Shown here: piece by piece, positions 1 through 64,000 of the stretch | Position numbering within the stretch: position 1 is the stretch's first letter | Layout: each line of letters opens with the position of its first letter | Origin: the human T2T-CHM13v2.0 reference genome, Homo sapiens | Direction: 5' to 3' (one strand) | NCBI RefSeq assembly: GCF_009914755.1 | Contig: NC_060938.1 | DNA length: 64,000 nucleotides | Position numbers and translations under genes: made by a program | The notes under the pieces: generated by a model | Database searches by the model: none | The model's input: only the letters and a program-made list of their open reading frames with translations | Told to the model about the DNA's origin: nothing

Positions 1-460
1 GAAAATAATACAGTGGGTTGAGAAGTCAGTGGGAAATTAAGAAGGGGAGGCAGAGCCCACTCAAGAAGAGTAGTGTGAAGGAAAGGGAGACTTGGCCTGG
101 TAGTTTTAGAGATTAGCAGGGTTAAAAGAAGGCCCTTTTTTTCTCAGATGAAGTTCTTGAGAATGTTGCAGGTAGAAGGGAAGAAGTTGTTTTTTCAGAA
201 GGAGGTAGAAAATGCCAGAGAGGGATAGGGCATAATTGATTGATGGGCCAAGATCCAAGAACAGATAGAAAGGCAAAGAACCAAGACCACTTGGAAAATG
301 AAGAAAGTGAAGAATGAATGAGGATTCTGTAAAATATTGAGGGTTTTTAAGAATGTAAATGGGGACAACCCACACTGGAAGGCTTCAATATTTCTTAGCC
401 AAGTAAGACGTGAAGTTGTCTACTTTACATGTACAGGAGAGAAGTGGGAGATTGAGGACG
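1..460 (-). mobile_element. LINE-2 (L2) fragment
   Basis: Purine-rich degenerate match to antisense L2 (cagtgggttgagaagtcagtgggaaa...gagagggatagggcataattga); boundaries approximate. Confidence 0.5.
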
Positions 461-3139
461 TGTGAAATGAGCTGGAAAATCAAGCAAAGATGAATAGAAA
501 GGTTAACAATGAGATAAGAACAAGACACATAGAAGATATAGATCTATAGGGATTGTATTGCCTATGAATATGTTAGAGATATACTTTGTGTGTGCTTAAA
601 TAATTAATATACACTTATTACAAAATCCCATCACACAGAAATGAATACTGTTAGGTGACATTACAGTGAAAACATCCAGAGGGGCTGATGTCTAACTAGA
701 TATGGGGCATGAGTATGAGATAATCAGTTGACCGAGGTTGTAATTCTGAGTGGTTGGAAGAATAAATATGCCTTTGCTAGAACTAAAACAGTCAGCATTA
801 AATTTGATGTGGGAAATCATAAAGTTAAAGAAAGAATCCCATTGCTTTACATGGCTAAGATTTTGATGGTGAGTTAATGATCAGAGGGGGATAGAAGGTA
901 ACATAGAGATGAGGGACCTAGAATATGGTTGGAGAGAAAGGTAAAGAACAAGGCAAGCGCTATGACCAGAGGAAAAGGGGCAAATGTTTTCAACTGTATT
1001 TAGTGGTATAAAGAAGTCAAGGAGAAAGAGAACAAGGAATACATCAGTTCTGTGATTAGCTGGAAAAACTGTCCATTGATTTTCTTTAAATGATGGCCTT
1101 GCTTTCACAATTAGCTTTAAAATGAATTATCTCACAGTACCACAAGTTATTGCTCAGAAGTTTCTTTGAAGCATTCATTACAAAGGAGAATTTTTTTTCT
1201 TTTTTTACTAAGCCTTAGGAGTAGGGTCTATGCTGGAGTCAAAAATTTTCAAAAGAAAACTTCAAATTAGCTTTGAAAACCTTTGTAAAATAGGCCTTTA
1301 CTTTCAATGTTTTGAATTGCCACATTGAATTTACTTCATTATTTTTCACTGAACAATTTCTGTAGCCTTCTGAGATAATATTATTCCTTCCCAGACAATG
1401 CTCACTGCCAATATATATAGAGGCAATATTTTTGAGTGTAATATTCTCTGAAACTATCTTGGCATTTTTGCTGAGAGGCAGTTTAAACTGGAGAGAGGCT
1501 GACCAACAGCCCAAGAGAACAATATCCTTGAATAGTTTGTATCTAAGTCTTGGTTTTTTATTTTGAAGCTCTATATTTTTAATAGAGGCTCTTGAGTTTC
1601 TTGCTATCAATGTGTTAAAACAAGCTACCAAGAGAAATAATTACAGCAACTTTTGTGCATAAATTAAATGATCTGGGGTCGTTATTAGAGTGCATTTACA
1701 AAGGCCATTTCCATGGGATTTATCTATGACTAAGGGGTGAGATAATTAACAACATCAGACTGAAATGCTTTTATTCATCTCATATTTACAGAATAATGCA
1801 GGAAAATAGAGAATTCTTTAGATGCAACCAAAGTTTGAATTAATCTTAGCTGTTATGTATGATTAACAATGTACCAAAAAGTATGAAAGCAACATTTTAG
1901 TATTTTGTTCCACATATTAATACTGCTAAAATTAAATTCTCTAGCGGTCCTATCTCAAATTATTCTTATAACCACTTAGAGACAGCTTTGTTTTTCTGAA
2001 ATATCTTTCCTGCCTCTCAGTCATGCATAACAGAAAATTATTCTGCATCTCATCCAAGCTCAAAAAAAAAAAAAAAAATCCCATTTTTAAGTGCATGCTA
2101 AAATGGTGCCAAGAGAAAACTCAAAATAGAAGCCCCAGGACAGAATGATCATTTTATTCAGTAAGTTTAAATGTAGTATTAGAGGTTAACATAACCAAAT
2201 AGAGTATCCAGGATATTATTTAAAATTTCGAGTTGAAACTTTCAAAGAGATGGGTAAAAAGGAAGGAGTACCTGCAAGAAGTTTTCTCCAAGATCTATGC
2301 CTGCTAAAAGACCTCCAAATACATATCCCAAGCATGTGAACAGGCACTGTTGCTAGGTATTGTTGATTCAAATTTATTTAGTTTTTTAGAATTGTAATTA
2401 TCGTGTTTGGAATAGTTACTAAGCTGCTATTATGTGCACGGTATTGTGTTTAAGTGTTTCTGGAAGCTGAGGTGATGATGTCTATGTTTATGTTCCGTAA
2501 GACACCAGGAGTGGAAGTCTGTGGGTGGTAGGGGGAGCATGGAGGAGGCAGGCCCACCGGGCACGTGGTTGAAGAGATCATAGTGGAACTGTGTCATACA
2601 AATGCAGCCTGTTGTATTGAATGTACTTGTTCTCACTACGGAGTAATCCTGATCTGCCTGAACTCCAAATGAAACTACCTGTCTGTACTGGGATAAAAAT
2701 AACTTCAAAGTGCTTACCAAGTATCAAGAAGTAACTTCCATATTTATGTGAAATTAATCTTATTAAGCATGAAATCTCAAGAAATTTCAAAGCTAACACT
2801 ACCTCTACAAGTATCTACAAGTTAAAGATAGGAAGTTTAACACTGAGTAACTTTATTCTCATTATTTTGAAACTCACCTCCTTGGTAGCTGTATTTCCTA
2901 TTCTCTTTCTTATTTTGTTGCTATCAATGAGAATGGACTTCTCCATCATGATTTAGAAAGAAAACCTTCCTTGTCCATATAGTTAAAAGTAAACTCATCT
3001 TAAACTTTTATACAAAGCATTTTCCAATCTGGTAGAAAAATGAAAAAGTTTTCTTTCAGCACTACTTTCTGTGGGCATGTACCACATATGTCTGTTTTTT
3101 TTCAATTTTCTTTTTTCATGGTGTAATTGCCCCTTGGTT

Positions 3140-3470
3140 ATCTCCTCCAGGTGCCTCAAAATTACCTGAAGTTCAGCTCTCTGGAATTGAACTCATTGTA
3201 TCTTCCTCCAAACACACTTAACCTTCCTTGGAAAATTCCTATTCATCCTTCATTGCCCAACCTCAATTTCACTTCCTCTCTTGTGCCTTTCCAGCTTCCC
3301 CAACTGAAGTAGTTGTTTCTATTGTCATGCTACTTTTTCATATTTTTGCTATTTTATTTACTTACTATTTCTTGCTTCTAAGCTCCTCAAAAGCAGGGAA
3401 CCTGTTTCCTTTTAGCTACCGTAATTCATGGCATAGTTTAGACACTGAAAATATTTGTTGAATCAATTTA
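3140..3470 (+). mobile_element. L2 3' fragment
   Basis: L2-type 3' motifs: ctaagctcctcaaaagcaggga and aaatatttgttgaatca. Confidence 0.5.
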
Positions 3471-4184
3471 CATGCATCTGCTACTGTCTTTTTGTTCTTT
3501 GCTTTAATGCAAACATTTCTCAAGGGTAAGATGTTTTGATTTGCTGCGTAGTGAATGTCAGTAACACACTGTTAGATCTTAGTTATGTCTCTTAAGCACT
3601 TGGATTCAATTTCCTCATTTATAAAACATAAAAGAAATGGCATTTCTTTCTTTAAGTATATACATATTTCTTTCTTTCAATGTTTTCTTTTATCTCACAG
3701 GCTCTATTTTGAGGTCTGGCTCAAAAGTAGAGTTGAAGACAATAGAAGATTTTTAATTCTGGAGAAAAAAAGATCTTAGGGGGAACAGAAGCACTGTCTT
3801 CAGCTATAGAAAGGACTTTCATCTGGAACAGGGACAGCTGAGTCTGTGTGGGTGCAGGAGCTAGAACTAGGACTAATAGGTGAAAGTTACTAAGAAGCAT
3901 TCAAACATCAGATAGATTTGGTACATGTTGTCTAGGTCATACATCCCAGATGTACGAATTTCAAGGATCAGTAAAATACCCATGCCACCCCAAAATGTGG
4001 ACTTACCAGGTTTTCAATGTTTTATTTTGTCAAATTAAAAAAACCCAAGCCAAACAACAACAAAAAACCAAAACGACTTTCTACTACAACTATCATTTCA
4101 TAAAAGATAATTTTTACAAAAAAACAGAAGGACACAATAGAGAATAGATCTTTTGGGGATAAGGATAGTGACAAACTGACAATG

Positions 4185-4186
<2 letters not shown>

Positions 4187-4227
<41 letters not shown>
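4187..4227. repeat. (AC)20 microsatellite
   Basis: Read directly. Confidence 0.98.
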
Positions 4228-4228
<1 letters not shown>

Positions 4229-4450
4229 CTTTTACTATCATTTTAATTAGATCCTGCAAACATCAATAGTGGTTTAATGGGCTTGTAGATCATCATTTGA
4301 GCATCAGTATCCTGGGGCCCCCTTTAAACCTGACATTCAATAATACTGAGTCAAGATACACAAATACAGACAAATATATATTTACATACATATATTTAAT
4401 TTGGAGGCCTTGCTAGGTCTAAGAAGACATTTTCCAATAAAATTTTTTGG

Positions 4451-4757
4451 GGAACAGGTGTGGTGGCTAATGTCTGTTATCCCAGCACTGTGGGAGGCCA
4501 AGGTGGAAGGAATGCTTGAGCCCAGGAGTTCAACACCAGCCTGGGCAACATATTGATACCCCATCTCTACATTAAATAAAAAATAATGCATACTGGTGCA
4601 TTATTGTAGCTGGGACTACAGGCACATGCACCACCATGCACTACTCAGGAGGGAGGCTTACTTGAACCCAGGAAGTCAAGGCTGCAGTGAACCATGTGTC
4701 ACAACACTGCACTACAGCCTGGGTGACAGAGTAGAGACCCTGTCTTAAAAAAAAAAA
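4451..4757 (+). mobile_element. AluJ with internal micro-inversion
   Basis: gcttgagcccaggagttc and aggctgcagtga (AluJ-type), A tail; 4606-4639 is reverse-complemented. Confidence 0.92.
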
Positions 4758-4860
4758 GAAGTTGTTGTTTGTTTTTGGAACTTGATATATAGTTATATTA
4801 CTTTGACTTACTTTCTGTATGTAGTCAGAATTTTTTTTTTTTATGTTTGCCCACCCCCCC

Positions 4861-5157
4861 TTTCTTTTTTTGAGGTGGAGGCGGGGTTTTGCTCTATTAC
4901 CCAGGCTGGAGTGCTGTAGTGTGATCATAGCTCACTGCAGCTTGGAACTCCTGGGCTGAAGCGATCCTCCTGCCTCAGCCTCCTGAGTAGCTGTGACTAC
5001 AGGCACACACTACCATGCCTGATTGTTTTCTTCATTTTTGTAGAGGCAGGGTCTCACCATGTTGCCCAGGCTGGTGTTGAATTCCTGGTCTCAAGTGATC
5101 CTCCTGCCTTGTCCTCCCAAAGTGCTGGGATTACAGGCAGGAGCCACTACACCTGGC
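4861..5157 (-). mobile_element. AluJ
   Basis: Antisense Alu dimer with gatcatagctcactgcagc and tcaagtgatcctcctgcc. Confidence 0.92.
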
Positions 5158-5952
5158 ACAGAGCATATTTTTGAACAAGATCCTTAATTCTGACATGTCT
5201 TTGCACATCATGTTTTTCTTTGAATCTCTAAAACAAGTAAGTGTTTGTTGGTCTGGAAATCCAAACATAAATCTAATGCTGGGCTCTTAGTATGGTTCAA
5301 ATTGCATCTGTATGAAAACCTTGTTTAGAAAGATTAGGACAGAGACTAGTTTTCTATTGTTTTTGCTGTTTTTTTTTTCCCTTGCTGCTGCTAGTTTCCT
5401 GTGTAGTATCAGGTTGTTCCTGCTCTGAATTAGGGTCCAGTATGGACCCAGCAGGAGGTGGCTCTTCTGAAGGTGGGAGTGGTGGATGCAGGGTTGATTA
5501 CCTGGCCTGGTCTGAGATGAGCAGTTGAAGGGAGAGCCTATCTCTTAGTAGGACAGAGTAAAGCCACTGCCTAGATAAAAGGGTCTTAGTATTAACGGTG
5601 AGGGAGGAGACTTTGACCTCTGCTAGGTTTGGGTAAGACTTATGCAGTAACTTAGAAAAATGTTTGTATTCCCATTTTTGAGACCCAGAAGTGAATTTGA
5701 CAGCTTCCAGGAGGTGTGGCAGGCTCCTGGAGTGCTACCATAAGTAGGTATGAAGTTTGCATTGTCACATTTGTTCAATTTCTCCTGAACATGAGATACT
5801 TCAACAGAAGGTGCTTCTAGAAGAGCATTTTTTTTCTCTATAGGCAATTAGGTTATACTCAGGAAGTTGCATATAAAACATTTTGTAGTCATGAATGTAG
5901 AGCTCTGTCTGTCTTCCATCCAAGTTGATTATAAAAATGTAGCATAAATAGC

Positions 5953-6300
<348 letters not shown>

Positions 6301-7677
6301 TTATTAAAATGATCTGCTTTATAAATATATGGATATTGTCATGCTAAATAATATATCTGAGCTATAAAGACAGTAGAGGGTGAATTAGTCTTGTAAATTG
6401 AGAAGCACAGGCTTCCATCAAATGTCTTTGAAAAATTAGGAATGTAGATTCATTTCTGGAATCTAAGAGCAAGACACAGCAAGTGAATTATTTCCTTTTC
6501 TCTCCCTTCAAATAATATTTAAGTTGAGTGTGCAAAACTGGTGTATCATCCTCTTATCCTATCTATGGGTTTGAGAAGAACTTTCACAATCTCTTTCCAG
6601 AAATTAAAATAATGATCACAATAAAATCCCCCAAAGCTTGTCTAAGCCTGAAGCACTGCAATTTATTGAGATCCTGATGTATGTGTCCTGGCAGCACAAC
6701 CACAGGGCTAAGTTGTAATCCTTTGCAAGAGTCACCCAGAAATCCCCGGGATTCAGTCTGATACTCTAAAAATATGCCTTGAAAAAACACTGTCGGGAAG
6801 ACTCTGAATCTTAACCCCTTAGCTAACTCCAGATAGGTCTTGTGGCCTTCTGAATTTCCATTTGGGTGAAAGTAACATAATAATTTGTCTTCTTTAGGAA
6901 TTAAATTCCAAGGGAAAGATGTAATTTCAGGTCTACTGTCCCATTTCCTAGAGGGAGAATAGGGTCCTTATTGAGGTTATCACTACACATGTGAAATAGA
7001 GGGTTTTAAGGAAACTATTTGGGTAATTCAGTCAGCCAAAATTTTCCTTTTATGTGAAATACTCTGCTGAGTAAAATAAGTGTTGGTAAGTCCCTGTGCA
7101 TTGTCTTTTTTTTTTTTCTTTTTCTCTGTGGGAGGTAGGAGTATTTTCTGCAGTAACTGTTTGACTAATTGCCTTCATTCTCTGCCTCTGTGTGCAGACA
7201 GCCTATGCCCCTGACTATCTTATCAGGGTATATTTGCTTCTCTTCCAAAGTTATTTGAACTGTCTTATAATATTTCCTCTCAATAGTCCTTTTGGATATG
7301 GCAGAGAGTAGCCTATCAATTCCATTTGGGAGATGGAGAATGGACCTTGATGGTGGTTTTATGTGATTATTGCTGGTGGAGGTGGAGCCAGACCTGAGTC
7401 TTGTGACTCATAGTCAGGAATGCTTCCTCCCACACTGCACTGCGGAATGTGTTCCTTGTCACTGAAAGTTACAACTGAAACCATTAAAAGCTAGCAAGAC
7501 CAGTTTTCCTAGTAAAAGTATTCAGTCTTACGATGAATGTCTAAGAAACTCAAGATAAAAATTATGCCAACTTCAAAGCCAACCACTGAAAGATCCCAAG
7601 GGGGCGGGGAGGCAGATCTGCCTGTTGTATGAGCACTTAGACATATTCATCTGTACTGACAATCCATCTGCACCTAC

Positions 7678-8312
7678 TGAAAGGAGGCAGAATATTCCCT
7701 GCACCCTGACAAACGTGCCACTTTAGCAGAAGGATTATTTTGAATTAAAGTCATTTAAAAAAAAAAGATGGGTGCAGCACACCAACATGGCACATGTATA
7801 CATATGTAACAAACCTGCATGTTGTGCACATGTACCCTAAAAGTTAAAGTATAATAATAATAAAAAAAAACAAAAAAATCCAGCAGGTACAAGAAGGGTG
7901 TTCTGATGCTTTCCTTTTTCTTCCTAAAAGCAGGAGATAAAACCCCCAGATGAAAGATATCCTTTTTATATCAGAAGGAAAGTAACATTCTTATCATTAG
8001 AATGGGAAGATGAGACTGAGAAAATTTGAACAAACAGACCCTATTAAAATTATTTTTATCTTCCTTTAGCCTCCCCGAATAGTTTAGTTTTCAACAGTTG
8101 ACTCTTTTTGTTCAACCTAGCATATACAAAATCATTTCAGTTGTGCCACTTCTTTGGGTCTTCATTTCCTGATGAGGGCTCTGGTGTCATGTAAAACTTA
8201 TATCAAACAAATTTGTTACTTTTCTTCTGTTAATCTGTCTGAGGTCAGTTTAATTCTCAGGCCCAGCTTAAAAGTCCTATGAAACTAGAGGTAAAATTTT
8301 GCCTCCCCTATA
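7678..8312 (+). mobile_element. MER34-group solo LTR (ERV1), interrupted by an L1 tail
   Basis: Starts tgaaaggaggcagaatat, has gccactttagcagaaggattattttga, ends tgttaatctgtct...gcctccccta. Confidence 0.7.
7767..7878 (+). mobile_element. Severely 5'-truncated young L1PA 3' end nested in the LTR
   Basis: gatgggtgcagcacaccaacatggcacatgtatacatatgtaacaaacctgca...taaagtataataataa plus A tail, inserted at a ttt/aaaa site. Confidence 0.93.
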
Positions 8313-11274
8313 CTATTGTTTTCCTAAGCACCCTTTTTCTGATATCTCAGAGTCAGAATCATTTGCAAAGCACCACAACGGTTTTCTCTGCCTTTCCAAC
8401 CAGATTCTCAAACTGGCTGAACTATATTAATTACAAGCTGCCCTAGCCACCGTGTAAGGTAATAGTTTAAGCTACTTGACTGGTGTGAGAAAAATGTCTG
8501 TGGGTTTCTCTCTGTAGTACCCCCAGAAGGAGGCCATGGCCTGGCAGATAATCAATACCTATTAGAGCAGAAATCAATTTGCCCAATCAGGTAATGCCCT
8601 GATTGTATTTTCTCTACAGCAGAGGGAAGATTTTCCCAGAGAAGTCACTGTATAGTGGTTTCCTTCATCACAGGCGAGGGCATGGCTACAGGAACAGCCT
8701 GTGAACACCTCTATCCCTAGGGGCCTCATGGTGTGAGTACCACTAGTCTTGCTGCCCACGCTGTCATGGATTTAGATTTTGAACTACATCTGACAGGTCT
8801 TAAATTTCCACTTTTATGTTTGTATGTCATTCTGAGGTCAGGCGTAAAGTGGAATGTGGGGCTGAGAAATCAACTAGATAATTAAGGAGGAATTGATAGT
8901 ATAATTTGGGCAAATTAGCAGCGGCACTTACAGTATTGAATTAACTGAATTATGTTGAGCTGCACAGACTTCACCCAAGATCATATGACTGTGTATTGAT
9001 CATCACAGTTGTTGGTGACACAGATCATGAATAATTTAATAAAAATTTATTTGGTACATACTAAATACAAAATACTAAACTGAATTTGGTACAACTGTTT
9101 TATTTCTGAAGCTTTTCATTTCAAGTACATTTTTTAAGCTTTGTGATCAACATTTACAAAAGAACAATGATTTTGTTTTCACTTTATTAAATTGGATTTA
9201 TTTTGTATTTCATGATCCTCTTTAAACTTTTACTGTTATCTATGCTGAATGTTATGTTATAAATCATTTTAGAAAATAATATAGAGTGATGGTGGCTGTG
9301 TTTTCACCTGTAGTGTCTTTGTTATGTAAGTTTTAACAAATAAGAGCTGAGGTAGATACTTTCTTTCCTTCAAAAAGAAATATAACTTATCAATGAAAGA
9401 AAAAATAGCTGGAGAGATTTAAGCATTTTGCTGTGGCTTATTCATATAGTTTAGGAAGGTGTCTCAGAGCCTGAAAATTTAGGTAGTGATTGTTGATTCC
9501 ATTTTCACCTTTGTCATCTCTTGGGAATTTATGATCCCACCTTCTGGTCATACAATCTCTGGAGTGGGGAGAATTTGAGAGGTCAGGCAAGAATTGCTTT
9601 GTCATGGAGATTAGGCAAAGACAAATCCATCCCTTTTTAACTATAAATGTTAGGATAAGGTGAGAGAAAATGAATGACCAGCTCCTTTCCCCCACCCTGA
9701 AATGATGAATATTCTTCCTTGAGCGAAACCCTGTGCGTTCAAAATATTTTCTGTGAGTGCTTTGAACATGGCCACAGTTAGTGGGAATTTTTTCTTAATA
9801 AAATTGAATATTTTTTTTCCTTAGAGGAAAGCAAAAGGATCCACATCTATAATGAATTACAGCCTCTGATCTTCTAAAATCCTTTGGCAACTTTTCCATG
9901 TATTTCTTGTTTTGGTCTATGAACCTCAGTTGTAGGGCTTTGATTCAACCTTTTGTGATCAGACAGAATTAGAATCTAGCTTTTTGCATGGGGATAAAAT
10001 CAGTTCCAAAAGCCTTGGCAGACATGTCTCTGGTGCTGGGGATGAACGTGTCCTCCTGAGGGCAGATGTCTGAGTGATGAGCCTGGGGCTGGAGACATTA
10101 TCTATGGACAGATATCACCAAGTCAACCCACAGGAGGCTGTTCCTTTCTGAGGATGAAGGGCAGTGGGGGGATGTCCACAAACATGGCACTGAAATGGAA
10201 AGACATTTAAAAATAATTTCCTACAACACAGGAAAACATAGCAGAGTGATATTAGAGTACAAAATCAACTTAGAAAATAAAATATAGCAATGACAGTCAT
10301 TACTGCAAGGAACATTTAAACTATTACTATTACTACAAAGGAAAACTAACCAACTGCTAACTGAGCAGAAAAAAAGTTTACCAAGGAACTTATTAAATCA
10401 ATAAGCCAAGCACATAAACAGCATCTTTGCATTGCATTGATGATTTACTTCTAAAAGCCAAATTAGTTGTTCCTTCCTACTGCCTTATTTCGTTTGAATG
10501 AATTTGCATCCCTCCTACCAGGAGAATTTAAACTCCTTTTCTTCTTACTATATTCAAGGTAGGATCATATTCCAGAGAGCTTGAGTTGTTCTCCATGATT
10601 GCATAAAGTACCAGGCTACACATTTTATCTACACCATTGACTGAATCATCTCAACACTGTTATAAGATAGGTATGCATTCTTATTCCCTCTTTATGGGCA
10701 AGATTCTGCTGCCTGTCCTGATAACTGCAGGTTTAGCACTGTATCCTCTTTGAGGAATCCCTGATGCAGCCTAAAAGTGTAAGGCACCCAACCCCACTAC
10801 TGAAGTACAACGTCTCGGGGTCGATGACGGTGACTGTTAGTGGCTTTCTCTTCCCCTCTCCCACCATCTGCCTAGTCTGTGCAGTGGCGCTCATCTTCTG
10901 GTTTCCTCTGCTTGGACTGCAGCCACAAAACCAACTCCAGCTCTCTTGGTCGGGTCCCTGACACCCTGCCTTGTCCATTAGCCGCAATTACTCAGGCAAT
11001 TCTTTGAATTCTTCCCACTTTGTTTGCTTGTAACTGGACCCCAGAATCCCAGACCCCATGCAACTACTTCCCTAAATGCTTTTGCTTCTTCCAGTGGGCT
11101 GACACTTCAGATTCTCCTTCTGATGTTTTGATCGCAGCACAATTTTTGAGTTTCCTTGCTTCTTCAGTACCAGTACACCCCTCCTAAGGAGCAGATCTTG
11201 GCTTTGTGGTGCCCATAGCTCATTCGATTTTGGGACCTTCTTAATATACAAAATCATCAATATTAACTTAGATA

Positions 11275-11849
11275 TTAAAGGAGGGAAGGATGTGCCATCC
11301 CACAACATGCTGAATTGGTGTATTGATTATTTTGAGTTGAAAACATTGGAGAAATTGTAGTTTAGAAAAGGCTAGCTGACCTGTCTCTTCCTGCATGCAG
11401 CAAGCCATAAACGTTCCTCTGGGAGGGGTACTCTCTCTGTACCAGGGTGAGAAGATGGCCCTTATCATGAGACACTGGGAATTGAGAACTGTAATGGATC
11501 TGGATAAATATGCTTAATGAAGTAACTCTTATCTTTCACTAGTTTTACATGTCCCCCAATATATCTCCTACTGACTCCCCTAGAAATGTACTACTCCTAG
11601 CCAGATTTTCTTTGTCTTGACATTTCTTCTCAAATTTATCATTCTTTGTCTAAAAAGCATAAAAGCATCTTGCTTTGGCCACTTTTTAATTTTCTTTCTT
11701 GTGAAGATCCCCACGTACATGTAAAATGAATAAGATTTGTATGTTTTCTCTTGTTAATCTGCCTGGTGTCAATTTGGTTTCTAGATCCAGCTGGAAGAAC
11801 TTGCATAAGAGCTTAAGGAGAATTGGAAGTGATCTCTGATTTTCCTGCA
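11275..11849 (+). mobile_element. MER34 solo LTR (ERV1)
   Basis: ttgattattttgagttgaaaacattggagaaattgtagttt...gctagctgacctgtctcttcctgcatgcagcaagccataaa; ends tgca. Confidence 0.75.
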
Positions 11850-12192
11850 GAATAAATAAGAACACTTATTTAGAACGAGAAAATAAATCGCAGCATGGCT
11901 CCTATCCCTTTCTGGAGAGATATCTTTAAGAAATTTATCAGAAATGCTCACATGAAATGTTTCCTGTTGTAGCCTGGTTTCCCTTTGCCACATAGAAAAC
12001 TCTGCAACCCCCAAGACTCACAGAGGCCAGTGAACAAAAGGGGCCCTAAAGCCTGAGTGTCGCTAGTTTCATAGCAAATGACTCTGACTCTCTGACGCCT
12101 TCACTGTGGCTTTGGGTGAAGACTCCTTGCTTTGGCTCAGTTCCAGAGAACCATAATTCTCAGGGGGTTGTGGGAGTGAGGGCAAGTGTGGA

Positions 12193-12314
12193 TAGGAGAG
12201 AGAGGAAGAGGAGAGTGTGTGTGGGAGAGAGAGAGACTGTGTGTATGTGAAAAGAGAGAAAGAGAGGCAGTATGCATGTGTGTGTGTGTGTGTGTGTGTG
12301 TGTATGCGTGTGTG
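12193..12314. repeat. Compound (GA)n/(GT)n microsatellite
   Basis: Read directly. Confidence 0.9.
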
Positions 12315-12959
12315 AAACAGAGATAGACTGCACCGTTCCCTCCAGCTTGCCAGTCCTCTCTCTTCTGGTGCAGAACCCCACTGCTGTGTGATTTTAGTGA
12401 CTGACTGCTCTGCTGGAAGACTGAATGCCTTTATGGAGCTTCCTGTAATATTGTGGGGTGTGGCCAGGCATAAACTGACTAACCACCTTGGGATAGGTCA
12501 CACATGGAGAGGCAAGAACCTAGAACACCCCCAGCCAGGCCTTGGAGGCCCCAGAGGTGTGTTGGCAGCTAGGCAGTGGCATGGTATCCATGGGGCTAGG
12601 AGACAGACGAGTGGGATCATCTGATGAAGCCAGGAGCATTAGGGAGGTCACCACTGGAAAAACAGGGATCCTGTTAGGCCCATGGACTTCAGCACTGTGA
12701 CTCTCTCTGCCTTGAACGGGGGACCCAGAGAGGAGAGCTGAGGGCCCAGCTCTGGGCATCTGGCAAGCACTGCTTCAAGCACCACCTGGGGTACAGAGGG
12801 AGAATTTTGGTCCCTAGGGACTTCCCTAGAGGACTCTTAAGAGTTAGCAAGAGAAGAGTCAAGCAAAGTGATTAATAGGTTGATTGACATACTAGAAACA
12901 GGATGAAAGTTGGGGACCAGATCTTGGAAAGATTCGCAGGCAGTAGCAGTATATCAGGC

Positions 12960-13160
12960 AGTATATCAAGTGTATTAAGTGTTTGTATTTGGGGGTCAAA
13001 GACATCTACCATTTATTCTCTTCAGAGCCTTGAGCAAGTTGTTTAATTTCTCTGTGTTTTTCTGGTCCTTTAAAAACAATTCTGTTTAAAATAATAGCTG
13101 CATTACAGAGTTACTTTGACGATTTAAAAAGGTAATCTCTACTTGCACAATGCTGACTAT
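12960..13160 (+). mobile_element. MIR
   Basis: Core ccttgagcaagttgtttaatttctctgtg. Confidence 0.55.
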
Positions 13161-13377
13161 AAACTATTTAGGTGCAGGAACCAGATCTTATTCGAATTTT
13201 ATTAGTAATGTCTTACTCATTACAGAAGCTGGTACATAGTAGGCCCTTTACAAATATTTGTTAAACTGTGCCATATCACCTACCAGGTGACTGGCATACA
13301 GATATATTTATATAGATCGACAGCTAGGTTGACTGATACAGATACATAGATCTGTGCATATGTGTATAACATAAACT

Positions 13378-13455
13378 TCTATCTATCTGTTTATGTATCT
13401 ATCTGTCTATCTATCTATCTATCATCTATCTATCTATCTGTCTATCAATCAATCA
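13378..13455. repeat. (TATC)n/(TCTG) tetranucleotide repeat
   Basis: Read directly. Confidence 0.9.
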
Positions 13456-13775
13456 TGTCTTAGTATTTGAACCTGAGTATAAGGTCAGGGCCAGAGTAGC
13501 ATAAACAAACACAATCCTCAGTCAGTGTGAGGCTAGAGCTCTTAAATTCCTCCTGTCTCACGACTGAGCTGACCATGGCTGAGTCCACGGGTGTGAGTAA
13601 AGAAGCCCTAATGCAAGCACAAAGACAGGAAGAATACAGAGATGAGAACTGGGCAGACTGACTTGTTTGTTCTAAAATACACTTTCCACCTGAAATGCTG
13701 TTAAAACCAAAGTCTAGAGTGATTTTTCTAAAGCATTTATCACTATTTGTTTTCATGCTTCTGACCCACTGTTTA

Positions 13776-16948
<3,173 letters not shown>

Positions 16949-16957
16949 TCCTAAAAA

Positions 16958-18290
<1,333 letters not shown>

Positions 18291-19269
18291 AGCTAAATGC
18301 GGCTTACAGAGGGAAGATAACTTGAGATTGAGTATCTTGTTTCTAAACATAAATTGTTGATGTGTTGGCAAGTACAACTTCTATCTTTAATAAAAGTTGC
18401 CGTGGATTCTCTCAACGATGCACACTTAAATGCAGACTAAAAGTAAATATTGATCTTTTGGGATTTATCTTCATTTTTCCTGTCTTCCTTTCCTTGGCTT
18501 TTAAAGATCACTTCACTAGAAAGAAAGATAAAGGATATTAGTTGTTATCTCTGGAAGTGGGATCACAGGATTAAAGAATTTTGTTCTTTATATATTTTTG
18601 TATTTTTCAATGATACTATGGTTACCATGTATTATTTTTATAATCAGAAAACATATTAAAAGAAGACAGTACCCCAAATTACCTTAAGATTGCTATTTGA
18701 AGATATCTGACTTTCCAGTGCTACACACGCAGAGTCACTCTCTTTCTGCCACCTATCTAATTTAGATTGGTTCCTAAGAGACTAACAGATGTTGGTCACC
18801 AAGTGGCTTTGCAACCAAAACAGTTACCCCAGGCGAGCCATGGTGAAAGTGATGCCTATTTCTGACTTGCACAAAATATGTCTTCACCCATAATACACAC
18901 AATCTGTATGAAATATGGCCTGTCTTATGTTCAAATACATATACCTACTTAGACACAAATTTAAAAATTCCCATAAAAAATAAAAATAAATAAATAAATG
19001 AGGCCCAGCTAATATCTTCCTGGAACAAGACTCAAGTATTAAGGATTCAGAGAGCTTCACTCTTTCCCTGTTTTGCCTTGAGGGCACCTTTTGCAAGGGA
19101 TAATGAAGTGTTCTCACTGATTCTCTATTTGGTTTCCAGACTTTGATGTGCTTAAATAAAAATTTTGGTGTTGCCTTTGATCCAGTGAAGCCTAGAGGTG
19201 CCCTCCCCTTCAGGGAGGAAGTAAGTGTTAGTTCAGCCTTGTATGACCAACAGCTTGGGTCAACAGCAG

Positions 19270-19525
19270 AGAGCATGGCACAGATGCTAGAAGCGAAGGC
19301 TTTGTTCACAGATAAACCTGAGTCCAAAGCATGTCTCTGTCATTTACTAAATGTGTCATCTTATGTATGCTGTATCTCTTCTTTAAGGCCTCACTTTACT
19401 CATTGGTAAAAGTGTTAAAATAATAATAGCTACCTCATAGGGTCATCATGACTCTCGAAAGAAATAATGCAAATAAATTATGCAGTACAGTGCCTGGCAT
19501 AGATCATGTATTTACTACAAATTCA
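19270..19525 (+). mobile_element. MIR
   Basis: ataataatagctacctcataggg...acagtgcctggcatag. Confidence 0.7.
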
Positions 19526-20439
19526 CTGTTTATATATATAAGGAAGGAGGAAGGGGAAAATGTACAGATGTGTTCTACCATCTAGCAATAGAGAGGATGG
19601 CAAAGGAGGCCTAGTGTGCCTCTGGGTTAGTTTGCATGGAGTGTGGGGCTCGGAGGAGTGTGAGAAATGCATTTGGTGTGGAGCATGTGATTGGGTAAGA
19701 GAGGGCTTTAAAAGCTAGTTAGGGAAGTTAACTAGATATAAAAAGCTGTGGTATGTTTTTGAACACATTGTATTGCAAAATAGCAAAACGTAAGTGTAGG
19801 GTTTCCTTTCAGAGACTATGAAATTTCTTTTAAACATTACCGTGTACCAGGGACCATACCACGCCAGGGTAAGAATTATTCTACTCATTTTAAAGATGGT
19901 GATATTGTGGCCCAGTAAGATAAAAATTAGCCCCTGTTCACCTTTTAAATCCACCTCATCTATTAAATGGGGATTAAATCAGTGTGTGTGAGGGTAACAC
20001 CAGAGCCAGCCTGTGAAAAGCACCTTCCACAGAATTGATGTTCAACAAGCACTAATGCCCCTTAATTCTGTGTTAGCTTTAAAGACTGGGCCTCTGTCCT
20101 ATTCTCATGACCAAGCCCCAGGTTTGTCCAGTTCCACTCACCTCTTTGGTCCTGCCATGCTTGTGTCCCTGTGTGGATAACCTGCTCAGGATTTGATCAT
20201 TTTCAGCACTGAGCAGCTTTCTCTAAACCCCACTTCATGGTTGTGACTGTGCTCCTCCTTCTAAGCTTTGTGGACAGGAACTGCCGGCCTCTGCTGGCCT
20301 GCCTGTCTGCTTTCATCTCTAAATGCTGCCATGCTTCAGCCTTTTGCTAGGACCCACAGTCTGATGGTTCTTTGACATGATTTCCTGCCGGGAATATCAC
20401 CCATTGTCCAGTATGTACATGCATCTTTTCAAGTTGCTT

Positions 20440-20550
20440 TTCCAACAGTGGAGTTTGTTAAAAGTAGAGTTGCCTGGGCCCTATTCTAGACTAACTAATT
20501 TAGAAGTCCCCAAGATGTGGCCTGGAAATCTGTATTTTAAGAATGTTCCC
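20440..20550. mobile_element. MER5A-type hAT fossil, split by the L1 (continues at about 24631-24660)
   Basis: gtttgttaaaagtagagttgcctgggccc...cctggaaatctgtattttaa, resuming ccaggtggattctgatacagc after the L1. Confidence 0.65.
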
Positions 20551-24618
<4,068 letters not shown>

Positions 24619-27600
24619 AAGAATGTTCCCCCAGGTGGATTCTGATACAGCTGTTTGGCAGGCTGGCCTCTGTGAAATAATGATGCAAATGTTTAGATCA
24701 CATGGCCTCGATGGCCTATTGCAACTCAGTGAGTTCATTGTTGGCTCACCGTTGGGTTGGGTTCACAAATTAAATCCAGGTCAGTACACTGCTTTTCCTA
24801 GGAGTTTCTACAACTTCTTCAAGACAAACAGTGTTCAGTGTTCCCTCCACATCTCCTCTGGATGAACCCATCTTAGTGATGTCTATGTGATGTTACAAGT
24901 CCTGCAGGATAACTTGGAAGCTCATCTGCTACTGCAGCTAGCTTAGCATTTTCAACTTATTCTCATTCTAAGGTGCTTATGAGGCAGGACTCTTGCCGCA
25001 TCTAAAGCATGACTGTCAAGCAAGTGGCATCTGTTGCCTATTATCAGAAGCAGAAGTAGGAGCACTTCTGCCCACTGCATCTTGGTATTGGAGTCTCCAA
25101 GGAAAACCCAAAGCAGTGAAGTACTGGATGGAGCAATGCTTCACTCATAAAGAAAAGAGATGGAGTGAGGTCAGCTTCAGTGGTAGGTATTGGTCCTCCA
25201 TGGCCAGGGGGTCCCTCCTGGCAGCTGGCACAGGGTCATTGGCCTGCACACACCCCTCTTGTGCTATATTGGAAGAATGCCACTCCCTTTCCACAGGGAA
25301 CAGATATAATCATGGGGTTGGCCAGGTGCCAAATAACACACATGCTTATGCAGAACAAAGGAGCATACATTGAGTCTGAAACAGGGAAAGATATTCCCAC
25401 CCAAGGCGACAAGTCCAGCACAGGCCGTGAGGACTCTTTATCTCTTGGTAAGGAAGTATTTCAGGCCCAAGGCCCCATTCCTATCAGCTGAGAGGATGGC
25501 ATGCTACTGACTTTCCTAACAGTGACCTTGCTTGTAGGATCCTGTGACTGTCACTGCCACAACCTAGTTTCAGATTTCCTCTTAGAAATGAAGATCTGCC
25601 CACATTCAAAGCTGTCATTATCAAAGCCATTTCTCTGAACTCTTCTGAAGAATAATCTTGGAACATCTGATATGTAATGTCTTTTAAATTACTATGGAAA
25701 AAAGACAGTCCTGTTTAGATTGAATTTTCCAGATTCATTAGCTACTGGGCTAGGTCTTACTGATACCCACTTTTGTTGACATACTAGAACTTTGTAAAAA
25801 ATTGGTCTTCTAAACTGAAAACCTTGGAAACTTTTAAACATTGTCCTGAGTAGTTATTTTAGAATTTTGTATATTTGTATGTCTTTTTACGTTGCCTTTA
25901 TATTAATATATGCCAGAGGTGCTGGGTATTTTATTCCTTGTCAGCATCTGTATTTGTGTACTGTGGAGAGTTCCCATGGTAATAATAAAAAGATAATTTT
26001 ATTAAATACCAATTTATCCCTTGACAGTTTCAATGCTACTCAGAACAAGATAGGTTTTGTAAGTTCTGGTTTCACAGACTTGTAAGTTTCAACATTTTCT
26101 GTATTGTAGAAATCAGTATCCCTGAACGCATAATGATAATTAAAATGCCTTAGAAATCCAGTATAACCAAGAATATCCTGGCATGAAGTATTAGGTCATC
26201 AATTTGTGAGGAACATTGAGAGGAATTGAGATGGAATTAGGTATAATCACTCAAACAACAGTAGGACAGGAGGACTTGGAGAGAGAGTTTGTCATTGTAT
26301 CTGTGACTGGGGATATTTTGGTTTGCTTGCCATGTCAGTGCCTTATTCATCAGGGTAAATATTTTGCCCCATCTAATTATTCTTGGGCTGCTATATCCTT
26401 GCTCCCCAGATGTAAATCCCAGGCCGTATCTGGAAAAGACTGAAGTAACAACAAAGTCTGCTTTAGTTGCAGGCATGCTGAATGTTGGCCACAATAGACA
26501 GCCTCGTTGAATGAACATTTAGGACATAGTGAGACAATGGGACACATGAAAAGATTTATCTGGCCAACCACTTATTCCCTTGCCAGTGAATCTCCAGTAA
26601 AAAATGTGTCTTGTGTGACTCTAAAGTAACATGCAGTCTTTTCATGAGTTTATAGACACTTTTAAATAGAACAATGAGAGAAGAGGGTATTTTACCTTGT
26701 TTCAAGATGGGAAGATCTGGGGTTAAGGGTGGTCAGAACATACTTTTGAAGTAGGTTTACCAAAGAGGACTTCCATTCAATTCAGAAAGGAACTGAGTAT
26801 GTGCAGGAAGAGAAGCAGAGTTTGAGAGAGGCTTCGGAATTGAGAGAACTGGAGGTATGCCTTCCATGGGAACTTCAGAAAGATAGCTCACATTTTTATT
26901 AGGGAGTATTCAGACCTAAGTTCCAAAAACAATTAATATGTTCTCCCTGCTTTTTAATTTGTCAAAGAGACTCTAAAATTTAATTCCTTAATTATTAGGT
27001 CTCAAAAACGTTTATTCCTATAGACCATAATAGTTGCCAATTAAAGTGGAATTAATTTTCAAATATTAAAATGCATTTGAAACTATTCATATTAATTCTG
27101 AAGCAACAAAAGTAAAACAGGACAAGTCATTGAAGAAAAAAATGTACGATACCTCTTACTGCATGCTAAATAAAGCAAATTTAAAATTTGACATTAACTA
27201 GACTTTTATTCTAGATAGAGGGACCACATCTGTTCTCTCCTAACACCCCATGAAAATCCATCTCAAAATGTACAAGTATATATTTTTTAATTGCAGCAGC
27301 TCTGATAAGCAGGATAAGCTCTGATAAGCAGGAAAGACTACGTGCTGGACTTGAGAATTTCCAAATCCTGCCACATCAGTGGTGTTGGATTGAGAAGCAC
27401 AGTCATGGATTCCATTTGTTCCACCCTGTGGTGTGGAAAAGTACACATCATCTGGCAGAGGATATGAAAAAGCTCTCTGTTACCAACACAGCCTGTTGCT
27501 AGCTCTCAGATTCCAACCAGAAAGTCAGGCAGCCACATTCCTTTCTGCATGAGGATAACATTTTATAGTCAGCCAGATCAGAGTTCTTCTCCTCTTTTTT

Positions 27601-27929
27601 GCCTTCTCTTTTCATTCTTGATTAGAGACTACATTAGAGACTACTCCTAATTAGAAACTTGTATGTTTTAGTAGAAACCATGCCAGATGTGTGATGCAGT
27701 TCAGTGGAATGTTAGAGAGCAACTGATGGTGGCACTTTGAATTGGGATTGTAAGCGTGACAGATGGGGGCTGAGGCAAGAAGAGCCTAGAAGCATGAGTC
27801 AGTGAGTATGCATGAATGTGGGAGGGTTTGTTGGGGGCATCACATCTTGTCTTTGTCAAAGAGGTAATTGAAGACTATGCCTAAGTTTTTAACAAGGTCA
27901 AGAGATTCTGGCAGTGAGGGAAGGAGGTT

Positions 27930-28130
27930 TATTTATTTATCTAGAAAATATTAATTGAGCATCTACTGTGTGGCAGATGCTGTTTTGGTGATAAAGAAAT
28001 ATGAGTAGAGAAGAGAGACCAGGGCCTGGTTCTAGTGGGGAAGGGGAGGGACAAAAATAAGTAAACCATTGAAAAATAGAATCTTTGATCATCATCAGTA
28101 CGATGAAGAAAATAAGATGGGGTTGTGCGG
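27930..28130 (-). mobile_element. L2 3' end
   Basis: atttatttatctagaaaatattaattgagcatctactgtgtggcagatgctgt. Confidence 0.6.
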
Positions 28131-28329
28131 CAGAGTGATGAGGGCTCTTCAGACCACTCCATTGTAGCTACAACATAGACTGAGCCCAAGTCTGAAGAAC
28201 TTGTTCAGAAGAAACCAGAAGAAACAAAGTTTCTGTCATTCCTTTTCTTGTTTGATTCTCACCATACCCTATTATGCAGGTACTATTACTATCTTGTTCT
28301 ACAGTTGGAAAAAAGCTAAGATAATAAAT

Positions 28330-28830
28330 GGGCAAAGATGAATTCTTAAGAGAAATAATACAAATAATTAATAAATACCAGAAACATGTTAAAATTCATG
28401 AGTAATAAATGCACTAATAATTAAAGGAATGAAATTTAAAATTATAATTAGATATAATTTTAAATTGTTCAAATTTGCAAAGATAAAAAATAAGACCAAA
28501 TTATTGCAAGTGATGGTGGTGTAAAATGTAGCCCCCTCATTTGCTTCTGAGGAGAAGGTTAATTGGTATAACTTTTCAGTAAACAGTCTTACCTGTAGGA
28601 ATAAATACCAAGGAAATAACCAGAAAAGCAAATAAAGATTCATATGGCAGATATTAACTGCAGTACTATGTATAAAATCCCCAACTGGAAACTACCTACA
28701 TGTTTGACAGCAGGGAAATACTTTCATAGGTACAACCATTACATAGTCATTAAAGATGATGTTCATGAAGATTTATTAACAGCATGGGGAAATGATTATT
28801 AAAATATATATTTTTAAGTAGGATAGAAGT
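28330..28830 (+). mobile_element. Old L1M (L1ME-type) fragment
   Basis: Degenerate L1 3' ORF2 motifs (aattaaaggaatgaaatttaaaa, aattggtataactttt, actggaaactacctacatg). Confidence 0.55.
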
Positions 28831-28836
28831 TGTATA

Positions 28837-29295
28837 TGTGGCACGGTGAAGTTTGGTAACAGAACCACCTGAGGTCTAAGTGGACACATGACTGTTCAAT
28901 TAGAAATTACATTTCACAGTTTCTCTTAGCAAGGTGTGGCCACACAATCAAGTTCTGGCCAATGGCATGTGAGCAGAAATAACGTCCAAAATTCTAGATC
29001 ATGTTCCCAAAAGGAAGCTGCTTACCTTCCACATCCTTTTTCCCTTTTCCCATAGGCTGATGGATAAATGTGGCAGTGGGGTAAGCTGGTTTAGACCATG
29101 ACAAGAACAACACTGTAAGAAATGACAAAACAAGATAGAAGGAGCTTTGATCCCTGGGTGATCTTGTGGAGTACAGTGTGTACCTGCTGAACCTATCGAT
29201 TGAACTTTAATGAGAGAAATAACCTTTTATCTAGTTTTCAGCTATTGTGATTTGGTCTCTGTTTAAACAGCTGAAATAATATCCTAATGAATACA
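28837..29295 (+). mobile_element. LTR33-like solo LTR (ERVL)
   Basis: tgtggc start, tacatttcacag...ggtgtggccacacaatcaagttctggccaatgg, ends cctaatgaataca. Confidence 0.7.
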
Positions 29296-31511
29296 GATAG
29301 CACCTCTGCAAATTATATACAACATTTTCCTTCTTTATTATTATGATTATTTAATACTTAAAGACACTAACGGTCTTAGTGATAAAGCTAAGGGGCAAGT
29401 TCTGATAGATTTGTTAATGAAAGCAGAATGCTTGACATTATGCCTCTGCCATTCGGGCAATCATATTTGCATATGTTTCAGAAAAGCACTTATATATAAC
29501 TCTAATAATAACAGAGCCAGGTACAAATATAAAAAGGTGAAAGCTTTGATTAGTTTCTATAAGGTTTTAACTTGATCTCAGACCTGAGGAATATTAATGG
29601 CTATTTTTGTTTTCTGCTCTTGCCCATTGCTCCCATAATAAGCAATTGTATGCTCATTGATTTATTTGACTTTGTCAGAGATTTATCTCCATAGACTGAT
29701 AAATTTTCCCAATTTGGGAGAAAGGGGAGCTTCCTGTACCATGAGTGACTAATAGGCAAGAAAGAGGGACAGAGAGGAGAGAGAAACATACCTTTCTCTT
29801 GGACAACTTTACTTCCTTCTCTTTATCAGCATTATTTACTAGAACCAAGATAAACAGTCAGCCCAGGTGAACTTCTGGGAGCCTAATGGACTGCATGGCA
29901 ATGCCTCATTGTTCTAGCAAAGGAAAGCTATGGTAGAACCAGCACAGGAATTGGAGGGAATGGGGGCACAGATTGGAGGGAATGGGGGCACAGAAACATA
30001 AATGGAGACTGAATGATGGGGTGGGGGGAGACGAAAGGAATGATGAATAAGAGAAGGTCAAGTCTAAATCTAAGCTTGGGAATTTTGATCCAATGTCAGG
30101 TAGGCTTTGGAATCCAGAGGCTTTTAAGTTTTAGAGAAACAAGGATGGGACAATTAGGTGGAGTAGTGTCCTTCAAGAAAATCTTTCCTTTCTAAACATG
30201 AGGTGAAAGAAGAGCAAGGACAAAAACCCAGTCTTCAGAGAAATCAGCTGACTGAACCGAGACCAAATAGCAGCCTCCAGTCCATGATTCAAGGAGAGGG
30301 CAAGACTATATTGGCTGGCACTGATGCCTTGTTGGGTTGAAGGAGAGACCCAGGTATTCAAGGGCACTACACAGAAGGAGACAAGAAGATGAAAGGAACT
30401 CTTAAATTTATTGAGCATCTAATATTCTATTTAATTCTTGCAGCAATCCTGGGAGCACCCTTAACACAAATGTTTAATGTTTTGGTCAAGATCAGGAATT
30501 TAACAGACGGAGGATTTAGATTTGTCTGTCTCTAAAATCCATGTTCTTTTTTAAATGCCATTTTGAGAATTCTCAGAGATTGTTGCCCAATACTCTTCCA
30601 TAAATTGAGGAATAAAGAAGACTAAGATATTCCCCAAACTTGATGACTTGCCCCATGAGAACTATCGATTTAAGTCCCACAAGCCTCTGTGTTAGTTCAC
30701 AGAGGGAAGAGGAAGCCTATGGGTAGATAGGGAGATGCCCAGGGGAGAATGAAGGATGGTTCTGCTCCATTGTCCAGAATCTCAGTTTGCTTTGTTCCAG
30801 ATTAACTCCAGGTGGCCTGATACTGTGTACTGATGACCACAGCAACCTTCCAAAGGATCCACAGGAGCCTAATAGCCTTCAAAGGAAGCATCACAATATA
30901 GCATGAGAATATGCCCAATGTTGAAACTGATCAGGAAAAAGCAAGTGAAATTAATCATTATATACTTAAAAAAAAATGAAACTAAGTAAATATCCATTCA
31001 CAAAGGAGGAGTTAAACAAATCACAGGGCATTTTTCCCTTTACAAAGCCAATTAAAAAGGTGGTTGAATTAATTATACTTCCATGGATGGATATCCAGGA
31101 TGTATTGAGTGCAAAAAGCAAGTTAATAAGAACAACAAAAATGATATACCTATGTGCTCATATACCTCTGTGTGACACAGAGAAAGGCCAGGAAGAACAT
31201 GTATCCTTTAATGGTTATTTTGGGGGAAGAGAAGGTGGAATGGGGAAGGAGTAGAGCAGTGACTTTTGCTCTTCATGCATTTCTGCATGGTTTGAATTTT
31301 GGGAAGAAAACTGAGCATTTATTACTGTTATAATATAAAATAAACCCAACACAAAAGTGAATAGTCAGTAGAATACAACTATCTTTCTGAGCCAGAGGCA
31401 GAGAATGATGACTTAAGGTCATGGATGATTCTGTATCAGCATCTAATTCAGAAATACAGACGCATGCTGAAATCTGCTCCAGTTAGGAGATCCAAAAAAA
31501 TCTGCTCCAGG

Positions 31512-32370
31512 AGAAAAAACAAACAACCCCATCAAAAAGTGGGTGATGCATATGAACAGGCACTTCTCAAAAGAAGACATTTATGCAGCCAACAAACATG
31601 AAAAAAGGCTCATCATCACCGGTCATTAGAGAAATGCAAATCAAAACCACGATGAGACACCATCTCACACCAGTTAGAATGGCGATCATTAAAAAGTCAG
31701 GAAACAACAGATGCTAGAGAGGATGTGGAGAAATAGGAACACTATTACACTGTTGGTGGGAGTGAAAATTAGTTCAAGCATTGTGGAAGACAGTGTGGTG
31801 ATTCCTCAAGGATCTAGAACCAGAAATACTATTTGACCCAGCAATCCCATTACTGGGTATATACCCAAAGGATTATAAATCATTCTACTATAAAGAAACA
31901 TGCACATGTATGTTTGTTGCAGCACTATTCACAATAGCGAAGACTTGGAACCAACCCAAATGCCCATCAATGATAGACTGGATAAAGAAAATGTGGTACA
32001 TATATACCATGGAATATTATGCAGTCATAAAGAAGAATGAGTTAGTGTCCTTTGCAGGGACATGGATGAAGCTGGAAACCATCATTCTCAGCAAACTAAT
32101 ACAGGAACAGAAAACCAAACACTGCATGTTCTCACTCATAAGTGGGAGGTGAAAAATGAGAACACATGGACACAGGGAGGGGAACATTACACACTGGGGC
32201 CTGTCAGGGGGTGGGGGGCAAGGGGAGGGATAGCATTAGGAGAAATACCTAATGTAGATGATGGGTTGATGGGTGCAGCAAACCACCATGGCACGTGTAT
32301 ACCTATGTAACAAACCTGCATGTTCTGAACATGTATCCTAGAACTTAAAGTATCATTTAAAAAAAAAAAA
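31512..32370 (+). mobile_element. 5'-truncated L1PA7-like element carrying a 3' transduction
   Basis: ORF2 C-terminus (AKTWNQPKCPSMIDWIKKMW), L1PA7 3'UTR, A12; the matching TSD copy lies about 600 bp further downstream. Confidence 0.93.
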
Positions 32371-32801
32371 GAGACATAAATGAATGTATGTAAGATATAC
32401 ATTGGTTCATCCCATAAAGGCATGACATCTCAAAGTAGTGATGTGGGGGGCTTCCACCTTATAGATGGATTTAAAGATTTCCTGAATTATAATTGGTTGA
32501 AAGGGTTAAACTCCACCTGAAGGAGTGAAGTTAGCAGAAAGAAATGTTTATTGTTAAGATAAGGGGGCTTGTGGAAGCCAGGGGTCTTGTTGTGTAGATG
32601 AAGCCTCCAGGTAGCAGGCATTAGATAGAATAAATGATAAATGTCTCTTATCAGACTCTAAAAGGTGCTCCAGACTCTTAATTAAATCTCTCCTGGACGA
32701 GGAAAAGACCAGGAAAACGAATCTGATTTTTCTACAGAATGTAGATTTTCCCTACAAGAGACAGCTTTGTGAGGCCATATCAAAATATGTCATAAAATAT
32801 A
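32371..32801 (-). mobile_element. MER4D/E-type LTR, upstream segment, inverted
   Basis: Reverse complement reads gacatattttga...aagctgtctcttgtagggaaaatctacattctgtaga...ctgctacctggaggcttcatctaca...accaatgtatatcttacat...tatgtctc. Confidence 0.8.
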
Positions 32802-32947
32802 TCTCTGCCTGTAACTTCTGTCCCCCTAAAATGTTTAAAAAAAAATGTAACCCAACTACCTTGGGCACATGTTCTCAGGGTCTCCTGGGGCTATATCATG
32901 GGTCATGGATCTTACATTTATCTCAGAATAAATCTCTTCAAATATTT
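32802..32947 (+). mobile_element. MER4D/E-type LTR, downstream segment, sense, ending at the LTR polyA site
   Basis: tctctgcctgtaacttctgtccccctaaaatg...accttgggcacatgttctcagg...aataaa (32927-32932) then polyA from 32948. Confidence 0.82.
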
Positions 32948-32978
<31 letters not shown>

Positions 32979-33820
32979 AAAACCTGCTCCAGGCAGAACT
33001 GCAGCCAGTAGAACAGGAATCCATTTTTTTCTGCATTCCAGTGTACTTCAGCCAGTGTTCTTAGTGGCATTATCTATTACTCAGCAATTCCTTTAACTCT
33101 GAACCTCAGGTTGACCTCTTGTTTTTCCCCTGAAACAATTTTTAAATGCTTTTTTGTTCCCATCAATTTACATTTTAATGTTTACTGGGTTCATGACACT
33201 GTTAGATTCTTTGTAATAGGTGCTAAAATGTATGTAAAATTTCTTCAATTTTTTTCAAAGATAAATACAAGGCAATGCCTCTTAGAAGGTTATAATCAAA
33301 CCAGATGTCATTGGCATGTAGTATATGCATGTAATGAAATTCAGAAAATACTGTAAAAACATTAATTTTCCCCCAATTTTATATATAGTTGATTTTCTTT
33401 CATTTATTTTTGAAGAAAAATAAGGGTTAGGAGGAAGATATGGAAGAGATCAGAGAGGTAAACAGAAGAGAGAAAAGTAAGCAGGAGGATTATGAAAAAT
33501 GGTAAGAGATTGAGAGATGAGATAGCATCAGTGAAATTTTGTCTGGACCTACACACCCTTTCAAGCTCATGAGTGGTGCCACAATGCAACTGGCATCCTG
33601 TGAAAGCAAGCCTTGAACTCTACTGCATAACTCTCTGTATGGGTCCTGAACCACTTTATCTAACCTCTTTCCTGTTCTGCAACTTGGTTTGCTTCAATCC
33701 CTCATGCTTCTGATCACTAGATTTACTTTCCTATTTTTAGCCTAACCTCATATCTTGGAATTGACATGTGGTGTTTATGACATCTACTCTCATCCTTAAC
33801 TAGGGTTCAGAGTTCTCCTG

Positions 33821-34337
33821 TGTGGTAGGCAGAATAATCACCCTCCCCTTCAAGATGTCCATGTTCTCATCCCTGGAACCTGTGAATATGTTGCTTACAT
33901 TCAAAGAGGAATTAAGGTTGCAGATGGAATTAAGGTTGTCAATTAGCTGACCTTACAATGGGGAGATTATGCTTGATTATCTTGATGGTCCCGGTATAGT
34001 CACAGGGATCCTTACCAGTGGAATAGTGAGGCACAGGAGGAGCTCAGAGGGATGCGATGTGAGAGGGACTTGCCTTGCCTTTGTGACTTTGTAGATGGAG
34101 GAAGAAGGTCACAAGCCAACAAGTGTAGACAGCCTCTAGAACTTGGAAGGCAAGGAAATGTCCTACCTAGACCCCACAGAAAGGAATGCATGCGGCCTTG
34201 CCGGTGCCTTGATTTTAGCCTAGTGAGACATATACCAGATTTTTAACTAAAAGAGGACTATAAAATAATAAATCTGTATGGTTTTTAGCCACCAAATTTG
34301 TGGCAATTTGCTATAGCAGCAATAGGAAACTAATACA
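33821..34337 (+). mobile_element. MLT1D solo LTR (MaLR)
   Basis: tgtggtaggcagaataat...ggaacctgtgaatatgtt...gcagcaataggaaactaataca; 5-bp flanks tcctg/ccctg. Confidence 0.88.
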
Positions 34338-34974
34338 CCCTGACTACTTTAAAGCTGTTCTCCTGGTCTGTCCTAAAGCCCTTTCCACCCTTTAACTTCA
34401 TGGAGTCTTCTATGGGCACTAAAAAGGAGGTTCTGAATGTGGCCAGGAAATGGACTGCCTTGTTCAGAGACAAGTTGACCTACTCATGTGTTTCTCCTTC
34501 CATCCCAACTATACTTTCACTCTTTCAGCAAAGAGCTTCTTCTCAGCACTGTCCCAAGATTTGGAAACAGAGTGAATGGGGATACATGATAACGGGCATG
34601 TATTTGAGATATGATTGGTTTTAGGGCAGTTTCAGAACTGGATGACTGATCCCATATAAGTTCAATGGAAACAGCTTAGCAAAAGCTCATGATTATTTAT
34701 GGCCAGTGGAAGTTAGATTGCTGTTCTGTGCTGACAGTCAAGTAGAACTATGCTAGGTTTGGGCTAATAGATACCTGTGTAAATGACATTGGGGATTCAC
34801 TGTCCACGCTCTAAATGTGAATGAAGTCATAAGCAATGGGATTGGGGAGTGGGAGAAGGCATGCTCCTCTGGGGGCGTGGTCACACATGATCTTCAGGTG
34901 GGCGTGAGGAAAGCCCTCCCAGATTCTGATAGAGAAACAAACATTGACTGTATAAGATACCAGTCCTGGTAGAT

Positions 34975-35161
34975 TAGTCATTCACAAACTTCTGAATACA
35001 TGAAAGTCACCTGGAGACTTTGTTAAAAGATGTAGATTTCTAGCTCTGTTCCTACTAATTCAGATTTAGTAAGCCTAGGATGTATTTTTGACATGTATCC
35101 AAGTGATTCTTATGCAGACAGTCAGTGCAGCTCACAATGAGCACGGCATTGAAGAACACTG
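34975..35161. mobile_element. MER5-type hAT fossil
   Basis: gtcacctggagactttgttaaaa...aagtgattcttatgca...gaagaacactg. Confidence 0.6.
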
Positions 35162-37437
35162 TGTGGGAGAGAGATACCATTCAAATAGTCTAGTGCTTTG
35201 ACTTAAGGAGGAATCTGTAATTTCCCAGTTTGTTTTCTGCTTTGATCCTCTTCACATGTGTATACTCTTTCAGCATTTTCTCATTACATAAGAATTTGCA
35301 AGCGATGGGAGCCAGGAGTGGGAGAGGGCATGCTCCTAAGGGGGCGTGGTCACACATCAGGGTCTTCAGGTGGGCATGTGGAAGGCCCGCCCAGATTCTG
35401 ATACTATTCCTCTATTTCCTACTCCACTCACCAATAGGTAATTCTTAGCTCCAAGAAACACAGATGTCCCTTAGTGGGGCATTTCTGGGTGTGAGGAGAC
35501 ACTCGCAAACACTCAAGGCACCGTGGGACTTGCGCTGTAGGTGAGTAGCAGACAAGACCTTTCACTTGGAAATGTTCCTTTCCTTCCAAGGTAGGGAGAA
35601 ATGATCTGATCTCTTCTCCGAGAGGATTTACTCTCCAAAGTCAAGTCTTCCTTTGATCTGGGTGGGTGGGAGGTGGGGGTCCTGCCTACGGTTGCGCAGG
35701 TTGAGCGTGAATTCCCAAAGGGTAAGTGTAGGTGGAGTCCTGTTCAGGTCCTACTCAGCAAGCTGGATGCTGGAGCAAGGGCAAGGGTCTGGCTAGAGGA
35801 AAAGCTGCCCTTTAAAAGTCCACACGAGGTCTCTGCTGGTTGTGACCCTGCCAGGTGGCAACCTCAAGGGTTTCTCAGTCTTAACTCTCCCCTTGAATTC
35901 AGTAATTTCAGGACTGGGGTGATAGGAAAATGAAAATAGAATGAAATTCAGGAAGAATTCTGTTTACTGCGACATTTTCCAACAGTTGGAAGTCTCCGCT
36001 TTCCTGACAATATTTGGGTTTATTAAAAGACCCACCTGTATGACTTTAGGTGGCACTCACTCATTTACCCACTGGAAAAACAAATTTTTTTTTTTGTCAA
36101 ATGCGACTGAGTGTCGCATTATGCTCTTGTGTCTTGTCAATCCTCCTATTTGCCAATTTCCAGCTTATCAGCTAGACTTGCTTAATGCCTGAGGCCAAGG
36201 TACTGCAGTATCTCTTAATTAACTAGTTGCAGACAGCTAATTACTTAACTGCAGTATCTCATCAGTATACAAAGTATATTGACTCCAAATTGGAAAAATG
36301 CCTCTGAGCATTTTTAAAGTATTACAAAACTTCTACTAGAAAAGGCATCTTTTAAAATACCACCCATGGAAGAGCGTAGACAAAGGGAGGATAAGAGAGA
36401 AGTGTGGAGGAAACACACTTGAAAGAGTAGTTTCATTTTTCATCTCAATCCCTTACCCTCTATATTTCCTATGTCAAAATGATGGCTTTAGAGATTCTGC
36501 AGAAGTACTCGCCTCTTCACAACCTACTCCACTCTCCTGGAGATGACCATAACCCCTGAAATGCTGCGCCCCACCCTTTCTGAGCAGGTTCCCATCCTGA
36601 ACTTCTGACTGCAGTAAAATTTAGAGAGTTGCCTGCTGCCCAGTCTACAGGCCACTGAAGATGCAGGAAACGTTTCTGATGAATGTTTTCAGGACTTGGC
36701 TCCCAAGCACTTGCTGACCAGCCTCTTTGGTCCAGATCCAGCCTTGCCTCCAACCTTGCTGGCTGGAGTATCTGTGGCTTCTTGTAAAAGGCCGGACATA
36801 CTCTCCTTATTAAAGTGAGATTAACAGGTGCTAAGGAGGGTATTACAGATCATTAGCTACCTAATCATTAAAGTTCTAACTGAGGAGTTCTCCCAAGTAG
36901 ACCATTTACTGTTCTCTCACTAGATGGCCAGGCCTGCGCTGGGCACTTCATACAGAATCAAACTCAGTCTCTACACACTATGAGCTAGAGATTATTCTTG
37001 ATTTTTATTTGATAAACTCGAAGTGCAGAGAATTGGAATAATTTGTCTAAAGCCACACATATAATTAGAAAAAAAAACAATGCAAGGGAAAAAAAGTGCT
37101 TTAGAGGAAAGGAGCTAGTGAAACACATCATATTGAGAGTAAATGCTCATTTGGGATGAGTAGATTTTTCTTTTGGACTCCTCTGCCGGTTCAGCAGATC
37201 AGTGCTGCAGTAATAGTTACTGGGTTCAGAAATGATTTCACTTTGTTGGTCTCATTTTATTCTTCGATTCTTTACAGCTGAAGCCTGTCTTCGCCAAAAT
37301 GGAGATCTAAGACATATGTTATTTCCACTTTTCCTCTGTCAGTTTAATATATATAGTGACCATTTTTTTTCCTTGAGAAGTACATATCCTGTGCATTGGT
37401 GTGGAGGAAAAGAAAATGCCAGTATGTCACCAAAAGA

Positions 37438-37912
37438 TTAGCAGTTCCACAACCTTGGCTGCACATTAGAATCACATAGAGAGATTCGGGAAGTCCCTAT
37501 GCCCAGGCCACACTCCCAACCTGCTAAATTAGCCTCTGTGTGTGTGGCTTCCTGATATTTCTAGCAGTGCTTCTCTAACTTTACATGAACACAAAGCACC
37601 TAGGGGTTTTAAAATGCAGAGTCTGGTTCAGTAGGCCTGTGTGGGTGCTGAGACCCTGCATTTCTAACAAGCTCCCAGTTGAGGCCACTGTTTCTGGGCA
37701 TCTCCACGTTGGGGTTAGGCTCTAAATTAGTCATTTTCAAAATATGGTCCCTGTATCTGTGGCATCAGCATCACCAGGGATCTTGTTAGAAATGGAAAGG
37801 TTTGGGCCCCTCCCAGACCTAGTGAATCACTAACTCTGGGGGTGCAGCCCAGCAATCTGGTTTAACAAACCTCCAGGTGATTCTGACGTACACTAAAGTT
37901 TGAGAACCACTG
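37438..37912. mobile_element. Cluster of three MER5A/MER5B fossils
   Basis: ttggctgcacattagaatcac; ctgcatttctaacaagctcccag; cagcatcacc...cttgttagaaatg...ggtgattctga...aagtttgagaaccactg. Confidence 0.75.
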
Positions 37913-38249
37913 CTGGGGAATCATTTGTAGTTTACTCCAGGTTTAGGCTTTTGGGAGGCAAGAGAGTTTATCCACAGTTTATCCAAAACAATGGAGAAGG
38001 CTTATTACAAGGATACTTGTGGAAATGAGATTAGGCTTCATAGGAACCCAAGGAACAGTTGCACAACCAGGACATATGTGACAAACCACTCACAGCAAGG
38101 CATCCTAGAAATTGGGATGTGTCCGGGAGCATCTGGAGTGACCACCCAGGCTGACTCATTGCTTGCCCAGCTGTTAAGAGTTCACTGTTTCTTCCTATAG
38201 TGCCTTCTCTTATCATGACTCAGCAATTCTTCCCCATCTCTGCTCCCAG

Positions 38250-38475
38250 CATAGTGGCTTAGTTGGAGTCCTGGAATGAGATTACTTGAGTTAGAATTCT
38301 GGCTTATTATGTGTACTATCAGGCACTTTACCTAATCTCTCTTGGCTTCAGTTTCCACATACTAATGCTACCTACCTCATAGACTTGTTGTAGGATCAAA
38401 TGAGATAATGGGTGTAACATGTTTAAAGCATTGCTCGGGACCCAGTAACTGTTCAAAATATCAAGCTGTCATTAT
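38250..38475 (+). mobile_element. MIR, apparently nested in an old MaLR (MLT1N-like) LTR spanning about 37926-38720
   Basis: ctacctacctcatagacttgttgtaggatcaaatgagataatg. Confidence 0.6.
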
Positions 38476-39468
38476 TGTCTTTTTGTGTCTTTATGCTTCT
38501 AGTTATATCTACCATTAACTCACTCTCAATCTGAGTTCAAATGTTTGCAAAAGAGGCACAGATTGCTGGAGTGAGTCACTGTCACGGTTATTGGTCCAAT
38601 CTCTCCCACCAAGCATCTGTGGACATCCTGTCTTTTTGCTGTCTGGGGTTAGATGCCCTCCTCTGGTCTCTAGTACTTCACGTACTTGAGAAGATCCATT
38701 CACGTTAGGACTAAAAGAAGGAAGAAAGCACATGTGATGTTGCGTCAGTCCAAGGCAGTGTGCCCTTCAGGGTGCCTTATTCCCTTCGCTTGGCCCAACC
38801 AGTTTCACCATCTGCTGATGACCTTTTGTGTCTGACTCCACAATTTAGAAACCTATTATTACATGAATCTATCAGATTATAACTTGGCACATGGGTTACA
38901 GGAGTGGGGACTCTGCTGCACTATCACTTCTGCCTTCTCCTCTGGAACCACGTGATCACCAAACTAGTGAATTTAAATAAAAGGGAGAGGTGCTGCTCAT
39001 CAATAGAGGCAAAGAGGATGCCAATCTAGGAATAAACACTACACATTTAAAAAGCCATGCCCTTCCCACCCTCCCCAGAACTTTAAAAAGAAATATCTTT
39101 GTCATTGTTTAGGCTTGAAGAAAACAGGAGCTGCTATCAGTCATTTAGAAACACTTTCCAGCTGGGTTCCTACAACAAAACTGCTGGGTTAATTCACTAA
39201 GATGTGTGGACTTTGTAGCTCACAAATATTAAGAGCAGTTTTGTAATGAATCCTCCACGGACAAGACAGTCCTTATTTGACTAGATGGGAACTACTAGCT
39301 CTTTCCCTGTCTACTGACCTCTGAGTGATGAGATAAAACCATGCAAAGTGTGAGATGCTTCCCTTTATAGTTTTGAATTTGCATGGTAGCATTTCGTTCT
39401 TGATCAGGTAGAATATCTCTGCTGTCTTTACTTTCTCCTTGTAGGAAAGCAGACAGAAAGAATAGTTT

Positions 39469-39818
39469 GGGCTGAGCATGGTGACTCACGCCTGTAATCC
39501 CAGCACTTTGGGAGACTGAGGTGGGAGGATCATTTGAGCCCAGGAGTTTGAGACCAACCCAAGCAACTCACTCTCAATCCTTGTCTCTACCACCACCACC
39601 ACCACCACCACCACCACCATCAACAACAACAACAACACCATCTAAAACAAAACAAAACAAAATTAGCTGAGTGTAGTGGTGCATGCCTGTAGTCCCAGCT
39701 ACTTGGGAGGCTGAAGTGGGAGGATTGCTTGAGCCCAGGAGGTTGAGGAGTAAGCTGAGATCATGCCACTGCACTCCAGCCTGGGTGATGGAGTGAGACC
39801 CTGTCTCAAAAAATAAAA
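39469..39818 (+). mobile_element. AluJ with (ACC)10-ATC-(AAC)5 microsatellite in the linker
   Basis: Alu dimer; (ACC)10 at 39589-39618, (AAC)5 at 39622-39636. Confidence 0.9.
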
Positions 39819-40135
39819 TAGTTTAATGATTATAATGAAAAGTCTCATAATGATCTGAGGACACAGCATTGGTTCCTATCCCTTCCGTCTGTCTCCTGCA
39901 CTTATTAGTTTCCTTATCATAGGGTTTTCAATGTGAAAGAGATAATCTCGTTTAATGTCTGAATTTGAGTAATCCAGGGTACATACAAATCTCTTTTAAA
40001 GAAAATAAATTCTTGCAGATCTTCAGCATACCTTTATTACTTTTTATTATAAAATTTCTGAAATATGTAAAAATATAAAACTACATGTGTGCTATACAAT
40101 CATAAAAACGAAAACAAATTTGCAAATTAAATATA

Positions 40136-40437
<302 letters not shown>

Positions 40438-41138
40438 CTATCTATAGATATAGATATATGTATGTATATATAAACAAAGTGACAACCAATACAATTCAAA
40501 TTCATGACAGTTTAAAAAGCAGATACTGGCTGAACTTAAATTGTCAATGCTAGGTGTATTAATAGAAAGATGAGTTGGCATAATTATTTTTACTCATGAC
40601 AATCTTAATTATTGCTAATCATTATTTAAATTGTAATTGTTATTATTATTTTGCTATTTTAATTATAAAGTCATTTTAAAATACTGAAGATTGCTCAATT
40701 TAGAATGCACGCTCCCCATACTGAGAAATAATAAGTATAATTTAACAAAAGAGTATTTATTGCATCTTTATCAGCAACATATGCATGGCACTTAGCAAAG
40801 GTACAGGTCCTTGGATGTTTGAGTTTTCAACACTGTCATGAGCCATATAATGATTCAATTTTCCCATCACTTGTCTATGTCCAAATTGCCTCAAAAGTCT
40901 TGCACAATGAGTGGTAACAGCATTTGCCCTCCGTTTGGTGTACACCTGATTGTGAACACAAATACATAGGCAGCTATTAGAATCTCATGTTCATCCAGAT
41001 GACACACCTGTGTTGCATTAATATTTATATTATGAAAATGAAAACACAAGGTTACATTCTCACGGACCTTTTGAATTTTGAGGAAAATCTGAGGACTCTC
41101 AGAGGACCTAGGGCTCCAAATTAAGAAACCTTGGTTGA

Positions 41139-41470
<332 letters not shown>

Positions 41471-43714
41471 TCAGCCCCATTTAATTCTCACAGAAACCCT
41501 ATGACATAGACACGCGCATCAACCCAACTCCACCAATGAGGACTCTGGGGCACACAGAGGTTAAACAACTTGTCCAGCACCACACAGGCAGTGAGAGAGG
41601 AATGACGATTTCATCCCAAGCCCATCTGTCTCCAAAGCCTCTCTTTTGAGAACTCTCAATACCCCTACTCTAGAAAATCTGTCCAGAATCCCGACGGAAG
41701 TGCATAGGAGTGATCACTGGGCAGACAGGGACACATGCCTAGCCTCTTTGCAGTTACTGGAAAAAGTTAATCATAAGCTGAACTAATGCAGTGCCTGTTT
41801 TGTGGGACAAAGATCTCAATTGTAATGACAACTGATTTACCCCACATGTACTTTGTCTCAGAATCAGCCTCAAAGCCTTCAGGCCTCATCTGGACATTTG
41901 AGGCCCTTACCTGAAGCCAGTGATGAGCTATATTGTTGGATGAAAATTGCTTTTTGTGCCTTGAAGTCTGGCAGCTTGTTCATTCATTTATTCATTAACT
42001 AATTGTACAGAATAGTGGGCTACCCTTCCAGGTATTCTATCGGTATAAGAAAGCAACTCACAGGTCCTGTCTCTCTCATTTACAGACCTAGAATATTGCC
42101 TCTGGTTCCCTTGCTATTGGGCATGAGTGCCTCCTTCCCTCCCTCTCAGAAGAAGGCATGAATTTGCTGTAGGGTGGTGAAAAAATATTAACTAATCTAG
42201 GCATCAGAAACTGGGTGGAAGTCCTGCTTCTGCTCCTAAAAGCTCTGTGACCTCGAACAAATCATTTATCTCATCTGATCACAATTTTCCCACCTTTAAA
42301 ATAAGAATATTGATAATGAATTTATTGTGAGGGGTCTATAAGACCATGTGTATGACAACACTAGGGATTTTGAAAATTTTCAACAGTAGAACAGGTTATT
42401 ATTTTTTATGTCCCCCAAACACTTACTGTGTACTTATTAAATGTCAGTATCTGTGTTGGCACTGAAAATACAAAGATTAGACATGATCCCTGATCTTAAT
42501 GAGCTTGTAGTCTAGTAAGGGAGATTAGTGTTTAGATAAGAACATTGTGATGTAGTAAGATGGATAATTGTAGAATTATGTGCAATGAAATAGAGGCAGT
42601 ACTCAAAGCGACTTGAGTAGGACAGTTTAAGCTACATAGAGCAGAGACATGAACTTAGCTTCTAACTACCATTACAAGTCATAGAAACACCCAGAAGCAT
42701 GGTGTGTTTGGGAATTAAGATCACTGAGGTGGGGCAGGATGTGAGGTAAGTATCCCTATGTCACAGAGGACCAAGGCTCCAGACTTGTTCTACTTTTGCT
42801 GTACCATGATTAGATACCGTTGTAATGCTCACCCATGCTATTTCCTTTCTACCCAGAACTGTAGAAAGTAATTGTTTTGTGCCAGTTTAGAATGCACTTG
42901 GAGGATGAAAAACATCATTCTCCACTTAATTGGCTTTTGTTGCTATTTTTGCATTATGGTTGCAGGACCAGCTCTGAGAATTTTAGAGCCACCTCAACAG
43001 GGTGTTCCATCTTGTTCTTTTTGATAGGTCTCCTTTCCTTTTGGCAGGCTGTTAATTTCCTCTCAATATATAATTTGGCCTCTGCATTGTTGCTCTTTTG
43101 ATGGCCTATTTAGGCCCCCAGAACTAGAATACACTTGGCCAAATGCATTATAAACAAAGGAGATTTTACCTCTGTAGTTCTTTAGGAAACAGGTAGAATT
43201 TCCATTCCTTCTATGAAGTTGATGCCTGGAGCACTGAGTGAATTAACTTGTCTTTTTGCCTTATTGAATTGATCAGAATATTTGGCATCTTTCATCTTCA
43301 ACCCTTGTCGTCATTATTGCCTTGTGACTTTTGTGAAGAATGTGGTTTCTATCACATAATTCTATAAATTCAATCAAACCATGACTCAGAAAGTGTTGAT
43401 ATCTTCTGAATGACATTTTCAACAAATGCCCCAAACAGTATGGATTGAACAGCATCATCCATTGAACTAATGAAAGCTGGAGCCTGTATTATCCTCAGTC
43501 CACTGCCTTAAACCTCAGGGAACAATTAAATACCTGTGTATTGGAGGCAATGAAAAGAGAAAGTGAGTATCATAAGTCTGTGGGCCCTTTTGATTTGGTT
43601 TGACTGCGACGTGATTTCACAGCCTACATCACAGCCACAGGCCCTTCTTATAAATAACTTTTTCAGTCTGAATTTGAAAATGTGCAGGTAGTTTTTAGAA
43701 AGTCTGGTCTGGAT

Positions 43715-45069
43715 CAGAGGTCTCCAACATGGGATGATCACACCCACAAGACAATCCATTGCCACACTGGAAGAATATATTATAACTAAGTATATATATA
43801 GTATGCATAAAATATTAGAACTAATATAAAATACAGTACTTAAATATAAAATTAGTTATCATATATTAGAACTAATATAAAAAAGGATGAATCAGAGCTT
43901 TATGCAATGAAGAAATTGGTAGTGCCCTCAGATGGTGTAGATTTCAGATGGTCAAGGTGCCATGAGGGAGGGGTGGTGCCGCACAACAGTGCTGTCATTC
44001 ATCCTTTCCTTTCAGCATCTTATGACGGTTTGCAGTTTATATATATAAGCATGGGAAATGGGCAACAGTCTTAAAAGATTTATGTATTGAAATCATGTGA
44101 TAAAGGTAATGCAAGGTCAATGGCAGAGGTGATCACATCTGACAAGAAATTGACCCATAACTTCAACATTATAAACAAAACTATTTGAAATATGGATTTT
44201 CTTATGAGCTGAATTGTGTCTCTACCCCACCCAATTCATATTTTGAAATCCTAACCCTCCAGTATCTCAGAATGTGACATTTTTTAGAGATAAGGTTTTT
44301 ACAGAGGTAATTAAGTTAAAATGAGATCATTAGGGTGGGCTCTACCAATATGACTGGTGTCCTTATAAAAGAGGAAATTTGGACACAGAGATATGAATAG
44401 AGGCAAGAACATGGGAAGACCCAGGGAGAAGAAAAACATCCACAAGCCAAGAAGAGAGACCTGGAACAGATCCTTCCCTCGCAGGAACAGCTCACAATAA
44501 ACCGATGCCAACACTTTGATTGATCTTGGACTTCCCGCCTCTAGAACAGTGAGAAAAGAAATTTCTGCTGTTTAAGCTACCCAATCTTAGCTCTTTATTA
44601 AGGCAGCCGTAACAAACTAATATAGATTCACATCCAGTCTCATTAGCCATGTGCCTTAGTCATTGTATATTATGCCTTGAGTTATTAATTAATGATAGTG
44701 TGAAGCCATTATGACTAGAAAGACATTTGAAACTATGCTTTCAGAACATGAAGACAAACCAAGACTTTACAAAAAATGAAATATATTCAATTCACTGCTG
44801 CCACTGAAAATATTACCATCAATAATAAGATCTCTAAGAGGAGAAGAAAGGATTTTTTGTGCCATTAAAAAATAAAAATTTTAAAATAGTGACATTTATT
44901 TTAATTTGGCTCCTAAAATTATTTTATTTCTACTTTGCTATATAGATAATATGATATCTATACAGTAGTACATGTATATAATTTACAAATAAATATACAT
45001 AAATATGATCAAATGGTAAAATGTGTTTTATTGATGAGGTATGTAATTAAAAATGTTTAGGGACCACTG
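43715..45069 (+). mobile_element. Charlie7-like hAT fossil, split by MLT1B
   Basis: Starts cagaggtctccaa...caagacaatccattg...aatattagaact; ends aaaatgtttagggaccactg (terminal inverted repeat-like ends). Confidence 0.55.
44200..44624 (+). mobile_element. MLT1B solo LTR (MaLR)
   Basis: ctgaattgtgtc...ttaagttaaaatgagatcattagggtggg...gactggtgtccttataaaagaggaaatttggacacaga...aaactaata. Confidence 0.85.
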
Positions 45070-45763
45070 GCCATGATAATGTGGCTTAGATTCCTCCTTT
45101 CTAAACCTAGCTATTTTAGGTTCTTCAGATATAGGACATGTTAGGGTAATTTATCAAGGAAATAGAAGTTCTGAACTAACCAAAGTTTCACTATAAGAGG
45201 AAAGGATTTATGAATTGGATGACTCATATTCTCCTATGAAGATTTAAATAAAAATGTTTTCTTTATAGGTATCAGGTTTTAAAGATAGTTTCTAAAATGA
45301 TTTAAATGAAGCTGTTTTTAGAAAGTAAGTTTTGTTTATTTTTTAAACATTTGACTTCCATTCAATACTATTGGTAAAATTCCCACAGTGGCAAGAAAGT
45401 CAGGCACAGCCCTCCAAAGTAGTGAAGGGTACTTAACAACCCATTTATTTGGAAGTATTTTTGGTATTTTGTATAGAATAAAATCAGGAAGCTCAGCAGC
45501 TACCTCTGGAGAATGCAGTTTGATTCAGTCAAAGCATCAGTGTGTGGAACTGGGTAAGGAGAGAATTTCACACACATCACACACACTCATATACACATAT
45601 TAATACATATACACACATGCACAAATATACACTTACACATACACACAGACTTACATACTCACAAATAGACACACACATACACACACCAGCATTTATGTAT
45701 CCTAGGGTAAAGACTTTTTACCAGAGACAAAGCTACTAACTTCCATGGTAGAAGAATATATAA

Positions 45764-46050
45764 GGCTGGGTGCCATGGCTCATGCCTGTAATCCGAGCAC
45801 TTTGGGAGGCCAAGGTGGGAGAATTGCTTGAGTTCTGGAGTTAGAGACCAGCCTGGACAATATAGGGAGACCCTATCTCTACAAAAAATTTTTAAAAATT
45901 AGCCAAGTGTGGTGGCACCACCTGTAGTTCCAGTTACTTGAGAAACTGAGATTGGAGAATTGCTTGAGTCCAGGAGGTACAGGTAAGACCGTGTTGGCTG
46001 TGATTGTGCCACTGCAATCCAGCCTGGCCAACAGAGCAAGACTCTCTCTC
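45764..46050 (+). mobile_element. AluJ lacking an A tail (replaced by (CT)n then a TA-rich tract)
   Basis: Alu dimer ending acagagcaagactctctctc. Confidence 0.88.
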
Positions 46051-46089
46051 TCTCTCTTTTTCTCTCATTGTGGAATGATTATTAAATGA

Positions 46090-47020
46090 TGATTACTCTA
46101 TATAGTACTATATATATATAGTCATATATATATATTCATATATATATAGTCATATATATAGTCATATATATATATACACACACACACACATATATATAAA
46201 GTCAGAAAACTCCACAGACATTAGACCTCATAAGGCAAGTCACTCTGTGCTTACACATCCCAAATGTTTTGTTCTTCGGAGCCTTTTTAAGAATGGAAGG
46301 AAAATAAAAAATGCAAGAACTTTTTATGATTATTTATTGTGCCACTGCTAATTTGAAGCCTGCCACTCATAACAAGGGGAATGATGATTACTATATATAT
46401 AGAAATATATAGTAATATATTCTATATATATGAAATATATAGTAATATATTCTATATATATGAAATATATAGAATATATTCTATATATAGTAATCTTATT
46501 CTATATATAGTAATATATAATAAGATTACTATATATAGAAATATACAGTAATATTTTTATATATATTTTAATATCTAGTAATATATATTACTATATATGT
46601 TATATGTAAAACAATATATACTATATATAGACATAGTAACATATATTACTATATATACTATATATAGACATGTCTATATATAGTATATATTGTTTTATAT
46701 ATACTATATTATGTATGCTATATAATATAATAAAATATATAATATGCTATAATATATAACATTATATAATATATATCTCAAAGGATGGTTAAGCTTTCAA
46801 AAGGCAGGGATAAAATAAGGGGCAATTTAGGAAAATAGGAATATATAGTATATTATGTATAAACAATATATACGATATATTATCGTATATATTATGTACG
46901 ATATATTATCGTATATATTAAATACTATATATTATTGTATATAATATATACTATATATAAATGTATATGATGATATCTATATTACTATATATTTCTATGT
47001 ATATAGTACTATATGTATAG
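46090..47020. repeat. ~0.9-kb interrupted (TA)n-rich tract containing captured sequence
   Basis: Read directly; non-AT inserts at 46202-46390 and 46777-46841. Confidence 0.92.
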
Positions 47021-47208
47021 TAATCATCATTCCCCATGTTATGAGTGGCAGGCTTCAAATTAGCAGCGGTACAATAAATGATCATAAAAGGCTCTTGCAT
47101 TTTTTATTTTCTTCCATTCTTAAAAAGGCTCCAAAGAACAAAACATTTGGCATGTGTAAACACACAGTGACTTGCCTTATGAGGTCTAATGTCTGTGGAG
47201 TTCTCTGA
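46202..47208. repeat. Long inverted repeat: arms about 46202-46394 and 47017-47208
   Basis: Left arm tcagaaaactccacagacattagacctc...ggggaatgatgattactata is the reverse complement of the right arm; about 12 differences in ~193 bp by hand alignment. Confidence 0.97.
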
Positions 47209-48064
47209 TTACCATCAAGAAAAGCAGAAGGAAAAACATTGGTTCAGGATCATTTCTACTTATCCTTTTCTTTCCAGGTAAAAGAAATCTTTACCTGGGT
47301 CTAGACCAGCAAAAGCTCTTTGAAGCAGGAGATACACATCACTGGGTACGGCTGGTTCTCAAACATGCACTTGATTTTATTCACAAGTCTTACAAATCAT
47401 CACATGCCCAAAGAAACACCTAGGTGAACTAAAGTTCTGATTTTATACACTCACTGCCACCTGTCACTCACAGCCTGCAAGTCTCTGTGCCAATGTCAGA
47501 AGCTGGAAATATATTATGATGGTTAAGATCAGTGCTCCTTATCAGTCATTTTCTAGTGGATTGTAAGTTGCTCATGTGGCAAAGTTAACCTCTTAGGAAG
47601 AAGGGGTAGATGGAGAACAATAGAAGAGGTGGAACTAAGTTCTGGGGTACTCCAGCATCAAGAGATTGAGGAGAGGGAACTGGGATCAGTTGGATGTCAG
47701 GAAAGCAAAGCAAGAGTGTCATCATGGGAACCAAGAGAAGAGAGAGTGATCAGCTCTATGAAATGACACCCCCATTTTTACATCCCCCAATTCCCCATTT
47801 ATCTTTCTCAGCTGCAAACATGGATGATTTTCTTCTATGCCGTGAGGTCACTGAACGTATAAGTAGAAATTCCTAGCTCTCAGAACCATTTGGGACTTTT
47901 GCAACCTATACAAAACTTCAGTATCCTCCTTTTTTTCCTATTTTATATTTTCTCTTTTGAATTTAATCCTCATGCGATTAGAGTACGCTAAAAGGGACCA
48001 AGCTTAGATTAGCAGAAGAATTTTACTAAAGGTTCAAGTATGCGTTTGGCAATGAAATTCCATC

Positions 48065-48520
48065 CAGTATGTATTTACTAAATGCTTACTAAGTATAAGA
48101 TGCTATTCTCAATGCTGTAGAAAAAAAATTAAAATTCTATGTTCACTGAAGTCAACATCTCAAATGTTGGCAATGTAGGAATGAAATTATCTTAAAAGAG
48201 ATAATGCATAATTTGCTGTGGAAGTACAAAGGAGGAAGAGATCACATTCAGCGGGAGGGATTATAAAAAACCTGGAGGAGGATTTAGTGTGTGGGTGGAC
48301 CTCAAAGGGTTGTTAAGCTTTCAAAAGGCAGGGATAAAATAAGGGGCAATTTAGGAAAATAGGAACAACATGAGCAAAGGCACAGAGATGGGAAACTATA
48401 GCTTGTTTTTGGAGAAATGGTCATAGTTAAATTTAGCTGAAGCATAAAGATATGTATGTAAAAAAGAAGTGAGTAAGACTGAAGAAGTGATGGCATATGT
48501 CAGAGAGTCCTGGGTAGAGA
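48065..48520 (-). mobile_element. L2 fragment
   Basis: tatttactaaatgcttactaag...ggaacaacatgagcaaaggcacagagatggga. Confidence 0.6.
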
Positions 48521-49049
48521 GGCAGTGAGGCAGGGAGGTGGGGAGGCCACATGGTGAACTGCAAAGAGCATGTGCTTCCCAGCCAGAGATGGGTTAGAAA
48601 TCAAGGATCTCCCCAAAATATTAGTTCTGCAATAGGATTGTCAAATCATGTCTCCAATCTATAATTTTTCTAATACAAAAGACACGTGTATGCTTACCTT
48701 AAAAAAAATCCCACGGCCAAACCAAACCAAACTATGATGTTCATAATGATGGCTGTGAGACTTTTTTGTTAAAGCTTTTTGTTAACAAAAAGTTAAATTG
48801 TGTTCAGTGTATCTTGTCTAAGAAGTCAGGAAAGTGAATAGGAGGCTGGGGCTGGGTAAGGGCACCTAGGAGTCACTGAGGATAGCTTTCCTGAGAGAGG
48901 TTGGTGTAGGTTGTACAGGAAAGAGGGCTGTAATAAGAACTTTTGTGTTTTGAAGGTTTAAAATCCAACTATACACCCCATTCTGAGGGAGGGAAGAGAG
49001 AAAAGGATTCTGGATCTGAGAAGTGGTGAATGTTGGAAGAGTCCTGAAC

Positions 49050-49330
49050 AGCATCCCTCGGGGGTGGGCAGCATTTGGGGAAGCTGGCGTATGCGGCACG
49101 AGAGTGCAAGGAAGGAAGAGCTGCAACCACGTGGCTGAGCTCAGCCCTGGGAGATGGGGCCGTCCTTCCTCTGGGAGCCACGGAAATTTCTACCTGGGTC
49201 TAGGCGGGCAGAGGCTCTGCAGCAGCGGACACGCATGACTGGGTAGAGCCAGTCTTCAACAGTGCCACCGTGTGGCAGAGAGGAGCAGTGACAGTTATAA
49301 CTCCGTAGAATTATATGCGGGTTCTCCCAG
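49050..49330. promoter_or_regulatory. CpG-retaining candidate cis-regulatory element with a CTCF-like site
   Basis: 13 CpGs in 49059-49319 outside any recognised young repeat; CCACGTGG at 49127-49134; CAGTGCCACCGTGTGGCAG at 49260-49278. Confidence 0.55.
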
Positions 49331-50763
49331 CCCAGCCTTGAAAACTAAGCAGCTCTCTCTTCCTGGAGTGTGAGGGCTTCAGCATCCAGGGACAAAGCCC
49401 AGTGTGTACATGGAGAAGGCTTAAAGAAGCCGATACCGTGCCTCTTGATAATAGGGAATATGAAAACTTGATAAATTAATTGAAAAGTGAAGAGAAGTGG
49501 CGAATTCAAATTTGTACGGCAGTTCTAAGTGATAATTAGAATAAAATCATTAGACAAAAAGGAAAAATATATCTAGTTCTAAAGCGTTAGCTTTTATCTT
49601 GCTAGAAAACTCAGCTGTCTAGAAACTCACATTCCTAAGCGTCTGGATTGAGATTTTCTTTTGGTTTTCATTCATCAGGGAATGAAGTGAAAGGATTGAA
49701 TTTTCACGTTACACTTAACTCAGGCTTGATAAGAGTCTGGAGGAGACAGTCTCTAATAATCCTATAATCCTAGATGTCCTGTCTATACCTTTTAACATCT
49801 CTGCATTTACTCCTTGAGTTTCTTGTGGTTGAGGAAGGATTTTGAAAGGGAGATGATGAGAAAAACATCACTCATATTAGTTACTGACTGAATTACATCC
49901 ATTTCTGGTCAGTCGTCATTAGGTAAAGCTCTAAATTTCAATCAGGATCTTGGCTAATTGTACTTTGGATTTGATAAGGAGTCATTGAAAAGTGAGCAAT
50001 GAATAAGATTAAAGCTAGGCATTTCTTCTTTTTAAACTAATGTATCATTCATTATTGGTTTAGTGCTCATCAGGTTTTGGTAAATAAATAAAAATCTTAG
50101 ATTTGGAAAGTTCTACAGTGGTCATTTAGTTCAACCTTTTATTCCCAGGCAGGAGACCTTTTCTGCAAAATACCTGACTTTTTGTGACAGAAGATCAATC
50201 AATTCAGGATCTGCTAAAACACACCTAGGGATGTAAAACTCACCACTTTGTGAAGCAGAACATTCACCTAATATTCAGAGTGTAGCCTGGGGGTAGCAAC
50301 GGGGCATCCCTGGAGAGTTAGTAGGAAATGCTCGATCTGAGTCCCTATCCCAGACTTGCTGAATCTGAATCTTCCCTTGACAGGATTCCTGGGTACTGGG
50401 TACTCATATATACGTAATGTTTGAAAAGCACTGGCTAATTCTATCGTTAGATGGTTTCAAATGTTAAATGGTTTCAAACTGACATCTTACTAAAACCTAA
50501 TGTTCTGGTGTGGTCTATGAACCCATCCCCACAGCCTCGGCTGTTAGCCCAGCTTCTGGCCATTCCTGCAGTTATAAAGCTTTGGCCACCACTGCCATTG
50601 TGGCCACCTCATCTCCTTACACTCAGTAGTTTCTGACTTTCCTGGGTGTGACGGCTGGGCTTTGGCACAGCCTTGGTCACATTTTCTGTGGTAGGAGCTG
50701 TGGCAACTCCAGGGCTTGGGCCAGATCAGATCCTGCTGCACCACTGAGGCTCTGGTTCTCTCA

Positions 50764-51373
<610 letters not shown>

Positions 51374-52681
51374 CTAAGGAACCTAGACTAAGACATCTGC
51401 CCTGTATATGTTTCACTCACTGCTTCTAATTCTGCCATCTGTCTGGCTTTGGAATGGTCAACATCTTTCATATACTTTCTTCCTTCAAATTCTACAATGC
51501 AGCTACCAGGCCTTCTCTTTTCTTGGTCAAACACCCTCAGCTTCTTTTAATGATTCCTCAAAATGCAGTTTTAGTCTCTCACCTCTTGCCTCAGTTTAAT
51601 ATGTCATTGTCTTAAATTGTGGCTCCTTGACTGCTCCGTTGGGTTTGGTCAGTGCAGGGCTGAGTTCATGATGGGAGGATGGGCTTCTCATTTCCTTTAT
51701 TGTGGGTATCATACTATTAATACAATAAATACAGCTATCCTGACCTGGACCTATTCTTGTGGGAATGCTGGCTATTTGGGTTGTGGTGACCTGACCGGTT
51801 AAAAATGAGCTTAGGGAAATTAGATTGAGAGTGAGCAAGGTTTAGCCTTCTGTGTCAGCTTCCGAGGAAGGCCAGGGTCCTCCATTGGCCCTGGAGTTCT
51901 TTAGGATGTCTGCTTTTTCTTAAAGATAAATTTGTGTTGACTCCCAAGGCAGAGGTGGTGAGATGAGGTGTTCACGTTACTTCCCAGGAGCTTTGCCCTC
52001 CTTGGGGTTAGAGTCTTCATTTTCTATTGCCTAGACAAACCCAGAGCCAGAGGATTCCTTAAAAACATTCAAGATTGTACCACATTCACAAGAATGTGAA
52101 TCTCGGAGGATGACCTAATAGCCATATGAACTGTTCTAAAGTCTAGAACATCTTGTTATTCTGGATCCCCCCCCTTTTTTTTTTTTTTTTAAAAAAAAGA
52201 CTCTATCCCCTACCAAGTTTTAGAAACTTTTATGCTGTATGAATCGGCATTAGCTGAGTGCTTATAGGGAGCAAGCACTGTACCAACTTCATGGGAAGCA
52301 CAGATAAAGGTAAGAGATAATGCCTCCAGGGTCTTGTGAAGGCAAGACATATATTACAAAAGATACCTAATATGAGGAGCCTATGACCACTGAATGAGTT
52401 CAGAGGAGGGGAGGACCCTATGGCATGGACAAGTTAGAGAGGCGCTATGGAAACTTCAGTGAAGAGACCTTTAGATTTATGGTATGACTCTTTCCTTTAG
52501 CCCTCCCAGCAGAAAGTTACAGACTGGAAACTATGTTGGTATTTCCCTTATACCTAAAGGCAAAGGACATGTCATGTTCTTGATATTTACAGAACACTAT
52601 GAAAACATATGGTGCAGTACCTTATCGGGGCAGAGAAATGACTACATTTTTGCTTTTAGTTAAAAACACTGGGTTGAATCA

Positions 52682-55600
52682 GGGATTCCCAGGCAAGATG
52701 GCCAAATAGGAACAGCTCCGGTCTGCAGCTCCCAGTGAGACTGATGAAGAAGGAGGGTGATTTCTGCATTTCCAACTGAGGTACCAGGTTCATCTCACTG
52801 GGACTAGATTGACACTGGGTGCAGCCCACGAAGGGCAAGCAGAAGCAGGGTGGGGTGTTGCCTCACCCGGGAAGTGCAAGGGGTCAGGGAACTCCTTCCC
52901 CTAGCCAAGGAAAGCCATGAGGGACTGTGCCATGAGGAACAGTGCATTCTGGCCCAGATACTATGCTTTTCCCACAGTCTTCGTAACCCACAGACCAGTA
53001 GGTTTCCTCGGGTGCCTGTGCCACCAGGGACCTGGGTTTCAAGCACAAACTGGGCTGCCTTTTGGGCAGACACTAATCTAGCTGCAGGAGTTTTTTTTCA
53101 TATCCCAGTGATGCGTGGAATGCCAGCAAGACAGAACCATTCACTCCCCTGGAAAGGGAACTGAAGCCAGGGAGCCAAGTGGTCTTGCTCAGTGGATCAC
53201 ACCCACACAGAGTCCAGCAAGCTAAGATCCACTGGCTTGAAATTCTTGCTGCCAGCACAGCAGTCTAGAGTTGACCTGGGATGCTGGAGCTTGGTGGGGG
53301 GAGGGGCCCCCGCCATTGCTGAGGTTTGAGTAGGCAGTATTCCCCTCACAGTTTAAACAAAGCCGCCTGGAAATTTGGACAGGGCGGAGCACACCACAGC
53401 ACCACAAAGCCGCTGTAGCCAGACTGCCACTCTAGATTCCACCTCTCTGGGCAGGACATCTCTGAAAGAAAGGCAGCAGCCCCAGTCAGGGGCTTATAGA
53501 TAAAACTCCCATCTCCCTGGGGACAGAGCACTTGGGGGAAGGGGTGGCTGTGGGTGCAGCTTCAGCAGACTTAAACATTCCTGCCTGCCAGAACTGAAGA
53601 GAGCAGAGGATCTCACAGACAGTGCTTGAGCTCCGCTAAGGGACAGGCTGTCTCTTCAAGTGGGGTCCCTGAACCCCGTGCCTCCTGATGGGAGACACCT
53701 CCCAGCAGGAATCGACAGACACCTCATACAGGAGAGCTCTGGCTGGCATCTGGCGGGTGCCTTTCTGGGAAGAAGCTTCCAGAGGAAAGAGCACGTAGCA
53801 ATCTTTGGTGTTCTGTAACCTCTGCTGGTGATACCCAGGCAAACAGGGTCTGGAGTGAACCCCCAGCGAACTCCAGAAGACCTGCAGAAGAGGGGCCTGA
53901 CTGTTAGAAGGAAAACTAACAAACAGAAATCAATAGCATCAACATCAACAAAAAGGATGACCACGCAAAATTTCCATCTGAAGGTCACCAACAGCAAAGA
54001 CCAAAGGTAGATAAATCCATGAAGATGAGGAAAAACCAGCACAAAAAGGCTGAAAATTCCAAAATCCACAATGCCTCTTCTCCAAAGGGTCACAACTCCT
54101 CACCAGCAAGGGAACAAGACTGGATGGAGAATGAGTATGACAAATTGACAGAAGTTGGCTTCAGAAGGTGGGTAATAACAAACTCCTCCAAGCTAAAGGA
54201 GCATGTTCTAACCCAATGCAAGGAAGCTAAGAACCTTGACAAAAGGTTAGAGGAATTGCTAACTAGAATAACCAGTTTAGAGAAGAACATAAATGACCTG
54301 ATGGAGCTGAAAAACACAGCACGAGAACTTTGTGAAGCATACACAAGTATCAATAGCCGAATTGATCAAGCAGAAGAAAGGATATCAGAGATTGAAGATC
54401 AACTTAATGAAATAAAGCATGAGGGCAAGATTAGGGAAAAAAGAATGAAAAGGAAAGAACAAAGCCCCCAAGGAATATGGGACTACATGAAAAGATGAAA
54501 GAGAGGACACAAACACATAGGAAAACATTCCCTGCTTATAGATAGGAAGAATCAATATCGTGAAAATGGCCATACTGCCCAAAGTAATTTATAGATTCAA
54601 TGCTATCCACATCAATCTACCACTGACTTTCTTCAGAAAACTAGAAAAAACTACTTTAAATTTTATATGGAACTAAAAAAGAGCCTGTATAGCCAAGACA
54701 ATCCTAAGCCAAAAGAACAAAGCTGGAGGCGTTATGCTACCTGACTTCAAACTATACTACCAGGCTACAGTAACCAAAACAGCATGGTACTGTTACGCAA
54801 ACAGATATATAGACCAATGGAACAGAACAGAGGCCTCAGAAATAATGCCATACATCTACAACTATCTGATCTTTGACGAACTTGACAAAAACAAGCAATG
54901 GGGAAAGAATTCTCTATTTAATAAATGGTGTTGGGAAAACCGGCTAGCCATATGCAGAAAACTGAAATTGGACCCCTTCCTTACACATTATACAAAAATT
55001 AACTCAAGATGGATTAAAGACTTAAACATAAGACCTAACACCATAAACACCCTAGAAGAAAACCTAGGCAATACCATTCAGGACATAGGCATGGGCAAAG
55101 ACGTCATGACTAAAATACCAAAAGCAATGGCAACAAAAGCCAAAATAGACAAATGGGATCTAATTAAACTAAAGAGCTTCTGCACAGAAAAAGAAACTGT
55201 CATCAGTGTGAACAGGCAACCTATAGAATGGGAGAAAGTTTTTGCAATCTATCCATTTGACAAAGGGCTAATATCCAGAATCTACAAGGAACTTAAACAA
55301 GTTTACAAGAAAAAAAAATCCATCAGAAAGTGGATGAAGGATATGAACAGGCAGTTTTCAAAAGAAGACATTTATGTGGCCAATAAACATGAGAAAAAGC
55401 TCATCATCACTGGTCACTAGAGAAATGCAAATCAAAACCACAATGAGATACCACCTCACGCCAGTTAGAATGGTGATCATTAAAAAGTCAGGAAACAACA
55501 GATGCTGGAGAGGATGTGGAGAAATAGGAATGCTTTTACGCTGTTGGTGGGAGTGAAAATTAGTTCAACCATTGTGGAAGACAGTGTGGCGATTCCTCAA

Positions 55601-56174
55601 GGATCTAGAACCAGAAATACCATTTGACCCAGCAATCCCATTACTGGGTATATACCCCCAAAATTATAAATCATTCTCCTATAAAGACACATGCACATGT
55701 ATGTATATTGTGGCACTATTCACAATAGCAAAAACTTGGAACCAACCCAAATGTCCATCAATGATAGACTGGATTAAGAAAATGTGGCACATATACACCA
55801 TGGAATACTATGCAGCCATAATAAAGGATGAGTTCATGTCCTTTGCAGGGACATGGATGAAGCTGGAAACCATCATTTTCAGCAAACTAATACAGGAACA
55901 GGAAACCAAACACTGCATGTTCTCACTCATAAGTGGGAGTTGAACAATGAGAACACATGGACACAGGGAGGGAAACATCACACACTGGGCCTGCTGGGGG
56001 ATGGGGGCAAGGGGAGGGATAGCATTAGGAGAAATACCTAATGTAGATGACGGGTTGATGAGTGCAGCAAACCACCATGGCACATGTATACCTATGTAAC
56101 AAACCTGCACGTTCTGCACATGTATCCCAGAACTTAAAGTATATTAAAAACAACAACAAGAAAAATAACAACAA
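52682..56174 (+). mobile_element. L1PA7-like element with full 5'UTR, ORF1 5' half and ~3-kb internal deletion
   Basis: ggcaagatggcc start, ORF1 N-terminus, jump into late ORF2 at about 54495, L1PA7 3'UTR; TSD aaaaacactgg at 52662-52672 and 56175-56185. Confidence 0.95.
54019..54498 (+). pseudogene. Truncated L1 ORF1p (N-terminal region plus coiled coil only), open 159-codon frame
   Basis: MRKNQHKKAENSK...LEKNINDLMELKN...RIDQAEERISEIED...IWDYMKR*; the stop lies at the deletion junction. Confidence 0.9.
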
Positions 56175-57347
56175 AAAAACACTGGTGAAGAATCCATACC
56201 AACAAGCCCCAAACAATAAAACATCTCGCTATTCAGAATGATTACTTTCAGTTTAATGTCAGCCTCCTATCCCTTGGAGATTGAGGAAAGTGGACTCACT
56301 TATTCTTGGCATATTTGAGAACCTATTTTTCGCAATGTAGAAGTGCCACAGTAAATGACCAGACAGGAAAAGACAAGCAGAGAAATTTGGGAAGGTATTT
56401 CATCGCCTACCAGCCAGTTCGTAAATGTTCATTTTAAATGATTTGTGGTAAGAGTATAGCACTAAGTTGGTTTCTTTCTGCTCCCAGCACACTCCTTCTG
56501 GGCAGTCTCCTTTTTTTAAACAAGTATGACGGTACACTGACAATGTAAATTAGTTTTAATATTTTAAGATTAACCTTACCTTGGCTCCTGAGGTCTTGGT
56601 GCATTCTCAAGGGAAAGGAAGGAAGGCAAGTAGGGCAGTAAGGGCAAGAGAATTATTAAACCCATCTCAAGTCCCACTTTTCTCTTGATGAGGATGGTGA
56701 CCTGTCTTAAAGCTATGGTCTTCTACCCAGGGGTTCTACAAAGACCCTGAGATTATATGTAAAATATTGTGTGCATCGAATTGTTACAGAAAGACACTTT
56801 CCAACTCCCTCCCCATCATCTTTCTTTGCCAAGTCATTCTGCAACACTTGCTATTCATGGACAGCTGTTCTTACTCCTTCACACTTTCCCAAGCCTGGAA
56901 ACCCTCATTTTATTCATCATCGGTGTATTTTCATTCTTGCTCCTGCAATCCATTCTGTTCTCAGTGGTCAGTGAACTCAAGAAAGAAAAACCTTGTACAT
57001 TTATACATGGGATGGGGAGGGGACAAAAACAAAAACAAAATCCCTCTTTGGTGGCTCCCCTTTGCACTTATAATAAAATCCAAAGTTCTACCCTGCAACC
57101 TAGTCTAGTGCCACCCCCTTCCTCCAGAAGTTTCTTCAGTTCTGCTTTCTCTCTATTCCACAGTGCTGTGCTCTTCTCTGATTCTGTTCTCACTGTCTGC
57201 AGTGCTCTCTTCTCTCTTTGCCTGGCCAAATTCAATCCATCCTGCAAGTTCAGCTTAAATTGGACACTCACAAAGGGAAATTATTGAATTACATCTTCTA
57301 AACGTATTTTTTTCTATTATGAATAGCATCTTCTAAAAAAGTTTCTT

Positions 57348-57638
57348 GGCTAGGTGCTGTGGCTCACACTTGTAATCCCAGCACTTTAGGAGGCTGAAGC
57401 AAGAGGATGGCTTGAGCTCAGGAGTTCAAGACTAGCATAGGCAACATAGAGAGACCTCATATCTACTAAAAAAAATTTTTTTAAATTAGCCAGGCATAAT
57501 GGTGCACACTTGTAGTCCCAGCTACTTGGGAGGCTAATGTAGGAGGATCACTTGAGCCCAGGAGATAGAGGCTGTAGTAAGCTTTGATCTTGCCATTGCA
57601 CTTTAGCCTGAGTGACACAGCGAGACCCTGTCTCCAAA
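57348..57638 (+). mobile_element. AluJ inside an L2 fragment (about 57040-57870)
   Basis: Alu dimer; TSD aaaaagtttctt; L2 end tgaatgaatgaa near 57860. Confidence 0.88.
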
Positions 57639-57943
57639 TTTTTTTAAAAAGTTTCTTATTATATTTTAAAACTATGTATTTATCTTTCTATTTATTCATA
57701 TAATGTATATCTCACCTCATAGACTCAAGTTGTTGTGAAGACAGGTGCCTTTTTTCTCCTCAATAACTATTGTATTCCCATGCTTGCCTGAGTACCTGCC
57801 TGAAATATTGCATGGTCTTTAAAACTATTTATTGATTCACCTACTGACTGACTGACTGAATGAATGAACATTATTGGCATTTAAATTAAGCAGAGTAGTT
57901 TTGTTAGAATAAAAAAATAATGCTAAAATAAATGCAGACATTA

Positions 57944-58348
<405 letters not shown>

Positions 58349-58375
58349 TTACAAAATATTGTGCATTGTTTTATC

Positions 58376-58681
58376 TTTTTTTTTGTTTTGTTTTGTTTTT
58401 TGAGACAGGTCTCACTCTGTTGCCTAGTCTGAAGTGCAGTGGCATGATCACAGCTTACTGTAACCTCCACCTCCTGGGCTCAAGTGATCCTCCCACCTCA
58501 GCCTACTGAGTAGCTGGGACTACAAGTGTGTGCTACCATGCCTGGCTAATTTTTGTATTTTTTGTAGGAATGGGGTTTCACTATGTTGGCCAGACTGGTC
58601 TCGAACTCCTGACCTCAAGAGATGCACCTGTCTTTGCCTCTCAAAATGCTAAGATTATAGGCTTGTGCTACATGCCTGGCC
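58376..58681 (-). mobile_element. AluJ
   Basis: Antisense Alu dimer (ctcctgggctcaagtgatcctccc). Confidence 0.9.
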
Positions 58682-58718
58682 TGGTGTTTTAATATTGTAT
58701 ATTAAAAAGAAAAATATT

Positions 58719-59002
58719 GGATACAAAGAATTCAAAATTTCATTTAGGTAGGAGGAATAAGTTCAGGGGATCTATTGTACAACATGATGAATATAGATAA
58801 TAATATGTTGTGTACTTATTAAAATTGCTGAAAATTACCTAGAGTAGATTTTAGATTTCTCATCACATATACAAAAGAAAAGTGTGTAAGGAGATAGATC
58901 TGTTAATTAGCTTGATTTAGCCATTCTACAATGTGTGCATATATCGAAACATCATGTTGCACACCATAAATATATACAATTTTGAAAATTAAAAATAAAA
59001 AT
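58719..59002 (+). mobile_element. L1MA 3' end
   Basis: ggaggaataagttcaggggatctattgtacaac...gttaattagcttgatttagccattc...catcatgttgcacaccataaatatatacaa. Confidence 0.85.
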
Positions 59003-59604
59003 ATTGGTCTACATGTATATGCCAAAATGTAAACAACAGTTCTTTGGGTGGCAGATTTTAAGTGGTTTCTATTTGTTTTATTTATTTGTGTTTTTTTCAT
59101 ATAATTGCTTTGTTTTAAAGTTATAGAAGCCATTGATTCCTTAAGTAATCTATTAATTCATTCAACAACTATTTGTTATCTACTTTGTGTCAAGCATTGT
59201 TCCAGAAACTGGATTTATGTGCTGATTATAAAATTCAAGTGCAAATCCTTTTGTGTACACCTTCTTTTTAACATTTCTTTCTCGTTAACCACTTTAACAG
59301 TGTAGATGGATCCTTCTAAATGTTTTCTTTGTTCCTTTGATAGGATTTATATACATTTTGTTCTACGCAGTTATAGATTTTTGAACATAATATGATCATA
59401 CTATGCCTATCGTTCTGTGACTTCCTTTTTAGCAACTTAATATATCCAGGAAAAATTTTCATGCCACCACATTTAAAGGTATCTCATTAAGAAGGAAAAA
59501 AGCTGCATGTTTCCATAATTATTTCATCAATTCTCTTATTCATGAGCACTTTGGTTGTTTAAAATTTATTCTCTAAGTTACATGCACACACACCCAACAA
59601 TATG

Positions 59605-59764
59605 TTATTTTGTTATTTGGGTTTTTTTGTTTGTTTATTTGTTTTGTAGAGATGGAGTTTCACCATGTTGGTCAGATTGGTCTTGAACTCCTGCCTTCGA
59701 GCTATCTGCCTGTCTTGGCTTCCCAAAGTACTGGGACTACAGGTGTGAGCCATCATGCCCAGCC
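59605..59764 (-). mobile_element. Alu left-arm monomer (FLAM-like)
   Basis: gtagagatggagtttcaccatgttgg...caggtgtgagccatcatgcccagcc only. Confidence 0.8.
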
Positions 59765-59945
59765 CCCAACAATATATTATTTGTTTAATTAAAAGTAAGG
59801 TTAAAAAAAAGACAAGGAGCACTTAGCCATTCATGACACAAGGCAAATGTTATGCCAAAATGGCTTGTACGCTGGAAAAAAATTACAATTAATGTCCGTG
59901 GACTAGACTTGAAAAGGTGAGTGTTGTGACCACTTTTCAACTTGA

Positions 59946-60271
<326 letters not shown>

Positions 60272-60809
60272 TGTGTCTAGAAATTCTTAAATTGGGTCAA
60301 TCTGAACATAAGGCCAAGCACGTCAGTGGTAGGCAATATTTTATGAGCAGATTAAATTATTCACATTTTGACGCCATTGTAATGATTTTTAGGTAGATGA
60401 AAAGTGTTTAATTTTAGTCTTTTCCCAAAGGAAGAATACTTTCCTTCAATGAGTTACTGTATATTGGTGATGCTTGCTGGGAATCAAAATGTGGTGAGAA
60501 AAGAAATTTCTCAGAAAAAAAAAATCTCAGAATCTTTTATACTGTAACAGAGGAAGGATGAAAGGGAAGGCCAAACTTGAATTACTTATGCAGATTTTAT
60601 TTGGAAGTGATACCTACTTTATATGTTTGAAAAATGCTCATGCTTCTAATATTAATACCTATTGGATCAATAGATATGTTACAGCATGTTAAATTATATA
60701 TAAAATAAACAAGATAGTGTTAGTGCTTGCCTTCTACAGGCTTAGAGTCTATAATTCCAAAGGTTATCTATGAATTTCAGATCTGAAAATTAGAGATTCA
60801 CCTATGCCT

Positions 60810-61730
60810 TTTTTTTTTCTTTTACTTATTCTTAAGATTTTAAAGTAAAATTTACATAAAGTGGAATGCACCTATTAAGAATGCAGATTGGCTGGACGCA
60901 GTGGCGGATACCTGTAATCCCAGCACTTTGGGAGGCTGAGGTGGGAGGTTTGCTTGAGCCCAGGTGTTCGAGACTAGCCTATGCAACATAGGCAGATCCC
61001 ATCTCCACAAACAATAAAAGAATTAGCTGGGTTTGGTGGTGCGCATCTGTGGTCCCAGCTACTGGGAAGGCTGAGGTGAGAGGATCACTTGAACCCTGGA
61101 GGTTGAGGCTGCAGTGAGCAGTGATTGTGCCATTGCACTCCAGCCTGAGTGACAGAGTGAGACTTCATCTAAACAACAACAACAACAACAACGAAAAAAA
61201 ACAAGTGCATATCGATGAGCTTTGACAAATATATGAGGCTCTTTCATCCTTATCTCAACTGGGATATATTTCTATCACCCCAAAACTTCCCTCCTGCCCC
61301 TTTCCAGTCAACATTCTTCTTGTGCCCTAAGTCAATCATTCTTCTGCTTTCCCTCATCATAGATTACTTTTTACCTGTTCTTGGACTTCATATAAACAAA
61401 ATTACATAAGTTCTTTTGTATCTTTTCTTTTATTCAACATAATGTCCCTAAAATTTATTCACATTGTTCTGTGTATCAGAAGTTCATTCCTTTTTATTGA
61501 TGGAGTGCTATTTCATTATATGGTTATATTTCAGTTTGCTTATTCATTATCCTATTGATGGACGTTTGGGTTGTTTCAGATTTTGGCTATTATGAATAAG
61601 GCTGCTTTGAACATTTTATACAAGTCTTTTTGTAAATACATGTTTTTGTTTCTCTTGGGTAAGTACCTAGGATTGGATTGCTGGGTCAAAGAACAGGAGC
61701 CTGTTTAACTTCAGAAGACACTGGCAGCTT
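60810..61730 (-). mobile_element. Old L1M (L1MB/MC-type) 3' end, split by an Alu
   Basis: gtaaaatttacataaagtggaatgcac...gagctttgacaaatat...ttgatggacgtttgggttgtttcag...ggattgctgggtcaaa. Confidence 0.75.
60889..61200 (+). mobile_element. AluJ
   Basis: Alu dimer with gaggctgcagtgagc and an (AAC)n tail. Confidence 0.9.
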
Positions 61731-62229
61731 TCATTTCTTCTTTGGTGTAACGTGATATTCATTTTTTAGTTCTTCTGAAGTACTTGAGGGTCCTCAGAGG
61801 AATGAATCTATTAAAGCAAGAATGATTATTAATTAAAGTTTGTGACAAATAAAGTATGCAATTTTTGTGTCAGGAATTTCACCTCTGCAAAGAGTTGTCT
61901 CAATTACCTAAAATCAAACTTAATTACCTAAAATCAAACTTAATAATTACCATGGCGTTCCAAAAGCCTTAAAGGTCAATGTACTTCATATAAAATCTTG
62001 AATAATCTTTTAAAAAGAAAATTGTATTAGTCAGGATCCAGCCAGGAAAAAAAGTTATTTTAACAAGAGAAAATTTAACATAAATAATTGTTAACTAGTT
62101 ATACAATTATTAGCTAGGTAACTGAAAAGGAAAGAGAGAATAGCAAAGTGTAATATAAGTAGCAATTACAGAAGCATCTACCTTTCCCTCAGGGTGGAGG
62201 AAAAGGGGAAGAGATTGAAATTCTTAAAA

Positions 62230-63205
62230 TTTAGTAGTGTAGGTCTAAAACTCAGACTGTATGGGCATTGCTTGGCACATGTTGATGTTTTGAGGTGGGG
62301 TCAGGTGCCTATAGGCCTGCCCAGCCTACTACCTGTTTTTTTGTATAACCTGGGAGTTAAGAATGGTTTTTATATTTTTAAAACATTGATTAAAAAATAA
62401 AAGAATAAGGGTGTTAGTTTCCTAGGCCCACCTGTAACAAAGTACCACAAATTACATGACTTAAAACAACAGAAATTTACTCTCTTACAGTTCTGGGAAC
62501 TAGAAATCCAAAATAGAGTTAGCAACAAGGTGATGATTTCCTGGAGATTCTAGATAGAATCCTTCTTTGACTTTTTCTAGTTTCTGGAGGTGGCAATCAG
62601 TCCTTGGCTTGTGGCTGCATTGCTCCAATCTTGGCTTCCACTCACAGAACGGACTCCTCTCTGTGTCCATGTCTTTGCATGACATTTTTCTCTCATAAGG
62701 GCACCATTTGGTTGTGTATGAAGGCTCATGCCTGTAATTGCAGCACTTTAGGAGGCGGAGGAAGAAGGATCACTTGAGCCCAGGAATTCAAGACTGGCCT
62801 GGGTAACATAGCAAGACCTCATTTCTAAAAAAAAAAGTAAAAAGGATACCAGTCATATTGGATTAGGGCCACCCTAATGACTTCAACTTAATTTGATTAT
62901 CTGCAGAGACCTCATTTCCAAATAAGGTCACAATCACAGATATAGGAGGTTAGAAGTAAAACATATCTTTTTGAGAGCACAATTCCACTTATAATGATAA
63001 TAATATTTTGTGACACATGAAATTCATATAAGATTAAAATTCCAGTGTCCAAAAATAAAGTTATACTTGCCATGCATATTCATTTAAATATTATCTACAC
63101 CTGTTGCTACAACAGCAGAGTTGAGTAGTTGCTATACGAATGAATGGACTGCAAAACTTGAAATATTTTCTATGTGGTCCTTTATAGCAAAAGCTTGCTG
63201 ACACC
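62230..63205. mobile_element. MER58B-like hAT fossil, split by an MLT1 LTR
   Basis: gttaagaatggtttttatatttttaaa...ttgtgacacatgaaatt...agcagagttgagtagttgc...tggtcctttatagcaaaagcttgctga. Confidence 0.7.
62411..62995 (-). mobile_element. MLT1 (B/C-type) LTR containing an Alu monomer (+, about 62709-62840)
   Basis: gttagtttcctagg...tgtaacaaagtaccacaa...ttaaaacaacagaaattta...ccaaataaggtcaca. Confidence 0.8.
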
Positions 63206-63729
63206 CATTCAATGTGACTGGTTTTGCAAGGATTGGAAAACATGCAAATTGGATTCAGCTGCTGCTACTGGAAGGCCTTGATACTCTCAGATGAAGAAGA
63301 CCTATTATTGTGTGATGCCCAGAGGGACATGGAACAGAGAAGTCCACAGGAAGCAAATGAGAAGGGGGAAGTTCCTTTATTCTCCTTCTGTCTTTTAGTT
63401 TCCCTATGTTGGTGGAGCTTAAGAGGGAAAGCCTAAGTTGGGAAAATAGAAGTGTGGTTTGTGAAGTCTCAGTTCCAGAAACATAAGGCAGAGAGAAGAG
63501 TAGCTTTGGAATTGGTAGATAATAATTTGTACATACACACACATGCACATCCAGCAAGGAAAAAATATGCATAGCTACTATAATCCTCATTTCCGTAACA
63601 ACTCGAGGTCATAGTTTATATTATTCTTCTAGAAGTATTTTATGTAAAATAAACATATTTATATAGGTATAAAATTAAAATTACACACACATATATATAA
63701 GTATATATATATATATATAAAACCAAACA

Positions 63730-64000
63730 ATCATTTTGAGATGACTGTAGATTTACCCACAGTTCTAAGAAATAATATAGAGAAATCCCATATACCCTTA
63801 CTTACTTTCCTCCAATGCTAATATCTTACAGAACTTTAGTACAGTATTACAACTAAGATATTGACATTGATACAGTCAAGATGAAGAGAATTTTCATCAC
63901 AAAGATTCTTGTAGCATTCTTTTATAGTATTCTTCCTTCTTTCTCACCCATTCCCAACCTCATTCTTAGCCTCGGGAAATCACCAACCTGTTCTCCATTT
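63730..64000 (-). mobile_element. L1MC-type 3' end (runs off the window)
   Basis: gtagatttacccacagttctaagaaataata...atattgacattgatacagtcaagat. Confidence 0.7.

What the first reader, a model, noticed from the sequence alone, without database searches (positions are those of the whole stretch)
31494..32993. Single TSD-flanked insertion: L1 plus a 3'-transduced MER4 LTR with a precise internal inversion and LTR-directed polyadenylation
Seen: TSD aaaaaaa(t/c)ctgctccagg at 31494-31511 and 32976-32993 encloses the L1PA7 3' end (+), A12, ~430 bp of MER4-type LTR (-), ~145 bp of the same LTR type (+), AATAAA (32927) and a second polyA 15 nt later. The two LTR pieces are contiguous in the family consensus as I recall it (...tatgtctc / tctctgcctgtaac..., sharing tctc), so one segment is flipped starting right at the L1 A tail. 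The target sequence caggcaga (32990-32997) is the reverse complement of tctgcctg at the breakpoint (32804-32811). Established: L1 read-through gives 3' transductions, and twin priming gives 5' inversions primed by target microhomology, but normally the inverted part abuts the 5' TSD. A sense-inverted-sense layout is atypical. Inference: either a transduction from an L1 sitting in a MER4 LTR with a multi-priming integration or later inversion, or a twin-primed orphan retrocopy that gained an L1 piece at its 5' junction. The LTR tag should identify the source L1.
Basis: partly seen in the sequence, partly recalled or inferred. Interest (0 to 1): 0.8.

Follow-up and report, generated by a model that had tools for sequence, protein, structure and literature searches.

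The report
Young LTR retrocopy inside old L1 tail
This is two ordinary retrotransposition events stacked on one another: an old L1 fragment, and a much younger inverted copy of an LTR-terminated RNA from chromosome 1 that landed in the L1's A tail.

Summary
The sequence features are real. These are the 17/18 TSD, the L1 3' end, A12, a 435-nt inverted and a 146-nt direct LTR piece, AATAAA, and a poly(A) run 15 nt after it.

The single-insertion reading does not hold.
- Both LTR pieces match one solitary LTR on chr1 (T2T chr1:72,528,680-72,529,255), where they are contiguous. They differ from it at 4 of 581 positions.
- That source has no L1 3'-end homology within about 10 kb on either side.
- The L1 piece has no close source in the genome: its best hits are 91-93% identical. 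It differs from the majority state of its 20 nearest copies at 38 of 843 positions, like any fossil of its subfamily.

So the L1 and the 18-nt TSD date to roughly 27-45 Myr ago, and the LTR piece arrived roughly 1-9 Myr ago.

The LTR piece has textbook twin-priming geometry. The inverted 5' part abuts the A12, which is its presumptive all-A target duplication. There is a 2-5 nt overlap at the priming point and a 3-nt microhomology at the internal junction. It ends at the LTR family's conserved AATAAA site.

The 3' tail is a pure A16 followed by an interrupted old-style tail, as nesting predicts.

This is an ordinary kind of event and of low interest. An ape or macaque allele with the L1 but without the LTR piece would confirm it.

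The parts
31494..31511 (+). 5' copy of the 18-nt target-site duplication of the old L1 insertion
   Evidence: 17/18 identical to 32976-32993. The pair is unique in the window. It abuts the L1 truncation point.
31512..32358 (+). 5'-truncated L1 3' end (847 nt: end of ORF2 plus 3' UTR), an old resident element
   Evidence: 39 genomic copies at 91-93% over the full length. It differs at 38 of 843 positions from the majority of its 20 nearest copies, which themselves score 4.2-5.6%. The 3' end is complete.
32359..32370 (+). A12: the proximal part of the old L1 A tail. It is the presumptive left (all-A) target duplication and the top-strand primer of the second insertion.
   Evidence: Read directly. 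The role is inferred. The last A is ambiguous with the LTR sequence, because the chr1 match starts at 32370.
32371..32804 (-). Inverted (internally primed) cDNA of the chr1 LTR-terminated RNA
   Evidence: 99.3% to chr1:72528821-72529255, with 3 differences in 435 nt.
32802..32804 (.). 3-nt microhomology at the inverted/direct junction (7 nt, 32798-32804, if one mismatch is allowed)
   Evidence: Both chr1 alignments cover these bases.
32802..32947 (+). Direct (poly(A)-primed) cDNA of the same RNA, ending at the cleavage site
   Evidence: 1 difference in 146 nt to the chr1 minus strand. It continues the inverted piece in chr1 with a 2-5 nt overlap.
32927..32932 (+). AATAAA, the LTR family's poly(A) signal
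   Evidence: The hexamer is kept in 9 of 15 covered family copies, of 18 examined.
32948..32963 (+). Pure A16: the retrocopy's poly(A) tail plus its presumptive right all-A target duplication
   Evidence: Read directly. The split between tail and duplication cannot be resolved.
32964..32975 (+). G-interrupted distal remainder of the old L1 A tail
   Evidence: Similar interrupted tails occur in other copies of this L1 subfamily, e.g. L026, L036 and L042.
32976..32993 (+). 3' copy of the old L1's target-site duplication

Best explanation
Two nested L1-driven insertions of very different age.

(1) About 27-45 Myr ago a 5'-truncated L1 (847 nt plus A tail) inserted by target-primed reverse transcription at a T7/GG site. 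This made the 18-nt TSD.

(2) About 1-9 Myr ago an RNA ran through a solitary LTR on chr1 (LTR sense = chr1 minus strand). It was cleaved about 15 nt after that LTR's AATAAA and copied in trans by the L1 machinery into the old L1's A tail. The A tail presents T-run/AAA endonuclease sites on the bottom strand.

The bottom-strand T run primed on the poly(A), giving the direct 146-nt cDNA. The cut top strand, ending in the A12, primed internally on the same RNA, giving the inverted 434-nt cDNA (twin priming). The two cDNA 3' ends were joined at a 3-nt microhomology.

Shown: the source locus, the contiguity of the two pieces, the overlap, the microhomology, the poly(A)-site end, the age gap, and the absence of an L1 at the source.

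Inferred: the exact nick positions, that the A12 is the retrocopy's target duplication, and that twin priming rather than a later inversion made the flip.

The structure has no evident present function.
For: Source:
- chr1:72528680-72529255 matches both pieces at 99%. All other family copies match at 74-80% (72 matches; 40 of 2846 first-look candidates were scored).
- The chr1 element is a complete family member of roughly 850 bp. The copied part runs from at least 244 nt inside it to about 26 nt before its end.
- It is solitary: no second copy lies in chr1:72519000-72538999.

Direction and age:
- There are 4 differences in 581 nt. By 18 family copies, 2 are derived on chr14 and 2 on chr1.
- That gives 0.69% in total (95% range 0.19-1.76%), or 0.6-8.8 Myr at 0.10-0.17% per Myr per lineage (the rates are recalled).

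L1 is old and has no source:
- Its best non-self hit is 93% identical.
- It is 4.5% from the majority of its 20 nearest copies.
- Fisher test against the LTR piece: p = 2.8e-7.

No L1 at the source: the whole composite gives only the two LTR hits against 20 kb of chr1.

Tail architecture: a pure A16 followed by a G-interrupted run. Other fossils of this L1 subfamily have tails of the same interrupted type.

Geometry matches published twin priming. In 46% of 287 inverted L1 insertions the two cDNAs start and end within 20 bp of each other. In 41% of those they overlap. 13% of 23 processed pseudogenes were twin-primed (PMC12016303, section 8 and Table 1 passages read).

The AATAAA is the family's conserved hexamer.
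Against: - No orthologous primate or alternative human allele could be examined, so the predicted intermediate (L1 present, LTR piece absent) was not seen.
- The second insertion's own target duplication consists only of A's, so it cannot be demonstrated.
- If the A12 is that duplication, only about 4 A's remain for the new poly(A) tail.
- The A-run primer shares at most 1 nt with the RNA at the internal priming point.
- The 8-nt complementarity between the right flank and the priming point (about 2% by shuffling) has no role in this model.
- The L1 search scored only 40 of 13351 candidates. A near-identical L1 source is unlikely to have been missed, but this is not formally excluded.
Confidence: 0.85

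Rival explanations
1. A single insertion event. Either an L1 read through into an adjacent LTR (3' transduction), or the reverse transcriptase switched template from the LTR RNA to an L1 RNA tail (chimeric retrocopy). In either case there was an extra priming or inversion step, and one TSD encloses everything.
For: One good 18-nt TSD encloses the whole composite and no second non-A duplication is visible. The A12 between the L1 and the LTR is what a source L1's genomic tail, or a switch onto a poly(A) tail, would leave. The 8-nt flank complementarity at the priming point could reflect one concerted event.
Against: - No L1 3'-end homology within about 10 kb on either side of the only 99% source.
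- The L1 piece is 4.5% diverged and has no hit above 93%, while the LTR piece is 0.7% from its source. An L1 active at that date would have many near-identical copies.
- The tail carries three G interruptions and the TSD one mismatch. Both are unlikely in an insertion this young.
- It needs three unusual steps where the nested reading needs two ordinary ones.
Confidence: 0.05
2. Two events as in the best explanation, but the retrocopy went in uninverted. Its 5' 434 nt were flipped later at the DNA level, by replication template switching or break repair.
For: The flipped segment is bounded by a short inverted repeat, 2-5 nt. Microhomology-mediated inversions leave this kind of mark.
Against: The flip starts exactly at the retrocopy's 5' edge. 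It has the overlap and microhomology pattern typical of twin priming (PMC12016303 section 8). A later inversion would have to place one breakpoint exactly at the A12 boundary by chance.
Confidence: 0.05
3. The composite (old L1 tail plus twin-primed LTR copy) formed at a third locus. It was then retrocopied or duplicated as a unit to chr14, and the intermediate has been lost from this genome.
For: It would reconcile a single enclosing TSD with an old-looking L1.
Against: No third locus carries the LTR pieces above 80% or the L1 piece above 93%. It needs two young events plus a loss. The TSD mismatch and the interrupted tail still point to an old TSD.
Confidence: 0.03
4. No RNA intermediate: chr1 LTR DNA was copied into a break in the L1 A tail by templated repair synthesis in two inverted patches. 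The A run after it is simply the old tail.
For: Under nesting, the downstream A run is not by itself proof of a poly(A) tail.
Against: The copy ends 15 nt after the family's conserved AATAAA. A random breakpoint would fall in such a position only about 1-2% of the time (my estimate). The pure A16 ahead of the interrupted tail fits an added poly(A).
Confidence: 0.02

Closest known systems
Twin-primed (5'-inverted) L1-mediated insertions (Ostertag and Kazazian 2001, recalled and not held; described in PMC12016303, passages and section 8 read)
   Same: An inverted 5' cDNA next to the left target edge and a direct 3' cDNA ending in poly(A). The two meet within a few nt in RNA coordinates with a small overlap, and there is short microhomology at the internal junction.
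   Different: The template is not L1 but a host read-through RNA ending in a solitary LTR. The target is the A tail of an older L1, so the target duplication is invisible.
Processed pseudogenes and non-coding retrocopies made in trans by L1, including HERV-W processed pseudogenes (PMC5537654, abstract and passages read)
   Same: An RNA copy ending at the poly(A) site inside an LTR, lacking the part of the LTR beyond it, and followed by an A tail.
   Different: The source is a solitary LTR with no partner LTR within about 10 kb, not a provirus. It is one copy, not a family. That review calls HERV-W the sole HERV group mobilised by L1, so this is a one-off by-product rather than ERV mobilisation.
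L1 3' transduction and orphan transduction (Moran et al. 1999, recalled; cited in the reference list of PMC3812793)
   Same: An L1 3' end, an A stretch, foreign sequence, a downstream AATAAA and a second poly(A), all inside one TSD. The layout mimics a transduction.
   Different: The source locus has no L1 upstream, and the L1 and the 'tag' differ about tenfold in divergence.
Nested retrotransposon insertions into pre-existing elements and A-rich microsatellites (PMC12016303 discussion passages; PMC3812793 passage)
   Same: A new L1-mediated insertion inside an older L1, at an A/T-rich stretch that suits the L1 endonuclease.
   Different: Nothing essential. This is one example of the kind.
Chimeric retrocopies by reverse-transcriptase template switching (U6-L1 type; Buzdin et al., recalled; PMC4476161 seen in a search listing only)
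   Same: Two unrelated RNA-derived parts inside one TSD.
   Different: Such chimeras have both parts in one orientation and of one age. Here one part is inverted and the ages differ.

Membership tests
L1 3' transduction | The source locus carries the L1 directly upstream of the transduced segment | tested here: not met
   The composite gives only the two LTR hits against chr1:72519000-72538999 and no L1 3'-end homology.
L1 3' transduction | The L1 part and the transduced part arrived together, so they have equal age and both are close to the source | tested here: not met
   L1: 38/843 from the subfamily majority and best genomic hit 93%. LTR piece: 4/581 from its source. Fisher p = 2.8e-7.
L1 3' transduction | One TSD encloses the L1 and the tag, with a downstream poly(A) signal and a second A tail | tested here: met
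   These features are equally expected under nesting in the L1 tail.
Twin-primed L1-mediated retrocopy | The inverted 5' segment and the direct 3' segment are contiguous in the template, with a small overlap or gap | tested here: met
   The chr1 alignments abut with a 2-5 nt overlap, 9 nt by BLAST with one mismatch.
Twin-primed L1-mediated retrocopy | The 3' end lies at a cleavage site after AAUAAA and is followed by poly(A) | tested here: met
   AATAAA at 32927-32932, and the copy ends at 32947, 15 nt later. chr1 continues with non-A sequence.
Twin-primed L1-mediated retrocopy | Microhomology at the junction of the two cDNAs | tested here: met
   3 nt at 32802-32804 are shared by both alignments.
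Twin-primed L1-mediated retrocopy | Its own target-site duplication and an L1 endonuclease site | tested here: inconclusive
   The flanks are A12 and A16. An all-A duplication is compatible but cannot be told apart from tail. A T-run/AAA site exists on the bottom strand at the L1 end.
HERV-type processed pseudogene | The template is a proviral transcript (R-U5 ... U3-R) | tested here: not met
   No second LTR copy in 20 kb around the source. Also, 3 kb upstream shares nothing with the flanks of 18 family loci.
   No repeat library is on hand. Only family-level facts were obtained: 74-80% LTR copies and 91-93% L1 copies.

The most novel reading that the evidence does not exclude
The 8-nt complementarity between the right flank (32990-32997) and the exact RNA position where the inverted cDNA began may not be chance. 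On this reading, the LTR RNA was held at the break by pairing with flank DNA some 30 nt beyond the nick. That pairing fixed where the A-run top strand primed. Target-flank pairing at a distance would then be able to choose the twin-priming site.
Probability: 0.07. Interest if true: 0.45.

Novelty: new member of a known kind. Interest (0 to 1): 0.15.

Why it matters
Mainly as a caution. A young retrocopy nested in the A tail of an old L1 imitates a 3' transduction with an odd internal inversion, because the old element's TSD seems to enclose both. Dating the parts separately resolves it.

Two smaller points follow. It shows that the poly(A) site of one solitary LTR on chr1 was used in the germ line or early embryo within roughly the last 1-9 Myr. 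It also gives a young presence/absence marker that may be specific to hominines or to humans.

Tried and rejected
- 3' transduction from an L1 next to the source LTR: rejected, because no L1 lies within about 10 kb on either side.
- A near-identical L1 source anywhere in the genome: none found, best hit 93% (40 of 13351 candidates scored).
- A third locus carrying the composite: none found.
- A proviral rather than solitary source: rejected.
- My first thought that the inverted piece ends at the LTR's 5' terminus: wrong. Family homology continues at least 244 nt further upstream in chr1.
- L1 inserted after the LTR copy: rejected on age, and because no duplication flanks the L1 alone.
- Presence/absence polymorphism: a look-up of coordinate prefixes in the 3 held supplement files of PMC12350158 found nothing. 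This is uninformative, because the full call set is probably not in those files, and the two hg38 prefixes rested on a recalled gene coordinate.
- The original twin-priming paper is not held.
Full report
**What is there**

- An 18-nt direct repeat sits at 31494-31511 and 32976-32993, identical at 17 of 18 positions. It occurs nowhere else in the 64-kb window within one mismatch, on either strand.
- Between the two copies lie, in order:
  - an L1 3' end (31512-32358, + strand);
  - A12 (32359-32370);
  - 434-435 nt of an LTR-type repeat in antisense (32370/71-32804);
  - 146 nt of the same repeat in sense (32802-32947), with AATAAA at 32927-32932;
  - a pure A16 (32948-32963), starting 15 nt after that hexamer;
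  - a G-interrupted A-rich stretch (32964-32975) that runs into the second repeat copy.

**The source of the LTR pieces**

I searched the window's own genome with 32372-32945 (72 matches; 40 of 2846 first-look candidates were scored).
- One locus stands out: chr1:72528682-72529255. It matches both pieces at 99%. Every other copy of the family matches at 72-87%, and the long first-piece matches fall at 74-80%.
- BLAST against that locus pairs window 32370-32804 with the chr1 + strand (99.3% of 435 nt). It pairs window 32798-32947 with the chr1 - strand (98.7% of 150 nt).
- On chr1 the two stretches abut. The flipped piece and the direct piece are therefore one contiguous segment of an LTR whose sense strand is the chr1 minus strand.
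- By the coordinates, 32 of the 39 non-self loci scored show the same abutting arrangement.
- Comparison of the chr1 locus with 18 family loci shows that the family element there is about 850 bp long. Homology continues at least 244 nt upstream of the copied part and about 26 nt past its 3' end.
- So the copy is an internal-to-near-3'-end segment. Its 5' limit is a truncation, not the LTR edge.
- No second LTR copy lies in chr1:72519000-72538999, and 3 kb upstream shares nothing with the flanks of other family loci. The source is a solitary LTR.
- chr1 continues with non-A sequence after the point where the window copy turns into A's.
- The AATAAA is retained in 9 of 15 covered family copies (18 examined; 3 were not covered; the other 6 differ by a substitution or gaps).
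- The copy therefore ends at the family's own poly(A) site, which points to an RNA intermediate.

**Junctions**

- The inverted piece starts, next to the A12, at the base that in chr1 directly precedes the direct piece. Between 2 and 5 nt are present in both orientations, or 9 nt by BLAST with one mismatch.
- The far end of the inverted piece meets the direct piece at 3 shared nt (32802-32804), or 7 nt with one mismatch.
- This is the geometry of twin priming: a poly(A)-primed direct cDNA and an internally primed inverted cDNA. They start within a few nt of each other on the RNA and are joined at their 3' ends by microhomology.
- A long-read survey (PMC12016303; passages, Table 1 and section 8 read) gives the background rates.
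  - In 46% of 287 inverted L1 insertions the two cDNAs lie within 20 bp of each other.
  - In 41% of those (54 of 132) they overlap.
  - 13% of 23 processed pseudogenes were twin-primed.

**Is the L1 part of the same event? The evidence says no.**

- The source has no L1. The whole composite (window 31400-33100) gives only the two LTR hits against 20 kb of chr1.
- The L1 piece has no close relative. Its best non-self hits are 91-93% identical over the full 847 nt (40 of 13351 candidates scored). A 99% copy would be expected to rank first, as the chr1 LTR did.
- I aligned the L1 piece with its 20 best hits. It differs from the majority of the others at 38 of 843 positions (4.5%). The 20 others score 4.2-5.6% by the same measure. 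It is therefore an average fossil of its subfamily.
- The LTR piece differs from chr1 at 4 of 581 positions. By the family copies, 2 of these are derived on chr14 and 2 on chr1.
- 38/843 against 2/581 gives Fisher p = 2.8e-7.
- With recalled neutral rates of 0.10-0.17% per Myr per lineage, the L1 dates to about 27-45 Myr. The LTR copy dates to about 2-3.4 Myr, with an outer 95% range of 0.6-8.8 Myr.
- The tail after the LTR piece is a pure A16 followed by a stretch with three G interruptions. Other fossils of this L1 subfamily carry interrupted tails of the same kind, e.g. L026, L036 and L042.
- One mismatch in the 18-nt TSD also fits an old duplication better than a young one.

**Best explanation (confidence 0.85)**

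- The 18-nt TSD and the L1 belong to an old, ordinary, 5'-truncated L1 insertion.
- Much later, an RNA that read through the chr1 solitary LTR and was polyadenylated at its AATAAA was copied in trans by the L1 machinery into the old L1's A tail.
- On the bottom strand that tail is a T run followed by AAA at the L1 end, close to the endonuclease's preferred site.
- The A12 is then the left edge of the second insertion, and probably its all-A target duplication. It was also the top-strand primer for the inverted cDNA.
- With that reading, the inverted part abuts its own left target edge, as in any twin-primed insertion. The 'sense-inverted-sense' puzzle disappears.

**What this leaves open**

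- The predicted L1-only allele could not be looked for. No primate genomes are on hand, and a look-up in one population paper's held supplements found nothing (uninformative).
- The all-A duplication cannot be demonstrated.
- The 8-nt flank complementarity at the priming point occurs in only 35 of 2000 shuffles. It has no role in the model. I treat it as a post hoc coincidence but record it as unexplained.

**Rivals**

- A single concerted event (transduction or template-switch chimera plus inversion): 0.05.
- Insertion followed by a later DNA-level inversion: 0.05.
- A composite copied from a lost third locus: 0.03.
- DNA-templated repair without RNA: 0.02.

**Comparison with known kinds**

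- The layout mimics an L1 3' transduction but fails two defining tests: an L1 at the source, and equal age of the parts.
- It meets the testable criteria of a twin-primed, L1-mediated retrocopy.
- It resembles HERV-W processed pseudogenes in ending at the LTR poly(A) site (PMC5537654, abstract and passages read). But it comes from a solitary LTR and is a single copy.
- Nested insertion into older elements and A-rich tracts is well described (PMC12016303 discussion passages; PMC3812793 passage).
- The names L1PA7 and MER4 could not be checked without a repeat library.

**Verdict**

Noticed in passing
window 31470-31482 and 31498-31510: The 13-nt core of the 5' TSD copy occurs once more, exactly, 28 nt upstream in the left flank (family D1). 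A small pre-existing duplication in the target seems likely. Its origin is unknown.
   Followed up: no
window 32990-32997 versus 32804-32811: An 8-nt reverse-complement match between the right flank and the inversion junction / internal priming point. It was reached in 35 of 2000 flank shuffles. The nested model does not explain it.
   Followed up: partly
window 55312-56142: Another 3' end of the same L1 subfamily, 92% identical to the L1 piece. It appears as G000:C14:19337312-19338142.
   Followed up: no
window 32350-32358: The L1 piece's terminal bases differ from all 20 close relatives. Nine of the 20 end GTATAATAA, which with the tail gives the L1's own AATAAA. The window copy has lost that hexamer.
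   Followed up: no
L002 (chr1 source), minus strand: 2205-2199 and 1331-1325; also about 2201-2155: The same 7-mer lies just outside both ends of the solitary LTR and may be its own target duplication. The LTR's 5' edge carries a near-tandem duplicate of about 23 nt.
   Followed up: no

What the first reader, a model, noticed from the sequence alone, without database searches (positions are those of the whole stretch)
46202..47208. ~190-bp inverted copy of the downstream flank embedded in a (TA)n tract, giving a PATRR-like quasi-palindrome
Seen: 46202-46394 is the reverse complement of 47017-47208 (about 12 differences, ~94%). I do not recognise the arm as a known repeat, and the ~620-bp spacer is almost pure A/T. 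The left arm has TA-rich sequence on both sides, while the right arm continues into unique DNA. Established: long (TA)n and palindromic AT-rich repeats extrude hairpins or cruciforms, stall forks and break; fold-back or template-switch repair (TMEJ/MMBIR-type) makes inverted templated insertions. Inference: the right arm is ancestral and the left arm is a repair scar in a tract that grew from the tail of the AluJ at 45764. The result could be a fragile, rearrangement-prone site and, if transcribed, a long non-Alu dsRNA stem. The ~6% arm divergence suggests an old event predating the human-ape splits.
Basis: partly seen in the sequence, partly recalled or inferred. Interest (0 to 1): 0.8.

Follow-up and report, generated by a model that had tools for sequence, protein, structure and literature searches.

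The report
Old AT-rich palindrome, inverted flank copy
About one kilobase of human chromosome 14 is an old, worn-down palindrome: some 190 bases beside a TA-rich repeat were copied backwards onto the repeat's other side, a clean example of a known kind of rearrangement with no sign of a function.

Summary
46202-46394 is the reverse complement of 47017-47208, with 11 substitutions and one 1-base gap in 193 columns.

- **Not a transposon.** Both arms occur nowhere else in the 3.1-Gb assembly. No target-site duplication flanks them.
- **Homology enters the TA-rich DNA.** It runs about 30 bases past the arms.
- **The whole stretch reads as one palindrome.** BLAST returns 46202-47208 as a single palindromic match.
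- **A second copied piece.** The "almost pure A/T" spacer holds a 65-base direct copy (46777-46841) of 48301-48365.
- **A symmetric centre.** With those 65 bases removed, a perfect 40-base palindrome (46651-46690) lies 2.5 bases from the spacer's midpoint.
- **A third partial copy.** A short copy of the arm/TA junction lies at 46074-46178.

Best reading (0.6): one long template switch or fold-back in a TA-rich tract, roughly 12-60 million years ago, made a palindrome with an AT-rich centre and non-AT ends. Repeat turnover and further templated insertions then eroded it.

It meets two of the three published PATRR features but fails the defining one, a near-perfect palindrome. Which arm is older, its age and any present-day instability could not be tested, because no primate or pangenome data were available. 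It is a new member of a known kind, of modest interest.

The parts
45764..46052 (+). Old Alu element upstream of the structure. The subfamily was not tested here.
   Evidence: Two sub-threshold SRP-RNA hits at 45765-45881 and 45907-46052. 70-75% identity to other Alus in the window. 58 nhmmer hits in 264 kb.
46042..46066 (.). (CT)12 run at the Alu 3' end. No A-rich tail is left.
   Evidence: TRF; sequence.
46074..46178 (+). Third, partial copy of the arm/TA-rich junction. It has the same orientation as the inner end of the left arm. It consists of AATGATGATTACT, preceded by an 11-bp tandem duplicate, plus about 80 nt of TA-rich DNA.
   Evidence: Local alignments to rc(46900-47080) (score 88) and to 46330-46500 (score 78). 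BLAST gives 76% over 104 columns and 78% over 91 columns. The 13-mer is exact in all three copies.
46071..46200 (.). AT-rich region flanking the palindrome on one side only. It includes a 14-bp unit x5.4 and (AC)7.5 at 46176-46190.
   Evidence: TA-density scan; TRF.
46202..46394 (-). Left arm, an inverted copy of the right arm. GC is about 35%.
   Evidence: GC.
46391..46489 (.). 30-bp unit x3.3 at 97% match, a recent tandem expansion inside the spacer.
   Evidence: TRF; 41-nt exact direct repeat at offset 30.
46395..46776 (.). TA-rich spacer, left and central part. GC is 11-16%.
46581..46723 (.). Inner inverted repeat with 68-nt arms, 78% complementary, 7-nt loop, centre 46652. A 28-nt stretch is exact.
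   Evidence: the repeat finder I3; exact matches.
46651..46690 (.). Perfect 40-nt palindrome, centre 46670.5. It lies 2.5 nt from the midpoint of the spacer once the 65-nt insert is removed.
   Evidence: A palindrome of 40 nt or more appeared in 4 of 1000 dinucleotide shuffles.
46777..46841 (+). 65-nt direct copy of 48301-48365 (63 of 65 identical) inside the TA-rich spacer, read as a second templated insertion.
   Evidence: the repeat finder D6; BLAST. In the genome only these two places match. nhmmer E 3e-11.
46842..47016 (.). TA-rich spacer, right part, with a 26-bp unit x5.4 (82% match).
   Evidence: TRF.
47017..47208 (+). Right arm. It continues without a break into single-copy DNA and is inferred to be the ancestral copy.
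   Evidence: In one search the 684-nt query 47017-47700 matched only itself and the left arm.
48301..48365 (+). Presumed source of the 65-nt insert, embedded in non-repetitive DNA.

Best explanation
The 1,007 bases at 46202-47208 are the eroded remains of one palindrome of about 940 bp. This is an inverted duplication, not a mobile element.

Inferred history:
1. A TA-rich tract lay just left of the single-copy sequence now at 47017 onward.
2. During replication or break repair, a 3' end stalled or broken inside the tract switched to the opposite strand about 190 bases beyond the tract's right edge.
3. It copied back through that flank and into the TA-rich DNA, then returned to the original template near its turning point. 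In the four-point template-switch notation this is type 1-4-3-2 or 1-3-4-2, but about 470 nt long instead of tens of nt.
4. The product was a palindrome with an AT-rich centre, non-AT-rich ends, and the unused part of the old tract left as an AT-rich flank outside the new left arm.
5. The unique arms then drifted apart by 6%. The centre was scrambled much faster by slippage and unit duplication.
6. The same tract took up at least one more templated piece (65 nt from 1.5 kb downstream) and carries a third short copy of the arm junction.

Today the outer arms can pair only when the DNA is single-stranded or in the LINC02286 intron RNA. In duplex DNA only short central hairpins, such as the 40-nt perfect palindrome, are likely to form.

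No function is indicated. The likely present behaviour is length variation of the TA-rich units, not chromosome breakage.

Shown here: the repeat anatomy, its uniqueness in the genome and its folding potential. Inferred: the mechanism, the polarity, the order of events and the age.
For: - Arms: 11 mismatches and 1 gap in 193 columns.
- Both the arm and its terminal 26-mer (up to 3 mismatches allowed) match only the two arms in 3.1 Gb, with 0 control matches.
- nhmmer over 264 kb gave 2 of 2 hits as the arms, while an Alu control gave 58.
- Inverted homology continues into the TA-rich DNA: a 21-nt exact inverted match 46399-46419 / 46978-46998 beyond a 14-bp indel.
- BLAST returns 46202-47208 as one self-complementary match, 75.07% over 1047 columns, E 8e-173.
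- Removing the 65-nt insert raises the half-against-half global alignment score from 394 to 466.
- The two spacer halves align better inverted (score 142) than direct (111), reversed (88), or in any of 200 dinucleotide shuffles (103.8 +/- 12.7, maximum 140, z 3.0).
- The longest perfect palindrome (40 nt; reached in 4 of 1000 shuffles) lies 2.5 nt from the spacer midpoint. The 68-nt inner repeat is centred 21 nt from it.
- TA-rich DNA lies outside the left arm only.
- Two extra templated copies sit in the same tract.
- Each arm has lost a different CpG, and transitions to transversions are 8:3. That indicates independent decay after a real duplication.
- The four-point model describes inverted-repeat-creating switches of this topology (PMC5453318, passages).
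Against: - No outgroup or population sequence could be examined. The ancestral single-arm state, the polarity and the date are therefore untested.
- Away from its edges and centre, the symmetry of the spacer is weak. The z of 3 rests largely on about 50 nt.
- Recent unit expansions on both sides (30-bp x3.3 at 97%; 26-bp x5.4) mean the near-exact central position of the 40-nt palindrome may be partly luck. It was also noticed after the fact.
- No microhomology is visible at the novel junction 46201|46202 or at the ends of the 65-nt insert.
- The direction of the 65-nt copy (which site is the source) is not proven.
- Published template-switch events are tens of nt long, not hundreds (PMC5453318, passages).
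- The small survey gives almost no base rate. There were 2 other TA-rich tracts in 200 kb and neither had a flank copy.
Confidence: 0.6

Rival explanations
1. Same inverted duplication, but with the opposite polarity or a more complex order of events. The left arm, or the short third junction copy next to the Alu, would be ancestral and the right arm the copy. Alternatively the structure was built in several steps from an earlier short inverted repeat that already bounded the TA tract.
For: The third junction copy (46074-46178) shows that the tract was already bounded by a short inverted repeat, or was hit repeatedly. The sequence just before the left arm (…ATATATAAAG) loosely resembles the sequence just before the Alu (…AATATATAAG). 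If that were a target-site duplication, the left arm would be contiguous with pre-Alu DNA.
Against: That resemblance is low-complexity TA sequence and needs an indel. The right arm runs straight into 490 nt of single-copy DNA. No TA-rich DNA lies outside the right arm.
Confidence: 0.13
2. Inversion of the TA-rich segment by staggered breaks or an inter-strand switch (four-point type 1-3-4-2). This would duplicate the 190-nt break region in inverted orientation at the two ends of an inverted spacer. The centre would then never have been palindromic.
For: The end product, inverted arms around a spacer, is the same. Symmetry of the spacer is weak apart from its edges and centre. PMC5453318 reports type 1-3-4-2 as 23% of its human-chimp events (passages).
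Against: Inverted homology continues from both arms into the spacer. A perfect 40-nt palindrome sits at the midpoint.
Confidence: 0.12
3. The arms are the long terminal inverted repeats of a non-autonomous DNA transposon (MITE) with a TA-rich interior.
For: Inverted termini exist, and the arm begins with …CAG, as many cut-and-paste elements do (this last point is recalled, not tested).
Against: - 2 of 2 genome matches are the arms themselves.
- The terminal 26-mer with up to 3 mismatches gave 2 hits and 0 in the control.
- The inner junction 20-mer with up to 2 mismatches gave 17 hits against 10 for the reversed control, near chance.
- No target-site duplication of 4 nt or more at matched boundary shifts.
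- 6% arm divergence is low for transposons, which I recall being inactive in primates for about 40 My.
- The right arm is continuous with unique DNA.
Confidence: 0.03
4. Assembly artefact, a fold-back chimeric read built into the assembly.
For: Palindromes are known to be hard to clone and sequence (PMC4940405, passages).
Against: A chimeric read would give identical arms. Here there are 12 differences with a natural transition bias and reciprocal CpG loss, and the two halves of the spacer have different repeat structures.
Confidence: 0.01

Closest known systems
Palindromic AT-rich repeats (PATRR11, 22, 17, 8) at recurrent translocation breakpoints
   Same: Several hundred bp long. AT-rich centre with relatively non-AT-rich ends, and another AT-rich region flanking the palindrome (features 2 and 3 in PMC4255720, passages). 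The flanking and central AT-rich DNA carries about 30-bp direct-repeat units, as described there for PATRR8. The sequence is chromosome-specific, with no family resemblance.
   Different: PATRRs are nearly perfect palindromes without a spacer (92.7-100% arm identity in the PATRR8 table; 'without spacer regions', PMC4940405). Here the whole structure is 75% self-complementary, only 40 nt at the centre are perfect, and 622 nt separate the well-matched arms. No translocation is known here.
Template-switch mutations (four-point model of Loytynoja and Goldman; Ripley-type quasipalindrome mutations)
   Same: A reverse-complement copy of nearby sequence is placed next to its source in one event, creating an inverted repeat or hairpin. 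The topology is 1-4-3-2 or 1-3-4-2 (PMC5453318, passages).
   Different: Scale. The described events copy about 10 to a few tens of nt, whereas this copy would be about 470 nt. The ancestral state is not available here.
Templated insertions of break repair (polymerase-theta end joining, MMBIR/FoSTeS); named from my own knowledge
   Same: Short stretches copied from within a few kb, in direct or inverted orientation, inserted at a break. The 65-nt direct copy and the short third junction copy fit this pattern.
   Different: No junction microhomology can be recognised now. The enzymes involved cannot be inferred from an old germline scar.
Inverted Alu pairs and other spaced, diverged inverted repeats
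   Same: Arms of 200-300 bp, under 100% identity, spacers of 0.1-2 kb. They are able to anneal in long single-stranded DNA and to form intronic dsRNA (PMC10164571, passages).
   Different: The arms are single-copy DNA, not a transposon. At 94% they are more alike than the 7 Alu pairs in this window (71-83%). The spacer is itself self-complementary.
Long AT-rich palindromes catalogued in the human genome
   Same: Long human palindromes are reported as highly AT-rich and mostly intronic or intergenic. About 180,000 exceed 40 bp and 718 exceed 200 bp (PMC7999016, section 4.1). The 40-nt core belongs to that class.
   Different: That catalogue counts only near-perfect, spacer-free palindromes, so the 1-kb structure as a whole would not be in it.

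Membership tests
PATRR (palindromic AT-rich repeat) | Nearly perfect palindrome of several hundred bp with no spacer | tested here: not met
   Whole structure 75.07% over 1047 columns. Arms are 94% identical but 622 nt apart. The perfect core is only 40 nt. Definition from PMC4255720 and PMC4940405.
PATRR (palindromic AT-rich repeat) | [quoted passage not shown] | tested here: met
   GC is 0.11-0.20 across 46400-46999 and 0.35-0.355 over both arms.
PATRR (palindromic AT-rich repeat) | Another AT-rich region flanking the palindrome | tested here: met
   TA-rich block 46071-46200 outside the left arm, none outside the right arm.
PATRR (palindromic AT-rich repeat) | Cruciform extrusion, or use as a constitutional translocation breakpoint | not testable with these tools
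   Needs plasmid extrusion assays, sperm PCR or breakpoint data. Central asymmetry predicts poor extrusion (PMC1851657).
Cut-and-paste DNA transposon / MITE | Multiple copies of the element or its termini in the genome | tested here: not met
   Only the two arms match. The junction motif is near the chance level, 17 against 10 in the control.
Cut-and-paste DNA transposon / MITE | Target-site duplication directly outside both terminal repeats | tested here: not met
   No direct match of 4 nt or more at matched boundary shifts within +/-8 nt. The flanks are …ATATAAAG and TTACCATC….
Template-switch (four-point) inverted duplication | A fragment that is the reverse complement of adjacent sequence, contiguous with its source at the turning point | tested here: met
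   Arms plus about 30 nt of TA-rich DNA are inverted copies. Palindromic centre at the midpoint.
Template-switch (four-point) inverted duplication | A closely related sequence that shows the ancestral state without the copy | not testable with these tools
   No primate or other human genome is held. G000 'has no relatives here'.
   Here (CT)12, about 20 nt of other sequence and a copy of the arm junction lie between the Alu body and the TA-rich DNA. A nearby Alu-tail repeat is (AAATAT)n joined directly to the Alu.

The most novel reading that the evidence does not exclude
The locus is a 'fossil PATRR' that preserves how such palindromes are born. A single long template switch inside a TA-rich tract copies the unique flank backwards, which at one stroke gives the AT-rich centre, the non-AT-rich ends and the one-sided AT-rich flank that the translocation-prone PATRRs share. 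On this reading the one-sided flank is simply the unused remainder of the original tract. Three separate templated copies in one tract would mark degenerate TA-rich tracts as recurrent acceptors of templated DNA in the primate germline. I could not find this origin model in the held library. However, the two papers on PATRR17 evolution in primates and the 2012 PATRR review are not held, so it may already be in print.
Probability: 0.3. Interest if true: 0.55.

Novelty: new member of a known kind. Interest (0 to 1): 0.35.

Why it matters
If the reading holds, this is a datable, fully assembled example of how a unique-sequence inverted repeat and an AT-rich palindrome arise from a TA-rich repeat. 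It also gives a concrete explanation for the shared architecture of the disease-associated PATRRs. That explanation can be checked directly in the complete ape genomes.

In practice the locus is likely to be a length-variable, hard-to-sequence site in an intron of LINC02286. It could form a roughly 190-bp non-Alu RNA duplex there. No evidence links it to a phenotype or to chromosome breakage.

Tried and rejected
- **Transposon reading.** Rejected on copy number, termini and target-site duplication.
- **RNA families.** Nothing reached a gathering score. The only matches were Alu-like SRP hits and weak matches of TA-palindrome microRNA models (mir-4536, mir-1277, mir-3149) to the central palindrome, E 0.075-0.5.
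- **Coding potential.** Only two ORFs of 55-56 aa. Not pursued.
- **Base-rate survey of other TA-rich tracts.** 200 kb downstream held 2 tracts (180 and 100 bp), and 0 of 2 had an inverted flank copy. A wider sample through a (TA)20 pattern search found 21,185 matches per strand. I stopped the survey there, so how common such structures are remains open.
- **Literature on PATRR origin.** Inagaki 2005, Lewis 2005 and Kato 2012 are not held. The searches were too loose to be useful.
- **LINC02286.** One paper mentions it. By its title and the start of its abstract (an Alzheimer's disease rare-variant study) it is unrelated (search listing only).
- **Microhomology.** None is recognisable at the novel junctions.

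Full report
**1. The observation**

The sequence at 46202-46394 is the reverse complement of 47017-47208. The pairwise alignment shows 11 mismatches and one 1-base gap in 193 columns, 93.8%. The repeat finder reports the same pair as I1 and I2, and a search of the whole assembly gives 94% identity with E 1.5e-76.

Of the 11 substitutions, 8 are transitions and 3 are transversions. Each arm keeps one CpG that the other has lost: …TTCGGAG… on the left against …TTTGGAG…, and …ACCGCTG… on the right-arm complement against …GCCACTG…. That is the signature of two copies decaying independently. It is not what a fold-back read artefact would give, since that would produce identical arms.

As single-stranded DNA the 999-nt core folds at -299 kcal/mol against -83.2 +/- 4.4 for 20 dinucleotide shuffles, z -49. 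As minus-strand RNA it folds at -481 against -187.8 +/- 7.2, z -41.

**2. What the arms are not**

The assembly that holds the window (G000, 3.1 Gb, 24 contigs; the window is C14:19282001-19346000) was searched in four ways.
- The right arm as query returned 2 candidates and 2 matches, both of them the arms.
- A 684-nt query covering the arm plus its flank gave the same two matches.
- The outermost 26 nt, allowing 3 mismatches, gave one hit per strand, the two arms, and 0 for the reversed control.
- The inner 20-mer that spans the arm/TA boundary, allowing 2 mismatches, gave 17 hits against 10 for the control. Apart from the two local copies that is the chance level.

The tool warns that its DNA search scores only the best candidates. 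I therefore also ran nhmmer over 264 kb (the window plus 200 kb downstream). The arm found only itself and its partner, whereas an Alu query used as a positive control found 58 copies.

No target-site duplication of 4 nt or more is present at matched boundary shifts within +/-8 nt. The arms are therefore single-copy DNA, not the terminal repeats of a transposon family.

**3.

(a) *Homology continues into the TA-rich DNA.* After a 14-bp indel there is a 21-nt exact inverted match, 46399-46419 with 46978-46998. TA-rich sequence was therefore copied together with the flank.

(b) *One long palindromic match.* BLAST of the window against its own minus strand returns 46202-47208 as one self-complementary alignment, 75.07% identity over 1047 columns, E 8e-173. 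The 7 other spaced inverted pairs in the window outside this locus are all Alu pairs at 71-83%.

(c) *The spacer is neither pure A/T nor a (TA)n run.* The longest uninterrupted TA run is 13 nt. The tract consists of degenerate units of 12-37 bp, including a 30-bp unit x3.3 at 97% match and a 26-bp unit x5.4 at 82%.

(d) *A second templated piece.* Inside the spacer, 46777-46841 is a direct copy (63 of 65) of 48301-48365, which lies 1.5 kb downstream in ordinary single-copy DNA. These are the only two places in the genome that match.

(e) *A symmetric centre.*
- With those 65 nt set aside, the spacer is 557 nt long.
- Its longest perfect palindrome is 40 nt (46651-46690), centred 2.5 nt from the midpoint. 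A palindrome that long arose in 4 of 1000 dinucleotide shuffles.
- The strongest imperfect inner repeat (68-nt arms, 78%, 7-nt loop) is centred at 46652, 21 nt from the midpoint.
- Leaving out the 65 nt raises the global alignment score of the left half against the reverse complement of the right half from 394 to 466.
- The two spacer halves score 142 when aligned inverted. They score 111 direct and 88 reversed, and 200 shuffles gave 103.8 +/- 12.7 with a maximum of 140, z 3.0.

This symmetry signal is real but modest. It is carried mostly by the edges and the centre.

(f) *A third junction copy.* Between the Alu and the left arm, 46074-46178 is a third, partial copy of the arm/TA junction. 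It has the 13-mer AATGATGATTACT exact, about 80 nt of TA-rich DNA, and possibly about 15 more diverged arm bases upstream. Its orientation matches the inner end of the left arm.

(g) *Signs of recent activity.* A 21-mer occurs twice directly (46614 and 46651) and once inverted (46670-46690), all exact. Together with the 97% 30-bp array, this shows that the centre has kept rearranging long after the arms formed.

**4. Most likely history and mechanism**

The data fit one long template switch, or an equivalent fold-back repair event.
1. A 3' end inside an ancestral TA-rich tract moved to the opposite strand at what is now 47208.
2. It copied back through the unique flank and into the tract.
3. 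It returned to the original template near its turning point.

The product is a palindrome of about 940 bp with an AT-rich centre and non-AT ends (GC 0.11-0.20 against 0.35). The unused left part of the old tract remains as an AT-rich flank outside the new arm (46071-46200).

[quoted passage not shown] The difference is that those events are tens of nt long. The 65-nt direct copy and the third junction copy look like further templated insertions into the same tract.

What is shown is the anatomy and the uniqueness. The mechanism, the polarity and the order of events are inferred.

I hold this reading at 0.6. The rivals are:
- the same duplication with reversed or multi-step polarity (0.13);
- an inversion with a duplicated breakpoint (0.12);
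- a transposon (0.03);
- an assembly artefact (0.01).

**5. Age**

Jukes-Cantor distance between the arms is 0.0596. The substitution rates below are recalled, not taken from any call.

| Copy pair | Rate per site per year | Estimate | Poisson 95% range |
|---|---|---|---|
| Arms (11 differences in 192) | 1.0-1.2e-9 | 25-30 My | 12-51 My |
| Arms | 0.5e-9 | about 60 My | 29-103 My |
| 65-nt copy (2 differences in 65) | 1.0-1.2e-9 | 13-16 My | 2-56 My |

Gene conversion between the arms would make them look younger. "Older than the human-ape splits" is therefore plausible but untested.

**6. How it is likely to behave now**

Published work bears on this.
- Cruciform extrusion depends on central symmetry. 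A 9-bp central asymmetry stopped extrusion and instability of a PATRR22 construct (PMC1851657, passages).
- In yeast, lowering arm identity from 100% to 94% cut rearrangements about 15-fold, and widening the spacer from 12 to 200 bp cut them about 20-fold. Such repeats did still anneal in long single-stranded DNA (PMC10164571, passages).

With 622 nt between its well-matched arms, this locus should be far less breakage-prone than a true PATRR. In duplex DNA the plausible structures are short central hairpins. The arms could meet in resected or lagging-strand DNA, or in RNA.

By the hub's gene table the locus lies in the intron between LINC02286 exons 43170-43533 and 61667-61807 on the minus strand. 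A duplex of about 190 bp in the pre-RNA is therefore possible wherever that gene is transcribed. Editing and small-RNA data were not available. The near-identical 30-bp units predict length polymorphism.

**7. Comparison with known classes**

PMC4255720 (passages) lists three features shared by translocation-related PATRRs.
- A near-perfect palindrome of several hundred bp. Not met here.
- An AT-rich centre with non-AT-rich ends. Met.
- Another AT-rich region flanking the palindrome. Met.

The locus resembles a PATRR in layout but is not a member. It fits better as a large, old template-switch inverted duplication.

AT-rich palindromes and spaced inverted repeats are abundant and well described. 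One catalogue reports 718 near-perfect palindromes over 200 bp (PMC7999016, section 4.1). Another reports more than 600,000 inverted pairs of at least 200 bp and 80% identity in this same assembly (PMC11794170, passages). I therefore rate this a new member of a known kind.

**8.

Growth of the tract from the AluJ tail is not shown. The Alu (45764-46052) ends in a (CT)12 run with no A-rich tail, and the third junction copy separates it from the TA-rich DNA. A tail-derived repeat found 96 kb downstream is (AAATAT)n joined directly to the Alu end.

**9. Limits**

- No primate, pangenome, repeat-library or functional data were available, so polarity, age and instability rest on inference.
- My survey for similar structures covered only 200 kb (2 tracts, 0 with a flank copy).
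- The key papers on PATRR17 evolution in primates are not held. I cannot say whether the origin model in my most novel reading is already published.

Noticed in passing
window 47284-47348 and 49183-49245: A weak direct similarity, 76.9% over 65 columns and nhmmer E 4e-6 for 49176-49264. The second copy lies inside the RefSeq 'silencer' 49127-49421 of the hub table. It may be two fragments of an ancient interspersed repeat.
   Followed up: no
window 45569-45686: A degenerate (CA)n / ACACACAT microsatellite just upstream of the Alu. A short (AC)7.5 also sits at 46176-46190 between the flanking TA block and the left arm, where Rfam gives a sub-threshold mir-297-like hit on the minus strand (E 6e-4, 35.8 bits against a gathering score of 90).
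   Followed up: no
window 57348-61200: A cluster of Alu elements forms several inverted pairs. The best is 57990-58292 with 59969-60271, at 82.6% with a 1.7-kb spacer. They lie next to the annotated silencer 60211-60373 and the LINC02286 exon at 61667-61807. These are ordinary Alu inverted repeats and are more diverged than the arms studied here.
   Followed up: no
window 46649-46694: The central perfect palindrome gives weak, sub-threshold matches on both strands to microRNA families that are themselves TA-rich palindromes (mir-4536, mir-1277, mir-3149; E 0.075-0.5, 23-27 bits against gathering scores of 76-100). I take these as a composition effect.
   Followed up: partly
G000:C14:19378191-19378370 (L010): A 180-bp (AAATAT)n-type repeat attached directly to the 3' end of an Alu, with no inverted flank copy. 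It is a useful contrast for what an Alu-tail-derived AT-rich repeat looks like.
   Followed up: partly
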